From an uncultured Candidatus Saccharibacteria bacterium (GTDB lineage: Bacteria; Patescibacteriota; Saccharimonadia; Saccharimonadales; UBA7683), in contig CAZWBG010000001.1 in NCBI GenBank assembly GCA_964632215.1, positions 495,863 through 559,862 of the forward strand: 64,000 bases of DNA, written 5' to 3'. Position numbers and translations under genes: made by a program. The notes beneath the pieces are model-generated. The model saw only the letters and a list, made by a program, of their open reading frames with translations. It was not told the origin of the DNA and ran no database searches. Positions 1-64,000 of this stretch are shown in pieces; within the stretch, counting starts at the first letter, position 1, and every line of letters starts with the position of its first letter.

Positions 1-134
1 GGCCCAGCTGTTTGCGGGTTTGTATCAAGATATGGCTGTGAGGGATTCAGATCACCGTTGGGATCCATACGTAGTTCCTTGTTTATATATGCTTATTGTA
101 GCAAAGTGCTTACGCTTCGCCAAGAGGAGAGAAT

Positions 135-857
135 TTAACCTATTCGATAGTAGTGGGTCGCGATCAACGTTTTGAAAGGTTCCCATACTTGCTTAGCTTT
201 TTTATGGGTTAGAGTACTCAGTTTTACAACAATCAAAATCAACATGCTTAGCCCCGTGCATAGCAGTGCCGTGACAACCTTTACAAGTATGTTCGTACCC
301 GTATCAATAAGTAGAATGAAAGATAGTGTAATCGAAAATAGCACGAGCATAATCATCCATTCATTACTGTAGACCCTGTTATTGAGTTGCATAGTAAAGT
401 TTGTGCGGTTCTGCTGATTCGCCACTAACTTCTCGAGTAGCTTGTCTATGTCATCCTTATCGGGACCTTGGTATTCAATACAGTAACTAATCAATGTTTC
501 GTATTCTTTTTCAGCAAGTTTATGATTATTATTAGTACACTTTTTTAGATAACTAGTGAACATCTGCCTGAGTGTAACCTTAGTTTTTTCTGGCAGTTTT
601 TTAACGAGTAGCATCATGGTGAAGATAGCGTTTGATTCTGTACGCACAATTTTATGCAACTCTTCTATCCTGGCTTTTTGACCAGCCAATATAGGGGATA
701 TGTAAAATCCGTAGAGAAAAGAGTTGACCGAAAAGAGAGTTAATGCCGCACTATCAAACTTGTAGCGTGGAAGTACAAGCAGCAGCAAGAAGTAAAAAAC
801 AAAGAAAATAACGTAATACCAGCTGAGGCGAATTTTTGTTAGTAATATGTTTTTCAT
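135..857 (-). CDS. Integral membrane protein, function unknown (DUF4239-like layout)
   Basis: 240-aa ORF. Two hydrophobic helices at each end (WYYVIFFVFYFLLLLVL, FLYGFYISPILAG ... WMIMLVLFSITLSFILLI, LLCTGLSMLILIVV) flank a charged helical core. Family guess is from memory and was not searched. Confidence 0.5.
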   Translation of the reverse strand: MKNILLTKIRLSWYYVIFFVFYFLLLLVLPRYKFDSAALTLFSVNSFLYGFYISPILAGQKARIEELHKIVRTESNAIFTMMLLVKKLPEKTKVTLRQMFTSYLKKCTNNNHKLAEKEYETLISYCIEYQGPDKDDIDKLLEKLVANQQNRTNFTMQLNNRVYSNEWMIMLVLFSITLSFILLIDTGTNILVKVVTALLCTGLSMLILIVVKLSTLTHKKAKQVWEPFKTLIATHYYRIG

Positions 858-900
858 AGAATCTTAGAAAACCTTATCAGATAAACACAAGCGGCGTCAA

Positions 901-2418
901 CTACTTAGCGTATTCAGTTGCTCGAGTTTCACGAATGACGTTTACCTTAATGGTTCCTGGATACTGCATAGTGCTCTCGATTTTGTTGGCAATATCACGA
1001 GCTAGCTTGATAGCAGTCAGATCATCAACACGTTCAGGTCTGACGATAATTCTTACTTCGCGCCCCGCAGAAATTGCGTACGCTTTGTCTATGCCTTCAA
1101 AACTTGTAGCGACATTTTCTAGCTCACGCATTCGTTCTACAAAGTTTTCAGCAGATATATTACGGGCACCCGGGCGAGCTGCTGAAAGCGCATCGACTAC
1201 CCGCACTACCAGTGCTTCAGGTGTCGTTGCCTCGATATCATCGTGATGGGCTTCTATAGCATGTACAATCTTTTCGCTCATGCCATACTTGCGAGCCATC
1301 TCGGCGCTAATATGATGATGCTTGCCTTCTATCTTGTGGGTCAGAGCCTTGCCGATATCATGAAGCAATGCCGAGACCTTCACAGTCTTCACATCTACGC
1401 CGATCTCCTCAGCAATCACTGCTGCAATATGCGCCATTTCAGTACTATGTTTGAGTACGTTCTGCCCATAACTAGTACGGAATTTTAATTCTCCGAGTAG
1501 TCGCATGAGCTCTTTTGGCACCATACCTACAACACCAACTTCACGAACTGCATCTTCACCTGCTTGGTCGATTTCTTTGTCGATCTGTTTACGAGCTTTT
1601 TCAACAATCTCTTCTACGCGGCCTGGGTGAATTCGACCGTCTTTCATAAGCATCTCAAGCGTTACACGGGCTACTTGGCGGCGAATTGGGTCAAAACTAG
1701 AAAGAATAACCATACCAGGCGTGTCATCTACCAGTATATCTACACCAGTCTCACGCTGCAGCGCCTGAATGTTACGGCCTTCTTTACCAATAATACGGCC
1801 CTTCATTTCTTCGTCGAGCAACTTAACGGCCGTGACAGTCTTTTCAGCTGTTACTTCGCTTGCCATGCGTTCCATAGCCTCCGTGAGCACCACCTGAGCT
1901 CGCACCTCAGCGTCTTCAACTGCATCGCGTTGCAATTTAGCCACAAGGCCTTCAAGGTCTTTTTTGATATCTCGCTCAGTCATCTGCATCAATTTCTCGG
2001 CCGCTTCTTGCTTACTCAGTTTAGCGATCTTCTCAAGTTTTTCTTTAGCACTGGTTCGAATAGCTCGAACTTCGTCTTTTAGTTTCTCTAGTTCATCTTC
2101 TTGGGCTCGTAATTTCTCGCTACGCTTGTCGATATCGTCAAACTTTTTGTCTAAGTTATCTTCGCGACCAAGTAATCTATCTTCTACGTCTTTGAGTTCC
2201 CTGCGACGACTCAGCTCTTCCTTCTTAGCCGCTTCGGCCGTGTCGAGAGCTTCTTTTTTTGCCTCGAGTAGTAATTTATCTGCTTCTTTTTTGGCTTCAG
2301 TCAGCTCTTTTTCAACTTCTGCTGCTACTGAGTGAGCAGTTTTTCTAGTCGCTACCACCGCTCCACCAACACCAATACCAGCACCGACCAGTGCTGCTAA
2401 CACGATAAATAAGATCAT
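901..2418 (-). CDS. rny: Ribonuclease Y
   Basis: N-terminal TM helix ILFIVLAALVGAGIGVGGAVV, Lys/Glu-rich coiled region, KH motif GRIIGKEGRNIQ and HD domain LLHDIGKA...AHHDD. The track ORF starts at 2451. ATG 2418 is preferred because AAAGGA lies 7 nt upstream and it gives a TM-first N-terminus. Confidence 0.9.
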   Translation of the reverse strand: MILFIVLAALVGAGIGVGGAVVATRKTAHSVAAEVEKELTEAKKEADKLLLEAKKEALDTAEAAKKEELSRRRELKDVEDRLLGREDNLDKKFDDIDKRSEKLRAQEDELEKLKDEVRAIRTSAKEKLEKIAKLSKQEAAEKLMQMTERDIKKDLEGLVAKLQRDAVEDAEVRAQVVLTEAMERMASEVTAEKTVTAVKLLDEEMKGRIIGKEGRNIQALQRETGVDILVDDTPGMVILSSFDPIRRQVARVTLEMLMKDGRIHPGRVEEIVEKARKQIDKEIDQAGEDAVREVGVVGMVPKELMRLLGELKFRTSYGQNVLKHSTEMAHIAAVIAEEIGVDVKTVKVSALLHDIGKALTHKIEGKHHHISAEMARKYGMSEKIVHAIEAHHDDIEATTPEALVVRVVDALSAARPGARNISAENFVERMRELENVATSFEGIDKAYAISAGREVRIIVRPERVDDLTAIKLARDIANKIESTMQYPGTIKVNVIRETRATEYAK

Positions 2419-2557
2419 ATCGAATCCTTTCAAAACGCCCAGACACCACATGTTTCATGTATAAAAGAAAAACAGGTTGGTGTCGGGTATATTACGGTAA
2501 TATTTCAGTCAATCTGTAGTCGCTGGGCAACGTACCGACACTATATTTAGTGTACAT

Positions 2558-2592
2558 GAAAAAGCCACTTTCTGGCAATGAAAGTGGCTAAA
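2558..2592 (-). terminator. Rho-independent terminator after the 103-aa surface-protein gene
   Basis: 9-bp stem GCCACTTTC/GAAAGTGGC (2564-2572 / 2580-2588) with a 7-nt loop. A T-run follows on the minus strand, just past the stop at 2611. Confidence 0.6.
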
Positions 2593-2610
2593 ACCATATG
2601 CATTATTTAT

Positions 2611-2922
2611 TTAAAGTGAGTTACGGCTTCTACGAAGCTGAACAACACCAAAGCCGAGAGCGGCTCCTGCAGCACTACCACCCAAGAAGATCAACGTGGC
2701 CAGTGCAACCCGATTACTTTGTGGAGCGACTCCAGTTGCTGGAACACCGGCACCTTTGCCTCCGGTTGTATCAGCCGCAGTTGGTGCTGGAGTAGTGACG
2801 GGTGGCGGAGTCGCGGTTGGACCAACCTCGACAACCCCTTGAGCACCCACTGGTACAGCTACCAAACTGAAAGACATAACTGTTGCTAACGAGAGAACAA
2901 TCCGTGTAATTTTTTGTTTCAT
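2611..2922 (-). CDS. Small secreted Pro/Thr-rich protein with sortase-type C-terminal anchor (VPATG)
   Basis: Signal peptide MKQKITRIVLSLATVMSFSLVAVPVGAQG, PPPVTTPAPT linker, then VPATG + hydrophobic helix + RRSRNSL tail. Confidence 0.6.
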   Translation of the reverse strand: MKQKITRIVLSLATVMSFSLVAVPVGAQGVVEVGPTATPPPVTTPAPTAADTTGGKGAGVPATGVAPQSNRVALATLIFLGGSAAGAALGFGVVQLRRSRNSL

Positions 2923-2996
2923 TTTAATTTCCTATTTTTATATTACTTATGATTATGTAGTATAGCTGCCTTCTAGTACTACTGTCAAGCTCATGC

Positions 2997-4592
2997 TTAT
3001 CTCAGCCGCGCCAATAACTTCCTACTTAGAACAAAACCATACGTGACCACACCTACACCAAGTGCCCCCATAGCCAGCAGCGGTAACTTGGTATTGGCTG
3101 CACCAGTATTGGACCCCCCTGGTAACGAAAACAGCTCAACGTCGTTACCGTCACCACCCTTATAGCTAATTACGAAGTCAACACCATTAATATTCACCAC
3201 AGAACCCTCGGGAAGGTCTTTAAATGTACCTTCAATCGCACCACTACCCGTATTGTTAATAATGATAAATTTATCCCCAGCTCTCGGCTGATAACCTTGT
3301 AACGAGATCAGGTTAAGTGTAGAATCGCCTAACGTAACTGTGCCACTTACGATAAGTTGATCATATTCCGAACAAACAACAGTACCCCCAAGTTCTACTT
3401 CAAATACTGACCCTGTAACTAAATCAACATTCTCAGAAGACGTAAGACATCCAGGACTTGTGCCAGGGGCCAACTTTCCGCCAGCATAAACAGTAATCTT
3501 GCCGACAATACCTGTACCCTTCAATGTCCCACCCTGCAAAATACTTGTCGTACCCCGTATGCCATCAATAATATATGTTTGATTGAATTGAACCACAATA
3601 TTCACATCGGGCTGATCATCGCCAGCGGTTATAACAATCGTCTCAGCTGGAGCTTCGACTGGTCCATTCGGTGTAGCCGAACCATTATTGGAAGAGTTAA
3701 GAGTGAGCGTTCTTGAGCTACCTGAGATAACACCAATTGTGTAGTAGCCACTGATAGCACCAGTAATAATTGTATTTACATCCATCCCAATTTTGACATC
3801 TGTCCCGAGCGTAATACTACCTGCCAATGTTACGGTGTTTGATTCAGGACAAATAGCAGGAGTACAGGGCGTCATCCTTAATATTCCCGTGTCCAAATAG
3901 GTCGAGCCGTTTAGGGTGATTGGCTCGTTAATAGTTGCATTATAATCTGACACATCAAACTCATAAAAACTTAAGCCAGCACCGTTATTAACTATTGTCC
4001 CTGTAGTACTACTTCCAAGACCTGTCGGGGTTTGAACCCGCACCTCTCCAGCGGTAATAGTTAAGCTCCCAGAAAAAGTATTCTCAGCCTCTAAATAAAG
4101 AGTCTCGTCTCCTTCCTTCGTAATATTGCCCGTACCAGAAATCACCCCACCTAGCCGCAATGCCGTGTCTGCCGTCGTTGTGATTGTTTGATTGGCATTT
4201 AATGTAAGTGGTGTGTTGATTCGGTGGAGCGAACCTTCGCCAATCATTGCACCATTGATACCCGCAACAAGCACCATAGAATTCCCGTTAATAATATAGC
4301 GTGAGTTACCCGATGCGGTTCCATTAAAGGTGATTGAGTTGAAAGAAGTCCCAGCCGTAAAGTTATTCTCTATCGTTCTTTTCGAAATATTAGCAGGGAA
4401 CACTAGATCGTCTCCGGCTTGGGGTGCAGAATCTCCTGCCCAGTTTGCTGCGGTATTCATATTGTCGTCACTACCGCCGCCAGTCCAGGTTTTAGCTGCT
4501 GCGAATGTTTCACCAGTACTGAAGAGTGCGACGCCTGCAAAGAGTACGCATACAAAAACCATCAGCTTTAATGACAAGTGGAATTTTTTCAT
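2997..4592 (-). CDS. Large surface protein with autotransporter-associated beta-strand (PATR) repeats and C-terminal anchor
   Basis: 531 aa with a signal peptide. TWTGGGSDDNMNTAANWAGD opening and an ITKEGDETLYLEAENTFSGSLTITAGEVRV PATR-type unit. Gly/Thr/Asn-rich body. C-terminus is GSNTG...hydrophobic helix...RKLLARLR. Confidence 0.7.
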   Translation of the reverse strand: MKKFHLSLKLMVFVCVLFAGVALFSTGETFAAAKTWTGGGSDDNMNTAANWAGDSAPQAGDDLVFPANISKRTIENNFTAGTSFNSITFNGTASGNSRYIINGNSMVLVAGINGAMIGEGSLHRINTPLTLNANQTITTTADTALRLGGVISGTGNITKEGDETLYLEAENTFSGSLTITAGEVRVQTPTGLGSSTTGTIVNNGAGLSFYEFDVSDYNATINEPITLNGSTYLDTGILRMTPCTPAICPESNTVTLAGSITLGTDVKIGMDVNTIITGAISGYYTIGVISGSSRTLTLNSSNNGSATPNGPVEAPAETIVITAGDDQPDVNIVVQFNQTYIIDGIRGTTSILQGGTLKGTGIVGKITVYAGGKLAPGTSPGCLTSSENVDLVTGSVFEVELGGTVVCSEYDQLIVSGTVTLGDSTLNLISLQGYQPRAGDKFIIINNTGSGAIEGTFKDLPEGSVVNINGVDFVISYKGGDGNDVELFSLPGGSNTGAANTKLPLLAMGALGVGVVTYGFVLSRKLLARLR

Positions 4593-4737
4593 TTTATTTA
4601 TTTTCCTTTTTGTTTTTGTGGTGTTGTGGATATAATAACAAACTTCTTATGTTTTGCAAATTAGCTTTTCACAGTCCCTTATCTCTATCTGTTACCACAC
4701 TACCTGTGGTATACCTACGCTATAGGTAGTGTCGGTA

Positions 4738-5127
4738 CTACTTGCGGGGTTTTGTGATGTGCGCCTCAGCACCATACAGAGGCATGACCACTTGAGGACC
4801 CCGTTGCTGAGACAGTTCATGCAGACCTTTTTGCTGCCAATCTTCTCCCTCAGCTCCCACAATAGGAACATCCAGGCTATAAGCCATCGTATTAGCAACC
4901 GTAATACCAATTCTTAAGCCCGTAAATGAGCCTGGGCCCTGATACACAAGCAGACCTGAGATATCCTGAAGGGTTCGCTGATTACACGTCAGGAGCTCTT
5001 CAATCTTCTGTAATAGTGTGATAGAAAGCTCTCTATGAGCCTGCCAAATTAGGCTATCAACCTGAACCGTATTTTCATAGAGGTACAGTTCGGCTTCTGG
5101 CTTATCTGTTCGGAGACAAAGATACAT
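4738..5127 (-). CDS. tsaB: tRNA t6A37 biosynthesis protein TsaB, short form
   Basis: LLVYQGPGSFTGLRIGITVANTMAYSLDVPIVG matches the TsaB/YeaZ N-terminal half. At 129 aa it is about half the usual length, and only about 145 nt of non-coding DNA follow. Confidence 0.7.
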   Translation of the reverse strand: MYLCLRTDKPEAELYLYENTVQVDSLIWQAHRELSITLLQKIEELLTCNQRTLQDISGLLVYQGPGSFTGLRIGITVANTMAYSLDVPIVGAEGEDWQQKGLHELSQQRGPQVVMPLYGAEAHITKPRK

Positions 5128-5141
5128 ATATCTAGTATAGA

Positions 5142-5606
5142 TTACTTTGGTAAATCAGAAAAAAGATAGTTGTAATCAACCGGATAGGTAAAGGTAATCG
5201 TACGCCTTGTTTCATCTTGGGCAGTAATATGTACGGTAATACGGTTTTTTGGTAAAACATCGTGCACGATCTCTCCCCATTCTACTGCCACCACCATCTG
5301 CTCATCTCCCTCAACCTCAGCCAATTCATTCGCTACAATGCCCGCATCTTGCAGGCGATAAAAATCAAAATGATGAAACTGCTTAGTGTCTTCTCGCCCG
5401 TACACATAACTTATCGTAAAAGTCGGGCTCGCAACTGGATCCGGCGAGCCAAAGCCCTTCACTAGTCCACGCACAAAGGTTGTTTTACCACCGCCCAGGT
5501 CACTTTTGAACTCAAACACTTCCCCACCCCTTAACTTCTGGCCTACTTTTTGGGCAAGTTCAACGGTTTGTTCGGGATCTGTGGTGGTATAAGTCACTTC
5601 TTGCAT
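5142..5606 (-). CDS. tsaE: tRNA t6A37 biosynthesis ATPase TsaE
   Basis: 154 aa with FKSDLGGGKTTFVRGL P-loop, SPTFTI and HFDFYRL motifs typical of TsaE/YjeE. Confidence 0.85.
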   Translation of the reverse strand: MQEVTYTTTDPEQTVELAQKVGQKLRGGEVFEFKSDLGGGKTTFVRGLVKGFGSPDPVASPTFTISYVYGREDTKQFHHFDFYRLQDAGIVANELAEVEGDEQMVVAVEWGEIVHDVLPKNRITVHITAQDETRRTITFTYPVDYNYLFSDLPK

Positions 5607-5627
5607 ACCAGCTACTATACTATATCC

Positions 5628-5921
5628 TTATTCGCTGAAGGGGTTTTGTCTGCCCTCTGGTAACTGAGTACCAGGAACTGTCACGTGACTCTCACGCAGG
5701 GCCTGTATCTCCCCTAAGGCTTCTTGATCAAACTGAACTGTCTTAATTTTTGTCGTCTCGTCATCTACATATGCTTGATTGGGTTCCATATTACCCAGCA
5801 TATTCAAACGTATAACAACTGCAATAATAACCAACAGCATACCAATAATCGTCACGAAAGCCTGGTGAACCTTGAAGAATCTTTTAAATTTATATAAAAA
5901 TGCTGTCAATTTTTGTTTCAT
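5628..5921 (-). CDS. Single-pass membrane protein, last gene of the pilMNO block
   Basis: 97 aa with one TM helix (FVTIIGMLLVIIAVVI). Its start shares nt 5921 with the stop of the upstream pilO-like gene. Confidence 0.45.
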   Translation of the reverse strand: MKQKLTAFLYKFKRFFKVHQAFVTIIGMLLVIIAVVIRLNMLGNMEPNQAYVDDETTKIKTVQFDQEALGEIQALRESHVTVPGTQLPEGRQNPFSE

Positions 5922-6520
5922 TATTTCTTCTCCTCGGTTTTTGGCGCCTGGGTGTAGAGATTGATGGAAATTATAACCTCTTGTAGCTTGGAACGATCTT
6001 CGGCGTTCGGTGCCAGAGAGATGTCTACCACTTGCATTCTACGTCGGTTCTCCTCAAGCCTTACTAGAAAATCTAGCAAGTCTTTATAGCTAGCGCCTTC
6101 GGCAAGCTGAATCGTGATAGGCGTAATATTAACCCCTTTTGGAATAGTAGAGGTTGTTGATTTTTTTGTGGTACTAGATGGTTTTGCAGTCTGAGTGACG
6201 TCAAAGGTAATTTTAGCCACGCCCAGATTAGAGCGCTTAGCAAATTGTGACACCTCAGCTATGATGACCGACTGATCTTCGCTAGCTGGTAAAACCTCCG
6301 CTGCAAGCTCATCAACATAACTGAGATCTTGTATTGCTACCTTAGTGCGCTCGTAAATAGTGAGTCGCTTCTGGTCTACTTCAATTTGAGCCTTCAACTG
6401 AGCAGTATCGCTAGCCATAGCTGTGAGGTATTTGTTTGCAAAGAATAGCCCGACAGAAACCGTTATAAACAGCAGTACCAAAAGAATCTTTAAAGTGGTA
6501 TTCATGCGCTTTGGTGTCAT
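5921..6520 (-). CDS. PilO-like pilus assembly protein
   Basis: 199 aa with an N-terminal TM helix and a coiled segment (AQLKAQIEVDQKRL). It sits directly after pilN with a 4-nt overlap. The call rests on layout and position. Confidence 0.55.
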   Translation of the reverse strand: MTPKRMNTTLKILLVLLFITVSVGLFFANKYLTAMASDTAQLKAQIEVDQKRLTIYERTKVAIQDLSYVDELAAEVLPASEDQSVIIAEVSQFAKRSNLGVAKITFDVTQTAKPSSTTKKSTTSTIPKGVNITPITIQLAEGASYKDLLDFLVRLEENRRRMQVVDISLAPNAEDRSKLQEVIISINLYTQAPKTEEKK

Positions 6521-7143
6521 GTTTTTTTCTCCACTTTCGCCTTGGCTGCTCCCTTAAAATACGTCTCTATGACGGCCGTATACGGGTAGGCACTACTCTG
6601 AAGTTTTTCATCAATGGCCGAGGTACTATCGCTACTAACCAGTGTCTTTTCAGTATCATTTCTTGTAATACTCTTGATGTTCGCGCTCTCAAATAGAGAC
6701 GATTGAGCAAGGTTATTTCTGAGTACCGCTGCCTTTTCTTCGGTATCAACCTGAGCGCTAATGACCAATGGGGCCGCTTTGTCACCTATAGAGAACTTGA
6801 GGCCAGTCAGTACCGTGCCCTGCGGCATGAGCCCGCCGATTTGCGTGAGCATTGCTGAAAACCTTATATCTTGAGAGATAAGGTTCGAAATAGTATTAAT
6901 TGATATCGAAAGTCCTTCGGCCCTTGTTTGCACAGGTTCCAATTCTGTTAATTTTTGCTGAGTTAGCTCAAGGTTCGTCCGAGTGTTTTGCTGTTGTTGA
7001 TACAAATAATAATAAGCTCCGACAATAACCGCAGCCAAGATAATCACACCTATACATACGAGTTCGATATAGCGGCGAAGCATTGTATTGCTCCGAGCAA
7101 TGCGCATATCGAGGAGCTTTTTGGGTGGCAAAAGATTAATCAT
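6517..7143 (-). CDS. pilN: Type IV pilus assembly protein PilN
   Basis: MINLLPPKK opening, single TM helix, coiled coil, and a 4-nt overlap with pilM. Confidence 0.75.
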   Translation of the reverse strand: MINLLPPKKLLDMRIARSNTMLRRYIELVCIGVIILAAVIVGAYYYLYQQQQNTRTNLELTQQKLTELEPVQTRAEGLSISINTISNLISQDIRFSAMLTQIGGLMPQGTVLTGLKFSIGDKAAPLVISAQVDTEEKAAVLRNNLAQSSLFESANIKSITRNDTEKTLVSSDSTSAIDEKLQSSAYPYTAVIETYFKGAAKAKVEKKT

Positions 7144-8216
7144 GCACCCACCACATCATCATCTTTAGTAAGCGCTAATCCGGCACAGGTTAAAAACCTA
7201 GGTAGATCTGCATACTCAGGTGGCTCTAGATGAGCAAATGAAATATGCTTGCCCCAAGGTGCAGAAACTCGGGTTGGAATATGAGTTGCGTTTGTAATGT
7301 AATCTCCAAGGCCTGGCATATTTGCACCACCACCTACAATAATAATCTGTGCTACTTCGCTATCTTGCCGTATCCGCTCTTCGTAGAACCGAACGAGGTT
7401 CTGAATCTCAACAACAACCTTGTCTAAGATTGGTGCCACTGCTTGCTGAATGTTCTTTTGACTTGGACCAGCACTCAGACCATGAGATATCTTAAGTCGT
7501 TGGGCTTTGTCTTGTGCGATATGAATTTTTTTAGCGATTGCTTCAGTTAAGCTATTGCCACCCTCGTCCACCGTACCCGTAACGCGCAGTGTAGCATCAA
7601 GAATTCCAACGTCTGTAGAATCGCCCCCTGCATCAAGGATAATATACGGATTGTCGACATTCAGATCTTCGTACATCTTACAAAGCTGAGCGTTTGCCCG
7701 AATATTAGTCTGCACAACCGCTAACTCCAGACCCAGTAGGTCACAAACTGCCGTGTAAGAGTCTATGATATCTCGGGGTGCAGCCTCCATACGTACTATC
7801 GTGTTGTCGGGGTCATCTGTCTCGGTTACTTCGTAGTTATAGTAAATATTTTTTGCGGAAAGTGGCACCGACTGCTCAACCTCTAACTGTACGGCGTTAT
7901 CAAGCTCTTTTTTTGACATTCTCGGCAGTGTTAACACACGCGTAAACACATGCGAAACCGGAACACTCATTACGACACGGTTTGTCATAAGCTCGCCCTG
8001 CAAATGATTTGCCAGTAGATCATCTATCAGCTTTGCAGCCTCAGGTATGTTCGTAATAACGCCATCTTTAACAATGTGTTCATCTGTCGCAATACTACCA
8101 TAACCCTTTACAACCGCCTTCTGGCGATGTGTCTCGAGCTGCATTACTTTGATAGTTTGTGAGCCAATATCTAAGCCAAAAAGTGGTCGTTTATGATAAA
8201 AGAGCTGTGTTTTCAT
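7140..8216 (-). CDS. pilM: Type IV pilus assembly ATPase-fold protein PilM
   Basis: 358 aa with actin-like fold motifs FGLDIGSQTIKVMQL and ILDAGGDSTDVGIL. Confidence 0.85.
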   Translation of the reverse strand: MKTQLFYHKRPLFGLDIGSQTIKVMQLETHRQKAVVKGYGSIATDEHIVKDGVITNIPEAAKLIDDLLANHLQGELMTNRVVMSVPVSHVFTRVLTLPRMSKKELDNAVQLEVEQSVPLSAKNIYYNYEVTETDDPDNTIVRMEAAPRDIIDSYTAVCDLLGLELAVVQTNIRANAQLCKMYEDLNVDNPYIILDAGGDSTDVGILDATLRVTGTVDEGGNSLTEAIAKKIHIAQDKAQRLKISHGLSAGPSQKNIQQAVAPILDKVVVEIQNLVRFYEERIRQDSEVAQIIIVGGGANMPGLGDYITNATHIPTRVSAPWGKHISFAHLEPPEYADLPRFLTCAGLALTKDDDVVGA

Positions 8217-8314
8217 TTTATAGTATTCTATCTATGTATTCCGTCTCTATTGATACTTAGTATAAGCATAACTGGTTTATTGACATGGCGCAAATCTTTA
8301 TTACCAGACTATTG

Positions 8315-9730
8315 CTATTCGTAGAATTGCTGATAGCTCGTGATTGTCCAGGTTCTATTGCCTGAAGAAAGTTTTGTACCAAATGTAACCGTACCCGCAC
8401 CGCTCATATCCACCGTCTGACCCAGGGCAGCACCTACGTTACCACTACCACCAATCGAGACCTTACCCCAGTAAGCTTGGAAGATCATTCCCGGCAGATT
8501 TGTTCCGCCATCAACGCGAACAGTTTCAACACCCTGCGAGTTTTTCAAATCATTACCAGTTAACGCCGTACAGTTCGGGTTGCAGCTTGCCGAGGCTTTC
8601 ATGCTAATAAAGTGAATACCTGTACCAAACTTGTTAGCGACCAACTGGGCAGAACCACCAATTGTGATCTTGCCGTCTACTAAGACCACCGGGCGAGTCG
8701 TACCGGCACTATCGTCTACCTTAATTTTTGAAGCACCACCGATAGTTAGATCTCCAGTAATATAAGTATTGCCCCTCATAACAATGTCACAACTTCCACC
8801 CACGTTCACATTACCCGTCAGCCTAAGATCGGCTGGCCACGTACGATCAAACGGCCAGTCAGCACAGACATAGGTATTAGAAGACCCAGTACCTGTAGTT
8901 TGCACCGCACCAACTTGTGCTGGCTTGTCATAGGTTGGGGTAGATATTGGTGGACTCACGCAACTGAGCAGTAACCCCTGGCCACTGCTACCTCCTAAGA
9001 TATTACCAGCAGGATCTGGACCTCGACTCGTTTGACCAGTTGCACAAACAGTTCCATAAATCTTGGTACTCCAATCCATGGTGATGGGCTGTGAGCTTGT
9101 ACAAACTTGTGGGTATGTAGGTCCTGGGGTATTGCCTGTAGGACACACCTGGTTCGCCACCTTCACCTGTAGTGGCTGGCTCTGCGTACCAATACGGGCA
9201 GCACCGTTGAGGCGAATTGTACCGTTCACATAAACATCGGAGTTCGTAATGTTCGCGCTACCACCCAAAATTAGCCCCCCAGGACCAGTGTGCACAGAAT
9301 AACCCTCCGACCCCGTACCAACTGTAGTAACTCTTACAACACGTGTGTTAATAAGCTTGTCTGAGCCATGCGCGTATATCCTCCCGATAGAAATGATGGT
9401 TTTTGAATTATCAGCAGCAGCATTTGTCACCGTTGTAGTAAACACGCCTCTACCTTGAGTCTCATTGTTAAAGAATTCCTGTTCTGTCTCATAACCCGCA
9501 AAATCGTCACTCTGGTTTAACTGCAGAATAGACTGCTCAACTCCTGCCTCAGAAAGTAACTGAGCGTTTGCAGTATAGACGTTCCGAGTTGTAATACTAT
9601 ACTGCCCGAGAATCAAGTTGGCGAGTGAGAGCCCAAGCACAAGCATGACGACTGTTAAAATCATCAACGTACCGAGCAGCGAGCCAGTTTCGTCTTGCTT
9701 CATACTTTTGTGTGTAAATAGTTTACTCAT
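8315..9730 (-). CDS. Large PilX-like pilus protein (candidate tip or minor pilin with beta-helix-like body)
   Basis: 471 aa. The N-terminus is a charged leader followed by LLGTLMILTVVMLVLGLSLANLIL. The body has Gly/Thr/Asn-rich units (NITNSDVYVNGTIRLNG; LTGNVNVGGSCDIVMRGNTYITGDLTIGGASKIKV). It overlaps the upstream minor pilin gene by 8 nt. Confidence 0.6.
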   Translation of the reverse strand: MSKLFTHKSMKQDETGSLLGTLMILTVVMLVLGLSLANLILGQYSITTRNVYTANAQLLSEAGVEQSILQLNQSDDFAGYETEQEFFNNETQGRGVFTTTVTNAAADNSKTIISIGRIYAHGSDKLINTRVVRVTTVGTGSEGYSVHTGPGGLILGGSANITNSDVYVNGTIRLNGAARIGTQSQPLQVKVANQVCPTGNTPGPTYPQVCTSSQPITMDWSTKIYGTVCATGQTSRGPDPAGNILGGSSGQGLLLSCVSPPISTPTYDKPAQVGAVQTTGTGSSNTYVCADWPFDRTWPADLRLTGNVNVGGSCDIVMRGNTYITGDLTIGGASKIKVDDSAGTTRPVVLVDGKITIGGSAQLVANKFGTGIHFISMKASASCNPNCTALTGNDLKNSQGVETVRVDGGTNLPGMIFQAYWGKVSIGGSGNVGAALGQTVDMSGAGTVTFGTKLSSGNRTWTITSYQQFYE

Positions 9731-10397
9731 TTCTAAAAACCATTCTCGTTGTATATTCAGCCGTTATATCTTTATTAAACTTACTCGTTGCAAGCTTAAG
9801 CGTCAACTCTACGGCTCGCGCTTGGGTTGGCTGCACCTCTTGGTTCTCACCGTTCAAGTATTTAATATCGAAACTCGTCACGTTTTTTACAAGCACTTTG
9901 TCTGCTGGGCACGCACTCGAACTTGCTGATTTCGGACACGAAGTAACAGCTTTATTATTGGCAACTGGTGCTGCTAGAATTCTCCGATATAAGTTACCTC
10001 CATTTACAAAATATATATCGTTGTTCTTATGCGAAATATACTTTGAGGCATCAGCAAACAAAATATTACCGTCGTGGTCTTGCGCCGCTGTAGCCAAAAC
10101 CAGCGTACTGCTTGTCGACTGCCAGCTCAAAAGATTAGTGGGAGCCCCTGGAGCGTGTTGGTCTTGCCAGCGGTTATTTTGGTCAGCCGTAGCCGAGAGG
10201 CGAATATCTTCATTAATTGTATCGAGCGCTATGTGTGTTTCACTCAGGAGATTGGCTCGCACTTCATTAATACTGTACTGAACAAGATTGTCACTCCAGA
10301 AATTTAAAATAACAATCAGCAAAAAGACTGTTACACTCAGTGCCACACTTGCCTCCACGATCGTAAAGCCAGACTGTGCGAGTTTCCGTAGCCTCAC
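9723..10397 (-). CDS. Minor pilin (prepilin-type N-terminal cleavage/methylation domain)
   Basis: 224 aa with prepilin signal MRLRKLAQSG/FTIVEASVAL. Confidence 0.7.
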   Translation of the reverse strand: MRLRKLAQSGFTIVEASVALSVTVFLLIVILNFWSDNLVQYSINEVRANLLSETHIALDTINEDIRLSATADQNNRWQDQHAPGAPTNLLSWQSTSSTLVLATAAQDHDGNILFADASKYISHKNNDIYFVNGGNLYRRILAAPVANNKAVTSCPKSASSSACPADKVLVKNVTSFDIKYLNGENQEVQPTQARAVELTLKLATSKFNKDITAEYTTRMVFRNE

Positions 10398-10801
10398 TGC
10401 GCAATACCAATCACACCAATAAGTGAACTTAGTTTTACTTCTCGATCTTTGCTTCCGTCGTTATAGCTAACTGTAACATCTACGCGCTTCAACCCTGGAG
10501 ATGGCTCGCTCACAACTACGGTGCCCGATTTTGAACTTGGCAAATTGTCTGGTAATTCATTCGTGAAGTTAATTGTTTGACCTGCCGTCAGGGTATTGTA
10601 GTTATTATTTCTTAACGATTCCACTTCTCGCTGCGCGGCCCTCGTAGCGCTCTCAAGCATGGCAGTTTTACGCTGTATACTCTGGTTGCTTAGGACGAGG
10701 TTGGAAATCACGACTGCCACAATACCAAAGACAATAATTGTCGTGATAAGTTCGGCAATAGTAAAACCAGCTTCATTTGTTTTCATGCTTATGTTAATCA
10801 T
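10394..10801 (-). CDS. Minor pilin (prepilin-type N-terminus)
   Basis: 135 aa with ...KTNEAG/FTIAELITTIIVFGIV. The start is ambiguous (ATG 10801 or ATG 10786). Confidence 0.7.
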   Translation of the reverse strand: MINISMKTNEAGFTIAELITTIIVFGIVAVVISNLVLSNQSIQRKTAMLESATRAAQREVESLRNNNYNTLTAGQTINFTNELPDNLPSSKSGTVVVSEPSPGLKRVDVTVSYNDGSKDREVKLSSLIGVIGIAQ

Positions 10802-10804
10802 ACC

Positions 10805-10833
10805 AAAAACTGCCCCAAATGGGGCAGTTTTTT
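10805..10833 (-). terminator. Terminator/attenuator after the major pilin gene
   Basis: AAAAACTGCCCC-AAAT-GGGGCAGTTTTT perfect hairpin with T-runs on both strands, between pilA and the minor pilin genes. Confidence 0.7.
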
Positions 10834-10854
10834 AATACTCTGTTACTTTCCGGT

Positions 10855-11250
10855 CTATTCACTAACTGTTCGAGTATAGGCAGCTGGTGTCTCTTTTTCT
10901 AGAGTGGCCGTTACTTCGTAGCCAGTACATTCACCTTCCACACAATCAACAGGAAGCGCAGTGTACGTGTAGCTAGCGCTCTTTGCATCTACAAGCGCAT
11001 CAGCAGGAAGCTCGCTCAAGACGGCTAGTCCCTGTGCAGTCGTAGGATACGAGTTGTTATCTGCTGTGTACTCAGCAAGCTTGCTTTCGATAAGACGAAC
11101 GTCAGCTTTGCGTTCTGAATCACGAGCACGTGCTTGCATGTTGTTGAACTGTACAAATACGAGGCCAGCCAAGATACCAATCACGACGATAACGATCAAG
11201 AGCTCAACGATTGTAAAGCCTTTTTGACTTAGTTGTTTAATTTTATTCAT
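10855..11250 (-). CDS. pilA: Major type IV pilin
   Basis: Prepilin signal MNKIKQLSQKG/FTIVELLIVIVVIGILAGL with Glu at +5. GGAGG lies 9 nt upstream of ATG 11250, whereas the track start 11259 is a GTG. The gene has its own terminator. Confidence 0.8.
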   Translation of the reverse strand: MNKIKQLSQKGFTIVELLIVIVVIGILAGLVFVQFNNMQARARDSERKADVRLIESKLAEYTADNNSYPTTAQGLAVLSELPADALVDAKSASYTYTALPVDCVEGECTGYEVTATLEKETPAAYTRTVSE

Positions 11251-11358
11251 ATTGCCCACCCTCCTTTGAGTGAAGTGTTTACTTTATGGTGAGCTAGCTA
11301 ACAAGCCAGCTCAATCCTGGTGGTAATTATTGCTTATGCTTATACCTCTTGTCAAGCA

Positions 11359-12585
11359 TTACTTAATGTTCTGGCTCAACTGACTGATAGGACCGAAAAC
11401 ACTTGCCGCAATAACACCTACGATAGAACCGAGAATTACGATCATAACCGGCTCAATAATTGAAGCTAGAGCGTTCACAAAAGCATCCACTTCCTCCTCG
11501 TAGAACTCAGCCACTTTAACAAGAATCTGATCAGTTTGGCCAGTCTCTTCACCAACTGCCAACATCTGGCTGACAAGTGGCGGGAAGACCTTGCTCTTTT
11601 CAAGCTGTTTAGAGAGTGGCTCACCTGCCTCAACCGCTTTAGAGGCATCGGTTAGTTCTTTGGCAATCACCGCATTACCAACGGCGCCTGAGGTGGTATT
11701 GATGGCATCGGTAATAGGAACACCTGCACCCATCAAAGCTGAGAAGGTTCGGGCAAAACGGGCAATGGCGACTTTGGTAAGCAGCACTTTCACAATAGGT
11801 ACCTTCAATAAGAAGCTTGCCCACTGATATTTACCTTTTGGTGTTTTAATGTACTTACGAAAGAGCACGACAACAACTGGCGTCACAATAAACATACCAA
11901 TCAGGAACTGAGGCGTCTTCATAACATCGCTAATTTTCAGTAGTATTTCTGTATATATTGGCAGCTTGGCATCTTCGCCACCAATATTTTTAACAATATC
12001 TCCGATCTTCGGCACAATACTGGTCATGAGGAGCACAAAGGCTACCGCGGTAATAACCAAAATCACTCCTGGGTACGTCATGGCGCTCTTAATTTTTGAA
12101 CGGATTGCAGCATCTTTCTCCTGCTGGACAGCTAATCTACGTAGTACTTCGTCTAAAATTCCACCTTCTTCGCCGGCCTTCACCATATTGACGTAGACCT
12201 CAGGGAAAGTCTTTGGGAATTCGGCCAATGCATCTGAAAGAGAGCTGCCACCCTCTATGTGCTTTACAACACTTGCCAGCTGCTTCTTTAAAGCTGGGCT
12301 GCTAGCCTGGCCCTGTAAGGTACTGAGCGAACGAGCCAACGGTACTCCGGCATTGACAAGTGTTGCAAGCTGACGGGTAAAGATGACGAGTTCTTTTGTT
12401 TTAACTTTGTTTCCAAATGGAAGGTCTGCGTTGAGGCCCTTCTTCTTTTTGATGGGCTCCACGCTGAGTGGGTGCATACCTTGTTTACGCAGCGCTTTGA
12501 CCGCACCCTCTCGATCTTCCGCCTCGACTGTGGCCCGAACAGTCGAACCTGATCTGTCTGTTGCTATGTAATTAAATTTTGCCAT
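11359..12585 (-). CDS. pilC: Type IV pilus platform protein PilC (T2SS-F family)
   Basis: 408 aa with a duplicated T2SS-F-type domain and TM helices. It follows pilB by 8 nt. Confidence 0.9.
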   Translation of the reverse strand: MAKFNYIATDRSGSTVRATVEAEDREGAVKALRKQGMHPLSVEPIKKKKGLNADLPFGNKVKTKELVIFTRQLATLVNAGVPLARSLSTLQGQASSPALKKQLASVVKHIEGGSSLSDALAEFPKTFPEVYVNMVKAGEEGGILDEVLRRLAVQQEKDAAIRSKIKSAMTYPGVILVITAVAFVLLMTSIVPKIGDIVKNIGGEDAKLPIYTEILLKISDVMKTPQFLIGMFIVTPVVVVLFRKYIKTPKGKYQWASFLLKVPIVKVLLTKVAIARFARTFSALMGAGVPITDAINTTSGAVGNAVIAKELTDASKAVEAGEPLSKQLEKSKVFPPLVSQMLAVGEETGQTDQILVKVAEFYEEEVDAFVNALASIIEPVMIVILGSIVGVIAASVFGPISQLSQNIK

Positions 12586-12593
12586 AATATCCC

Positions 12594-14375
12594 TTATTCA
12601 CGGGTAACCCGCAATATTTCTTCTACTGTCGTATCTCCACGCAGCGCTTTGACAAAACCGTCTATCTGCATCGTTACCATGCCAGATTTAATGGCTGTAT
12701 CTTGAATAACATCACTGGTTGTATCATGCATAATCAGATGTTGTGTTTCGGTCGTATTCTCAAGTACTTCATAAATACCGATACGGCCACGGTAGCCACT
12801 GTGTCCACAGTTATTGCAGCCTTCTTCTTTGGCTCGCCACAATCTTAGAATCCCCTGCTCGCTAGTAGCAAGCTCCTTATCTCGTATACCAATCCCTTGT
12901 TCTTGGGCAACCTTCTCTAGTTCGTGTATATGCTTGAGGGCCTCTGGTGTTCCAAGACCAAACATCTTCTTGATTTCGTTAAGTTCACCATCATCTGGCG
13001 TATAGCTGGTGCGACATTCTGAACAAACCTGACGCACAAGCCGCTGACCGATCACAGCTCGCACGGTTGAGGCTATGAGGAATGGTTCAATACCCATGTC
13101 GAGTAAACGAGGTAGACAGGTCGCAGCATTATTTGTGTGCAGCGTAGAAAAAACGAGGTGACCAGTGAGCGCAGCCTGCACCGCCATATCCGCCGTCTCA
13201 CCGTCTCGAACCTCACCCACCATGATAATGTTAGGGTCCTGACGCAGCAGAGCCCTCAAGCCTGATGCAAATGTCATACCAGCTTTAGGATTCACCTGTG
13301 TTTGGTTGGCTCCTACAATTTTATATTCGATCGGATCCTCGACAGTTGAAATATTAACTGAGTGGTCATTGAGCAACGACAGAACACTGTAGAGCGTCGT
13401 AGATTTACCGGAGCCCGTTGGCCCCGTTACCAAAACCATGCCATGAGGTTGAATCATAGCATTCTTAATCGTGGACAGTGAACTACCCCAAAAGCCAAGT
13501 TCCTCAAGATTCAGAGCCTTATTGGTTTCGTCGAGTAAACGGATAACGATTTTCTCACCGTCAGCTACTGGCAAAGTTGAAATACGCAAGGCGAACGTCT
13601 TGCCAGACTGCGTGATCTTAAATCTACCATCTTGCGGTATGCGTCGTTCGTCAATCTTAAGATTAGAGAGTATCTTAATACGGCTCGCCAAAGCTGCCTG
13701 AACTTTTTTCGGTAGCTTGTCGGCTTCACGTAGCACACCATCTACACGGTAACGAATTTGTACGTACTCTTCGCGTGGTTCAATATGGATATCTGAGGCA
13801 TTCGCCTTAATAGCGTACTCAATCAGTAAAGTAACCGTTTGGGCAATTGGTGAATCTTCGGCTAGATCTTCCTCGCTGACTTCGGCCTGGTCGCTTTCAC
13901 CCTCGGTATCTTCAGACATTACCTTAGTAAGTTCTGAACTCATTTCACCGCGGTAGAGGTCGAGTACTGCGGCGATGTTCTGTTTTGTCGCCAAATAAAC
14001 GGCTGGCTTGGCTTTGAGTTGCTTTTGCAAAAAATCAATCGCCTGCATGTCATCAGGATCTTCCATGGCGAGTTGCTTGATGCCATCTTCTTCCCCAAAC
14101 ACGACCGCGCTATAACGGCGAGCCATCCGTTCAGGTATCAACTTCAACAGGGTCGGATCAATCTTTTTAGGATCTACCTGCGTGAAAGCGATACCACTAT
14201 CTGCAGCGTACCACTGCGCTAGATCTTCGTCTGCCACCACGCCGCGGCGGATAACGACATCTTGCAATGTCTTCTTTTGATGCTGAGCTGTCTGCACTAA
14301 TTTTGTGAGTTCAGCTTCAGCTATTTTTTTATGTTCCGTCAGTAATTGTTTAACGGTCTTATCAGATATACGCAT
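12594..14375 (-). CDS. pilB: Type IV pilus extension ATPase PilB (GspE family)
   Basis: 593 aa with Walker A GPTGSGKSTT, GspE-type boxes and a C-terminal Cys cluster (CSECR ... CNNCGHSGYRGR). Confidence 0.9.
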   Translation of the reverse strand: MRISDKTVKQLLTEHKKIAEAELTKLVQTAQHQKKTLQDVVIRRGVVADEDLAQWYAADSGIAFTQVDPKKIDPTLLKLIPERMARRYSAVVFGEEDGIKQLAMEDPDDMQAIDFLQKQLKAKPAVYLATKQNIAAVLDLYRGEMSSELTKVMSEDTEGESDQAEVSEEDLAEDSPIAQTVTLLIEYAIKANASDIHIEPREEYVQIRYRVDGVLREADKLPKKVQAALASRIKILSNLKIDERRIPQDGRFKITQSGKTFALRISTLPVADGEKIVIRLLDETNKALNLEELGFWGSSLSTIKNAMIQPHGMVLVTGPTGSGKSTTLYSVLSLLNDHSVNISTVEDPIEYKIVGANQTQVNPKAGMTFASGLRALLRQDPNIIMVGEVRDGETADMAVQAALTGHLVFSTLHTNNAATCLPRLLDMGIEPFLIASTVRAVIGQRLVRQVCSECRTSYTPDDGELNEIKKMFGLGTPEALKHIHELEKVAQEQGIGIRDKELATSEQGILRLWRAKEEGCNNCGHSGYRGRIGIYEVLENTTETQHLIMHDTTSDVIQDTAIKSGMVTMQIDGFVKALRGDTTVEEILRVTRE

Positions 14376-14431
14376 GATCTTTTCTAGTATAGCAAATCAT
14401 AAGCATTTTAAACGTATTTACGTGTTGTGGG

Positions 14432-14440
14432 TGGTACAAT
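14432..14440 (+). promoter_or_regulatory. Extended -10 element (TGgTACAAT) 7 nt upstream of ATG 14448; possible leaderless transcript
   Basis: TGGTACAAT at 14432-14440. No Shine-Dalgarno sequence lies between it and the ATG. Confidence 0.35.
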
Positions 14441-14447
14441 AAAACAT

Positions 14448-15026
14448 ATGCTTGTCTTAAATACTCAGCTTGATAGCACCAACATTGTAAGTTTACAAAC
14501 TGGCGGCATGCTTGGTGCGGTGTCGGGTATTATTATCGACCCGCGAAAGCTCCAGATCGTGGCCTTCTACGTATCGGGTGCCCTCGGTCCTGGAAAGAAC
14601 GTGCTACATATAAGTGATATTCGTGAGTTCGGACCACTTGGCTTTATTATTGATACCGTTGACGATATCATGCCACTCGACGATAGCTTAGTGCGCCTTC
14701 AGGAGGTCATCAGCCTGAATTTCTCGCTACTTGGTAAGCAGGTTGTAACCGAGCAGAACAAGATCCTTGGCAAGGTTATTGAATACGTTATTGAAACAGG
14801 CGGATTTTATGTACAAAAGATCCATGTGAGCCAATCCTTACTCAAGAACTTCTCAAACAGTAACCTCATTATCCACCGTTCTCAGATTGTAGAACTCAGC
14901 GACAAGCGCATTATTGTTCGCTCCGCTACTGTACAGGAGCCAGTTGGGCTCGTAAAAGCTTTGAATCCTTTTAAGAAGCCAACACAGCCCCTGGCACCTG
15001 AAACCACCAAGCTGGAAGAAAACTAG
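14448..15026 (+). CDS. PRC-barrel-like domain protein (two repeats)
   Basis: IVSLQTGGMLGAVSGIIIDPRKLQIVAFYV and LLGKQVVTEQNKILGKVIEYVIETGGFYVQKIHV resemble PRC-barrel units. The track start 14427 is a GTG, so ATG 14448 is preferred. Confidence 0.5.
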   Translation: MLVLNTQLDSTNIVSLQTGGMLGAVSGIIIDPRKLQIVAFYVSGALGPGKNVLHISDIREFGPLGFIIDTVDDIMPLDDSLVRLQEVISLNFSLLGKQVVTEQNKILGKVIEYVIETGGFYVQKIHVSQSLLKNFSNSNLIIHRSQIVELSDKRIIVRSATVQEPVGLVKALNPFKKPTQPLAPETTKLEEN

Positions 15027-15712
15027 TCGGCACTCTCGGCCAGTTCGTCTAAAACACTTTTGATGAGATCATAATTAAAACCCTGCCCAGCAAGGTAGCG
15101 TGTAAGCTTGTCTTTGCTCTGGTACCGAGGTAATTTTTGTTTCTTACGAACAAGCAGTTCTAAGTTAGCTCTTTCGTCTATGTTTTCGTTTTGCAATACT
15201 GTCGCAATAATTTCACTGTCAATTCCTTTCGCTTGCAGTTCTTGTTGCAGTCGCCTTGTGCTAGATTTTTTTGTCAGTTGCCGTGATGCCACCCACGCTC
15301 GTGCAAATGCTTCATCGTTAAGGTATCTTTTCTCCTCTAGGCGCTGCAAAATTCGTTCAATCATGGCCTGGGTCACACACTTATCGACGACTTGTTTTTT
15401 ATATTGGCGTTCACCTTTTTTGTCTATATATATCTTTGGCTTTGGGTACAAAAATGTACGCCGTAAGTAGTCTTCAAGCTCCCGACGCGAACGAGGCCTT
15501 ATTGCAAGGTAACCCAGCGTCCGCTCGTATGCTTTACCAAAATTTGATTCGTTTTTAAACACCTCGAGTTCTTGAACAGAAATCTCTTTGCCAATCCGAA
15601 GTCCTGCTGTTGCCAGCTGGTATTCATTAAGTGAGAAACTGTATTTCTCATCAACATAGATCGAGAATCGATCAGTTTTTTTCACTTGTGGTGTAATCTT
15701 TGTGATCTTCAT
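15023..15712 (-). CDS. recX: RecA regulator RecX
   Basis: 229 aa of helical repeats with the LGYLAIRPRSRRELEDYLRR motif. Same strand as recA and downstream of it. Confidence 0.8.
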   Translation of the reverse strand: MKITKITPQVKKTDRFSIYVDEKYSFSLNEYQLATAGLRIGKEISVQELEVFKNESNFGKAYERTLGYLAIRPRSRRELEDYLRRTFLYPKPKIYIDKKGERQYKKQVVDKCVTQAMIERILQRLEEKRYLNDEAFARAWVASRQLTKKSSTRRLQQELQAKGIDSEIIATVLQNENIDERANLELLVRKKQKLPRYQSKDKLTRYLAGQGFNYDLIKSVLDELAESAD

Positions 15713-15768
15713 AAGCTGCGTCTCATATCTAGCACATTATCTCATACCTGCTACCAAACAAAGGAGTG

Positions 15769-16209
15769 CTACGCGTGAGATAGAATAAGTATCAACATGC
15801 CGCCCGTCCAAAAGAACTCTGGAATAATACCCCAAGAAGTTTCACTCCACTGAATTTTGGCATGAAAGCGATTGAGTGCATCGTACCTACCAGTCTTCCC
15901 AGTCTGACCCTTCAGCCCATAAAAAAACCAGGCGACATCGGGTGACATTGCTACAACGGCACAGGCGCCGAGTAACAAGAGGTTCGGTACACCGCTTAAA
16001 ACTAGTGTTATTGCCACCACCAGTAGAACTACAGCCTCAACCATAAGATACAGATACATCCGACGGCTACCAAATTTCATCTTAAAACCAAAATGGGGTA
16101 GCGCATCGCACGCAAAATGGCTTAAAAAAGCAAGGGGTAGCGCCAAAAGGGGTTGGCGTATAATAACTGCCACAGCGGCACCAGTTAAAGCATGATTTGT
16201 AGCCGTCAT
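15769..16209 (-). CDS. Polytopic membrane protein between recA and recX (weak YdjM/DUF457-like resemblance)
   Basis: 146 aa with about 4 TM helices. NHALTGAA...LSHFACDALPHFG is reminiscent of membrane-bound metal-hydrolase families. This is a weak, memory-based call. Confidence 0.45.
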   Translation of the reverse strand: MTATNHALTGAAVAVIIRQPLLALPLAFLSHFACDALPHFGFKMKFGSRRMYLYLMVEAVVLLVVAITLVLSGVPNLLLLGACAVVAMSPDVAWFFYGLKGQTGKTGRYDALNRFHAKIQWSETSWGIIPEFFWTGGMLILILSHA

Positions 16210-16246
16210 ATTCCCAAGTATACTTTACTATCTAGTGACCTATAAC

Positions 16247-17293
16247 TTAGTCTTCGGCTTTGGCTGCTTCTACCTTTACTTGTTTGATAATCTCTTCCAT
16301 CACTTTTGGATTATCTTTTAAGTATTGCTTGGCTGCTTCTCTACCTTGACCAATTTTTGCATCTTTGTAGTCAAACCAAGCGCCAGCCTTACCAACAATA
16401 CCGTACTGTACGCCCAGATCTACGGCGTCGCCAGTGGCCGAGATACCCTCGTTATACATAACATCGAACTCAGCTATTCTAAATGGCGGAGCGGTTTTGT
16501 TCTTCACCACTTTAACCTTTGTGCGGCTACCAATAATGTTCTCACCGTCTTTAATCTGGCCAATGCGGCGAATATCTATACGAACCGAAGAGTAGAACTT
16601 AAGAGCGTTTCCACCAGTTGTAGTTTCAGGATTACCAAACATCACTCCGATCTTCATACGAATTTGGTTGATGAAGATGACGGTACATTTGCTCTTGTTA
16701 ATAATTCCGGTGAGTTTGCGCAGTGCCTGGCTCATCAGACGAGCCTGCAAGCCCATGTGTGAATCACCCATATCTCCTTCAATTTCTGCCTGTGGTACAA
16801 GTGCCGCCACTGAGTCCACTACCACAAGATCAACAGCGTTGGAACGAACGAGTGTTTCACAAATTTCAAGCGCCTGTTCACCGTTATCAGGTTGTGAGAC
16901 AAAGAGATTTTCAGTATCTACACCCAAACGCTTAGCATATTGTGGATCAAGTGCGTGTTCGGCATCTATAAATGCCGCTGTGCCGCCCTTTCTTTGAACC
17001 TCGGCAATAGCATGCAGAGTAAGGGTTGTCTTACCAGAACTCTCAGGACCATAAATTTCAATAATTCTACCGGTAGGGAAGCCGCCGCCGAGTGCGAGGT
17101 CAATAGAGAGTGCGCCAGAACTAAAACGCTCTACATCACTTGCGTGGGAATCTCCCAACTTCATAATAGCGCCGTCGCCAAACTGCTTAGTAATTTGTTC
17201 CATAGCGAGTCCAAGGGCTTTTTGCTTACCCTCACTATCTGTGGCGCGTACGGTCATTGCTGCTTTATCTGATTTAGGAGTCTTTTTTGCCAT
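16247..17293 (-). CDS. recA: Recombinase RecA
   Basis: Walker [10 protein letters not shown] and full-length RecA-like sequence. ATG 17293 (GAGGG upstream) is preferred over GTG 17305. Confidence 0.95.
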
Positions 17294-17361
17294 CTCTACC
17301 CTCACTTTCGGCTTTATCCACCCGTTTACTATCTATTCTATTATACCCGTCATGCATCTTT

Positions 17362-17370
17362 TGCTACAAT
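17362..17370 (+). promoter_or_regulatory. Extended -10 element (TGcTACAAT) 8 nt upstream of ATG 17379; possible leaderless transcript
   Basis: TGCTACAAT at 17362-17370. No Shine-Dalgarno sequence precedes the pilin ATG. Confidence 0.35.
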
Positions 17371-17378
17371 GTTTATAT

Positions 17379-17774
17379 ATGAAACGAATATCTCTACCCG
17401 GTTTTACCATTATTGAACTCCTGATTTTTATCACCATCTTACTACTCATAGGAGTTGTCGCCACCACGAGTATCCGTAATGTTCGGGCAGAAAACCGTGA
17501 CCAGACGCGCAAGGCTGATCTGAACACGCTCGATTATCAACTTGAATCTTTTTATGAAGAGAATGGTTACTACCCAGCAGTTTTAAATAGCGAAACGCTG
17601 CCTGGCGTTGATTCCGAGGCACTGCTAGATAATAAAAATAATGCCGTTGGTACACCTGGAAGTACCTATACATACACCGTTCGAGGCTGTGGCGAAAACA
17701 AGTGCAAGGGCTTCGAACTTAAGGTAGATCTCGAAAAAGAAGCGCCTTTTATAAAAACGAGTCTCAATCAATAA
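17379..17774 (+). CDS. Orphan type IV pilin-like protein
   Basis: MKRISLPG/FTIIELLIFITILLLIGVV prepilin signal. The C-terminal region has two Cys (RGCGENKCKG). The track ORF begins at 17241 but overlaps recA, so ATG 17379 is preferred. Confidence 0.75.
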   Translation: MKRISLPGFTIIELLIFITILLLIGVVATTSIRNVRAENRDQTRKADLNTLDYQLESFYEENGYYPAVLNSETLPGVDSEALLDNKNNAVGTPGSTYTYTVRGCGENKCKGFELKVDLEKEAPFIKTSLNQ

Positions 17775-17780
17775 GTAGCC

Positions 17781-18512
17781 CTAGTTACCGTATTCGGCAA
17801 TAGAACTCTCATGTGCTTGAATAGTGCGCCTTGCGAACTCGTATGGCTCACTTACTTGAGACAGAACGTGGTTGTTTTGTTCACCTGCAGTTTCTATAGT
17901 TACTTTCCCCATTTTAAATATCCTATCAAGTAAATGCGGTTGAGAAACGTTCACATCTTCTACGTTGGCGATGTTTAGTTGTGAAACCTGTCGACTGACC
18001 AAGCTATGATAATGAATGAAGACCACTTTTTGATTTGTGAGAATAAATCGACTTTTCTGGTATACCATTGCGTACACGTAACCAACCGTACCAACCATCA
18101 GCAGTACAATAAAAGTAACGACACTTGCCACGGCTATAACACCACCACCTGAGAGTCCTATACTAGCCAGTATTGACGAATCACTAATGAAGAAAATGAA
18201 GGCAAGCACAATGCCCATAAGTGCAAGTGCGGTCACGGCATAAATTATGCTCACACCTATCGGATGTCGCGTTGCTTGGTAAGTAATTTTCTCGCTTGGA
18301 TCGTGCTCAAATAGATTGAGGAACTCAGGCTTTACACCAGCCAAATTCTCACCTACTCCGTCGTACCCTGCCTCACCGTAATTTGGAGTTACCACTGTGG
18401 CTGTCGGCTGAAAGGGCTCCATCTTGGCAAATTCTTGTGGTGAACGAGATAGATCTTCGCTAGCAGATGACTGTGACGAGGGTTGCTGGTGGGGTTTTTT
18501 GCTTTGATTCAT
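17781..18512 (-). CDS. Membrane protein with bacterial PH (YdbS/YdbT-like) domain
   Basis: 243 aa with a Pro/Ser-rich N-terminus, two TM helices, then FILTNQKVVFIHYHSLVSRQVSQLNIANVEDVNV...KMGKVTIETAGE. Confidence 0.6.
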   Translation of the reverse strand: MNQSKKPHQQPSSQSSASEDLSRSPQEFAKMEPFQPTATVVTPNYGEAGYDGVGENLAGVKPEFLNLFEHDPSEKITYQATRHPIGVSIIYAVTALALMGIVLAFIFFISDSSILASIGLSGGGVIAVASVVTFIVLLMVGTVGYVYAMVYQKSRFILTNQKVVFIHYHSLVSRQVSQLNIANVEDVNVSQPHLLDRIFKMGKVTIETAGEQNNHVLSQVSEPYEFARRTIQAHESSIAEYGN

Positions 18513-18551
18513 ACTACCTCTTTCTTGATACTACTAGTATAGCAAGTTTGC

Positions 18552-19571
18552 CTACTTATCTGCAGCTGCCTGTACCTTGCCCAGATGTTTGTAAGCTTTG
18601 GCCGTAACCTTTCGTCCGCGAGGAGTTCGTTCCAGAAAGCCAATTTGTAGCAAGTACGGCTCAAAGAAGTCTTCAATTGTGCTGCGTTCATCACCCGTTA
18701 AGGCAGCTAGCGTCTCGACGCCGACTGGTCCTCCGCCATGGTTTTCAATAATCGTCTCCATTAGGCGTCTGTCTGCCGGATCGAGCCCAATATGGTCAAT
18801 TTCGAGTAGCTCCAGAGCTTTTTCAGCCGTGATGGTATCAATAATGCCATCCCCGTTAATATCAGCGTAATCTCGGGTACGTTTGAGTAGGCGATTAGCA
18901 ATACGTGGCGTCAGCCGAGCACGGCCAGCAATCTTCTGCGTTGCCTCTTGGTTAATGCTTACTTGTAAGATAGCGGCTGAGCGATCAATAATCTGACCAA
19001 TTTCTTCCGGAGTGTAGAAATCAAGTCGGTGCATAATACCAAATCGATCTCGTAGCGGAGCTGCTAAATCTCCCATACGCGTCGTAGCACCGATGATCGT
19101 AAACTTTGGTAAATCGAGCCGCAGACTTTTAGCAGTCGGACCCTTACCAAGCATAATATCAAGTTTGAAATCTTCCATAGCAGAATAGAGGACCTCTTCT
19201 ATACTGGTGCTGAGCCGGTGGATCTCATCAATGAAAAGAATGTCGCCGTCTTGTAAACTCGTGAGTAGGCTCGCTAGATCCGCCGCTCGGCTCACTGCAG
19301 GCCCGCTAGTAATTCTAATCTGCGCACCCATCTCGTGGGCAATCACACTCGCCATAGTGGTCTTACCGAGTCCTGGAGGGCCATAGAGTAGTACGTGGTC
19401 TACTGGTTCACCTCTTTTTTTGGCGGCACCAATAGCCAGCTTCAAGTTCTTCTTCAATCGCTCTTGACCAATATAATTACCGAAATCACGCGGTCGCAGC
19501 GTATTTTCTAACTGCTCCTCAACCTGGTCATCATCCGGAACACTTGTGTTTACAATTCTCTCAATCGCCAT
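18552..19571 (-). CDS. ruvB: Holliday junction helicase RuvB
   Basis: Walker [16 protein letters not shown], full-length RuvB-like sequence. Confidence 0.95.
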
Positions 19572-20236
19572 TAAATATTGGTCTTTCTATTAACTACAAT
19601 CTCACTGATCTCCATGCTCTTCGGTAGATCTAGGATCTGCTTTATACATAAGGCAACATCTTCAACAGGCATCCATTCTTCAGGTCTCTCTAGAGGCTTG
19701 TTGGTTACTTTCTCGTGCAAACGAGATTGAAAACCACCAACCATAAAGCTAACTACTCTACATCTAGTACTCTTTAACTCTGCCTGAAGGTTTTCAGTAA
19801 AACCCCTAACTGCCCATTTGGCTGTTGAATAAACTGATTGCTGTGGGCCACCCGCTCTCATGGCTATAGTTGCACCCACATTCAAAATGTCGCCTTCGTC
19901 TTGTTTAACCTTTGCCAGTAATCCAGAGGTAACTAGCATCATACCCGTAACATTAACCTTAAACATCCTATCCAGCTCTGATGGAGTAATCTTATCTATA
20001 TCTTCATAACTTACCACGGCTGCAGAGTTAATTAGTACTTCAATTCGCTCGTCAATATTACAAATCTGTTTTACAGCATCAGATATTTGGTTCGAATCTG
20101 TTAAGTCACAAGTTATGTTTATATCAGCCACTTCACTGTGTGTTCTTGAAATATTTACAACTTTCTTACCCGAATCTTTGTAAAGCTTAGCGACCTGCCT
20201 ACCGAGCCCGTCACTGGCACCTGTAATAACTATCAT
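19571..20236 (-). CDS. Short-chain dehydrogenase/reductase (SDR)
   Basis: TGASDGLGR cofactor motif and YSTAK catalytic Tyr-x-x-x-Lys. Confidence 0.8.
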
Positions 20237-20850
20237 CTTAACCCTTTCGTGTCATTAATTTCAAATACCTTGAATTCACCTTCTTTGAGTGCATAGATTG
20301 GCAAAGATTTGTCACCGTAATTTTCTAACTCTTGATACGCAGCTTGCCAATCGACTGGCCCTCGCGGATCATCGACACCATATTCTGATTCGTAGTGTGC
20401 AATGGTCTTAATCGGTAGAATTCCAAGCCCATTCTTACACATCCGCCAATCACATGTCCAAAAACTCTCAGAAAGTATATGAGTACTAGCTGAGTTAGTT
20501 GCAACTACCTTATCTTCCCATATCTTAGGCAAGTCAAACTGCTCGAACCAATGACGCATGAGGTGATCGTCGCCACCATGAATATAGAGAACATCGCATT
20601 TTTTAATCTGCTCTTTAAAGGTTTCGGGAAATGCTAGTTCAAACTCAGGAGCAACTCCGTTAGGTGTCCAGTCTAGAAATCCTTCTTGGTATTTTGGAAA
20701 CTGTGTCTCCCAATCCTCTCTGGGCTGCGCAAAAAAACAGAATAGGACTTTAGGTTTTTCTCCAAGACCCTGAACCATCTCAGCCATGAACTTCTTGGCA
20801 CCGGAGATATTGTTCCGCAAGCCTCCAGAATTAAGGATATATTTTGTCAT
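20233..20850 (-). CDS. Peptidase S51 / PepE-like (class I glutamine amidotransferase-like fold) protein
   Basis: 205 aa. LYIHGGDDHLM and VATNSASTHIL resemble the PepE GGGN and Ser-nucleophile segments. Moderate, memory-based call. Confidence 0.45.
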   Translation of the reverse strand: MTKYILNSGGLRNNISGAKKFMAEMVQGLGEKPKVLFCFFAQPREDWETQFPKYQEGFLDWTPNGVAPEFELAFPETFKEQIKKCDVLYIHGGDDHLMRHWFEQFDLPKIWEDKVVATNSASTHILSESFWTCDWRMCKNGLGILPIKTIAHYESEYGVDDPRGPVDWQAAYQELENYGDKSLPIYALKEGEFKVFEINDTKGLR

Positions 20851-21425
20851 CGTGTTCCTTTTAGGGCTTGTTTTATGCGTTCTTCTACAGGAAGCAGGGG
20901 GTCGATATCTGCCAAAGCTTCAGCAGCGTCGTTCTCGCTGTAACCCAAAGTTATAAGAGCCATCAATGCTTCATCGCTCTGGTTAATACCGGCTCTACTA
21001 ATTAACTTTTCGGCGGCATCGCCAACTGGTGAGCCCACTTTATCGCGCAGCTCTACTACAATCTGCTCAGCCGCTCGCTTACCAACACCCTTGGCAGTGG
21101 TCAACAACTTTACATCGCCTTCAGCTATTGCTACCCGCACCGAATCTACACTACCAACATCTAAAATACTTAGCGCAACTTTAGGACCAACCTTTTTTAC
21201 GCTCAGGAGTTGTTCAAAGAGTTTCTTTGTCTCAAGATTAATAAATCCGTAAAGAGTGTGGGCATCTTCCTTTATGTGTTCGTGAATATACAGTCTTGCC
21301 TCCGTACCGCCTTGCAGCAGACCAAAATCTGAGAGCGTTACGGTCACACCATACCCTACACCACCGCACTCAATAACAATGCCGTCGTCTTTATCGGAAA
21401 CTATACCTCGAAGTGTTGCAATCAT
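20847..21425 (-). CDS. ruvA: Holliday junction DNA-binding protein RuvA
   Basis: MIATLRGIV opening, two helix-hairpin-helix segments (VKKVGPKVALSIL; AKGVGKRAAEQIV) and a C-terminal domain III. Confidence 0.9.
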   Translation of the reverse strand: MIATLRGIVSDKDDGIVIECGGVGYGVTVTLSDFGLLQGGTEARLYIHEHIKEDAHTLYGFINLETKKLFEQLLSVKKVGPKVALSILDVGSVDSVRVAIAEGDVKLLTTAKGVGKRAAEQIVVELRDKVGSPVGDAAEKLISRAGINQSDEALMALITLGYSENDAAEALADIDPLLPVEERIKQALKGTR

Positions 21426-21513
21426 ATCTAATAGTATATCAGCCTATGGCTCGTACTATTCATATAGTCTAGTATTAGCGATATACACCGAGCCTATGGC
21501 AGGCTCTTTTTGG

Positions 21514-21657
21514 CTAGTCGGCAAGCATTAAGGAAACCGAAGTAGCAATTTCCTGCACTACCTTAAGACGATGTTGGCGCTCTTTCTTTTTGATGAAAGT
21601 TTTTAAGTATTTTTCAAATTCTGGGCTATTTGAAGCACCTTTTAACTGCTCGGGCAT
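21514..21657 (-). CDS. Candidate small protein (47 aa, Lys-rich)
   Basis: Not in the track because it is under 60 aa. ATG at 21657 is preceded by AAGGAG with an 8-nt spacer. Translation: MPEQLKGASNSPEFEKYLKTFIKKKERQHRLKVVQEIATSVSLMLAD. Confidence 0.35.
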   Translation of the reverse strand: MPEQLKGASNSPEFEKYLKTFIKKKERQHRLKVVQEIATSVSLMLAD

Positions 21658-21730
21658 GGCTCGATCTCCTTTTGTTTGTGTTTTTATGATTACTATTTCA
21701 TAGTAGCAAAAATACTTATGTTTGTCAATA

Positions 21731-22192
21731 CTAATATGTAAATGTCAAGGCAGCGGCCAAAGCGTCGGCGCAATCATCTGGCTTTGGTACTTCAGCAAGC
21801 TTTAGATGTACTCGAACCATCTCTTGAACCTGTTTCTTATCTGCCCTACCATCACCAGTGGTAGCCTGCTTTATTTGCAAGGGCGTGAATTCTACAAGTC
21901 GCAACCCCATCTGCTCACCAAGCAATAATATAACGCCGCGGGCTTGTGCAACTGTCATGGCCGTGGTCACATTACGGGCAAAAAAGAGTTGCTCTACCAC
22001 CATAACGGTTGGTTTAGTGGCTTCAATGATTTCTTTCAGCTCATCATAGATAGTTACCAGGCGCTCGCTGGCTGGCTGATGAGCTGGGGTACGAATTACC
22101 CCTGCATCAACGAAGGACTTTTTTTGGCCTGTAACATCAATAACACCAAAGCCAACAATACCAGTGCCGGGATCAATCCCGAGTATTCGCAC
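21731..22192 (-). CDS. ruvC: Holliday junction resolvase RuvC
   Basis: MRILGIDPGTGIVGFGVI opening and RuvC-like length (153 aa). Confidence 0.9.
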   Translation of the reverse strand: MRILGIDPGTGIVGFGVIDVTGQKKSFVDAGVIRTPAHQPASERLVTIYDELKEIIEATKPTVMVVEQLFFARNVTTAMTVAQARGVILLLGEQMGLRLVEFTPLQIKQATTGDGRADKKQVQEMVRVHLKLAEVPKPDDCADALAAALTFTY

Positions 22193-22481
22193 GATTCATA
22201 CCTTTTTGTATAATCAACCAGATAACGCTAAGTGATACACCTGTAGCCCCTAGCAGCACGAATATCGCGAACCAAACATTTGACTGTTGGAAGACCATAT
22301 CGGTACCCTGTTTGACAACTATCGGTCGGGGCCAGCCATAGGTTGTACGCTCCATGCACTGGGGAGGATAACTAAGCAAACAGAACTCTTCCTTGCGTGG
22401 CCAGGCACTAATAACAGCTACTGTGATTATCATAAAAAATAGCCAGATGATGCTCATGAGTACAAGTTTTGTCTTTTTCAT
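22173..22481 (-). CDS. Small membrane protein, unknown function
   Basis: 102 aa with two TM helices. Overlaps the neighbouring genes at both ends. Confidence 0.5.
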   Translation of the reverse strand: MKKTKLVLMSIIWLFFMIITVAVISAWPRKEEFCLLSYPPQCMERTTYGWPRPIVVKQGTDMVFQQSNVWFAIFVLLGATGVSLSVIWLIIQKGMNRANTRD

Positions 22482-23278
22482 AGAGTTACCTTTGCCCCCT
22501 GTACAATCTTGAGTAGTTCACCGTGAATTCTACCATTGCTCACAATGGCTCCGTTAATTTTTTGGTCGTAGCGCTGCTCGTTGCCCTCAAGATCAGTGAC
22601 TATACCACCTGCCTCTTTGACAATCAGTTTAACTGCTGCCACGTCGTGCGCATCTTTTCCTTCAAATATATACCCATCAGCTGAACCCGAGGCAATTAAC
22701 ACGCCAGCAAAAACTGCCGCTTGAGATGAAAATAGCCCGATACCCTCTGCATAAAGGCGTGTGGCAAGCTCATGTTGGTCTAATATATTAAGCTCAGCTG
22801 GTGACCCCTTACGGATTAGGCGAGTACCTCTACTCCATACACGACTTGAAACCTGTAATTTATGCGCACCAAGCCATGCACCCGAAGACTCAGCGGCATA
22901 AAATAGCTCATTGGTCATTGGGTTATAGGCAACTGCTACCTTTGTTTCGCCATCTACTACATAAGCCAATGAGAACATAAAAATAGGTGTGTGTAAGAGG
23001 AAAGAAACAGTTCCATCAATCGGATCACAGACCCAAAGGTTAGATCGTTCTGGATGCCAACTTTCTTCTTCGCCCAAAATTCCATGATCAGGAAAGTTTT
23101 CTTTGATTTTTTCTATAACTAGTTTGTTGATCTCTTTATCTGCCACCGTAACTGGAGAGTTACCTGTTTTCATCTCAACCAAAACACTCTGGCCATAGTA
23201 GCGCTTCATAATTTCACCAGCTTCAATGGCGAGATCTTTTGCAAAATCCAGATACGTTTGTAGATCTTCATTCTTCAT
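22478..23278 (-). CDS. Inositol monophosphatase family protein
   Basis: GEEES metal-binding motif and WVCDPIDGT motif. Confidence 0.85.
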   Translation of the reverse strand: MKNEDLQTYLDFAKDLAIEAGEIMKRYYGQSVLVEMKTGNSPVTVADKEINKLVIEKIKENFPDHGILGEEESWHPERSNLWVCDPIDGTVSFLLHTPIFMFSLAYVVDGETKVAVAYNPMTNELFYAAESSGAWLGAHKLQVSSRVWSRGTRLIRKGSPAELNILDQHELATRLYAEGIGLFSSQAAVFAGVLIASGSADGYIFEGKDAHDVAAVKLIVKEAGGIVTDLEGNEQRYDQKINGAIVSNGRIHGELLKIVQGAKVTL

Positions 23279-23374
23279 TACCTACTAGTATAGATGGCAT
23301 CTACAAAAAACGAAAACCAGAAGTGTTCTGAAGAGTCTTATGGTTCTCGAATCATCTTCTGACAGTCAGTCTCT

Positions 23375-24907
23375 TCATCCCGATGGTCGAGATCCGCCAG
23401 ACTTGTCTCGTAATCTCACGATGAAGTTTTTGATATCGTTGCGATATTCATATAGCCCATAGCCCACGGCCATCAACGTCACGACAATAATGATCCAGAA
23501 ATTGAGCCTCACCGGATTGATAGCAGCTGGCTGTGAGAGTGTACCGGTGGCAGTCCCCGAACCTGCACCGGTTGCTTTTCGACAGCGATTGGTTGCAGGG
23601 TTGCGTTCGTAGCCAGGCTGGCAAGGTGTCGGACTCGATGAAGTCGCGGCTACTTTACGGCATCTGTTAGTTTCCGTGTTTCTCTCTTCTCCAACTCCAC
23701 AAGGCGCAAGTACTGAAACAGCACCTGCAATCTTGCGACAACGATTCGTCTCGGAATTACGCTCTTCCCCTGGATCACAAGCAGCCAGTGTGGCCTCGGC
23801 AGTTTCTAAATTCTTACATCGATTCGTTTCAGGGTTCCGATATTTGCCTTCTGGGCAAGCCGCAGATTCAGCCTCACTCACTACCGCCTCTAGTTCAGGA
23901 AGTATTAGTTGATTTTCAGCACCAGGCGTGGCGCTTAGTGTGAGTTGCCAGACACCTTGTAGCGACATCCACGCCGTATCATCAGCAAGATGAGCCGGAT
24001 ACTGTACTACTTGTTTGGTTGTCGGTGTAATAAATTCTACGGTTCCATCCGCACTATTGGGTAATGTTAAACCATAAAATGCCTGATAACCTGGTTGTAT
24101 GTAGCCTTGCAATATTTTTTGAGCAGAACCAACCCTTAGCACGCAATCAGTAAGGTCTATGGGTTGTGAGGTAGTATTGTGCAGCTCTATAAATTCTGTA
24201 CCCGCATCACTACCAGCAGGATTAGGTACGATCTCGCTAATTTCAATACCCTGACATTGGGCCACGGGCAAAGAGATAAGTGTACAGTCTCCACCCGCCG
24301 TTATTTCATAGCCAGCCGGGAGATCTTCTTGCAAACCAGAAAGATTCAGACAACTATCAAGTAGGCTCACTTGAAAATCATTGAGATTATGACCCGTGTC
24401 TACGAGCTGATCCTGAGTAGTTGTCTTCCTTGTCAAAAACTGCGTGCTTAATGGAACAGGTGCCGGTTTGCCCTTGAAACAAGGTGAATTACTCTGAGTA
24501 GATCCCCATCCAACCAAATCGTGTACAAGACTATCTTGTCTCAACCGCAGAGATCCGCCAACATTATCGTTTAGACTCACTGCAAACTGTGCTTCACTCT
24601 TGGCTGACAGCTGACCACTCAAGCCCACTTCGCTTGTTGCTGAGGAATTATCGCTGACCTTCCAACTCGGCACGTTACAGTCGGGAAGATGTGCGCTTGG
24701 TTTGGCATATTCCAATACCCAACCCGTCAGATCTAGCGGCTCGTGAGTCGTGTTATATAGTTTCACGTATTCTGTAAGCTCACCCGAAACAGCACCGCCC
24801 AGTTTGATTTCATTTATCAAAACAGTCGAAGCTACAGCCTGGGCGGGAAGCGATACTGCTACAAAAGAAATGGAAAAGAATACAACAGCCAAGATAAATC
24901 GCTTCAT
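23375..24907 (-). CDS. Secreted protein with two lamin-tail domains and four Cys-bracketed repeats, C-terminal TM helix
   Basis: Signal peptide. LTD-type segments VLINEIKLGG...EYVKLYNTTHEPLDLTGWVL and ISEIVPNPAGSDAGTEFIELHNTTSQPIDLTDCVL. Four repeats of the form C-x2-G-x-[YE]-R-N-x-[EA]-T-N-R-C-[KR]-[KN]. TM helix FWIIIVVTLMAVGYGLY. Confidence 0.75.
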   Translation of the reverse strand: MKRFILAVVFFSISFVAVSLPAQAVASTVLINEIKLGGAVSGELTEYVKLYNTTHEPLDLTGWVLEYAKPSAHLPDCNVPSWKVSDNSSATSEVGLSGQLSAKSEAQFAVSLNDNVGGSLRLRQDSLVHDLVGWGSTQSNSPCFKGKPAPVPLSTQFLTRKTTTQDQLVDTGHNLNDFQVSLLDSCLNLSGLQEDLPAGYEITAGGDCTLISLPVAQCQGIEISEIVPNPAGSDAGTEFIELHNTTSQPIDLTDCVLRVGSAQKILQGYIQPGYQAFYGLTLPNSADGTVEFITPTTKQVVQYPAHLADDTAWMSLQGVWQLTLSATPGAENQLILPELEAVVSEAESAACPEGKYRNPETNRCKNLETAEATLAACDPGEERNSETNRCRKIAGAVSVLAPCGVGEERNTETNRCRKVAATSSSPTPCQPGYERNPATNRCRKATGAGSGTATGTLSQPAAINPVRLNFWIIIVVTLMAVGYGLYEYRNDIKNFIVRLRDKSGGSRPSG

Positions 24908-24967
24908 AATTCTTATGATAATAGAAGCTTTTTAACCTGGTCAAAGTTTTAAGCGAAAGTTAATAAT

Positions 24968-25696
24968 CTAGGCGATTGTAATATCTTCAGAAATCACAAA
25001 ATTACTAAACACATTCGAGACATCATCTAGATCATCTAGCGTGTCCATGAGTTTAATGATTTTACGGGCAACCTCAGGTTCAGTGATGGTAATTGTGTTG
25101 TTGGGCACATACTGAAGCTCAGCACTTTCAATTTCAAGACCTGCCTCTAGCAATGCCTGGCGAGTCTTGGCTAACTCTTTTGGTGCAGTGTAGACAATTG
25201 TTTCGTTGTCTTCTTCTAGCGCATCGTCAGCACCAACTTCCAGTACAATCAATAGCGTTTCCTCACCTACTTGCTTAATGCGAATTACACCCCTGCGAGT
25301 AAACTGAAAACTCACGCTACCAGATTCAGCCACTGTACCGCCATTCTTCGTGAGTGCCGTACGAACCTCTGGGAAAGTTCGGTTTCGATTGTCAGTCGCA
25401 CACTCTATAATCACACCAATACCACCCGGGCCGTAACCCTCGTACATAACCTCTTCCAATTGGGCTGAGCCTTTATCTTTTACTCGGTCAATTGCCCGCT
25501 GAATGTTGGCCAGTGGCATATTAGAGTTTTTGGCCTGCTCAATTGCTAACGCTAAACTAGAGTTACTAGCTGGGTCAGTACCTGCTCTGGCCGCAATAGC
25601 AATCTGATTTCCGAGCTTGGTAAATACAGCGCCGCGCTTGGCGTCGGTGGCTTCCTTCTGACGCTTGATGGTTGACCATTTGCTGTGTCCGGACAT
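24968..25696 (-). CDS. YebC/PmpR family transcriptional regulator
   Basis: MSGHSKWSTIKRQK opening and full-length YebC-like sequence. Confidence 0.9.
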   Translation of the reverse strand: MSGHSKWSTIKRQKEATDAKRGAVFTKLGNQIAIAARAGTDPASNSSLALAIEQAKNSNMPLANIQRAIDRVKDKGSAQLEEVMYEGYGPGGIGVIIECATDNRNRTFPEVRTALTKNGGTVAESGSVSFQFTRRGVIRIKQVGEETLLIVLEVGADDALEEDNETIVYTAPKELAKTRQALLEAGLEIESAELQYVPNNTITITEPEVARKIIKLMDTLDDLDDVSNVFSNFVISEDITIA

Positions 25697-25747
25697 ATCT
25701 TCTCACTTCCATATATTAAGCAGTACCTAGGACGTTGGTTGCATCTA

Positions 25748-27202
25748 TTATACCAGATTCCAATCTATCTGAGCTTGCGGGCGCTGTCCTACCTTTTTTC
25801 TATATGACCGCCAAAGCCAGAGCGCAACCACAGCACAAGCCAGGTAGAGAAATAGCATTAACTGCCAGTGAATTTTTATCTGGGCTTGAGCCCATGAAAT
25901 TCGGGCAAGCCGTTCGATTGTCCAGATATTAATGGTTAAAATCGCCCGTGCCCACAAAGCAATCCATAATGCCAAAATAGGTGAGACTAAGCCTACCAAG
26001 CCCGTCGTAAAGACGAGTAACATAGTTAGCGGTATGAGCGGACCAACCAAAATATTAGCGAGAGGCGCAATCAGCGACACCTCACCGAACAAGAATGCTA
26101 CATACGGCAAGGTTAGAGCCTGGGCACACAGAGTTTCCAGTAGTAACAAGATTAAGAAATTTGGATGCTTTTCACCCCATATCCGCCAGGTAATTAACGG
26201 TGCTAGTATCAGTACTCCAGCAAAGGCTAAGAATGAAAGATACCAGCCAGCATCGCCCCACACATAAAGCGGATTCACAAAACCCGTAATAGCCGCGCCT
26301 AGTAAAATGAGTATGAGCGGCTTCACTGCTCGACCATAATACCAAGCCAGCAAACTCAGACCAGCAATCACCGCCGCACGAGCAATGGATGGACTCCAGC
26401 CAGTCATAACCAAAAAGCCAGCTATCAAAAGAATCGAAAACAGGACCGATTGATACGCTGAGCGCTTCGCAAATAATCGGCGTATGAGCTGCACTAAAAT
26501 AGTCAGATTATAACCACTCACCGCAATAATGTGTGTCAGGCCCACTACTGCCAAGGCTTCGGCAAAATCTTCAGGTAAACTTGTCCGAACGCCCACTAAA
26601 AATCCAAGCCCAAAACTTGCCTGGGGCTCCGGCAGTGCCGAGGTAACGCTGGCAAAGAATCGACTACGTAATTTTTCGACCCAACTAGTATTTTGCTCCA
26701 GCACCTGTATCTGTGCAAAGGACAAAGCGCCCTGACGACTAACACCCAGTGTTCTATTCAGCGTACCTTGAGCCTGAATTTTATCACCACGCTTGATGTT
26801 ATTTGCACCAAAACCTCGTACCCGAATACGACCCGGCAGTTTCTCACCATTTACTAAAATCTGACTAATATGGAATTCCGTTTGTGATTTTTCATACCCT
26901 ACATCGTCAATAACCTTCCCTATAACCGTGACAGGGCGAGTGTAGTACTGCTGGTATTTCCTCACCTCATTGAAAACCATACCGCTACGCCATAATCCTA
27001 CGAGCAGTCCCATAGCAAAGAAAGCAAGTAGAGCAAGTTGTCTGTGCCTTAGCCCTACAAGTACAAGTGGTAGCACAAATACCAAAGAGGCTATCGGCAA
27101 GTCAAGGCCATATCTGCCCAAAAAGAGACCACCCACCAGGCCCGCCAAACAGAAGCCGATACAAGCTGATTTTGAGGCTCCCACCCTGCGTATCAAGTCC
27201 AT
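25748..27202 (-). CDS. comEC: DNA internalisation channel ComEC/Rec2 (no metallo-beta-lactamase domain)
   Basis: 484 aa. N-terminal TM helices plus an OB-like segment (RIRVRGF...GDKIQAQGTL), then a polytopic competence domain with GLTHIIAVSGYNLTIL. Confidence 0.8.
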   Translation of the reverse strand: MDLIRRVGASKSACIGFCLAGLVGGLFLGRYGLDLPIASLVFVLPLVLVGLRHRQLALLAFFAMGLLVGLWRSGMVFNEVRKYQQYYTRPVTVIGKVIDDVGYEKSQTEFHISQILVNGEKLPGRIRVRGFGANNIKRGDKIQAQGTLNRTLGVSRQGALSFAQIQVLEQNTSWVEKLRSRFFASVTSALPEPQASFGLGFLVGVRTSLPEDFAEALAVVGLTHIIAVSGYNLTILVQLIRRLFAKRSAYQSVLFSILLIAGFLVMTGWSPSIARAAVIAGLSLLAWYYGRAVKPLILILLGAAITGFVNPLYVWGDAGWYLSFLAFAGVLILAPLITWRIWGEKHPNFLILLLLETLCAQALTLPYVAFLFGEVSLIAPLANILVGPLIPLTMLLVFTTGLVGLVSPILALWIALWARAILTINIWTIERLARISWAQAQIKIHWQLMLFLYLACAVVALWLWRSYRKKVGQRPQAQIDWNLV

Positions 27203-27296
27203 ATAAGCTCATACTAGCAAAAGCCAAACGGTCCGAAAAGTATTTAATAATACCTGACCACACCGCGCGATCCTGAGATTACTTCACCGAAAGAGT

Positions 27297-27323
27297 AAGG
27301 TACAAACTATTGCAACGAGATTA
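27297..27323. repeat. 27-nt direct repeat, copy A
   Basis: AAGGTACAAACTATTGCAACGAGATTA. Matches copy B at 27926-27952 at 23 of 27 positions. Lies just past the stop of the 170-aa gene. Confidence 0.6.
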
Positions 27324-27324
27324 G

Positions 27325-27837
27325 CTACCAAGGGCAAGAGTTTGTTTCTGTGCCAGCTATAATTTCTTGGTTTCCATACACGAAAGCGTGTTTATCCCAA
27401 AAATCTATACTATTCTTGGTTGCAGTAGCTGATTGCGGGAAAGGCTCATCATTCTTCTCATCAAAAACTCCGATCCAAGCACTTGATAAAAAGTAGTCGC
27501 TATTCGCCTGGCGAACTAGATGCATTGCTACAGTAGAGCAATCATCTCCTTTGCGATTCTTAACAAAAGGTACAAGACCATCATCTTCCCTATTTTTTCT
27601 AACCCCATACACTAATATGTCATCTTCATTCGTTTCTATAACATCGCAAACACCAATTGTGCGACCTATATCCACATGAGTTTTTATTTCATCATCTTCT
27701 AAACTCATTCTAGAAATAACTTCTATTAGTAGGTTCTTTAGTTGAGGAGTGTCATCAATATGGGTAGCGGTATGTGAACCCACAGGGTCGTAGACAACGC
27801 GCACTCTATTCTTGGACTTTGCAAGTAGCTCATTCAT
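27325..27837 (-). CDS. Hypothetical cytoplasmic protein (no family recognised)
   Basis: 170-aa acidic ORF with no TM helix or signal peptide. Low GC by hand count (21/60 on the line starting at 27601). Flanked by the 27-nt direct repeats. Confidence 0.55.
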   Translation of the reverse strand: MNELLAKSKNRVRVVYDPVGSHTATHIDDTPQLKNLLIEVISRMSLEDDEIKTHVDIGRTIGVCDVIETNEDDILVYGVRKNREDDGLVPFVKNRKGDDCSTVAMHLVRQANSDYFLSSAWIGVFDEKNDEPFPQSATATKNSIDFWDKHAFVYGNQEIIAGTETNSCPW

Positions 27838-27925
27838 TACCTAATAATAACAAAGAGAGCCAAAATAAGCTCTTTTTGTTCAGAATTTTCTACTAGGTTC
27901 ATCTGTTGGGTCAAATTGGAGGAAC

Positions 27926-27952
27926 AAGGTGCAAACTATTGCAACTGAATTA
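27926..27952. repeat. 27-nt direct repeat, copy B
   Basis: AAGGTGCAAACTATTGCAACTGAATTA. Its last 3 nt are the stop codon of the HAD gene. Confidence 0.6.
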
Positions 27953-28633
27953 CGACTCAACCAATACATCATCAAAGGTATTTAAGATAACGTCGGCCGC
28001 ATTTAGGTCTTGTTCTTTAACGTTACCTACACGTAGCCCTATAACAGTGCATTTTGCTGCCTTGCCTGCAATCGCACCATTCTTTGAATCCTCAAAAACG
28101 ATAGTTTCAGTATTGATTGCCCCGAGTTTTCTTATTCCAGCTATAAATGGCCCTGGGTCTGGTTTGTGCTGTGTAATATCTTCTTCACTAATAATGGCGT
28201 CAAAATAACCTGTCCAGTTATGTTGACCGAGTACGGCATTGACTTGTGAAAGCTTGCTCGCAGTCACGACAGCAAGCTTGAGTGATTGTAGTTTAGAGAC
28301 TCGCTCAAGAAATGAATCCACTCCAGGCAGAGCCTTTGCGGTGGTAATGTTACTTTCGTATAGCTTAAAAAATTCTGCAGCATATTCCTTGGCGTTATAA
28401 TTGATGCCATATTTGGCAATCATGCTCGCAAGGAAATATTCCTCGTTGATGTTAGTGCCATCACGACGCCATACTTTTACGAATAATTCGTAGTCAGTTT
28501 CTTCTGGTTCTACTCCATGATTTGAAAGTTGCTCTAGGAATGTAGCAGGACCTACAGGCTCAGTATCCACGAGCGTACCGTCCATATCAAATAGAAGAAA
28601 TTTTTTGTGACTGGGTATTGTGTATTTGCTCAT
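27950..28633 (-). CDS. HAD-superfamily hydrolase (beta-phosphoglucomutase-like)
   Basis: Motif I FDMDGTLVDTE, cap region, FEDSKNG motif. Confidence 0.85.
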   Translation of the reverse strand: MSKYTIPSHKKFLLFDMDGTLVDTEPVGPATFLEQLSNHGVEPEETDYELFVKVWRRDGTNINEEYFLASMIAKYGINYNAKEYAAEFFKLYESNITTAKALPGVDSFLERVSKLQSLKLAVVTASKLSQVNAVLGQHNWTGYFDAIISEEDITQHKPDPGPFIAGIRKLGAINTETIVFEDSKNGAIAGKAAKCTVIGLRVGNVKEQDLNAADVILNTFDDVLVES

Positions 28634-28640
28634 GTCATAA

Positions 28641-28678
28641 CTATAACAGAAACTCCCTTACGGGAGTTTCTGTTATAG
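28641..28678 (-). other. Perfect 17-bp hairpin, 7 nt upstream of the HAD start codon
   Basis: CTATAACAGAAACTCCC-TTAC-GGGAGTTTCTGTTATAG. The core AACTCCC/GGGAGTT is shared with the tRNA-Lys terminator. No T-run follows on the minus strand. Confidence 0.6.
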
Positions 28679-28699
28679 TATTCCTGCTAGGGTCTAGAT

Positions 28700-28725
28700 T
28701 GGAGGGTCCAGTGGGGCTCGCCCAC
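28700..28725 (-). pseudogene. Duplicated 3-prime fragment of tRNA-Lys (T arm, acceptor strand and CCA)
   Basis: 28699-28720 is identical (22 nt) to 28888-28909. The copy continues to 28725 with a 2-nt deletion in the T loop. Confidence 0.6.
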
Positions 28726-28855
28726 ATCCTGCAGGCCCAGAACTTCTGCCAAGGCAACATAGTTGCCAGGTGAAGATTCTCTTGCAAAATGCCACAGGCA
28801 TTTCTCACCCACTCCACCCTTTGGCGCGTCGTGAAACCGAGCTAAAGAATCCTCC

Positions 28856-28883
28856 AAACAAAAAACTCCCAAATGGGAGTTCT
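28856..28883 (-). terminator. Rho-independent terminator after tRNA-Lys
   Basis: AACTCCC-AAAT-GGGAGTT stem-loop (28864-28881) followed by a T-run on the minus strand. Confidence 0.7.
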
Positions 28884-28888
28884 TAGTT

Positions 28889-28965
28889 TGGAGGGTCCAG
28901 TGGGGCTCGAACCCACGACACCCTGCTTAAAAGGCAGGTGCTCTAACCAGCTGAGCTATGGACCC
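28889..28965 (-). tRNA. tRNA-Lys (anticodon UUU)
   Basis: 77-nt cloverleaf read by hand. Acceptor GGGTCCA/TGGACCC, D arm GCTC..GAGC, anticodon arm CCTGC-CTTTTAA-GCAGG, T arm GTGGG-TTCGAGC-CCCAC, encoded CCA. Confidence 0.9.
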
Positions 28966-29156
28966 AAATGTTGGGTGTACAGTAAAGTACTACTTGATAC
29001 ATAAGTGCAGTGATTACCGAATGGTTAGAGCACCGTGCTTATCGTCTTCGTTTTGTTTATTCATTTACCAAAACGGACCGAAGGACTAGGTTATTTTCGC
29101 ATATTTACAGATAAAGCGCAATGTCGATTTATTCACTCTGGCACAGACCACTACAA

Positions 29157-29642
29157 TCAATTTTTCTTTTTCGGTTCTTTTCTCACGCTATGAGTTAAGG
29201 TCATTTCCAACACAGCCAGTACCGCAGCAGCTGCTAAGATAGCGTTTTCGTAAGGGTCTAGGAAAAAGAGAAAACCTGAGGTTGTGATACTGGCTGGCAC
29301 AAAACTCAGTGGTTGTAGAATTTGAACCCCAAAAAATACTACTAAAATACCTAGCATAATACTCGTTAGTAATGAAAGTACAGGATTAGATCGATGGACC
29401 TTAACTGCAAAGAGTGAAACCAGCATCGGCAAAAACGTTAGTACTAGCTGCACTACAACCGGTACATAGACCCGAACACTAGAGCTGGTCGAAGGCAAGA
29501 GACCAATAACCCAAGTACCGAGTAACTGATTGAGTAAAACTCCAGCCAGCAGCCCTAAAATGGCCACGCCTGCGCTCGTCTTCTTTACAAAGACCACAAG
29601 CGTTACGAAAATCGCAATTCCAAGCATAATTATATCTGCCAC
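29157..29642 (-). CDS. Polytopic membrane protein, unknown function
   Basis: 161 aa with 4-5 TM helices and a Lys-rich C-terminus. Last gene of the rimK-strand block. Confidence 0.55.
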   Translation of the reverse strand: MADIIMLGIAIFVTLVVFVKKTSAGVAILGLLAGVLLNQLLGTWVIGLLPSTSSSVRVYVPVVVQLVLTFLPMLVSLFAVKVHRSNPVLSLLTSIMLGILVVFFGVQILQPLSFVPASITTSGFLFFLDPYENAILAAAAVLAVLEMTLTHSVRKEPKKKN

Positions 29643-29680
29643 TATGCTTATGGTATCATTCCCAACAGATCAAAACAATC

Positions 29681-30181
29681 TTACAGCTCAAATTCTACCC
29701 TATCACCAATCTTGATGGTATATTTCTGGGCGTAGCCAGCATTGGTCTCAAGTACATACTGTGCAGGCATTTTAGGGACAAATGTTTTCGGGTATGAGGC
29801 GGGCTGAACATTTGATTCAATATGTACAATTTCTTTTTCGGAGTTTAGCCACATAATATCCAATGGAATTCTAGTGTCTTTCATCCAGAAAGCGTAGCTA
29901 CCAGGCATGTCGTAGACAAAGAGCATACCAGCGTTTTCCGGTAAGCTGTCACGGCAACATAGGCCTCGTTCTTTTTCTTGCGATGATGTCGCAATTTGTA
30001 ATTCTAACGCTTGATCATGAATAGTAGCAGTGGGTATAATTTTTTGCGATCTTGTCGCAAAAAATAAGAGAAGTACCAAAATAATGCATAAAACTATGCC
30101 TATACTACCTAAAGTAGCCGTTTTACGCACCCACTTTGTCTTTTTTATTACTCCGCTTTGCGTTGATCTCGATATAGTCAA
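29681..30181 (-). CDS. DUF192 family protein with N-terminal membrane anchor
   Basis: ENAGMLFVY...FWMKDTRIPLDIMWL...VLETNAG segments typical of DUF192. The track start 30181 is a TTG. An alternative GTG at 30130 would overlap the rimK stop by 8 nt. Confidence 0.7.
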   Translation of the reverse strand: MTISRSTQSGVIKKTKWVRKTATLGSIGIVLCIILVLLLFFATRSQKIIPTATIHDQALELQIATSSQEKERGLCCRDSLPENAGMLFVYDMPGSYAFWMKDTRIPLDIMWLNSEKEIVHIESNVQPASYPKTFVPKMPAQYVLETNAGYAQKYTIKIGDRVEFEL

Positions 30182-31037
30182 TTATCTTGGCTGCGACGTT
30201 CCGCCCCGTTACCTTCTCGATACCACCAAGTCCGGGACTTGAGTTAACCTCTAGCACCAAAGGGCCTCTGCTTGATCGCATCATATCTACACCACAGATT
30301 GGGAGTCCCATAGATTTGGCGGCTTTAAGGGCAGTCTTCTTTTCTTCATCAGTTAGTTTTATCGATGCCCCTTCACCACCCTGGTGTAGGTTGCTACGAA
30401 AGTCATCGTCAAGGCTTTGTCGTTTCATACTAGCAACGACTCGACCACCCACTACGAAGGCCCTAATGTCTTCACCAGCAGATTCCTCAATAAATTCTTG
30501 CAGAAGGATGTTGGTCCCATCCTCATTATGCAGATAGAAGGCTTGCAGCACAGATTTTGCAGCTTTTTTGGTTTCCGCGAGTACCACGCCATTTCCGTGT
30601 GTACCACGTGCAAGCTTAATGATTACTGGAGTACCACCAACCTGCTCCAAGAGATCTTCGATATCGGTAGTATTACGTGAGAAAACTGTCTTAGGTATCC
30701 CCACTCCAGCCTTAGAAAGAAGCTGCAAAGAACGCAGCTTATCACGCGAACGAACAATCGCAATGGAGGTTGCGGTGGTATAAACTCCCTGCATTTCAAA
30801 TTGGCGCACAATAGCCGTACCATACCGTGTCATACTACTACCGATACGTGGAATAATTGCATCTACATTTTGTAGATCTTCGCCCCTGTAACTGACCGTC
30901 GGATTACTCCGTTCTATAGAGGCGTAGCACTCTCTATGTTTTACTACTCGAACCGAATGTCCGCGAAGCTTGGCCTCCTCTTTCAGCCTCTTAGTTGTAT
31001 AGTTTCCGGGTCCGTTTGAAAGAATAATGACATTCAT
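30123..31037 (-). CDS. rimK: Ribosomal protein S6 glutamate ligase RimK (ATP-grasp)
   Basis: Alignable by eye with E. coli RimK along its length: IPRIGSSMTRYGTAIVRQFEMQG, SRDKLRSLQLL, DFRSNLHQGG, GVDMMRSSRGPLVLEVNSSPGLGGIE. Confidence 0.9.
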   Translation of the reverse strand: MNVIILSNGPGNYTTKRLKEEAKLRGHSVRVVKHRECYASIERSNPTVSYRGEDLQNVDAIIPRIGSSMTRYGTAIVRQFEMQGVYTTATSIAIVRSRDKLRSLQLLSKAGVGIPKTVFSRNTTDIEDLLEQVGGTPVIIKLARGTHGNGVVLAETKKAAKSVLQAFYLHNEDGTNILLQEFIEESAGEDIRAFVVGGRVVASMKRQSLDDDFRSNLHQGGEGASIKLTDEEKKTALKAAKSMGLPICGVDMMRSSRGPLVLEVNSSPGLGGIEKVTGRNVAAKIIDYIEINAKRSNKKDKVGA

Positions 31038-31537
31038 GACTCGTCCGCCCTATCCTCTTCGTCATCTGGCATCTCGATACCGTATTGTTTCTTAAGCTCA
31101 ATTCTATTTATACTGGTTTCGTTTGTATCCACAAAAAATCTGCCGTTCAAAAGTTTTCTACCAATTAAAATTGGGTATATCTTCTTAGATCGGTCCGCAA
31201 GAGTAAAGGATGCTCTGAAAACTCGAGGGCCCAGCTTTACCCTTAGCCAGACCTCATATCTATCTTCACGGTGCCCAAATGAGTTTGCTACTCCGACCTG
31301 TTTAAATGTATCTGCAATAATGGTCTGAGAAAGCGCTCCGCAGACGGGGTGACCACCTAATAAGTCGAATTTAAGCTTGGCTCCATCATCAATAAGTACA
31401 ATATTCTCAGCATGGATAGCCGAGCGATACGCACCAGTATCGGTCTTAGCGGGAATACCGCTAATATCAAAGTCTAAGAAGTGCAGTACTTCTGCACGTC
31501 CAATAATTACTTTGTGAAAATCTTTTTTCGTTGCCAT
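31034..31537 (-). CDS. RimB-type retropepsin-like / putative ATP-dependent zinc protease family protein
   Basis: 167 aa. GRAEVLHFLDF...IPAKTDTGAYRSAIHA is typical of the family that commonly precedes rimK. ATGA overlap with rimK. Confidence 0.7.
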   Translation of the reverse strand: MATKKDFHKVIIGRAEVLHFLDFDISGIPAKTDTGAYRSAIHAENIVLIDDGAKLKFDLLGGHPVCGALSQTIIADTFKQVGVANSFGHREDRYEVWLRVKLGPRVFRASFTLADRSKKIYPILIGRKLLNGRFFVDTNETSINRIELKKQYGIEMPDDEEDRADES

Positions 31538-31647
31538 AAGTGAGTTACCTATTGTTAGTATATACTGCTAATGTATATTGGTCATTAATAATCGACTAGT
31601 CATTTAATACTTGAAATATTCTAACATAAGTAGTAAAATAAGTCAAT

Positions 31648-32889
31648 ATGAAAAAGCGTATACTAATTGTTGGTCAAAAGATATCTATCCTGGTGAATTA
31701 TCTGGAAGAGAACGGTTATGACTATATCGTCCTAAAAGACGTAAAGCGCACCAAGTTTCCTGATCGTCAGTTCAAGCGTCGCGTGCTATGCGATTTCTCG
31801 AGTCGCGATAAAGTCCTTGCCACTATTGATGAGATCAAGAAACCTATCCATGGAATAATAGCCACTTACGAAACCTACATTTTACCCGCCGCCTGGATTG
31901 CAGAGCATCTTCAGCTGCCGAGTATTCCAGTCAAAAGCGCCGAGGCCTGTACGGATAAGTTCATCATGCGAAGCTTATTCGCCAAAGCACCAGAGAAGAT
32001 TAGTCCAGATTTTATGGTAATTAACTCAGAGCAAGATGTTCGTAGCTTTGCCCAAAATCACGAGTTTCCATTAATTATTAAGCCCGCCAATCTCTCTAAA
32101 AGTCTCTTGGTCACAAAAAATCATGACCTTAATGAACTACTCGAGAACTACCGTAAAACCATGAATGTCATTAATGATGTCTACCTAAAGTATGCGCCCG
32201 ACCGTAAACCAAAACTACTTATTGAAGAGTTTATGGAAGGAACCATTCACTCGGTTGATGCTTTTGTCGACAAAGACGGTACCCCTCAGGTATTAAACCA
32301 GGTTGTTGATTATCAAACTGGGTACGATATTGGATACGATGACAACTTCCACTACAGTCGAGTACTCCCTTCTCAGCTGTCCAACGACGATCAAGAGGCA
32401 CTACGCCACTGCGCAGAAGTAGGTATTCGTGCCCTCGGAATGAAGAGTTCGCCAGCACACGTAGAAATTATTATGACAAAAGATGGCCCTCGACTTGTTG
32501 AGATTGGTGCTCGTAACGGTGGCTACCGTGAAAGAATGCACAAACTAGCGAACGGGATTGATATTACTGGGGCCGCACTTGCGCTTGTAGTAGGGTCCAA
32601 GCCAAACATTACTGCCACAAAAAATGAATCGTGTGCAGTGCTGGAGTTATTCCCACGAAGAAAAGGTGCTTTTAACGGTATCGCTAATGAATCTGTACTA
32701 AAAAATCTGGAGTCCCTTGAGCGCTATAGTATTAAAGTGAAACATGGCGAGACAGTTGGTAAATCAAGTGATGGATATAAGACACCGCTCGTTATTATCT
32801 TACACGCTTCGAACTCTGATATTCTCACACGTGACCTCTTTATAATTCAGGATAAAATTAGAGTCCTTACCAACGTAGACCCACAGTAA
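31648..32889 (+). CDS. ATP-grasp enzyme, L-amino-acid-ligase / carboxylate-amine ligase-like
   Basis: 413 aa. Rossmann-like pre-ATP-grasp N-terminus, FPLIIKPANLSKS, LLIEEFMEG, HVEIIMTKDGPRLVEIGARNGG. Confidence 0.75.
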   Translation: MKKRILIVGQKISILVNYLEENGYDYIVLKDVKRTKFPDRQFKRRVLCDFSSRDKVLATIDEIKKPIHGIIATYETYILPAAWIAEHLQLPSIPVKSAEACTDKFIMRSLFAKAPEKISPDFMVINSEQDVRSFAQNHEFPLIIKPANLSKSLLVTKNHDLNELLENYRKTMNVINDVYLKYAPDRKPKLLIEEFMEGTIHSVDAFVDKDGTPQVLNQVVDYQTGYDIGYDDNFHYSRVLPSQLSNDDQEALRHCAEVGIRALGMKSSPAHVEIIMTKDGPRLVEIGARNGGYRERMHKLANGIDITGAALALVVGSKPNITATKNESCAVLELFPRRKGAFNGIANESVLKNLESLERYSIKVKHGETVGKSSDGYKTPLVIILHASNSDILTRDLFIIQDKIRVLTNVDPQ

Positions 32890-32890
32890 G

Positions 32891-33910
32891 TTACGGCAGC
32901 AGGGTCGCAAGATACTCGACATACTTCTGAGTTACATTACGTGATTTACCACTGGTTGGTTTATCATGTATGGCCAGTGACGGGCACTTATTTAACTCCA
33001 CTATCACCGGTTGTAGATCATCAACAGTAGCATCTTTGGTGGGCCGTGTGCGCATCATGAAGTCAACACCGCATACTGGAAGTCCAATAGCCCGTGAAGC
33101 AGAAGTAGCCATATCGCGCATCCACTGAGGTGTATCATCCGTAATGTCAATAATCTCACCCCCGGCACCATAGTTGGCGATACCCAATACAAATACTTCT
33201 TCATCTCTTTCTGGGATTTTTGATACATCATCGCCCAAATACGTCGCAGCTGCTTCGGAATTAATGTACGCCAGTGCAGCACGATACGGCTCACCTCTGT
33301 TTCCAGAATTATTCTCTATTTCTATGAGTTCAGTAATACTATGCACACCATCTCCTGTAACTCGCGCAGGTACACGGTGAATCGCACCAGCAAATTCGTA
33401 ATTAATAGTGGCTATTCGTATATCTAGAATCTCTGGGTAATCATACTGTTTCTGAATAACTGCTGCCCGAATATTTTTAGCATTATCCATCGCAATATTA
33501 AGTGCAGCATCAAGAGCATTACTCTCGGTGATTCCGACGGTGATTCCCTTGCCATGCCCGCCATCAAGTGGTTTCACCACAACCTTCTCTGACGCCTGTA
33601 GAAATTTCTTGACTCGCGGATCATCCTTTTCCTTATCTTTTACGAGTATAGTTGGAAGTTGCTTAATACCGTTTGATTCAAGAAGGCAATGTGTGGCATA
33701 TTTATTATTTGCAATATGCCCTGCCGCGTAACTACTCGTTGGAGGCGTAGTACTAAAGATATGTATTGTTCGGTCACCCTTGGTTATGAATATGTTTGGA
33801 CAGCCAACATAGGGCACCTCCGCCTTCCAGTTGTGGCGTTTTATCTCGTCCTGAATAAGTTGCTGTCCCGTATTCAAACTAGCTGTATCAATACTTAAAA
33901 AATCTACCAT
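32891..33910 (-). CDS. ATP-grasp ligase resembling the cyanophycin-synthetase G domain / GshAB C-terminal domain
   Basis: 339 aa. VVVKPLDGGHGKGITVGI, HRVPARVTGDGVHSITELIEIENNSGNRGEPY, GVDFMM...VIVELNKCPSL. Confidence 0.7.
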   Translation of the reverse strand: MVDFLSIDTASLNTGQQLIQDEIKRHNWKAEVPYVGCPNIFITKGDRTIHIFSTTPPTSSYAAGHIANNKYATHCLLESNGIKQLPTILVKDKEKDDPRVKKFLQASEKVVVKPLDGGHGKGITVGITESNALDAALNIAMDNAKNIRAAVIQKQYDYPEILDIRIATINYEFAGAIHRVPARVTGDGVHSITELIEIENNSGNRGEPYRAALAYINSEAAATYLGDDVSKIPERDEEVFVLGIANYGAGGEIIDITDDTPQWMRDMATSASRAIGLPVCGVDFMMRTRPTKDATVDDLQPVIVELNKCPSLAIHDKPTSGKSRNVTQKYVEYLATLLP

Positions 33911-33927
33911 ATACTCAACGTCCCTTC

Positions 33928-34746
33928 TTATTCATTACATAATTCTTCGATAACTCTAGCTGCTACATTAAATCCAACAAGCTCACTGATTCCAAAACCT
34001 GGAGATGGATTAACTTCAAGTACAAGCGGACCTTTGTTACTGTCTATAATATCTACTCCTGAAAAGTCGAGATTTAAGCTTCTATTAGCAGCTACTGCGA
34101 TTCTTTTCTCTTCTTCCGTAGGCTTGTGTGCAATTGCTGCACCACCTTGGTGAAGGTTGGCCCTAAAATCTCCGGAGTCAGCCGTACGTTTCATCGCTGC
34201 TATAATCTTATCACCTGCTACAATAACCCTTTTATCCGAGCCTTGTGATTCTTCTATATATTCCTGGCTAAGAAGTTTCGGGCTAACAGCAAATAACTCT
34301 TCTGCTTTTTTAGCAAACTCCTCCTTGTTTTTAATTAGTTCAACTCCAATGCCCCTATTACCATGTGGAACCTTAAGTACGAGAGGAAATGAAAGTGTTT
34401 CTACGGGCGTAAGACACGTAATAATGCTCGATTTAGGTGTCGGCACATCATGAGATATGAGTATTTCATATGTTTTGATCTTATCAAATCCAGTAAGTAC
34501 TGACTGAAGTTGCTTCAACTTTTGACCCTTCAGATTCTTGGCAAGCTCTATATATAAGGTGTAGCTTTTTGGCCCAAGACGATATATTACTTTATTCGCA
34601 AGCTCTATATCCTCTAAAATTGTATCACTCGTAATCAACGCCAGCTTTGATGTACAACCGAGCCCATCGGCAGCCTGCAACAATGCATTTGCTCCAGGAC
34701 TTGTACGAGATAATGTTGTAATGCAGAGGGTATTTTTGTTTGACAT
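33928..34746 (-). CDS. RimK-family ATP-grasp ligase paralogue
   Basis: 272 aa. FPLVLKVPHGNRGIGV, DFRANLHQGGAA, GVDIIDSNKGPLVLEVNPSPGFG. The next ATP-grasp gene follows 17 nt downstream. Confidence 0.8.
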   Translation of the reverse strand: MSNKNTLCITTLSRTSPGANALLQAADGLGCTSKLALITSDTILEDIELANKVIYRLGPKSYTLYIELAKNLKGQKLKQLQSVLTGFDKIKTYEILISHDVPTPKSSIITCLTPVETLSFPLVLKVPHGNRGIGVELIKNKEEFAKKAEELFAVSPKLLSQEYIEESQGSDKRVIVAGDKIIAAMKRTADSGDFRANLHQGGAAIAHKPTEEEKRIAVAANRSLNLDFSGVDIIDSNKGPLVLEVNPSPGFGISELVGFNVAARVIEELCNE

Positions 34747-34936
34747 AATGAAACTACTATATCATACCTAGACTATGTCACCCTAGTGGGCTCATCTTCT
34801 TGAACTTGGCACCAAAACTCGGATACTTCACACTGACGAATTAATTGATTTGCATACTTTATAGGCTTACATCTTGTATTTCAATAATTAGTTTGGCATT
34901 ATGAGGGTAGTTATTTATATAAACTTAGGAGGAACT

Positions 34937-35290
34937 ATGGCTGAGGAGAAGAAAACAACACCAAAGGTAAAGGTGCCTGCGGTTAATGCAAAAGATGTTG
35001 AAGAGAATAAAATATACGGCATCCTAGCCTATATTGGTATTCTTTTCATCGTGCCATTACTTGCTGCACCAAAATCACCATTTGCAAAGTTCCATGCCAA
35101 CCAAGGCTGCGTGTTATTTATTGCTGGTGTGGCACTTGCGGTTATATCTTGGATTCCAATTTTGGGTTGGCTCATTGGCTTCATTGGTTGGATCGTCGTT
35201 GTCGTACTAGCTATTATGGGTATCGTTAACGCTGCTGGTGGCAAGATGGAAAAATTACCACTTATCGGTGATATCGAAATTATTAAATAG
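34937..35290 (+). CDS. DUF4870-like small membrane protein
   Basis: AGGAGG lies 5 nt upstream of ATG 34937. Contains NKIYGILAYIGILFIVPLL...FHANQG and three TM helices. Confidence 0.6.
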   Translation: MAEEKKTTPKVKVPAVNAKDVEENKIYGILAYIGILFIVPLLAAPKSPFAKFHANQGCVLFIAGVALAVISWIPILGWLIGFIGWIVVVVLAIMGIVNAAGGKMEKLPLIGDIEIIK

Positions 35291-35346
35291 TCTCAATTGA
35301 CCTGATATAAAATACCCTGATATACATTGGGGTAATTTTATTAGCT

Positions 35347-36456
35347 CTAGTGAAAGATACCCTTCTTCTTGCTGGTCTTAAGCTCTTGGAGTAAATCTTT
35401 TTGCTGCTTACTTAAGTTAGTTGGGGTATCGACCAGTATGGTAACAATATGCGCGCCGCGGCTACTCTCGCGCAAGCGTGGTACACCGTGACCAGAAAGT
35501 TTAAAATCTGTACCACTCTGAGTTCCTGCTGGGACCTTCATCTTCACGGGGCCATCTACCGTTTGAACCTCTATCTCGGCGCCCAGCGATGCATCAATCA
35601 TACTTACATGTTCCGAGGAGAGAATAAGATCACCTTCTCGCGTGAAGTGCTTGTGCGGCTTCACATTCAGCTGCACATACAGATCACCCTTATTCCCGTT
35701 AGCTGCGGCCTCACCATGCTCGCGGAGGCGGATCACCGCTCCGTCATCAATTCCGGCTGGAATTTTAATAGTAATCTCCTGCTTGACCCGCTCTACTCCA
35801 GTTGCCTTACAAACACTACATGGTTTCTCGGGTATTTCACCGCGGCCGTGACAGTTACGACAAACTGCGGCTTGCTGAATAGTACCAAACACGGTGTTCA
35901 TCTGTTGAACGACCTGGCCCGAACCTTTACAGACGTCGCAGGTCTTTAGCCCATATCCGGGCTCTGCTCGGCTACCCTTACAGTGCGTACAAACATCATT
36001 CATTTGCAAGTGAATAGTTTTCTCAACACCAAATACTGCCTCTTCAAAACTTAACATAACCTCAGTTTGAACATCCCGACCCATATCTTCGCCACGGGGT
36101 TGTTGTGGGCCACCACCACCAAAAAAGCTACCAAAAATATCTCCGAGGCCCATATCGCCAAAGTCGAAATGCATGTTTTGACCCTGGCCACCAAAGCCCT
36201 GGAAACCTTCAAATGGATTACCCCCAGGTGCGCCATCTCCACCTACGCCAGCATGACCAAACTGGTCATACCTTTGGCGCTTGGTTGCATCTTTTAGGAC
36301 TTCGTAGGCTTCATTTGCTTCTTTAAATTTGGCTTCATCGCCGCCCTCTTTATCTGGATGGTGCTTAACGGCAAGCTTACGAAAAGCCTTCTTGATCTCA
36401 TCTGCTGAGGCTTCTTTTTTAATACCTAAAATTTCATAATAATCACGTTTTGCCAT
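35347..36456 (-). CDS. dnaJ: Co-chaperone DnaJ
   Basis: J domain with HPD (KHHPDKE), a Gly/Phe-rich region, and four Cys-x2-Cys zinc-finger motifs. Confidence 0.95.
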   Translation of the reverse strand: MAKRDYYEILGIKKEASADEIKKAFRKLAVKHHPDKEGGDEAKFKEANEAYEVLKDATKRQRYDQFGHAGVGGDGAPGGNPFEGFQGFGGQGQNMHFDFGDMGLGDIFGSFFGGGGPQQPRGEDMGRDVQTEVMLSFEEAVFGVEKTIHLQMNDVCTHCKGSRAEPGYGLKTCDVCKGSGQVVQQMNTVFGTIQQAAVCRNCHGRGEIPEKPCSVCKATGVERVKQEITIKIPAGIDDGAVIRLREHGEAAANGNKGDLYVQLNVKPHKHFTREGDLILSSEHVSMIDASLGAEIEVQTVDGPVKMKVPAGTQSGTDFKLSGHGVPRLRESSRGAHIVTILVDTPTNLSKQQKDLLQELKTSKKKGIFH

Positions 36457-36460
36457 TAAT

Positions 36461-37066
36461 TTATCCTATCAAGCTATAAAAATATTCAGAGAAACGGGTT
36501 AGTACGAGGGTGATAACAATTAAGTAGGTTATGGCGATGAACTTGCCCGAGTTATTAGCAAATACGCTCCCAAGAGCACCTCTTAGTTTAATGTGTCCTT
36601 GCCGAATGTTCCAAGCCAACGTTGTCCAGAATATTGGAATAGTGACGGTCCAGACGGCTATACAGTACAGGCAAAGCTTACCAATATCGTACAAGCTTTG
36701 AGAGATCAGCCAAGCGCAGAACAAGAAACCGAATGCGGTACCAGCTTGAAATGTTAGCCAATACCAACGTTTTGGAATCCTGACACCAGCTAGGAGTGTC
36801 ATACCAACAACCAATACACAGGCGAAGCCAAAGATACCAATGAGTGGATTAGGAACACCGAAGAATACCTTGCCCTGCCACGAGCCAATAACTGGCGAAC
36901 AGGCCACTACTGGGCTAATTGAGCAGCTCGGGACGTAGTCTGGATTGGCTGCAATATGTATCTTCTCTATAGTTAAGATAGTGGATGCTAATACGCCGAT
37001 AACCGCACCGATTACCAAAACCCAGGGAAACACTTTTTCAAACGATAGTTTTTTTAGTATATGCAT
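36461..37066 (-). CDS. Vitamin K epoxide reductase (VKOR) family membrane protein
   Basis: 201 aa with 4-5 TM helices, a loop Cys pair (CSISPVVAC) and a CLYC active-site motif in a TM helix. Confidence 0.8.
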   Translation of the reverse strand: MHILKKLSFEKVFPWVLVIGAVIGVLASTILTIEKIHIAANPDYVPSCSISPVVACSPVIGSWQGKVFFGVPNPLIGIFGFACVLVVGMTLLAGVRIPKRWYWLTFQAGTAFGFLFCAWLISQSLYDIGKLCLYCIAVWTVTIPIFWTTLAWNIRQGHIKLRGALGSVFANNSGKFIAITYLIVITLVLTRFSEYFYSLIG

Positions 37067-37169
37067 GGCTTCATTATACGTTAAGTTGATCTCGATTGTA
37101 CGATCTCATGGAGAGCATACCTATCAAGCCAGCCAGAATCTCAACTGGCTTGATAGATCTAAGGTTGTT

Positions 37170-39092
37170 TTACTTTTCTTTCTTTTCTTCTTCAACAACT
37201 TCGCCTTCTACAGCTTCGTCTTCCTTTGCCGCGTCATCCTTCTTCTCGTCACCCTTAGCAGCCTCTTCGGCCTTGGCAGCTTCTTCATACATCTTGGCAC
37301 CAATTGGCTGAATTTTATCCATCAGCTCTTTAGTAGCTTTTTCAATCTCGTCTTTATCAGCTGAAGCCTGGTGCTTTTTAGCTTCTTCTACGGCTTCAGT
37401 GATGATCTTTTTGTCATCGTCTGAGATCTTATCTTTATACTCATCGGGCATCTTCTCAGCCTGGTAGATGGCATTCTCAAGTAAATTCTTAGACTCAGCT
37501 GCTTCGCGCTTCTTTTTGTCATCCTCAGCATGAGTCTCAGCTTCTTTTTGTGCCTTTTCTACGTCTTCTTTACTCAAGTTTCCAGAATTCTGAATAGTAA
37601 TAGACTGCTCTTTGCCCGTGCCTTTGTCTTTTGCCGCTACATTTAAGATACCGTTGGCATCAAGGTTAAAGGTTACTTCAATTTGTGGCACACCACGTGG
37701 CGCTGGAGCAATACCATCTAGAATAAAACGTCCGAGTGACTTGTTGTCGTTTGCCATCTCACGCTCACCTTGTAGTACGTGAATCTCAACCTGCGGCTGA
37801 CTATCGGCAGCAGTTGAGAAGGTCTCAGACTTACTGGTTGGAATAGTCGTGTTACGCTCAATCAGTTTGGTTGTCACGCTACCCATAGTTTCGATACCAA
37901 GAGAAAGCGGGGTCACATCAAGCAGTAGTACGTCTTTGACATCTCCAGCTAGTACACCACCCTGAATTGCAGCACCTACAGCGACTACTTCGTCAGGATT
38001 TACACCCTTAAGTGGATCTTTGCCAAAGATTGATTTTACCTTAGCTACTACCGCGGGCATGCGAGTCATACCACCAACCAAGATAACTTCGTCGATATCT
38101 TTTGGTGTAAGCTTGGCATCTTTTAGGGCTTTTTCACAAGGCCCAGCAGTTCGTTCAATAAAGTCTTTAACCAAATCTTCAAGCTTGGCACGAGTCATAC
38201 TGTATTCAAAGTTAATCGGACCATCATCTCCTTGGTCAAGGAATGGTAGGTTGATTTCTGCAGTTTGCGCGCTAGAAAGTTCCTTCTTGGCTTTTTCAGC
38301 CTCTTCCTTGAGACGCTGCATAGCCATAGCGTTGCTACGCAGGTCTTTGCCGTGCTCTTTTTTAATTTCGTCGAGGAAGAAGTTAACAATCTTATTGTCG
38401 AAGTCTTCACCACCGAGGTGTGTATCGCCGTGTGTACTCTTTACTTCGAAGACACCATCACCAAGCTCGAGTACTGAAACGTCGAAGGTACCACCACCAA
38501 GGTCGAATACCACTACAGTTTCGTTCTTGTTCTTTTTATCAAGGCCGTAGGCAAGTGCTGCGGCAGTTGGCTCATTAATGATTCGCTTAACTTCAAGACC
38601 GGCAATTTTACCCGCATCCTTCGTTGCTTGACGCTGTGAATCGTCAAAGTAGGCAGGTACAGTTATGACTGCCTCAGACACTGGCTCACCCAAGAAGGCT
38701 TCAGCATCAGCTTTTAGCTTAGAAAGAATCATGGCTGAAACTTCTTCTGGCGTGTATTCCTTACCTGCCATCTTGACGGCCACGCCATTACCTTTTTCTA
38801 CAATTTGGTAGGGCATAATGTCGTGGTCTTTTTGGACTTCGTTATCTTTCCACTTACGGCCGATTAAACGTTTTACACCGAAGATGGTGTTTTCTGGGTT
38901 TGTAACTCGCTGACGGTTTGCAATTTGGCCAACCAAGCGCTCTTCTTTACCGTCTTTATCCTTTTTTACCGCGACAACTGAAGGTGTTGTTCTATTACCT
39001 TCGCTGTTGGTAATAATTTCAGGTGATCCTGCCTGCATAACAGCCATGGCTGAGTTGGTAGTTCCTAAATCAATTCCGATAATTTTACCCAT
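37170..39092 (-). CDS. dnaK: Chaperone DnaK (Hsp70)
   Basis: [17 protein letters not shown], full-length Hsp70 with an acidic Lys/Glu tail. Confidence 0.97.
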
Positions 39093-39164
39093 ACAATCTA
39101 CTCCTTTTGTGCCCCTAGACCATCTGATCTAGAGGTTATGCTTTTTTAAAAATATACAAGTTGC

Positions 39165-39191
39165 TTAGCAGTCGTTTATTTTGATTGCTAA
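39165..39191. promoter_or_regulatory. CIRCE-like HrcA operator (proximal to dnaK)
   Basis: TTAGCAGTC-N9-GATTGCTAA, compared with consensus TTAGCACTC-N9-GAGTGCTAA. Confidence 0.65.
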
Positions 39192-39200
39192 AGTAATTCT

Positions 39201-39230
39201 ATCATATATAAATTAGCAGTCGCAAGTCAA
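39201..39230 (-). promoter_or_regulatory. Putative sigma-70-type dnaK promoter
   Basis: On the minus strand, TTGACT (39230-39225) lies inside the distal CIRCE spacer, followed by an 18-nt spacer and TATGAT (39206-39201). Confidence 0.45.
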
Positions 39231-39239
39231 GAGTGCTAA
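39213..39239. promoter_or_regulatory. CIRCE HrcA operator (distal, overlaps the -35)
   Basis: TTAGCAGTC-N9-GAGTGCTAA, one mismatch to the consensus inverted repeat. Confidence 0.85.
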
Positions 39240-39256
39240 TTTACGCGATTCTAGTT

Positions 39257-39448
39257 TTATTGGGCAAGGCCCATACCGCTTGCTTTGGTGGTTTTAGTAG
39301 AATCTACTGGTAGTGGACGTCCTTGAATCGTATCTACAGGGTCCGCATGAGCACTCGTTGAGTCGGCTAAGACTAAGCCCAGAGCCTCTCCTTCGTCAGG
39401 ATAGTAATACGTCGGATCCTGAATTACTTGTGGTGTAGCTTCTGACAT
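39257..39448 (-). CDS. Small acidic hypothetical protein between grpE and dnaK
   Basis: 63 aa. AAGGGAG lies 6 nt upstream of the ATG. Composition is Pro/Asp/Thr-rich and looks disordered. Confidence 0.4.
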   Translation of the reverse strand: MSEATPQVIQDPTYYYPDEGEALGLVLADSTSAHADPVDTIQGRPLPVDSTKTTKASGMGLAQ

Positions 39449-39517
39449 AGTGGACTCCCTTAGTATGGCTCACTATACTACTGTTATAAAATTTAGTTGT
39501 GATATTCCACACACTAT

Positions 39518-39979
39518 TTATTGGTGCGTAACCTTGACGACTGCATGACGGATAACTTGATTGTTAATTTTGTATCCTTCTTGCAAGACTTCACTAACAA
39601 TCTGCTCTGGACCCTCGCCTTCTACTTGAACTGCTTCATGAAATTCTGGATTAAACGGCTGATTAAGAGCATCGATTTTCTCGATTCCTAACTTCGCCAA
39701 CTGCTGCAAAAGTCTGTCATGTATCTTTTGCACACCCTGCGCCCATTTGTTATCTTCTAGATCTTTTGGCAAATGGTTTAGTGCCCGTTCGAGATCATCG
39801 ATAACAGGCAGTAGATCTTTTACTACTTGAGCTTTCGAAAATTGCGAAAGTTGGGTCTTTTCTTCTTCAACTCGCTTTTTATAATTAATAAACTCTGCTT
39901 GCACACGCTGCAAATCACCCGTTAGTTCTCCAATTTGCTGTTCAAGCAGTACTTCATTTTTGGTTAACTTCTTACTCAT
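39518..39979 (-). CDS. grpE: Nucleotide exchange factor GrpE
   Basis: 153 aa with a coiled N-terminus, the FINYKKRVEEE motif, and a C-terminal beta domain (FNPEFHEAV). Confidence 0.9.
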   Translation of the reverse strand: MSKKLTKNEVLLEQQIGELTGDLQRVQAEFINYKKRVEEEKTQLSQFSKAQVVKDLLPVIDDLERALNHLPKDLEDNKWAQGVQKIHDRLLQQLAKLGIEKIDALNQPFNPEFHEAVQVEGEGPEQIVSEVLQEGYKINNQVIRHAVVKVTHQ

Positions 39980-40677
39980 AGTATTGCCTCCAAGGTTTCG
40001 CCAGCATGGGCTACTAAATTCATTACATTTTTATAACTCTGTCGGGTTGGTCCAAGTACCCCAATATAACTATGGTCAGAATAGGGTGAGCGGAAGCGAC
40101 TAATAATAAGAGCTGATTCACTTGTTTTACCAATAGGATTCTCGCGACCGATATAAACACTAAGTGGTTCATTTGGCGCTGCCTCGCGTAGCCAGGGCTC
40201 TAAATTATCTAGCAGTCGAGCAACACCTTGTGAATGGATCGGATCTAAAAATTCTGGTTGACCAAATAGATTTGAAAATCCCGCCACATAAAGCTGATTG
40301 CCAATAGTTGCAAGTCCCAGGTTATGGGTCAGTTGCACAAGCGAATCTACAGCACTCCTGATTGCCATAGCTGGCTCACCGGCGTGAGAGATGCGAGTTG
40401 TCATAGCTTTTGAACCACGTGAGATAAGCGGTAACTGCGTAGGCTGTTCATTAATATGATTAACATAGAAACGGTATCCCTTGTCTGTTGGTATACGGCC
40501 AGCGGAAGTGTGTGGCTGCTTGATGAAACCAAGTCGTTCAAGTTCTGCCATCTCATTACGGATTGTTGCACTTGAGACGCTAAAGAGCTTCGCAAGCGTA
40601 ACACTACCAACAGGTGATGCGACTTCGGCATACTCTTCAATCATAGCGGCTAGAATACTGATTTGACGGGTAGTCAT
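39976..40677 (-). CDS. hrcA: Heat-inducible repressor HrcA (short form)
   Basis: N-terminal winged helix (LTTRQ-like MTTRQISIL...SSATIRNEMAELERLGFIKQPHTSAGRIPTDKGYRFYV). At 233 aa it is clearly shorter than the roughly 340 aa I recall for B. subtilis HrcA. Confidence 0.85.
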   Translation of the reverse strand: MTTRQISILAAMIEEYAEVASPVGSVTLAKLFSVSSATIRNEMAELERLGFIKQPHTSAGRIPTDKGYRFYVNHINEQPTQLPLISRGSKAMTTRISHAGEPAMAIRSAVDSLVQLTHNLGLATIGNQLYVAGFSNLFGQPEFLDPIHSQGVARLLDNLEPWLREAAPNEPLSVYIGRENPIGKTSESALIISRFRSPYSDHSYIGVLGPTRQSYKNVMNLVAHAGETLEAIL

Positions 40678-40698
40678 AATGGTTTTTAGTATATAGTT

Positions 40699-40725
40699 TT
40701 AGCAGTTAACTAGCAAGAGTGCCAA
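40699..40725. promoter_or_regulatory. Degenerate CIRCE-like element upstream of hrcA
   Basis: TTAGCAGTT-N9-GAGTGCCAA, three mismatches to consensus. Confidence 0.5.
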
Positions 40726-40771
40726 CGCTGCTTGTTGCATAAAGGTGAGTTCGGTATACTAAAAGGCAGAC

Positions 40772-41392
40772 ATGAAAAAGCTCACATCTTCTGAAATGCT
40801 ACCGATCATTGGCGAATGGCTCGGTACGGGTAGTATCAATATTTTTGGTATACCTTTTTCTGGGAAAGACACACAGGGTGAACTTTTATCTGAATATCTG
40901 AGTGCCTCGGTGATCGGTAGCGGTGACATACTGCGCAGTAGTGTTTTATCTACCGAGGCCAAAGAAACAATGGATGCTGGTAACCTGCCCCCTTCCGAAG
41001 AATTTTTTAGAGTTGTCCTGCCCTATTTCAACAAACCTGAATATTCGCAGACTGCCCTTGTACTAAGCTCAGTTGGTCGCTGGAAGGGTGAAGAAACAAA
41101 GGTGATTCAAGCTGCACAAGAATCTGGCCACCCTATAAAAGCGGCCTTCCTACTTACCCTACCCGAGGAAGTAGCGTTTGAGCGTAAGGCAAAAGTTGAA
41201 CGTAACCGAAATGATGATGCTAGCACGCAGATTCTAGAAAAACGAATGGAAGAGTTTCGTACAAAAACACTGCCCGCCCTGCAGACCTATCGGCAACTTG
41301 GCTTACTTATTGAAGTAGATGGCAGTCAATCTCCAGAAGAAGTAAAACAAGAAATTATCACGCTTCTGTACCAACATGCGACTGGAGAGTGA
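40772..41392 (+). CDS. Adenylate kinase-family nucleoside monophosphate kinase (divergent P-loop)
   Basis: GIPFSGKDTQ (Adk has GxPGxGKGTQ), SGDILR, MDAGNL, and a C-terminal LIEVDGSQSPEEV segment that aligns by eye with Adk. Confidence 0.6.
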   Translation: MKKLTSSEMLPIIGEWLGTGSINIFGIPFSGKDTQGELLSEYLSASVIGSGDILRSSVLSTEAKETMDAGNLPPSEEFFRVVLPYFNKPEYSQTALVLSSVGRWKGEETKVIQAAQESGHPIKAAFLLTLPEEVAFERKAKVERNRNDDASTQILEKRMEEFRTKTLPALQTYRQLGLLIEVDGSQSPEEVKQEIITLLYQHATGE

Positions 41393-41396
41393 GACA

Positions 41397-42656
41397 ATGT
41401 CAGACATCCCGGCTCACCTTATTAATACACTCCAAAAAGCCCAGACCTTCCTAACCAAAGATTTACCTGCCCTACCTGGAGCCCACCATAAAACTGACCG
41501 AGAATCCCGATACCTACAGAATCAAAAACTCTTCGAAATGCTTGGTAATCCACAGAATACACACAAGGTTATTCACGTCGCGGGAACAAGCGGAAAAGGT
41601 ACCGTTAGCTACCTGGTTGATGCCATGCTCCGAGCCCACGACAAACAAACGGGGTTACTAGTTAGCCCTCATGTGTATGATATTCGTGAGCGAATACAAC
41701 TTAACGGTCAATTTATAAGTGAACGGCAGTTTATAGAAACCCTCAACCAGCTCTTGCCATTTATACAAAAACTGAATACCACCCAACAAACACCCCACTA
41801 CTTTGAGACTTTGTTGCTACTTGGGTTTATGGCGAGCTCAACACGCAGTCTAGATTACCTGGTTGTTGAGGCGGGTGTAGGTGGGCGCTACTCACCCACG
41901 AATTTAGTTAACCGAGATGATACTTACGGCGTCATAACTCAAATAGGGCTTGATCATACCGACCGCCTTGGCACCACCTACGAGCAGATCACTACTGAGA
42001 AATCTGGCATCATAAAGCCAAATATGTGGCTGACTGCTCTGCGCCAGCGCAGCGGGGTTAATGATATTATTGCAAAAACTGCCCAGGCCGAGCAAGCAGA
42101 TCTCTCTTGGGTAGAATCTTCCAAAGATTATGAGACCGATGATCTCCTTTTAGCCCTAGACTGTGTTCGGCGCCTAGCCGAACGTGACGGCTGGAGTTTT
42201 GACGAAGAACTTGCCAAGCAAGCTGCCCATAAACTCTATATACCTGGCCGTTATGAAAAACGTAGCTTCTTAGACCACTCAGTTGTTCTAGATGGTGCAC
42301 ACAACCCTCAAAAACTGACTGCCCTAAGCTCGCGTCTAGGCCGAGATAAAATTGCACCCTGTACGTTCGTGCTGGCTATTGGTACACATAAAGATTACGT
42401 AAACTCACTCTTAGCACTCAAGCACGTAGCCCAGCGAATTATCTGCTGTGAATTCTTTTTACACGAACCAGAGGTACCTGGGCGACCTGTCAGTGCTCGG
42501 GTGCTTGGAGAAACCGCCAGAAAGCTTGGTTTTAGCCAGGTAGAGATCATACCAGAACCAGTTTTGGCTTTTCGTTTTGGCCTACAATTCCCAGAACCCG
42601 TCGTAGTAGCTGGTTCGTTCTATCTACTTGGTGAAGTCGACAAAGTATTTAATTAG
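41397..42656 (+). CDS. folC: Folylpolyglutamate synthase / dihydrofolate synthase-like Mur ligase
   Basis: VIHVAGTSGKGTV P-loop, FolC-like length and C-terminal domain. ATG 41397 (GGAGAG upstream) and ATG 41376 are both possible starts. Confidence 0.75.
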   Translation: MSDIPAHLINTLQKAQTFLTKDLPALPGAHHKTDRESRYLQNQKLFEMLGNPQNTHKVIHVAGTSGKGTVSYLVDAMLRAHDKQTGLLVSPHVYDIRERIQLNGQFISERQFIETLNQLLPFIQKLNTTQQTPHYFETLLLLGFMASSTRSLDYLVVEAGVGGRYSPTNLVNRDDTYGVITQIGLDHTDRLGTTYEQITTEKSGIIKPNMWLTALRQRSGVNDIIAKTAQAEQADLSWVESSKDYETDDLLLALDCVRRLAERDGWSFDEELAKQAAHKLYIPGRYEKRSFLDHSVVLDGAHNPQKLTALSSRLGRDKIAPCTFVLAIGTHKDYVNSLLALKHVAQRIICCEFFLHEPEVPGRPVSARVLGETARKLGFSQVEIIPEPVLAFRFGLQFPEPVVVAGSFYLLGEVDKVFN

Positions 42657-42689
42657 CTTATACTTATAGTTATCTAAAAGGAGACCCAC

Positions 42690-43139
42690 ATGAAAGCAGC
42701 AGATTTTTCACTTACCGATCAAGATGGAACTACTAAAACCCTAAAAGATTTTGCAGGCACATGGTTAGTTCTCTATTTTTACCCAAAAGATGATACACCT
42801 GGTTGCACAGTTGAGGCTTGTAGCCTGCGAGATGCCAACGATGAACTTATTGCGCTGGGCGCTAACGTAGTTGGTATCAGCAAAGATGATGCAGATTCGC
42901 ACCGTAATTTTAAGGCCAAGCACCAGCTTAACTTCACACTACTAAGCGATCCTGATGGTAAAACTATCGAGGCTTATGGTGCATGGGGCAAGAAAATGTT
43001 TGGCAAAGAAGGAATTCTCAGAAAAACTTTTATTATCAACCCTTCGGGTGAGATCGTAAAGACCTACGGCCGCGTCACCCCGCTCGGTCACGGCGAACAA
43101 GTAGTAGAAGAGCTCAAAAGACTACAATCGACTAGTTAA
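42690..43139 (+). CDS. bcp: Thiol peroxidase Bcp (peroxiredoxin)
   Basis: FYPKDDTPGCTVEAC active-site motif. AAGGAG Shine-Dalgarno sequence. Confidence 0.9.
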   Translation: MKAADFSLTDQDGTTKTLKDFAGTWLVLYFYPKDDTPGCTVEACSLRDANDELIALGANVVGISKDDADSHRNFKAKHQLNFTLLSDPDGKTIEAYGAWGKKMFGKEGILRKTFIINPSGEIVKTYGRVTPLGHGEQVVEELKRLQSTS

Positions 43140-45559
43140 TGCTTATGCAGTCTTAAGTATGTACGTCGAACTACATAGAGCAGGGCCACCCCTGACACAA
43201 TAAGAGCCACTGCTTGCACCAGCCGCCTATTAAAGCCAGTTGGTGCTAGCCCATCTCCTCCAGGTATTAGGGGGTTCGGAGGTGCTGGATTGCCCGGGAA
43301 GCAGTTGCCGAAACAGGTAAAATTAAAGCTCTGGTCGTCAATTTCAAAGAGATTACCAGACACATACAATGCATTATTGCTCGGTGAAAAGAGTAGATTG
43401 TCCATATTCCAGCCAGCAACGTTTTGGATTACCGGGTTAAAATCTGTAACGATTCCAGTGGCTGTGTCGAAAGCGGCAAGGCGGTTGCGTGGCACGGAGC
43501 CGTTCACCATAGACATCCCTCCCCCGCCAACATACAAAACCGTCTCATCGCTGGTGAGTGTTAGGGTTTCGGTGTAATCATTAATATTGGGGTTAAAGCT
43601 GGTCGCAAGACCAGTGGCTGTGTCGAAAGCGGCAAGACGACTACGGGAAATACTGCCGTTCACGGTAGTAAAAACACCAGTTATATAAAGTAAGTCACCG
43701 TCAGCCGTTAGTAATATATCTCGTGTTTCATTATTGAGATTCGGGTTAAAGCTAGTGGCGGTGCCAGTTGAGGTATCGAATGCAGCGAGGCGGTTGCGGG
43801 TAGTACTGCCGTTTACGGTCGTAAATGCCCCACCGGCATATAGTGTCTGGCCATCTGGTGAAATATCCATTCCCCATACTGTATTATTCGTATCTGGGTT
43901 AAAGCTTGTTGCGAGACTCGTATTTACATCGAAAGCGGCGAGGCGGTTGCGGGTAGTACTGCCGTTTACGGTAGTGAAGGAACCATGAGCATATAGTGTC
44001 TGACCATCTGGTGAAAGCTCAATACCCAACGCAATGGCATTCAATTCAGGGTTAAAATCCGTAAGACTGCCGTCACTCGTATTAAGCGCTGCCATACGAA
44101 GGCGCACTTGGCCATTGACACCAGTAAAATGTCCGCTCACATAGAGCATGCTCTCATCAGGTGATAAAGCGAGCCCCCATACAGAATTATTAAAAGTAGG
44201 GTTGAAGCTGGCATCAACGCTCCCATCTGGCAAAATCCGAACAAGGTTATTATGCACTCCACCGTATCCACCCATGTATCCACCAACGTAGAAAGTACCC
44301 GTCAAAGAATCATAGCTCAATGACATAACCTCGCCATCTGTTGAGACATTCATGTCAGTAACCGTACCTGTAGTTGCATTAAACTCGGCAAATCTATTAC
44401 GTTGCACGGTATCATTTACCATCACAAAACTACCTCCAACAAAAACAGTCGATTCATCTTGACCAAACGAAAGACTAAAGACTGTTCCGGCATTAAGGTT
44501 TGGGTTAAAGCTGGTGGCTGTGCCAGTCGAGGTATCGAAAGCCGCAAGTCTGTTGCGGGTAGTGCCGCCGTTTACGGTAGTGAAATTACCACCGACATAC
44601 AGAGTAGACCCGTCGGCAGAAAGGAGAACAGAACGAGCAAAGTCATTAAGGTTTGGGTTAAAGCTGGTGGCTGTGCCAGTTGAAGTATCAAAGGCGGCGA
44701 GGCGATTACGGGTAGTCGAGGGGGAGTTAACTGTCGTAAAGTCACCTGCAGCATACAGGATAGATTCATCAGTACTCAGCCTCATAGAATACACTTGATT
44801 GTTGGCAATCGGGTTAAAACTAGTAGCTGTGCCCGTGGCGGTATCGAAAGCAGCAATCCTAGTGCGAGCCGTTGAACCGTTCACAGTAGTGAAATTACCG
44901 CCCGCATAGAGAGTAGATCCATCATTAGAAAGAAGAATGGAACGAGCATAGCTACTGAGATTTGGATTAAAGCTGGTGGCTGTGCCAGTTGAGGTATCGA
45001 AAGCGGCAAGGCGGTTGCGGGTAGTGCCGCCATTCACGGTAGTGAAGTCACCAGATACGTAGAGTGTGCTTGCGTCAGGACTCAATACAACAGAGAGCAC
45101 TGAACCATTGATATCAGGATTAAAATTTGGATTCAGTGAACCATCGGGAAGAACATGTGCAAGCCGATTACGAGTTGATATTCCTGCGGTAAATTCTCCA
45201 CCAACATACCAACCACCAGCGCCGTCAGGCACTGCGGTACGTACCCCACCATTAAAAGAAATGCTGCTTTGACTTGGCTGTCCGGTGTTTTCATCATACA
45301 AAAACGCACCAATAGAGCGAGTAGCATCCACTGATTTAAAATCACCACTCATATACATGGTGCCGTCCGATGCAGCAATGTTATTAACCACTCGGGAATT
45401 AAATTGAGGTAATGGTGATGCCGGCGTATCTGGCAATACTGGAGCAGCAAATATATCAATCGGTAACATGACAGCCACAAATAAAAGCAAGATCGTAGTG
45501 ATCCATAAAGATTTAAATTGGTACTTTGGCGCTTTGTTCAACCCCATAAACTTCTTCAT
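43136..45559 (-). CDS. Surface protein of about 12 delta-60/DUF5122-type beta-propeller repeats with LAPTG anchor
   Basis: 807 aa with a signal peptide. Repeated unit of about 51-52 aa: GGNFTTVNGGTTRNRLAAFDTSTGTATSFNPNLN. C-terminus is LAPTG + hydrophobic helix + RRTYLRLHKH. Confidence 0.8.
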   Translation of the reverse strand: MKKFMGLNKAPKYQFKSLWITTILLLFVAVMLPIDIFAAPVLPDTPASPLPQFNSRVVNNIAASDGTMYMSGDFKSVDATRSIGAFLYDENTGQPSQSSISFNGGVRTAVPDGAGGWYVGGEFTAGISTRNRLAHVLPDGSLNPNFNPDINGSVLSVVLSPDASTLYVSGDFTTVNGGTTRNRLAAFDTSTGTATSFNPNLSSYARSILLSNDGSTLYAGGNFTTVNGSTARTRIAAFDTATGTATSFNPIANNQVYSMRLSTDESILYAAGDFTTVNSPSTTRNRLAAFDTSTGTATSFNPNLNDFARSVLLSADGSTLYVGGNFTTVNGGTTRNRLAAFDTSTGTATSFNPNLNAGTVFSLSFGQDESTVFVGGSFVMVNDTVQRNRFAEFNATTGTVTDMNVSTDGEVMSLSYDSLTGTFYVGGYMGGYGGVHNNLVRILPDGSVDASFNPTFNNSVWGLALSPDESMLYVSGHFTGVNGQVRLRMAALNTSDGSLTDFNPELNAIALGIELSPDGQTLYAHGSFTTVNGSTTRNRLAAFDVNTSLATSFNPDTNNTVWGMDISPDGQTLYAGGAFTTVNGSTTRNRLAAFDTSTGTATSFNPNLNNETRDILLTADGDLLYITGVFTTVNGSISRSRLAAFDTATGLATSFNPNINDYTETLTLTSDETVLYVGGGGMSMVNGSVPRNRLAAFDTATGIVTDFNPVIQNVAGWNMDNLLFSPSNNALYVSGNLFEIDDQSFNFTCFGNCFPGNPAPPNPLIPGGDGLAPTGFNRRLVQAVALIVSGVALLYVVRRTYLRLHKH

Positions 45560-45745
45560 TGTTTAATTTTTTATACTCCTCACTCCATAAATACGTATGA
45601 TAACTCGTATTACACTTGTCACCAAGGATTTAAAAGTCCTTATCCTCTGTACATATAGTACATGATGCTTATGATAGAATTCAAGGTACTTTTGATATTA
45701 TTTAACACCTGATACTTTGCGCGTAGCGAACCATGCTTGTGCGCC

Positions 45746-47527
45746 TTAATCTCTTTTAAGCATCACCGTGAAGGCTTCCGCTGGAATATCTACTTTTCCA
45801 AAGCGCTTCATACGTTCTTTACCTTTTTTCTGTTTCGCCAGTACTTTCTTCTTACGGGAGACATCACCACCGTAGAGGCCACTCGTTACGTCTTTACGGA
45901 AGGCCGAGAGATCTTCGCGAGCAATAAACTTACCGCCAATAGCAGCTTGGAGGGCAACCTTAAAGTTCTGGCGTGGAATAACATCTTTTAACTTATCAAC
46001 TGTTTCACGCCCAAGTAATTGGGCCTCGGAACGGTGAGCCATAACAGAAAGTGCACCAACGATCTCTCCAGCAACGTAAAAATCTACTCGTACCAAATCT
46101 TCCACGCGGTAATCGTCTAGCTCATAATTGAATGAGCCGTAGCCGCTCGTCACACTTTTGAGCTGATCGTAGAAATCAGTCAGTAAGTTGGCTAGTGGTG
46201 CTTCAAACGCTACCAGTGCCAGTTGAGCATCGACAAAACTAAGGCCTTTTTGAATACCCCTCTTCGTGGAGATAAGTTGGATGACTGCGCCGACATATTC
46301 TTTGGGTACCACAATCTCGCCTTTGATCCATGGTTCAGCAATGGTGCTGATTCGAGCTGGATCGGGTAGGTCGCTAGCTGATTTAATATCTACTCGGTCA
46401 CCGCTTAGGAGCGAAACATGATAGTCAGTACTAGGGTTAGTGACGATTAGGCTAAGATTATACTCACGCTCGAGCCGTTCACGTACAATCTCCATATGTA
46501 GCAAGCCCAGGAAGCCGACGCGCACACCAAAACCTAGAACTGGTGAGTTCTCTGGTTCGTATTGCAGTGCTGAGTCACTGAGCGACAGCTTCTCTATGGC
46601 TTCTTTGAGCTCGGCGTAATATTCGTTACTTTCCGGAAACACACCAGCATACACAAACGGCTGGACTTCCTTATAACCTGGTAATGGTTGCTGACCAGTC
46701 TGTTTGCTAAGCGCCACGGTATCGCCTACCTTAGCCTCACGAGTAGATTTAAGGTTCGTCACAATGTAGCCAATCTCACCAGCCTGCAATTCATCATCGG
46801 CTTGCATCTGCGGGCTCAGGTGCCCGACTTCTAGCGCCAGGCCATGGCTCTTGGTGCTAAGCATATTAATTTCACTACCCCGTTTAATACTACCGTCTAC
46901 GACTCGTACATAGAGAATAACCCCACGATAATCGTCATAGTAACTATCAAAAATTAATGCTCGGGTTGGCTGCTCAAGCTCACCGCGAGGCGCCGGGACC
47001 TTTTCAATAACAGCATCTAACACTGACTGAACACCCTCACCTGTCTTGGCAGAAATATGTAATATCTCACTCTCGTCACAACCCAACAAGCTTACTACCT
47101 CAGCAGTAACTCGTGGTACATCTGCGGCTGGCAAATCAATCTTATTAAGTACTGGAATAATGGTTAAATCTGCCCCTAGTGCCAAATACACGTTGGCTAA
47201 AGTCTGAGCTTGAATACCCTGGCTGGCATCAACCACCAAGATTGCACCCTCGCAGGCCTCTAGGCTACGAGAAACCTCATAGCTAAAGTCTACATGACCA
47301 GGTGTGTCGATGAGATTGAGCTGATAGCCTTCATATGACATCTGTACTGGTGTTAGTTTAATAGTGATTCCCTTCTCGCGCTCGAGATCCATTCTGTCTA
47401 ACAACTGAGCCTTCATATCACGCTTTAAGACAGTACTGGTCAATTCTAATAGCCGATCTGCTAGGGTAGACTTACCATGATCGATGTGTGCAATAATGCA
47501 AAAGTTGCGGATTTTTTCTTGGTTCAT
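45746..47527 (-). CDS. lepA: Elongation factor 4 (LepA)
   Basis: IIAHIDHGKSTLADRL G1 motif, DTPGHVDF, LepA-specific C-terminus. Confidence 0.97.
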   Translation of the reverse strand: MNQEKIRNFCIIAHIDHGKSTLADRLLELTSTVLKRDMKAQLLDRMDLEREKGITIKLTPVQMSYEGYQLNLIDTPGHVDFSYEVSRSLEACEGAILVVDASQGIQAQTLANVYLALGADLTIIPVLNKIDLPAADVPRVTAEVVSLLGCDESEILHISAKTGEGVQSVLDAVIEKVPAPRGELEQPTRALIFDSYYDDYRGVILYVRVVDGSIKRGSEINMLSTKSHGLALEVGHLSPQMQADDELQAGEIGYIVTNLKSTREAKVGDTVALSKQTGQQPLPGYKEVQPFVYAGVFPESNEYYAELKEAIEKLSLSDSALQYEPENSPVLGFGVRVGFLGLLHMEIVRERLEREYNLSLIVTNPSTDYHVSLLSGDRVDIKSASDLPDPARISTIAEPWIKGEIVVPKEYVGAVIQLISTKRGIQKGLSFVDAQLALVAFEAPLANLLTDFYDQLKSVTSGYGSFNYELDDYRVEDLVRVDFYVAGEIVGALSVMAHRSEAQLLGRETVDKLKDVIPRQNFKVALQAAIGGKFIAREDLSAFRKDVTSGLYGGDVSRKKKVLAKQKKGKERMKRFGKVDIPAEAFTVMLKRD

Positions 47528-49116
47528 TGTAGTCGTATCGGTTTAAATAATATCGTGCGGGCTTTAGCGATAATCGGCTCAACCTCTTCCAATCGGAAAA
47601 GCCAGGAAACTCCAATGTAGACCAATGCCGCACCAATAGAAACAAGCGCAAGCTTTGGTAGCAATGTCAGTACTCCTCGGTCTTGAACACCCAGCTCAAA
47701 AAGCTCACGGCGCATCAGCCAGGTTGCCCAAAACGTAATACCGAAGGCCGAAAGCATACGCCATAGTGCCCCAAAAAAGGGCCGATCCAGTGTACCCGGA
47801 AAGCGTTTGAGCAATATAATTGTCAGGGCAAACACCTCAAAAGCTGCCACAATCACTTGGGCAAGCGGCAACCCCAGTACACCGTATTGGCTTGGCCGAG
47901 CCAGCCAAACAGAAAGGATAACGTTAAAGGTGATCGCAAAGATCGAAACATACAGTGGCGTCTTTGTATCTTGTTGGGCGTAAAAACTACGACTCAGCAC
48001 ATGGTAAATTGCTCGAAATGCAATTGCCCAGGTGAAAATACCCAGAATAGCGGCAATTTCCGGATCACCCTGACGAGCCAAAATACGCACTAAATAACCA
48101 CGCATCAAGAATGTCACCGTAACCGCAGGCAATACAAGCCAGATGACAAGTCGTAGCAATTTACGGAGTTCTTTTTTAAACAGATCTGTACGCTTTTGAG
48201 CCAACCGCTCTGTCATGCGCGGAAAGGCAGCGGTTGAAAGCGCTACGCCGATTAAGGTAATCGGGACATTGTGCAACGTATAGGCAGCACTGTAGGCACC
48301 AATAGCACCTTGTCCTAAGCGTGAAGCCAAGTTGATTTCAACCATATTCTGAAAGTAGTCAATACCTTGGTCGGTTGAACGGGCAGGAAGTATTTTTAAG
48401 ACTTGTCGGAACCCTTTGTTACGCCAAAAAATCTTCGATTGATAATCGAAGCCGAGACCCACTAACCCCAATGCACTGATAATGAGCTGTAGCACCGAGC
48501 CAATTACCACACCAAGCGCCACACCCATGATGCCAAACCTTGGAGCCAAGAAGACAACGCCGATGATGATACTCAGGTTATAGAAAGATGGGGCTAACGC
48601 TACGAAGAAAAAGCGACCGACAGCCTGCTGCATAGCAGCAAAAACACTACTGATAGAAAACAGAAGTGGGTTAATAGCGATGATGCGCATCATAGAAACT
48701 GCCAGGAAAGTTGTGTGCTCGTCTAGGCCAGGTGCCACAACGTACTTCACGAGTGGTTCGGCAAAAACTAAAATTAGGACACTTGCCACAAAAGTGACCA
48801 GTGCAAAAAGGTTGAGTAAACTGGAGCTTAGTTCCCAAGCAGACTTTTTATTACCTTTGAGCCAACGTTCATTAAAGACCGGAATAAAGGTAACGCTCAG
48901 AGCACCCGAGATTAGAATAAAGAACATAAAGTCTGGTACGGTGAAGGCTACTTTATAGGCAGCTACCTCTGAGCTTTTGACACCAAAGCTACCGTAGAGA
49001 AAGACATCACGCAGTAAACCTAAAACTTGCGCAATTAAACCAGAGCCGGCCAACAATGCTGCAGCCCAGCCAAAACTTACTTTCTTATTTGCGCGAACGA
49101 GAAGACGATTTACCAT
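47524..49116 (-). CDS. murJ: Lipid II flippase MurJ
   Basis: 530 aa with about 14 TM helices and a MurJ/MviN-like N-terminal region. 4-nt overlap with lepA. Confidence 0.8.
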   Translation of the reverse strand: MVNRLLVRANKKVSFGWAAALLAGSGLIAQVLGLLRDVFLYGSFGVKSSEVAAYKVAFTVPDFMFFILISGALSVTFIPVFNERWLKGNKKSAWELSSSLLNLFALVTFVASVLILVFAEPLVKYVVAPGLDEHTTFLAVSMMRIIAINPLLFSISSVFAAMQQAVGRFFFVALAPSFYNLSIIIGVVFLAPRFGIMGVALGVVIGSVLQLIISALGLVGLGFDYQSKIFWRNKGFRQVLKILPARSTDQGIDYFQNMVEINLASRLGQGAIGAYSAAYTLHNVPITLIGVALSTAAFPRMTERLAQKRTDLFKKELRKLLRLVIWLVLPAVTVTFLMRGYLVRILARQGDPEIAAILGIFTWAIAFRAIYHVLSRSFYAQQDTKTPLYVSIFAITFNVILSVWLARPSQYGVLGLPLAQVIVAAFEVFALTIILLKRFPGTLDRPFFGALWRMLSAFGITFWATWLMRRELFELGVQDRGVLTLLPKLALVSIGAALVYIGVSWLFRLEEVEPIIAKARTILFKPIRLQ

Positions 49117-49196
49117 AAAATAAAACTAAAATTTATATCTGTAAATAGTATACGCGTATAGAGAGTAAAAAAGAACCGTTTTTCTAGATAAAGCAC

Positions 49197-51083
49197 CTAG
49201 GTTAAGACAACTTCTTTCGGAGCCTTGGCATCCTTCAGAGCGGCATGAGCCTCAGTTTCATCAAGTGTCTCATGCTCTAATAGTTCATCTTTAATGGTTT
49301 CAAGGGCTTTTTTATTCGCAGTAATGATTTTCTCAGCACGAGAGGTAGCCTCGGTAATGAGTGCTTCCACCTCAGCATCAATCAGTTCAGCGGTCTTCTC
49401 CGAATACGGTTTGGAGTGCACCATACGGTCAAGCATCATACCGCCTTCATCTTCGTGAAAAACCTGGTCACGCAACTTTGTACCCATGCCTTGTTCGATG
49501 ATCATTTCGCGTGCCAGCTGAGCGGCTTTTTGCAAATCATTACCAGCTCCGGTCGTGACCCAGTCTTTTCCGTAAATTACTTTCTCAGCTACGCGACCAC
49601 CTACTACACGAGCTAGAACATCTTTGTATTCGTTAATAGAGTGGTAACTTTTATCTTCTTCGTCGAGGAACCAAGTAACTCCACCAGTACCACCGCGTGG
49701 GATAATCGTGACTTTATGCAAACCACCAGAGAGTGGCAAGACATGTCCAACCAGAGCATGTCCACCTTCGTGATAAGCAGTCATTTCACGTTCTCTCTCA
49801 CCCATGGCTTTATTTTTACGCTCAGGGCCAATAGCAATACGTTCAAAAGCCTCAGTGATATCACTATTTTGAATTACCTTACGATTAGAACGAGCTGCAA
49901 CAATTGCTGATTCATTGGCTAAGTTCGCCAGATCTGCACCAGCCATACCAACTGTCTTTTTAGATAGAGCGCTTAAGTTAACGGAACCATCTACCGGCTT
50001 GTTCTTAAAGTGTACCTTCAAAATCGCTTCACGGTCTCTACGCTCAGGTAGTGGAATGTTCACACGACGATCAAAACGACCAGGACGAAGTAGGGCAGGA
50101 TCAAGTACATCAGCACGGTTAGTGGCCGCCAACACAATCACGTTAACGCCAGTCTCAAAACCATCCATCTCTACCAAAATTTGGTTCAATGTCTGTTCAC
50201 GCTCATCGTGCCCACCACCCATACCAGAGCCACGACGGCGGCCCACTGCATCAATTTCATCTATGAATATAATGCACGGTGAATTCTTTTTAGCCTTTGC
50301 AAACAGATCACGTACACGCGAAGCGCCAACACCAACAAACATTTCTACAAACTCGGAACCAGAGATGCTAAAGAATGGCACGCCTGCTTCACCAGCTACG
50401 GCTTTAGCCATTAAAGTCTTACCAGTACCAGGCGAACCGACTAGTAAAACACCCTTCGGGATTTTAGCGCCCACAGCAGCAAACTTCTTAGGGAATTTTA
50501 AGAACTCCACTACTTCTTCAAGATCCTGCTTAGCCTCTTCGTTACCAGCTACATCTTTAAAAACAACTTTTTCTTTGTCATTACCAGCTATGCGGGCCTT
50601 GCTTTTGCCAAAGCTCATGGCTTGGCTATTTTGGCCCTGGGCTTGACGCATCATGAAGAAAAAGAAACCTAGAATCAGTATGCCCGGTATGAGTAACTGT
50701 GCAACACCCCAGATAATACCACTACTACCTGAGGGTTCTTTGGCACTATACTGCACCTTGCTTACATCAATTTTTTGGTCGTCACGTAGCTCGGTTGGCT
50801 GTACAACAATAAACTGCTTACCAAGATTTTTATCACCCTCTTGTAAATCATCTCTGAGAGTTACTTTTAGCTCATTGCCTTGCTGCTCAATCTTCTCAAC
50901 ACTACCTGCATCAACCTTTTCGTTCAGCTGTGTGTAGGTTAGGGTATCTTTTTTAAAGTCGGTAGAATTGAGAGTAGTAGATGCCCAAAAGAAGGCACCG
51001 ATCAGTACTATTAATAAAATGAGCCCTACGGTCTTGAGGGTATTTTTACGTTTAGACGGCAAATTAGGACTTTTCTGTTCCAC
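49197..51083 (-). CDS. ftsH: ATP-dependent zinc metalloprotease FtsH
   Basis: Two TM helices, Walker [13 protein letters not shown] region, HEGGH zinc motif. Confidence 0.97.
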
Positions 51084-51122
51084 TGGGATCTCCTTTTTAT
51101 ACTCAGTTACAGTAGCACATTT

Positions 51123-52025
51123 CTAGACTTTTTGAAACACAACCCGGGTCTGTTCTAGCCTAATCTTAAGGTCTTTGTGAAGTGGAAAATAAGTTTTTGA
51201 GCGACCGGTTTTAATAAACCGTTCTAGTCGGCGAAGCTGCATAGTTGAAGGGTGCCACCGTGTTTCAAGCCGAGCTAGCACCTCATACAATACCTCTCGT
51301 GTGACTTCACTTGGCCACATGATACATTGGTAGCGAGGCAATACGTATATGCCACCCGCCTGATTCGCATCAGCCAGTAGAGTATCTAGTTCGCCTTCTA
51401 TTTCTGGACGAAGTGTCTGTACAGAGCGAATTGATGTCAGAAATTTCTGCGTAAACCGTGTGCCTTGAGTTTTGGCATTGGGTAATAAGGTGAGTCGGAT
51501 GTAATTACGTAGATAATCTTGATTCTGATTCGTACTATCCTGGTTCCAACTTAATTGTTGCTCACGGGCATATGTACTGATTTCTTCTTTTGAATATTCT
51601 AGAAGTGGGCGCAGGCAATCGTCGGTTGACCGTAGGCTTGCCAAGCCACGCCAACTTGTACCACGGATAATATTGAGGACTGCAGTCTCGACAACATCAT
51701 CTTGATGATGAGCGGTGATGAGTGCCTGAGCCTCATGCTTTTTTTGACAGTCTCGTAAAAAGCGGTAGCGAGCCTCACGGGCCACTTGTTCACTGGCATT
51801 GGCGGGCAACTTACCATGGCCTAGTTCAAACGGCAGACCATATTGCCGAGCCAGTGATGCAATTAATTGAGCATCGGCACTCGAATCTGCACGAATACCG
51901 TGGTCAAAATGAGCCACTACCAAATCTACCTTTGATACACCTACTAGTAGACTCAGCAAAGCTACCGAGTCTACCCCGCCGCTCACCGCCACAATATATC
52001 TACCTGGTTTAATATGCACTTTCAT
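51123..52025 (-). CDS. tilS: tRNA(Ile)-lysidine synthase TilS
   Basis: PP-loop SGGVDS near the N-terminus. 300 aa. Confidence 0.85.
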   Translation of the reverse strand: MKVHIKPGRYIVAVSGGVDSVALLSLLVGVSKVDLVVAHFDHGIRADSSADAQLIASLARQYGLPFELGHGKLPANASEQVAREARYRFLRDCQKKHEAQALITAHHQDDVVETAVLNIIRGTSWRGLASLRSTDDCLRPLLEYSKEEISTYAREQQLSWNQDSTNQNQDYLRNYIRLTLLPNAKTQGTRFTQKFLTSIRSVQTLRPEIEGELDTLLADANQAGGIYVLPRYQCIMWPSEVTREVLYEVLARLETRWHPSTMQLRRLERFIKTGRSKTYFPLHKDLKIRLEQTRVVFQKV

Positions 52026-52063
52026 ACTCTAGATTGTACCAGCAGCTCAGTGCCTAGATGTAC

Positions 52064-52089
52064 AAATACCCCGCAGTTGCGGGGTATTT
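52064..52089 (-). terminator. Terminator after the DUF308 gene
   Basis: AAATACCCCGC-AGTT-GCGGGGTATTT hairpin, 29 nt past the stop at 52118. Confidence 0.6.
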
Positions 52090-52117
52090 GAGGCTAGGCA
52101 GGTATTTTATTTGTGTG

Positions 52118-52678
52118 TTACTTTTTGCCTTCGGCAATGTTCTTCGCGTCGATAGAAAGAGCTACCAAAATTGGTCCGGTGATCAAAGCATATAGGCCAA
52201 GGACCCATACGAATGCCACACCAGCTGCTTCTGACTGGAAGAGCAAGACGATACCAACAATCACAGCAGCTGCGCCACCAAGAAGTGTTAGTAGGCGCTC
52301 AGTTGCACCGATGTTCTTTGTTACGAATGTTGCAATAACCTCAGCAACACCCACAGCGATTAACGTGAAGCTAATGATAAGAATCAAGAGCGCAAAGTTA
52401 ACACCTGGGTGACGAAGTAAGTACACACCTACACCGATCTCAATAAGACCAATGAGAAGTGTCCAGATCCAACGCTGGTGCTTTCCAACTCCACCAATAC
52501 CATGCACAACACTAACAACACCGTTCACGAGCACGAATGCACCGAAAAGGTATACGAGTGTTACCAGAGTAAGCCCTGGCCAAAAAACTGCTGCGATTCC
52601 AAATAGAATTGCTGCGATTCCACGTACTGTTAATACCCACCAGTAATCAGATACGAATTGTCGTTCTGCTTTGTCCAT
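52118..52678 (-). CDS. HdeD/DUF308 family membrane protein
   Basis: 186 aa with six TM helices. YWWVLTVRGIAAILFGIAAVFWPG opening is typical of the family. Confidence 0.75.
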   Translation of the reverse strand: MDKAERQFVSDYWWVLTVRGIAAILFGIAAVFWPGLTLVTLVYLFGAFVLVNGVVSVVHGIGGVGKHQRWIWTLLIGLIEIGVGVYLLRHPGVNFALLILIISFTLIAVGVAEVIATFVTKNIGATERLLTLLGGAAAVIVGIVLLFQSEAAGVAFVWVLGLYALITGPILVALSIDAKNIAEGKK

Positions 52679-52859
52679 TATTCTTTCCCTCCTTTTAGAT
52701 GAACCTAACCTAATCCGTATAATGCCACGGTAGTTTCCCCTCTGTCAAGCAAGATATGCGTCGATAAGCATATGCCCATCTGTAGCATAAGTAGTTTATT
52801 TGACACCACCTCATGGTGGGTGAATAATGAGAGTATTCATTTAAAGGGAGGATTCTTAT

Positions 52860-53258
52860 ATGGCACAGAAGAACAATACGTCGTCAGGTTGGGTTGGTTG
52901 GGTTTACTTTGCAGGAATTTTACTACTCATACAGGCCTTTTTCCAAGCACTAATTGGGTTTGTTTCGTTTACCCGCAGTGATCTTTTCGTTGTCGCGGAA
53001 AATAATGCCCTCTTCTTCGACTTTACCGCTTGGGGTTGGGTTCATTTAATACTAGCGATCGTCTTACTAACCGCTGGTTTTTCAGTTATTAACGGCGGCT
53101 TATGGGGACGCACGATTGGTGTAATATTTGGAATCATAAGTTTCTTTATAAACATCGCCTTTCTACCAGCCTATCCAGTCTGGCTCACCATCGCAGCAGT
53201 GCTAGATCTAATTATTATCTACGCTCTGATCGTACACGGCCGCGAAGCCCGCCTGTAG
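52860..53258 (+). CDS. Four-TM membrane protein (DUF7144-like)
   Basis: GWVGWVYFAGILLLIQAFFQ...FTAWGWVHLILAIVLL...LPAYPVWLTIAAVLDLIIIYAL. GGGAGG Shine-Dalgarno sequence. Confidence 0.6.
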   Translation: MAQKNNTSSGWVGWVYFAGILLLIQAFFQALIGFVSFTRSDLFVVAENNALFFDFTAWGWVHLILAIVLLTAGFSVINGGLWGRTIGVIFGIISFFINIAFLPAYPVWLTIAAVLDLIIIYALIVHGREARL

Positions 53259-53278
53259 AAGCCCTTCAGATCTAACTT

Positions 53279-53306
53279 AAAAGCAGTCCGTTACGGACTG
53301 CTTTTA
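53279..53306 (+). terminator. Rho-independent terminator
   Basis: AAAAGCAGTCCG-TTA-CGGACTGCTTTT hairpin, 21 nt after the stop at 53258. Confidence 0.75.
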
Positions 53307-53652
53307 AATCATGGCACTATTCTTTCGTAAAATTATAAAAAATGACTACCGATTAGTGAATCATCAGAACGATCAACAAGGTTTGTCCTGACTAATAAAG
53401 ATGGGCTCCTTTAATCTATATTGTCCGGAATATGTTGCCTCTGTTATAATGCCATCAAGCTACTTGTAGCTCAGACCTAAATCTCGAATTATCGGGACAT
53501 GGTCGTCAAAACTATCGTGAATATAAAGCTCGTCGTCAGAGCCTATTTCACGATAGTCAATACTGGAAACGGTATTGGGTGACTTCGGTCATCGCTGGCG
53601 GCGGGCTTTTTGTATTGCCGCCAATTATCAACTACTAATAAAGGAGTGCTCT

Positions 53653-53937
53653 ATGCAGGGAATATTAATACTAACATCGCTGGCAATATTTATTGGAATA
53701 TCGGTAAATGTTAATAGAAAGATCAAGCGTAATGAAACAGCAGACTTATTTTGGCAAGGCTGTGGTATGGGAATATTTGGTGGTCTTATAATTGCCGTGA
53801 TTGTCAGTAATGAATTTAAGATCAAAATAGAGGACAAACAAGATAGAAAAACATTCAAACAAGGTGTTTGGGGTGGTATTGCTATATCTTTCACTATGGC
53901 GATTGGTTCATTCATGATTATCAGTTCATCAACGTAA
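53653..53937 (+). CDS. Small membrane protein (3 TM), unknown function
   Basis: AAGGAG lies 7 nt upstream of ATG 53653. 94 aa. Low-GC region. Confidence 0.5.
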   Translation: MQGILILTSLAIFIGISVNVNRKIKRNETADLFWQGCGMGIFGGLIIAVIVSNEFKIKIEDKQDRKTFKQGVWGGIAISFTMAIGSFMIISSST

Positions 53938-54173
53938 CCTACGAAATGCTGGTGATACCAGCTACTGTCCTTGTCGCCCAAGTACGATTAAGCAACGCCC
54001 ATGAGTACTCATAGAAGATGAATTTCTCGACGTAGAGGCCAAATAAACTGGTCTATTATCGAAGAGTGGACGTATAGAGCCAGGACTGGCCCATAAAGGT
54101 AGGGAGATTGAAGGGATATGAACGGACAACAAGACAAGTTGGTACAGAGTGATATCTATCGCAGGGATAGAGT

Positions 54174-54701
54174 ATGAACGATGAAACAAATAATGCTCAG
54201 AGGTTAGCCAAAAATTTTGTTTTAACTTTTGTAGCACTTGTCATAGTAGCGTTTCTTGCATTGGTTGCTAACCTGCGGCACGATGTGCCCAAACAAAACA
54301 CACCGTCGCACACTGCATCGAAAGAACAAAGAACACAAGCCACTAGGATTGAACAAGAAGTAAGAACCGAAACCATTCCGTATGGTAGACACACCGTGAA
54401 CGACGACAATATAACATACAGGCAAAAACGACTCCGCACAGCTGGCATAGCTGGTGTTAAGGCATATACGTATGAGGTTACATATACTGATGGCCAGGAA
54501 ACTACTCGTAGGTTGATCAGAGAAGAGGTCACTCGACAACCCACCAATGAAGTAACTGTAGTAGGTACAAAAACCACATGGAGCTGCATAGACGTCACGT
54601 CGCATGACTATAACTGGAGTAATGACATGTTGTGTATTACGTCTGACGGCAGAACACAATACACAAGCTACTCTGGGGCCAGAAGTCTAAAACGATTGTA
54701 A
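54174..54701 (+). CDS. Membrane-anchored G5-domain protein
   Basis: N-terminal TM helix. G5-type segment ETIPYGRHTVNDDNITYRQKRLRTAGIAGVKAYTYEVTYTDGQETTRRLIREEVTRQPTNEVTVVGTK. Short Cys-containing C-terminal tail. Confidence 0.7.
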   Translation: MNDETNNAQRLAKNFVLTFVALVIVAFLALVANLRHDVPKQNTPSHTASKEQRTQATRIEQEVRTETIPYGRHTVNDDNITYRQKRLRTAGIAGVKAYTYEVTYTDGQETTRRLIREEVTRQPTNEVTVVGTKTTWSCIDVTSHDYNWSNDMLCITSDGRTQYTSYSGARSLKRL

Positions 54702-54801
54702 GTTATATCAGACTCACGGCATGCCAGCTAGACACCGATTGGTTCAATTTTGGATTATATTACCAAGAAAAAATGAGCACCGTTTGGTGATCAACTTTTC
54801 T

Positions 54802-54878
54802 TGGTAGCAGCGACTGGAATTGAACCAGTGACCTCGAGCTTATGAGTCTCGCGCTCTAACCAACTGAGCTACGCTGCC
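54802..54878 (-). tRNA. tRNA with CAU anticodon (elongator Met most likely; Ile2 not excluded)
   Basis: 77-nt cloverleaf read by hand. GGCAGCG/CGCTGCT acceptor with G1-U72, D arm GCTC..GAGC, loop CTCATAA, T arm ACTGG-TTCAATT-CCAGT, encoded CCA. It lacks the initiator features (no three G-C pairs in the anticodon stem). Confidence 0.85.
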
Positions 54879-54905
54879 GTATGATTTTGATCTTAAAATA
54901 TGAAA

Positions 54906-54943
54906 AGACCGCGATCTAGGTTACCGACCTAGAAACGCGGTCT
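54906..54943 (-). terminator. Strong terminator hairpin downstream of the 41-aa ORF
   Basis: AGACCGCG-A-TCTAGG / CCTAGA-AA-CGCGGTCT, 14 bp with a small internal loop. A T-rich tract follows on the minus strand. Confidence 0.7.
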
Positions 54944-54990
54944 ACTATAGCAGATTTGACCCGTAAGAGCCAGATCTGTCGGCTAAAGTT

Positions 54991-55116
54991 CTAACAAAAT
55001 GCGCAACCTTCGTCGTCTGCCTTTTCCTGTTGCTTTTTCTTAATATCTACGTCGACAACCTTTTTAGTGACTTTGCTGTCGATATATCGCACATTAATTT
55101 TTTTTGGTTTGGTCAT
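54991..55116 (-). CDS. Candidate small protein (41 aa, Lys-rich, C-terminal CAFC)
   Basis: Not in the track. AAGGAG lies 10 nt upstream of ATG 55116. Translation: MTKPKKINVRYIDSKVTKKVVDVDIKKKQQEKADDEGCAFC. Followed by the terminator. Confidence 0.4.
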   Translation of the reverse strand: MTKPKKINVRYIDSKVTKKVVDVDIKKKQQEKADDEGCAFC

Positions 55117-55215
55117 GTTATGTCCGCTCCTTTTTTATATTATTTTTGTTGTATATGTTTGTAACAACAATTACTATACTAGCATAAGCTTTTTAAATTG
55201 TCAAGTATATGCTGG

Positions 55216-57900
55216 TTAATTCTCTTTACCGAGGAGATCTAGCGGCTTGTTGAGTAGTTTCATAATAAGTACCAGTGCTATACTCATACCCGCTATATAC
55301 AGCCATGGCTGATGACCAAACGGCACAACCTCGAAGACTTTTGCAAACTGCGGAATGTAGATAACGCTCAATTGGAGTAGTAATGAGGCAACAATAGCAA
55401 CTGTCAGCAGCGGGTTACTGAACCAGGCAATTTTGTAGTCTGTTCGAATATCAACCAAACGCACCAGCTCGAACACTACCATACCTGTAAAGACAACCGA
55501 AGTAGCAATCTCGGCTGGCATAGTTTTATACAGCGTTAGCAGAGCAATGGTCATCAGCGTACCGAAAATAAAGATTTCAAACCACGTTCGCTTATTAATA
55601 ATTGCCTCTTGGTACTTGCTTGGCAGGTGCTTCATGATAGTCTTAGCTGCTGGATCAGAGCCCAATGCAATGGCCGGCAAACCGTCGGTCACAATATTAA
55701 TAAAGAGTATCTGAGAAGGGCTAAGCAGCAGTTTACGGGCAAAAATAATACCCGCAAGTATAGTTAATACTTCAGCAATATTAGCTGAGAGTAAAAAGTT
55801 GACGAACTTACGAACATTATCGTAGATACCTCGACCCTCTTCAATTGCTTTAATAATGGTTGTGAACTGATCGTCGAGCAAGATAAGGTCCGCCGCCTCT
55901 TTAGTGACATCAGTACCAGTGATACCCATCGCTATACCAATATCTGCGGCCTTAATGGCTGGCGCATCATTCACGCCGTCGCCTGTCATAGCCACCTGGT
56001 GACCATGCTTTTTAAGAGCCTGTACGATACGAATTTTATGTTCTGGATTCACCCTTGCATACACACCAAGCGTTTCCACGCGGCGCTCAAACTCACTCTG
56101 CGAGAGCTTGTCGAGCTCCATACCTGTAATTGAATTTCCTTTTATACCGAGCTGCAAGGCTATGGCCCGAGCAGTATCAATATGGTCGCCTGTAATCATA
56201 ACGACGCGCATACCAGCCTCGGCCTGGACACGCTCAATCACTGCTGCCACTTCGCGGCGAGGCGGGTCTATCATGGCTTGCAGACCAACAAACGTGAGGC
56301 CTGTTTCCGCAGACTGGGCCTTTTGTGGCAAAGTTTTTTCTTCTTTTATGGCAAAAGCGAGGACCCGAAGAGCTTCTTGGGCAAAGCTCTTATTTGCCGC
56401 CTCAATCTTTTTACGATGTGCTGGGGTTAAGGCTACGCGTTTGCCACCCTGCAACACATGACTACAGTGTTCTAAAAGTACGTCTGGCGCACCCTTGGCG
56501 GTTACTAAGTACCCCTGCTTGCTCTTTTGTATGGTGCTCATCATCTTGCGGTCTGAAGTAAATGGAAATTCCTTAACACGCGGATACAGCTGCTGGAGCT
56601 CGTGGTACTCTATTTTGCCTTTTGCAGCACTAATGAGCAATGAACCCTCGGTAGGGTCGCCAATGACCTTACCGTGCTTCAGGTGGGCATTATTACAGAG
56701 AGCACCCGCCGTAAAAAGCTGATTAAGCGATGTTTCTGATAAAGCAGCTGATCTGATGATTTTACCTGCGGTACCATAGCCCTCGCCCTCAACTTCCACA
56801 ATTTGGTCTTCTACATATAGTTTGCGGACGGTCATTTCACCCTTGGTGAGTGTACCGGTTTTATCTGAACAGATGACATCTGTACTACCAAGCGCCTCTA
56901 CGGCTGAGAGTTTACGGACCAAAGCATTCTGCGTGGCCATGCGCCGAGCCCCGAGCGCCAAGCTGATACGCACGACGAATGCCAAACCCTCTGGTATAGC
57001 TGCTACAGCCAAAGCCACAGCGGCCGTAAAGGAGAAGATGAGACGCGAGGCTAAGTTCTGTGAGAGCGCTTGTTTGTCGAAAAAGAGTTCAACCAAAAAA
57101 ACGACTACACACAAAATAATGACTATAATACCGAGTTTCTTGCCCAAAGCGTCGAGTTTACGCTGCATAGGTGTTGGTTCGCTCTCGACGCCATCAACTA
57201 ATTGGGCAATTTTGCCGAGTTGCGTGGAGCCACCAGTTTCTACCACCACCGCTACACCCGTTCCGCTACTTACATAAGTACCGCTAAAAAGCATGTTTCT
57301 CTGATCACCCAACGCAAGTGTCTGACCCAATTGCTCACTGTCTTTATCTGCTACGCTCGATTCACCAGTTAAACTAGCCTCGTTTACCATCAGGGTTTCG
57401 GCCAAGAGCAGGCGCATATCGGCTGGTATTTTCTGGCCTTCTTCAATTATGACGATATCACCAGGTACTAAATCTTCAACATCAATCTCAATAACATGCC
57501 CACCACGCTTAACTTTTGTGCGGTACGCAACCAACGAACGCAGAGCCTCAACCGTTTTTTCTGCTCGGTATTCATTAAAGAAACCAACTATCGCAATAGC
57601 AAACACAATGGCATAGATCAGCAAAGATTCGGTCGAAGCGTGCCCGGATTCAATAAATCCAAGCACTAGTGACACGCTTGCAGCTAGTAGTAGAATAATG
57701 ATCAAGACGTCTTTAAACTGGCCAAAAAAGATCTTGAAGACCGAGGCACCCTTGGTAGACTCTAACCGATTATTGCCAAAATGCGCCAATCTGCTACTCA
57801 CCTCAGCAGGTGCCAGTCCTTGTTCTATATCAGTATCTAGGGCCCCTACAACTTCCTTCGAGGACTGATTATACCAATGTTGTTTTTGTATTTTGTCCAT
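55216..57900 (-). CDS. P-type cation-transporting ATPase (P2/Ca2+-type)
   Basis: 894 aa. N-terminal cation-ATPase segment (GLAPAEVSSRLAHFGNNRLE), DKTGTLT phosphorylation site, TGDGVNDAPA hinge, about 10 TM helices. Confidence 0.93.
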   Translation of the reverse strand: MDKIQKQHWYNQSSKEVVGALDTDIEQGLAPAEVSSRLAHFGNNRLESTKGASVFKIFFGQFKDVLIIILLLAASVSLVLGFIESGHASTESLLIYAIVFAIAIVGFFNEYRAEKTVEALRSLVAYRTKVKRGGHVIEIDVEDLVPGDIVIIEEGQKIPADMRLLLAETLMVNEASLTGESSVADKDSEQLGQTLALGDQRNMLFSGTYVSSGTGVAVVVETGGSTQLGKIAQLVDGVESEPTPMQRKLDALGKKLGIIVIILCVVVFLVELFFDKQALSQNLASRLIFSFTAAVALAVAAIPEGLAFVVRISLALGARRMATQNALVRKLSAVEALGSTDVICSDKTGTLTKGEMTVRKLYVEDQIVEVEGEGYGTAGKIIRSAALSETSLNQLFTAGALCNNAHLKHGKVIGDPTEGSLLISAAKGKIEYHELQQLYPRVKEFPFTSDRKMMSTIQKSKQGYLVTAKGAPDVLLEHCSHVLQGGKRVALTPAHRKKIEAANKSFAQEALRVLAFAIKEEKTLPQKAQSAETGLTFVGLQAMIDPPRREVAAVIERVQAEAGMRVVMITGDHIDTARAIALQLGIKGNSITGMELDKLSQSEFERRVETLGVYARVNPEHKIRIVQALKKHGHQVAMTGDGVNDAPAIKAADIGIAMGITGTDVTKEAADLILLDDQFTTIIKAIEEGRGIYDNVRKFVNFLLSANIAEVLTILAGIIFARKLLLSPSQILFINIVTDGLPAIALGSDPAAKTIMKHLPSKYQEAIINKRTWFEIFIFGTLMTIALLTLYKTMPAEIATSVVFTGMVVFELVRLVDIRTDYKIAWFSNPLLTVAIVASLLLQLSVIYIPQFAKVFEVVPFGHQPWLYIAGMSIALVLIMKLLNKPLDLLGKEN

Positions 57901-57946
57901 GCTTATTAATATGGTACACTGAGTTCAAGCATAAGGAAAATAAAAA

Positions 57947-58813
57947 ATGATACTATTTCTAGCCAGCATTGATCTAGAACAAACAATTGCACAGCAATCT
58001 AAGACGGTTGTTTTGGTCGCAGCAGCACTACTTGCGCTGCTTGTTGTGCTTTCCGTAATCCTGCACAATCGGGCACCAAAACTTAACCCTTGGCTATTTG
58101 GAGCCATTAGCCTGACTATGATACTACCGACGCTCTTCTTGGTGGTGAGCACGGTGTATTTAAATGTAAAATCCGAATCTGGTGGCCCTATTCACTGGCA
58201 TGCAGATATTGAACTCTGGGCCTGTGATACCCAGCTCAACCTTCGAGATCCTAAAGGTGCTCTCAACAATAAAATTGGTACTCCAACACTGCACGAACAT
58301 AATGACAAACGTATACATCTTGAGGGCGTCGCGGTAGATATCTCTCGTGATGCTTCTGTTGGTAAATTTATGGAAGTAGTTGGTGGTGAAATTACTGACA
58401 AAAGCTTTACTATTCCTCTGAACGAAGCGGATATTGCAAGCCTGCCTGCTCAGATTGGCACGTTTGTAGAGACCGCTAGCTCTGGACCAAGTGCAACCTT
58501 TATAACTGGGCAAAACTGTGGTGACCAAACCGCCGAGGTGCAAATGTTTGCCTACCGCTTTGATCAAGCTACCAATACCTACTCTCAGCAAAAAGTAGAG
58601 CACCCTGCTCAGTGGGTCATTGCACCTGAAAGCCAAGTACCTCCTGGAGATTGTTTGATCGTTGAATTTGGTGCACCAAAAGAGCGTACTGATAGACTCT
58701 GCGCCCAGTACGGTGTACGAGATAAACACCGCTGCCAAGAGTTTGGCGTAAAACCCGACAAGCTTGATGTGTGTGACATTGAAGAAGTACCCCATGGAGG
58801 CAATGATGTTTGA
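57947..58813 (+). CDS. Membrane-anchored extracytoplasmic Cys/His-containing protein, unknown function
   Basis: 288 aa with two N-terminal TM helices. The exported domain has HWHADIELWAC and HEHNDKRIH segments and seven Cys. Its stop overlaps the start of the ccdA-like gene. Confidence 0.6.
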   Translation: MILFLASIDLEQTIAQQSKTVVLVAAALLALLVVLSVILHNRAPKLNPWLFGAISLTMILPTLFLVVSTVYLNVKSESGGPIHWHADIELWACDTQLNLRDPKGALNNKIGTPTLHEHNDKRIHLEGVAVDISRDASVGKFMEVVGGEITDKSFTIPLNEADIASLPAQIGTFVETASSGPSATFITGQNCGDQTAEVQMFAYRFDQATNTYSQQKVEHPAQWVIAPESQVPPGDCLIVEFGAPKERTDRLCAQYGVRDKHRCQEFGVKPDKLDVCDIEEVPHGGNDV

Positions 58814-59510
58814 TCTGCCTACACTCGCCCTAGTCATCGGCTCAGCCGCGATTGACTCTATTAACCCGTGTGCTATTGGTGTACTTATCTTGATGGTCTC
58901 GGTGGTTCTTGGTACTGGCAAATCACCCCGCCGACTCCTGCTACTTGGTGGTGCTTACATTTTCGCCATATTTGCAACCTACCTCATAGCTGGGCTTGGA
59001 CTCATTTACTTCTTTAGCGAAGTACCAATTGTAGTTGCCGAATACTTAAGTATCGCTGTGGCAATGCTCGTGATTCTCGCTGGAATTTTAGAAATTAAAG
59101 ACTACTTCTGGTACGGCAAAGGTCCAAGCCTGCACATACCAGCTAAGTTTGCTAAAAAGATCCAAGAGATGAGTGGTGGTGCAACCAGCGTTGTAAGTGT
59201 GATGCTGCTGGGTGTCTTCGTAGCCGCGGTAGAATTGCCGTGCACAGGTGCACCGTACTTAGCCATCATTACCATACTAAGAATTGATTTCAACTTCCAG
59301 GCCTTGATGCTCATGGTGCTCTACAACCTCATCTTTGTTCTACCACTGATTGTTATTCTCATCATGATCGCCGGTGGTGCCAAACTCAGCTCAGTCAAAT
59401 CTTGGAAGGAAGAAAAGAAGGGTACTATGCGCCTGATGGTCGGCGTCCTACTCGCAGCGCTTGGCTGGCTCCTCATATTAATTGCAAACGGTACCATTAA
59501 TTTTGGGTAA
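58803..59510 (+). CDS. CcdA/DsbD-family thiol-disulfide electron transporter
   Basis: Six TM helices with the two conserved membrane Cys motifs SINPCAIGVL and ELPCTGAPYL. The track start 58764 lies inside the upstream gene. Confidence 0.8.
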   Translation: MMFDLPTLALVIGSAAIDSINPCAIGVLILMVSVVLGTGKSPRRLLLLGGAYIFAIFATYLIAGLGLIYFFSEVPIVVAEYLSIAVAMLVILAGILEIKDYFWYGKGPSLHIPAKFAKKIQEMSGGATSVVSVMLLGVFVAAVELPCTGAPYLAIITILRIDFNFQALMLMVLYNLIFVLPLIVILIMIAGGAKLSSVKSWKEEKKGTMRLMVGVLLAALGWLLILIANGTINFG

Positions 59511-59512
59511 TC

Positions 59513-59782
59513 ATGCACAGAGTTATTAAAAAGGCTAAACACACCGAACACTACCAACACCAGAAACTCTACGGCAGTATTCACAGTGCTTGCCTCAGTG
59601 TTGGTGAATTTGTCGGCTCAGCTGAAGTAACGGCTGAAAATGTCTGTCGAGAAGTAGAAGTTTGGTTAAGTAAGAAATATGAGATAACATCTTCTGATAT
59701 CCGCCGTGTCGCTGGTGAATTCCTCCAAGCCTACAATCCTTCGGCTGCCTATATTTACGTAACGCATAACGATATAAATTAA
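59513..59782 (+). CDS. Stand-alone ATP-cone-like domain protein
   Basis: 89 aa. RVIKKAKHTEHYQHQKLYGSIHSA...ITSSDIRRVAGEFL follows the ATP-cone pattern (VIKRDG..E.F...KI..SI..A ... I...V). Starts 2 nt after the ccdA-like stop. Confidence 0.5.
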   Translation: MHRVIKKAKHTEHYQHQKLYGSIHSACLSVGEFVGSAEVTAENVCREVEVWLSKKYEITSSDIRRVAGEFLQAYNPSAAYIYVTHNDIN

Positions 59783-59789
59783 GGGGTAC

Positions 59790-61175
59790 ATGGTGGGAAA
59801 AAAATCAACATACGACTATGATTTACTCATAATAGGTAGCGGCGCTGGTGGTAGCGTAGCGGCTCATATTGCTGCTAAGCAAGGTAGGCGCGTGGCAATT
59901 GTAGAAGCTGAATATATCGGCGGTGAATGCCCCAACATAGGTTGCGTACCGACCAAGGCCTTGCTGCATGCTGCCGAGATCTACGAAGCTACCAAGAACG
60001 GTGGGAAGTTTGGCATACGTGGCAGCACAGTTGGATACAACTACCCCACCATCAAGGCTTGGAAAGATCTAGCTGTTAAACGCACCGGGACCTACTTGGG
60101 TGAAGAAATGTACCACGAAGAAGGTATTATGTTCATCCGTGGCAACGCCCACTTCATAGACCCCCATACTATTACCATCGGCAAAGCTCGTTTTAGCGCT
60201 CAGAACTTTCTGATTGCAACGGGATCAAAGATAAGTGTTCCACCCATTTCTGGGCTAGAAAAAACTGGCTATCTCACCTACCGTGAGGCTATTGACCTGA
60301 AACGACCACCTCGAAGCCTAGCTATTATTGGCGGTGGCGCCATTGGCTGTGAGTTTGCGCAGCTGTTTGCTATCTTTGGCACTAAAATTTACATAATAGA
60401 TGCTGCCAAGAGGCTACTTTCACGCGAGGATGCAGCGGCAGGAGAATTCTTGGAAAAACGCTTCCGTGAAGAGTACGGTATGCAAGTTTTTACGAGCGCC
60501 AGCGTTGAGACTGTCGAGAAAGTTGGTGCAGGCAAGCAAGTACGCCTGAAAGTTGATGGCAAAAAACACTCTATTCAGGTGGAAGACATACTCATTGCCA
60601 CCGGCAAGCGTGGTGTGGTAGATATCGGCCTAGAAAACGCTGGTGTTGCCTACGAACACGATAGTATTACCGTCAACCAACACTTGCAAACTACGGCTCC
60701 GCACATTTATGCAGCTGGAGACTGTGTTGGCCCTTATCAATTTACACATACTGCTACCTACCAAAGCCGAATCGTAGCCTATAATCTCTTGCACCCTCGG
60801 AAGAAGCGTTCGGTTGATTACCGCGCCGTGCCACGCTGTATCTTTACCAATCCAGAGATTGCCAGTGTTGGATTAACCGAAGAGGAACTAAAGACTCAGG
60901 GTGCTAGTTATAAAGCTGCCACAGCTTCCATAACCGTCGTTGGGCGAGCCAATACCGCAGATGTTGACGACGGCTTTGTAAAAGTCTTGTCCGATAAGAA
61001 AACTGGCATCTTACTTGGGGCCACTATTGCTAGCCCTCACGCTGGTGAGATGATCCACGAGCTTGCAGTAGCTGTGCAAAACCGACTCACGGCCGAGGCC
61101 ATTACCGAGACCATTCACGCCTTCCCTACGTGGTCAGAAGCAGTGCGAGTAGCCTGTAATAAGCTACTTCGTTAG
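59790..61175 (+). CDS. FAD-dependent pyridine nucleotide-disulfide oxidoreductase (Lpd / glutathione-reductase family)
   Basis: GSGAGGS FAD site, redox-active GGECPNIGCVPTK, second GGGAIGCE dinucleotide site, C-terminal HAFPTWSE interface motif. Confidence 0.9.
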   Translation: MVGKKSTYDYDLLIIGSGAGGSVAAHIAAKQGRRVAIVEAEYIGGECPNIGCVPTKALLHAAEIYEATKNGGKFGIRGSTVGYNYPTIKAWKDLAVKRTGTYLGEEMYHEEGIMFIRGNAHFIDPHTITIGKARFSAQNFLIATGSKISVPPISGLEKTGYLTYREAIDLKRPPRSLAIIGGGAIGCEFAQLFAIFGTKIYIIDAAKRLLSREDAAAGEFLEKRFREEYGMQVFTSASVETVEKVGAGKQVRLKVDGKKHSIQVEDILIATGKRGVVDIGLENAGVAYEHDSITVNQHLQTTAPHIYAAGDCVGPYQFTHTATYQSRIVAYNLLHPRKKRSVDYRAVPRCIFTNPEIASVGLTEEELKTQGASYKAATASITVVGRANTADVDDGFVKVLSDKKTGILLGATIASPHAGEMIHELAVAVQNRLTAEAITETIHAFPTWSEAVRVACNKLLR

Positions 61176-61320
61176 AGCTTATGCTCGTAAAAAATAAGTT
61201 TCTGTTATATAATCTACAAATGCAGTTGTACGTGTATGGGTCGTTTGTGTAAGCTAAGGTTCCCGCGTAACGTAAGATGGTCGAACTGCTAGAAGTTTAA
61301 ACAAAGGACATACATACATA

Positions 61321-61632
61321 ATGGCATATCGACTTTTTGTAGGCGGACTTCCATTCAGCACAACAAGTGAGGAATTGGAAAAGTTATTTGCAGAGCATGG
61401 CGCAGTAGCATCAGCTCGTGTGATAACTGATCGCGACTCAGGACGTTCAAAAGGCTTTGGTTTCGTTGAGTTTGAAAACGACGACGAAGGAAAAGCAGCT
61501 GAAAAAGCATTGAACGGCGCTGAGCTTGGCGGCCGCACATTAACGGTTAATGAAGCTCGTCCCCAAGAGGATCGTCCACGACGTGACTCTAACGGTGGTG
61601 GCGGTGGTTCATTCCGTGAACGCAGCTGGTAA
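61321..61632 (+). CDS. RRM-type RNA-binding protein with Gly/Arg tail
   Basis: RNP-2 LFVGGL and RNP-1 KGFGFVEF. C-terminal RPRRDSNGGGGGSFRERSW. Confidence 0.9.
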   Translation: MAYRLFVGGLPFSTTSEELEKLFAEHGAVASARVITDRDSGRSKGFGFVEFENDDEGKAAEKALNGAELGGRTLTVNEARPQEDRPRRDSNGGGGGSFRERSW

Positions 61633-61652
61633 TTTTTACTAGTTCGTAGAGG

Positions 61653-61680
61653 AACTCCGGATTCGTCCGGAGTTTTTTTA
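61653..61680 (+). terminator. Rho-independent terminator after the RRM gene
   Basis: AACTCCGGA-TTCG-TCCGGAGTT followed by a T-run of seven. Confidence 0.8.
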
Positions 61681-61772
61681 TACTCAAGAATAACCCGAGA
61701 AAGCATAATCTCTTTGTAAAAATAACTACGTAGGCATATACTAGAGCTATTACAATAACAGGAGGTTACATC

Positions 61773-62171
61773 ATGGGTATTACAACATTACTCGCACAGA
61801 TCACAACTACAAGTTCATCTAATGGCGATTCAGTGCTCTGGTCACTCGTTTCCATAGCTCTATCATTAGTTCTTATAGTCTCGCTCTGGGTTATCTTTAC
61901 TAAAGCAAAACATCCAGGCTGGGCGGCAATTATACCAATCTACAACATCTATGTACTACTAAAAGTTGTCGGCCGACCAGGTTGGTGGCTCTTACTTTAC
62001 CTGATCCCATTCGTAAACATTGTTGTACACCTAGTAGTGGCGATTGATTTTGCAAAAGCATTTGGCAAAAGTACTACATTCGGCGTATTTGGACTTTGGT
62101 TGTTTAGCATTATTGGCTACCCGATGCTTGCTTTTGGAGACGCACGTTACGAAGGTGCACCAAAACACTAA
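61773..62171 (+). CDS. DUF5684-like small membrane protein
   Basis: GGAGG Shine-Dalgarno sequence. IPIYNIYVLLKVVGRPGWWLLLYLIPFVNIV segment is typical of the family. Confidence 0.6.
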   Translation: MGITTLLAQITTTSSSNGDSVLWSLVSIALSLVLIVSLWVIFTKAKHPGWAAIIPIYNIYVLLKVVGRPGWWLLLYLIPFVNIVVHLVVAIDFAKAFGKSTTFGVFGLWLFSIIGYPMLAFGDARYEGAPKH

Positions 62172-62196
62172 AACCACCCCTTTCGGTTTCTTTGCG

Positions 62197-62226
62197 TAGC
62201 ACGGACCTCGTCCGTGCTATTTATTT
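62197..62226. terminator. Bidirectional terminator between convergent genes
   Basis: TAGCACGGA-CCTCG-TCCGTGCTA hairpin with a T-rich 3-prime flank. Confidence 0.65.
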
Positions 62227-62237
62227 ACCTTAATTCT

Positions 62238-63362
62238 CTAGAGTAAGGCGTCTCTGAAACTATAAAAAGCAGGCTTGGGCTTGTAGTTATAGTCGAAAGC
62301 TAAAGGGTCAGAATTTGGCGTACCAGGTAGATAATTATACCAAGTCTCCTTATCGGTAATACCTAGTAGCGAGAAACTCGGGCAGACTTTTGACTCAATA
62401 CATGCACGCATCATTTCATAGTAGATACCTGACTGTATATCTTCCCGAGCTTTCTTGTCGGCCTTTACGTCGTTCATATTAACGTCAAATTCTGTCACAT
62501 ACACCTTCAGGCCAAGATCACCGAACCTCTTCATGTTAGATATAACTTCATCTTTTACGGGTGGATGCGTACCGTCTATGTGCATCTGCATGCCTATGCC
62601 ATCTATGGGTATTCCCCTTGCAAGTGCGTCTTTTACGTAATCGTACATCCTATTGGAAGTATCGTTCATGCGTTCATTGTTAAAATCGTTGAGTATTAAT
62701 TTCGAGTTTGGGTCAGCTTGTCGAGCCCAAATAAAAGATTGGTCGATGTAACTCTGATCTCCGATATTGTCTGCCCACCAGTCATTCAAACCATACATGT
62801 GTTGACCTCGAGTGAATACCTCGTTAACCACTGTCCACTCCTGAACCTTGCCACTGTAGCGCTTGCCCATCGTATCAATATGATTATGAATAAACTCCAT
62901 AAGCTCCGGCTTATTATAGTTACCCTTTAATAGCCAGTCTGGTAGCCATTTCTCTTCACCCCAAATGTAATGATGCATCTGGATAGCCATATTATTCTTT
63001 TGGGCGAAAGCTACCACCTCATCAACACGGCTAAAATTAAACTCAGTTGGCGAAGGACGTAGATCTGTATCTGTAAAATGCCAATTGGGTTGATTATCTA
63101 CCAATGCCAGATCAAATTGTGAAGTGAGTATGTCGGTGTAGGGCTTCTCGTTAAGCAGCTTGGGCATTGCAAAATTACCTACTTGAATGCCTTTTGCGGC
63201 GGCCAACGTCTTTAATGAGGGCTCAGGTAATACTGGCGTCTTGGCTATGGTATGGTTTTTAATTAGCAAAAAGGAACAAAGAGCACCCACTGCGAGAATT
63301 AATACTACAATAAAACCAGTATTTCTTTTGGTGCTGTAATATTTTTTTATAGCATGGGCCAT
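62238..63362 (-). CDS. Glycoside hydrolase family 10 endo-beta-1,4-xylanase, membrane-anchored
   Basis: WTVVNEVF (acid/base Glu region) and VYVTEFDV (nucleophile Glu region). N-terminal TM helix after ATG 63362. The track start 63416 is a TTG. Confidence 0.8.
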   Translation of the reverse strand: MAHAIKKYYSTKRNTGFIVVLILAVGALCSFLLIKNHTIAKTPVLPEPSLKTLAAAKGIQVGNFAMPKLLNEKPYTDILTSQFDLALVDNQPNWHFTDTDLRPSPTEFNFSRVDEVVAFAQKNNMAIQMHHYIWGEEKWLPDWLLKGNYNKPELMEFIHNHIDTMGKRYSGKVQEWTVVNEVFTRGQHMYGLNDWWADNIGDQSYIDQSFIWARQADPNSKLILNDFNNERMNDTSNRMYDYVKDALARGIPIDGIGMQMHIDGTHPPVKDEVISNMKRFGDLGLKVYVTEFDVNMNDVKADKKAREDIQSGIYYEMMRACIESKVCPSFSLLGITDKETWYNYLPGTPNSDPLAFDYNYKPKPAFYSFRDALL

Positions 63363-63464
63363 AGATGTAACTATAACCCACTCAGTAAGCAATAGGTACT
63401 TTAGACACGAACGCAAAACTTATTTTAGGTGTTTAAAACTTTTTGCTAATCCAGTGCTATGCGC

Positions 63465-64000
63465 TCAAGAATTTTGTTTTAAAGTCTTGGTAGCGAGCCC
63501 TGCTCCTGTAGCCATGAGAAGTAACGAAAGTCCCGTAATTACGGCTGTATTAGTTCCGGTGTTTGCAAGTTTACCAGATGCAATACCCAGACCTGCTGGG
63601 TCGACAATAACACCATTAGCTTGGCCATCTTCATCGAGTGAACCGCCATCAATTACATCGTATGTCATGGTAGTGACGGTCTGGTTGGCAATAGTTGCTT
63701 GGCTGATGCTTGCGCCAACGATAGTACTGTACTGCCCCGTAATGCTATTAAACTTTCGAGCAGTTTGACCAGTAGCAGTTACATCGTAGAAGAATTGCTT
63801 CACGGATGTAGCAAAGCCTGGTGTACCACAATTTGCTACAAAATGCAGTAACGCATTTGGGTACGTAAAGCTCACGTCTTGCGTGGCCGGTTGGCTTGCA
63901 GTACTAGAGGTAATAGAGCACGCCTCATTCAATTCAATTGCCACTGCCTTACCAGTTAAACCATTCACGAAACTCACTACATTAGCTTGTGTGGCATCCA
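63465..64000 (-). CDS. C-terminal part of a surface protein with LANTG anchor (5-prime end outside window)
   Basis: The frame stays open to the window edge, and the track start 63977 is a GTG. Contains a DGGSLDEDGQANGVIVDPAGLG pre-anchor motif, then LANTG + hydrophobic helix + KTLKQNS. Confidence 0.7.
   Translation of the reverse strand, partial: DATQANVVSFVNGLTGKAVAIELNEACSITSSTASQPATQDVSFTYPNALLHFVANCGTPGFATSVKQFFYDVTATGQTARKFNSITGQYSTIVGASISQATIANQTVTTMTYDVIDGGSLDEDGQANGVIVDPAGLGIASGKLANTGTNTAVITGLSLLLMATGAGLATKTLKQNS

Follow-up and report, generated by a model that had tools for sequence, protein, structure and literature searches.

A five-gene module conserved in ultra-small bacteria, with a cation ATPase, an undescribed exoprotein and a possible thiol-redox relay

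Genes and spacing at the locus

The window, that is, the whole 64,000-nt stretch of Candidatus Saccharibacteria DNA that was analysed, contains a P-type ATPase gene divergent from four closely spaced plus-strand genes:

55216..57900, minus strand: P-type IIA (Ca2+-, possibly Mn2+-type) cation ATPase, 894 aa
57901..57946, no strand: AT-rich divergent intergenic region of 46 nt between the ATPase gene and the four-gene operon, read from the sequence
57947..58813, plus strand: exoprotein, 288 aa, of no Pfam or NCBIfam family
58803..59510, plus strand: membrane protein with six TM helices and two Cys, DsbD/CcdA superfamily (GAP/SfLAP-like), 235 aa
59513..59782, plus strand: stand-alone cytoplasmic ATP-cone protein, 89 aa
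59790..61175, plus strand: disulfide reductase of the class I flavoprotein type, from a clade of its own, 461 aa

An ORF check agreed with the coordinates and spacing given for the five genes in an earlier note on this DNA. The gaps between the plus-strand genes are -11 (or -8), 2 and 7 nt. The value of -8 applies if translation of the membrane protein begins at the second ATG (58806), as may be the case given that P0121, a database entry of identical sequence, has 234 aa. The start codons of the ATPase and exoprotein genes are 46 nt apart. Judging by its position, the region between them (57901..57946) may be regulatory for both the ATPase gene and the operon; scans for sigma-70 promoters and terminators stayed at chance level there, no promoter was placed and no Rfam element was found. 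The VKOR and Bcp genes that had also been reported in the window were recovered at 36461-37066 (minus strand) and 42690-43139 (plus strand, Bcp/AhpC-TSA), respectively.

Recurrence of the module in CPR bacteria and DPANN archaea

Synteny was assessed in a sample of 70 species-representative genomes, with counts taken over the assessable loci. The module recurs in 70 species-level genomes at about 45-55% exoprotein identity, and its gene order is kept in at least two CPR classes. The membrane protein gene lies directly 3' of the exoprotein gene in 69 out of 69 loci, often overlapping it, while an ATP-cone gene is present after the exoprotein in 61 out of 68 and the reductase gene is present in 62 out of 65, which bears out the proposed linkage of the four plus-strand genes. 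The P-type ATPase gene adjoins the exoprotein gene in 57 out of 59 loci, in divergent (43) or co-directional (14) orientation. In the co-directional loci, the exoprotein gene is found directly 3' of the ATPase gene, with an ORF gap of 1 nt in L054; the ATPase, being part of the same operon in these 14 cases, is more than a mere neighbour. The flanking genes differ between L001, L003 and L004, loci with neighbours listed. The five-gene arrangement recurs far beyond chance, and constitutes a real module that is strongly conserved in ultra-small bacteria.

A three-gene core, consisting of the exoprotein, the membrane protein and the ATP-cone protein, is also present in DPANN archaea, themselves ultra-small. 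In the DPANN loci L078-L081 and L083 the core forms an operon without a reductase gene, and in these, as in the DPANN locus L073 and in L008 and L072, it has no adjoining ATPase gene. Since the core recurs in DPANN without the clade-type reductase, the ATP-cone is part of the core and not of the reductase. ATP-cones are the nucleotide sensors of ribonucleotide reductases and NrdR. Given the DPANN core, control of the reductase is not the most natural way to understand the nucleotide regulation suggested earlier for this domain.

In one lineage (L054 and L055), a CPFC glutaredoxin occupies the reductase slot (PF00462, E 4e-16 and 9e-14). The same two loci encode an MgtE-like protein upstream, together with a second ATPase; cupredoxin-like genes occur near three archaeal loci and a NUDIX gene lies 3' of the ATP-cone gene in L084. 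Neither E1/E2 genes nor cytochrome c maturation genes were found in any locus with genes listed.

Conserved residues and relatives of the encoded proteins

The exoprotein has an N-out topology, with two TM helices followed by a beta-rich domain. This domain is assigned to the extracytoplasmic side because the loop between the helices is K/R-rich and cleavable signal peptides occur in some of its relatives. Both the HWHAD and HEHNDKRIH segments reported earlier are present, but the protein has six Cys (C93, C191, C236, C252, C263 and C276) and not seven. A near-invariant cluster of His, Asp and Glu residues (H83 H85 D87 E89 / H116 H118 D120 H124 E126) forms a predicted site at which the protein would bind a metal; this His cluster is kept in about 225 out of 234 members. 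The main Cys patterns are CCCCCC (144) and CCCC-- (79), and C93/C191 is the only Cys pair kept in archaeal forms; by co-occurrence, the six Cys behave as three co-varying pairs. A thioredoxin-fold client of CcdA was considered and rejected for this His-cluster protein with paired, co-varying Cys. Its AF2 model (pLDDT 86) retrieved no Foldseek match in the PDB at E<0.5, and profile searches of the PDB gave no match. The exoprotein represents a small, previously undescribed family limited to CPR and DPANN; a search of 1.84 billion representatives found no more than 378 clusters (50% identity) of it.

The membrane protein had been described as CcdA/DsbD-type with both membrane Cys motifs, a description that holds for the Cys: C23 (NPC, TM1) and C147 (LPCTGAP, TM4), present in 69 out of 70 orthologues, align with the catalytic Cys of TM1 and TM4 of Escherichia coli DsbD (hhalign probability 95.3%, E 2.4e-8). 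The name CcdA is too specific, because the protein scores as a member of the PF11139 (GAP) family and reaches DsbD only via profile comparison. The window copy obtains 33.6 bits against PF11139 (cut-off 35); this profile matches 25 out of 25 relatives, and PF02683 (DsbD_TM) matches 5 out of 25, at best with 5e-12. Identity to relatives is 74-93% among the 120 matches listed, JGI labels relatives 'cytochrome c biogenesis protein CcdA' and the AF2 model is too poor to confirm the fold. In the DsbD/CcdA/ScsB route, electrons pass from thioredoxin to a membrane Cys pair and on to a periplasmic thioredoxin-fold acceptor. The module resembles this route in its six-TM protein with Cys at the DsbD catalytic sites, in the DsbD_TM matches of some relatives and in the genetic coupling to cytoplasmic thiol-disulfide oxidoreductases and an extracytoplasmic Cys partner. 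It differs in that the best family is PF11139 and not PF02683, a novel beta-rich protein with a His cluster takes the place of a thioredoxin-fold or CxxC acceptor, a class I flavoprotein (or a glutaredoxin) and not thioredoxin serves as the operon-encoded donor, an ATP-cone is a fixed partner and cytochrome c maturation genes are lacking.

The ATP-cone-like assignment was upheld: the window copy scores 25.4 bits against PF03477 (cut-off 25.8), the match is clear in orthologues from L003, L078, L080, L081, L082 and L084, and the protein has an N-terminal IVKRxGHxExYDxxKLYAS motif and aligns with an archaeal NrdR cone. No conserved Cys pair was found among the orthologues (C27 in 50 and C45 in 16 out of 62).

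With its Pyr_redox_2 and Pyr_redox_dim domains, the reductase belongs to the class I flavoprotein disulfide reductases, in agreement with the earlier note, which described it as of the Lpd/GR family with a CPNIGC motif. It scores 409.4 bits against lipoamide dehydrogenase (TIGR01350, cut-off 408.8), 392 against MerA (TIGR02053, cut-off 454) and, poorly, 143 against TGR-type models. The best PDB match is MerA 5x1y (2e-81), followed by Lpd 1ebd; the best plasmid match is a Firmicute MerA (38.6% by tblastn, 37.7% in the trimmed alignment), and identity to the two Lpd references used is about 30-34%. E46, C47, P48 and C52, including the redox-active C47/C52, are present in 63 out of 63 orthologues, within an invariant GGECPN (GGECPNIGC in the window copy). 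The catalytic-His position is Phe in 43, Tyr in 20 and His in none, HA(F/Y)PTxSE replacing the His-Glu dyad. A tail Cys (Cys456 in the window copy) lies within the last eight residues in 58 orthologues and is absent in five; its position varies (455, 456 or 461), which points to a functional rather than a structural constraint. In Saccharimonadia forms, an acidic residue suggests NADH use.

As for phylogenetic placement, an NJ tree that also included Lpd, Gor, MerA and an FAD-oxidoreductase resolved the reductases as a clade of their own, neither E3 nor MerA. The protein shares with Lpd its fold, domain order, CxxxxC centre and HA-x-PT-x-SE C-terminal motif, but assignment as an E3 was rejected on account of the Phe/Tyr substitution in all 63 orthologues, the separate clade and the lack of E1/E2 genes in the loci listed. 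MerA has in common with it the aromatic residue and a C-terminal Cys, and differs in its Cys-Cys pair, in Tyr194 (Gly here), in the NmerA domain, which is missing here, and in GGTCVN in place of GGECPN. High-Mr thioredoxin reductases are also class I flavoproteins with a Cys-bearing tail, which passes electrons to protein substrates. By analogy, the tail Cys here could reach the CxxxxC of the partner subunit and a protein substrate, although the tail is only ~5-8 residues long, with one Cys instead of Cys-Sec or Cys-Cys, and the His-Glu dyad is incomplete.

The ATPase (Pfam E1-E2_ATPase, Cation_ATPase_N/C and Hydrolase) is of P-type IIA, Ca-type, as had been proposed. Among PDB entries, Listeria LMCA1 (6zhf, E 5.6e-178) matches it best, with a full-length alignment of 597 bits. 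Like LMCA1, SERCA and SPCA it has DKTGT, TGES and IPEGL and keeps all SERCA site I and II residues, whereas its NCBIfam scores (PMR1-type 660.8 bits, SERCA-type 652.8 bits) lie below the equivalog cut-offs. Among the 61 module-linked ATPases, IPEGL, ScNiaEV, INiVTDGlPA and the TM8 Glu are kept, and no conserved extracytoplasmic Cys was found. We know of no Ca2+-ATPase whose gene is tied in this way to a thiol-redox module.

A candidate thiol-redox relay and its alternatives

The best explanation of the module, in our view, is a dedicated envelope thiol-redox system that would deliver cytoplasmic reducing power to a metal-binding surface exoprotein; it is unproven, and we give it slightly less than an even chance. 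It builds on the observed linkage, families, conserved residues and topology. Cytoplasmic reducing equivalents would travel through the membrane protein to its constant partner, the exoprotein, which is anchored in the membrane. There the most likely target would be C93/C191, a universally conserved pair that shares a beta-strand face with the putative metal site. In Saccharimonadia and Microgenomates, the cytoplasmic input would be the operon-encoded flavoprotein using NAD(P)H, which has lost its His acid-base catalyst and usually carries one Cys in its tail; in one lineage the CPFC glutaredoxin would take its place. The occurrence of two thiol-disulfide oxidoreductase types in one slot supports a role of the last gene in cytoplasmic reductant supply. 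Within the core, the ATP-cone protein would partner the membrane protein on the cytoplasmic side and would presumably sense nucleotides and exert control through them, and the SERCA-like ATPase may handle a divalent cation (Ca2+ or Mn2+) needed by the exoprotein or its surroundings. The NAD(P)H relay advanced in the earlier note is thus favoured by the conserved unit, the DsbD-type Cys, the non-E3 reductase and the glutaredoxin swap; the direction of electron flow and direct transfer from flavoprotein to membrane protein are steps that we infer.

Several observations count against such a relay. Neither a periplasmic acceptor of thioredoxin fold nor a CxxC is present in the module, whereas to our knowledge every characterised DsbD/CcdA pathway has them. 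All six exoprotein Cys could be structural disulfides. We know of no route from a ~100-kDa flavoprotein dimer with a buried CxxxxC to membrane-embedded Cys. The reductase is without the His base of its disulfide-reducing relatives, its tail Cys is single and missing in 5 out of 63, and the DPANN core operons L078-L081 and L083 have no reductase. The linkage to a Ca-type pump and an ATP-cone has no mechanistic account.

An external binding protein, a Cys-bearing membrane protein and a cytoplasmic flavoprotein also recall the mer operon (MerP/MerT/MerA). In a mer-like system the exoprotein would capture a thiophilic metal ion, the membrane Cys pair would carry it as a bis-thiolate like MerT, a MerA-like flavoprotein would reduce it and the ATPase would export cations. 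The MerA matches of the reductase in structure and plasmid searches, its aromatic residue at the position of Tyr in MerA and of His in disulfide reductases, its C-terminal Cys, the His/Asp/Glu cluster, the cupredoxin-like genes and the MgtE-like protein with a second ATPase are all in keeping with this. We nevertheless consider it unlikely, as the reductase misses the MerA cut-off, the Cys-Cys pair and Tyr194, a glutaredoxin incapable of metal-ion reduction can substitute for it and DPANN loci have the core without it; moreover, the ATPase has hard-cation SERCA-type residues and not the CPx motif of soft-metal pumps, the exoprotein offers His and carboxylates instead of being Cys-rich or carrying CxxC, and the membrane protein has no detectable kinship to MerT, MerC or MerF. 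That the exoprotein serves the ATPase as an accessory subunit, much as CDC50 or the beta subunit of Na,K-ATPase does, is improbable. In such a scheme its extracytoplasmic Cys and His would respond to redox state or metals, and pump activity would be tuned by the DsbD-like protein, the reductase and the ATP-cone. Known accessory subunits share the general build of a TM hairpin with a disulfide-rich ectodomain, which the exoprotein has, and the two genes adjoin in 57 out of 59 loci, 14 of them in tandem, for example with a gap of 1 nt in L054. Yet the core occurs without an adjoining ATPase in DPANN loci and in L008 and L072, the tightest pairing is with the membrane protein (69/69), the ATPase has no conserved extracytoplasmic Cys and LMCA1, its closest solved relative, functions without a subunit.

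Little probability attaches, too, to a scavenging system in which the exoprotein is a metallo-hydrolase (e.g. a nuclease or phosphoesterase) supplied with Ca2+ or Mn2+ by the pump, the membrane protein a LysE-superfamily solute transporter and the ATP-cone a feedback sensor of the cytoplasmic nucleotide pool. CPR and DPANN, to which the exoprotein family is limited, are lineages known to be without nucleotide biosynthesis; HxH...HxHxD...H-type clusters such as those of the exoprotein are typical of metallohydrolases; DsbD belongs to the LysE transporter superfamily; and a nucleotide sensor in the core and the NUDIX gene in L084 fit as well. However, Cys at the DsbD catalytic positions in 69 out of 70 membrane proteins would be superfluous in a solute carrier, the repeated flavoprotein or glutaredoxin association is left unaccounted for and the exoprotein fold has no hydrolase match in the PDB. 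That the genes are housekeeping genes of unrelated function (an E3, a cytochrome-c-type CcdA and a Ca2+ pump) brought together by chance can be practically dismissed: the TIGR01350 score that barely reaches the cut-off and the JGI label speak for it, whereas it is contradicted by a gene order common to 70 species-level genomes that span at least two CPR classes and by the active-site data, with the E3 catalytic His missing in 63 out of 63 members of a separate clade, and no E1/E2 or cytochrome c maturation genes lie in the loci listed. For the thiol-redox relay, the VKOR encoded in the window points to an oxidising envelope, and a reductive branch is therefore plausible.

A conserved five-gene module and a smaller archaeal core

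The ORF list of the window reproduced all coordinates that the earlier note had given for five adjacent genes, which are as follows:

55216-57900, minus strand, ATPase, 894 aa
57947-58813, plus strand, exoprotein, 288 aa
58803-59510, plus strand, DsbD/CcdA-like membrane protein, 235 aa
59513-59782, plus strand, small ATP-cone protein, 89 aa
59790-61175, plus strand, flavoprotein reductase, 461 aa

The plus-strand genes are spaced by -11 (or -8), 2 and 7 nt, and the divergent start codons lie 46 nt apart. The membrane protein probably starts at 58806, because its database copy has 234 aa.

An alignment of the exoprotein was scanned against one genome per species, yielding 70 loci, most of them in Saccharimonadia and in Microgenomates (Levy- and Curtissbacteria) and one in a Woesearchaeon. 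The five proteins of the window were then used to score the ORFs called in every locus. The membrane protein lies directly downstream of the exoprotein in all 69 assessable loci, and the ATP-cone protein and the reductase are found downstream in 61 of 68 and 62 of 65, respectively. The ATPase is immediately upstream in 57 of 59 assessable loci, divergent in 43 and co-directional in 14. The linkage of the four plus-strand genes, first proposed from the window alone, therefore held in other genomes. The five genes form a conserved module, and the ATPase is a member of it, not a chance neighbour. The genes flanking the module are not the same among the three loci with neighbours listed (L001, L003 and L004). 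Neither the window region nor eight co-directional loci showed a metal-sensing riboswitch upstream of the operon or the ATPase, and a promoter and terminator scan gave hits at chance level only. We found no description of the module in the literature searched, where the nearest reports concern other DsbD-linked systems.

The CPR-type module also appears in nine contigs (L036, L047, L051, L059, L060, L063, L065, L067 and L068) from MAGs labelled Gammaproteobacteria, Magnetospirillaceae or Lysobacterales, among them a 1.6-Mb 'chromosome' (OZ246394.1). Their gene content is Microgenomates-like, so the MAG labels or the binning are probably wrong.

A search with the archaeal homologue as query retrieved exoprotein relatives in Woese- and Aenigmarchaeota, with these arrangements:

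L078-L081 and L083: exoprotein, membrane protein and ATP-cone, with no ATPase or reductase in the operon
L082: full five-gene set, co-directional
L084: the same triad, then a NUDIX gene, then an ordinary His-containing flavoprotein disulfide reductase outside the module clade
L073 (Woesearchaeon): exoprotein and membrane protein only

Two of the five contigs in the first group carry the labels Aenigmarchaeota or archaeon, and the third gene of L083 (89 aa) has no Pfam match. The flavoprotein of L084 (7156-8517) was considered as a module reductase and not counted, as it has a normal active site (GGTCLN / HVHPTLAE) and falls outside the clade; a VKOR gene lies 1 kb beyond it. The core of exoprotein, membrane protein and ATP-cone is older and smaller than the five-gene module. 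Cupredoxin_1-like genes (PF13473) occur no more than a few kb from the core in L073, labelled Woesearchaeota (293-748), L078 (3298-3723) and L081 (5625-6086 and 10588-10971, beside an NqrB/RnfD-like gene), the match being weak in three of the four genes. These neighbours may hint at copper or electron transfer.

Membrane protein, exoprotein, ATP-cone protein and ATPase

PF11139 (SfLAP/GAP) was matched by 25 of 25 close relatives of the membrane protein, the window copy scoring 33.6 bits, just under the cut-off of 35. PF02683 (DsbD_TM) was matched by 5 of 25 (best 5e-12); the window copy passed neither this model nor the NCBIfam DsbD model, and NF001419 gave E 1.8e-4, with 20 bits against 330. 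Profile alignment (hhalign) with E. coli DsbD reached 95.3% probability (E 2.4e-8), pairing the DsbD motifs TPC and SPCTTAP with NPC (C23) and LPCTGAP (C147) of the membrane protein. In DsbD these hold the catalytic cysteines of TM1 and TM4, which we take to be C163 and C285. Both C23 and C147 are present in 69 of 70 orthologues, which bears out the two CcdA/DsbD-type membrane Cys motifs recognised at the outset. As regards a 3+3 inverted-repeat fold of six helices, the sequence shows six hydrophobic stretches whose K/R-rich loops alternate between the two sides. Identity is 74-93% over the 120 relatives listed, far above the conservation of the neighbouring proteins. A profile search of PDB sequences gave zero matches, and the AF2 model (pLDDT 51) was unusable and left out of the fold search. 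An apparent fusion of membrane protein and ATP-cone in locus L023 is an artefact, a run of N (about 2355-2456) joining both ORFs.

In textbooks, reducing power crosses the membrane by way of DsbD/CcdA proteins, and to our knowledge every characterised system runs from thioredoxin to a thioredoxin-fold acceptor. The module shares the membrane Cys pair, but both ends are changed: a flavoprotein is the putative donor and a His-cluster protein the candidate acceptor. The window module contains no gene for a thioredoxin fold, and WCxPC, CPYC, TrxB, thioredoxin and glutaredoxin motifs are absent from the 64-kb window. Genes for cytochrome c synthesis (ResB/ResC/CcsBA, ResA) were not found in the window region or in the loci with genes listed.

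The exoprotein, whose named homologues belong to Candidatus Saccharimonadales, which places the window in a TM7/Patescibacteria genome, matches no Pfam or NCBIfam family; at E<=1, 22 relatives gave only TM-region noise in Pfam. A profile search of PDB sequences returned zero matches, and hhalign detected no similarity to the alpha and gamma domains of DsbD. The AF2 model is confident (pLDDT 86), and Foldseek against the PDB yielded helical-hairpin noise alone (best E 0.53), although the model kept its TM hairpin, which may have masked a weak beta-domain match. The family is small, with 378 clusters at 50% identity among 1.84 billion representatives, and has no detectable relatives outside CPR and DPANN. 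The predicted topology places the N-terminus outside, followed by TM1, a K/R-rich cytoplasmic loop, TM2 and the domain outside, given the positive-inside pattern and the variants in which a cleavable signal peptide precedes the same arrangement. Four longer relatives (P0413, P0418, P0438 and P0441; 431-485 aa) carry a signal peptide and are extended at the C-terminus by about 180-200 aa, and no Pfam domain was found in them.

Two acidic and His-rich segments (H83 H85 D87 E89 and H116 H118 D120 H124 E126) are retained in about 225 of 234 diverse exoproteins. The AF2 model puts residues 81-92 in a single strand, by whose geometry H83, H85, D87, E89 and C93 should share one face; H124 and E126 lie on another strand. 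By its likeness to 'HxH plus H' metal sites the cluster is a putative metal site, although no homology was detected. The exoprotein lacks CxxC and has six cysteines, not the seven counted in the earlier note. Co-occurrence groups them as three pairs: C263 goes with C276, both being present (144) or both absent (79), C236 and C252 are lost together in archaeal exoproteins, and C93 and C191 are retained throughout. Because it is kept everywhere, unlike the other two, C93/C191 is the best candidate for a functional pair, possibly a redox-active one.

The small protein is an ATP-cone protein, a putative nucleotide binder. PF03477 scores 25.4 bits on the window copy, marginal against a cut-off of 25.8, and the orthologues score clearly; 62 sequences share the N-terminal motif IVKRxGHxExYDxxKLYAS, and an archaeal NrdR cone can be aligned with the family. 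A role as electron carrier through a Cys pair was rejected, no pair being conserved (C27 in 50 of 62, also found in the NrdR cone; C45 in 16 of 62). The ATP-cone goes with the exoprotein and membrane protein and not specifically with the reductase, as the triad occurs without a module-clade reductase in L078-L081, L083 and L084. The proposal of reductase regulation through nucleotides is accordingly the less natural one, the cone belonging to a core that is found with no reductase in the operon.

By its sequence features, the ATPase is a P2A-type pump of predicted Ca type. It bears all Pfam P-type domains; its top NCBIfam matches are PMR1-type and SERCA-type Ca pumps, both under the equivalog cut-offs, and Listeria LMCA1 aligns over its full length (E 5.6e-178). 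The motifs DKTGT, TGES and PEGL and the residues of SERCA sites I and II (E309, N768, E771, N796, T799, D800 and E908) are present and conserved in 61 module-linked ATPases, which retain IPEGL, the N/E of TM5, NxxTD in TM6 and a TM8 Glu. The CtpE ('P6') family of Ca uptake was set aside by comparison with its published description: M. smegmatis CtpE has 791 aa and VPEGL, whereas the window ATPase, at 894 aa, has IPEGL and matches LMCA1 from end to end.

The reductase and the glutaredoxin in its place

The last gene encodes a class I flavoprotein disulfide reductase that is about equidistant from three models: it passes the Lpd model TIGR01350 marginally (409.4 bits, cut-off 408.8), and the FAD-oxidoreductase model PRK06370 (396 bits) and the MerA model TIGR02053 (392.4 bits, below its cut-off of 454.45) follow within 17 bits. 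Its best solved relative is a MerA. Among 63 orthologues, E46, C47, P48 and C52 (GGECPNxGC) are invariant, and the position of the Lpd/GR catalytic His (HAHPT) is Phe in 43, Tyr in 20 and His in none; the window protein reads HAFPTWSE and thus lacks the His-Glu dyad (HAHPTxSE). MerA hallmarks are missing as well. The C-terminal Cys-Cys pair of the two MerA references (...LSCCAG) is absent from the reductase, which ends ...VACNKLLR with a single Cys. The active-site tyrosines of MerA, presumably Tyr194 and Tyr535 in Tn501, correspond to the conserved Gly of TGTxxG and to a Phe in the window protein, the latter position being Tyr in only 20 of 63 orthologues. A Cys within the last eight residues occurs in 58 of 63 reductases at a shifting position (456, 455 or 461), which argues for a functional rather than a structural thiol.

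Neighbour-joining analysis against Lpd and Gor from E. coli, an Lpd from Ruegeria, two MerAs and an FAD-oxidoreductase from Rhizobium placed the module reductases in one separate clade, with about 29-38% identity to all references. Given this clade and the absent MerA and Lpd hallmarks, including the catalytic His found in 0 of 63, a firm grouping with E3 subunits, the outcome weighed in the earlier note against its own reading, was not seen. Genes for lipoylated E1/E2 partners are absent from the window region and the listed loci. At the NAD(P)H site, Saccharimonadia forms have an acidic residue and Microgenomates forms Asn-Arg-Ser, so cofactor preference may differ between the two groups. 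A further MerA/Lpd-like flavoprotein with small, functionally unassigned membrane proteins as partners is encoded on the Rhizobium plasmid NZ_CP030764.1 (L088), where a PRK06370-type 'FAD-containing oxidoreductase' lies between DUF4126 and DedA-family membrane proteins.

In two loci, the reductase slot after the ATP-cone is occupied by a glutaredoxin of 95-97 aa:

L054, 9707-10000: glutaredoxin with a CPFC motif (PF00462, 59.5 bits, E 4e-16)
L055, 9729-10016: glutaredoxin with a CPFC motif (PF00462, 52.0 bits, E 9e-14)

Both scores exceed the cut-off of 22.9, and the order in this variant operon is ATPase, exoprotein, membrane protein, ATP-cone and glutaredoxin. Two unrelated kinds of cytoplasmic thiol-disulfide oxidoreductase share the slot, which therefore looks like the position of reductant supply. 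This is the strongest indirect evidence that the last operon position supplies reducing equivalents to the DsbD-like protein, and it favours the cytoplasmic reductant role that the last gene had been given from sequence. Upstream of the module, the same regions (L054 1022-10000, L055 1248-10016) also encode another P-type ATPase, at about 480 bits to that of the window, then a response regulator and an MgtE-like domain of divalent-cation transporters, which reinforces the divalent-cation context.

Candidate mechanism and window surroundings

A relay from reductase or glutaredoxin through the DsbD-like protein to the exoprotein is the most likely mechanism, with somewhat less than an even chance of being right. 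NAD(P)H would reduce C47/C52 of the flavoprotein, and C23/C147 of the DsbD-like protein would take reducing equivalents via the flavoprotein's tail Cys or, in some lineages, from glutaredoxin. The exoprotein would then receive them, probably at C93/C191 beside the putative metal site. The site of action of the ATP-cone would be the membrane protein's cytoplasmic face, and the pump would handle Ca2+ or Mn2+ needed by the exoprotein or its surroundings. We infer which way and how directly electrons pass, as well as metal binding, control by nucleotides and the role of the pump; linkage, families, conserved residues and the logic of the topology are observed.

Several observations weigh against this relay. 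The module lacks a thioredoxin-fold acceptor, the six exoprotein cysteines may all be structural, the catalytic base is missing from the reductase and the DPANN cores have no dedicated reductase; moreover, we know of no route by which a class I flavoprotein could get to a disulfide embedded in the membrane. A mer-like system of metal uptake and reduction would fit the MerA-like changes in the active site, but we think it improbable, as the reductase lacks the hallmarks of MerA and the glutaredoxin substitution is left without explanation. The adjacency of ATPase and exoprotein could also mean that the latter is an accessory subunit of the pump, a reading that does not account for the cores without an ATPase and that we give a slim chance. 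Scavenging of nucleotides or solutes seems about equally improbable: it would suit the ATP-cone and the CPR/DPANN distribution and leaves the near-invariant DsbD-type cysteines unaccounted for. That these are unrelated housekeeping genes is contradicted by both synteny and active-site data and is scarcely credible.

What is known in the proposed relay is DsbD-type transmembrane thiol transfer; what is new is the acceptor family and the flavoprotein clade as putative donor, with an active site unlike both Lpd and MerA. The ATP-cone and the Ca-type pump are unexplained additions to the DsbD-type Cys pair. The module is one of few conserved multi-gene units common to both groups of ultra-small, host-dependent prokaryotes, and so may relate to their surface biology. 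It is conceivable, if rather doubtful, that CPR and DPANN share an undescribed envelope machine, in which a DsbD-like conduit, an obligate ATP-cone and a new-fold His-cluster metalloprotein would be fed in CPR directly from NAD(P)H by the His-less flavoprotein clade, bypassing a thioredoxin intermediate, and coupled to a Ca2+/Mn2+ pump. If so, ultra-small episymbionts would export reducing power to a metalloenzyme on their surface by a nucleotide-gated, thioredoxin-independent route. The automated names 'dihydrolipoyl dehydrogenase', 'cytochrome c biogenesis protein CcdA' and 'GAP family protein' mislead when given to these genes, and the first two would wrongly imply 2-oxoacid dehydrogenase complexes and c-type cytochromes in the organisms.

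Both other thiol enzymes noticed in the window are real. The VKOR gene (36461-37066) lies between dnaJ (35347-36456) and dnaK (37170-39092), all on the minus strand, an unusual arrangement in which a disulfide-forming membrane enzyme sits inside a chaperone operon. The gene at 42690-43139 (plus strand) encodes a Bcp-type AhpC/TSA peroxiredoxin (E 1e-40). Such enzymes normally need a thioredoxin-type reductant; motifs of thioredoxin and TrxB are absent from the 64-kb window, so the gene for such a reductant should lie elsewhere in the genome. Nearer the module are the following features:

54805-54878, minus strand, tRNA gene (Rfam 68.6 bits) between a G5-domain gene and the ATPase
61321-61632, plus strand, RRM-type RNA-binding protein whose tail is rich in Gly/Arg, immediately downstream of the module
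62238-63416, minus strand, GH10 xylanase-family gene with an N-terminal TM segment, downstream of the module

An antisense ORF at 61254-61706 (150 aa) that overlaps the RRM gene is probably spurious.
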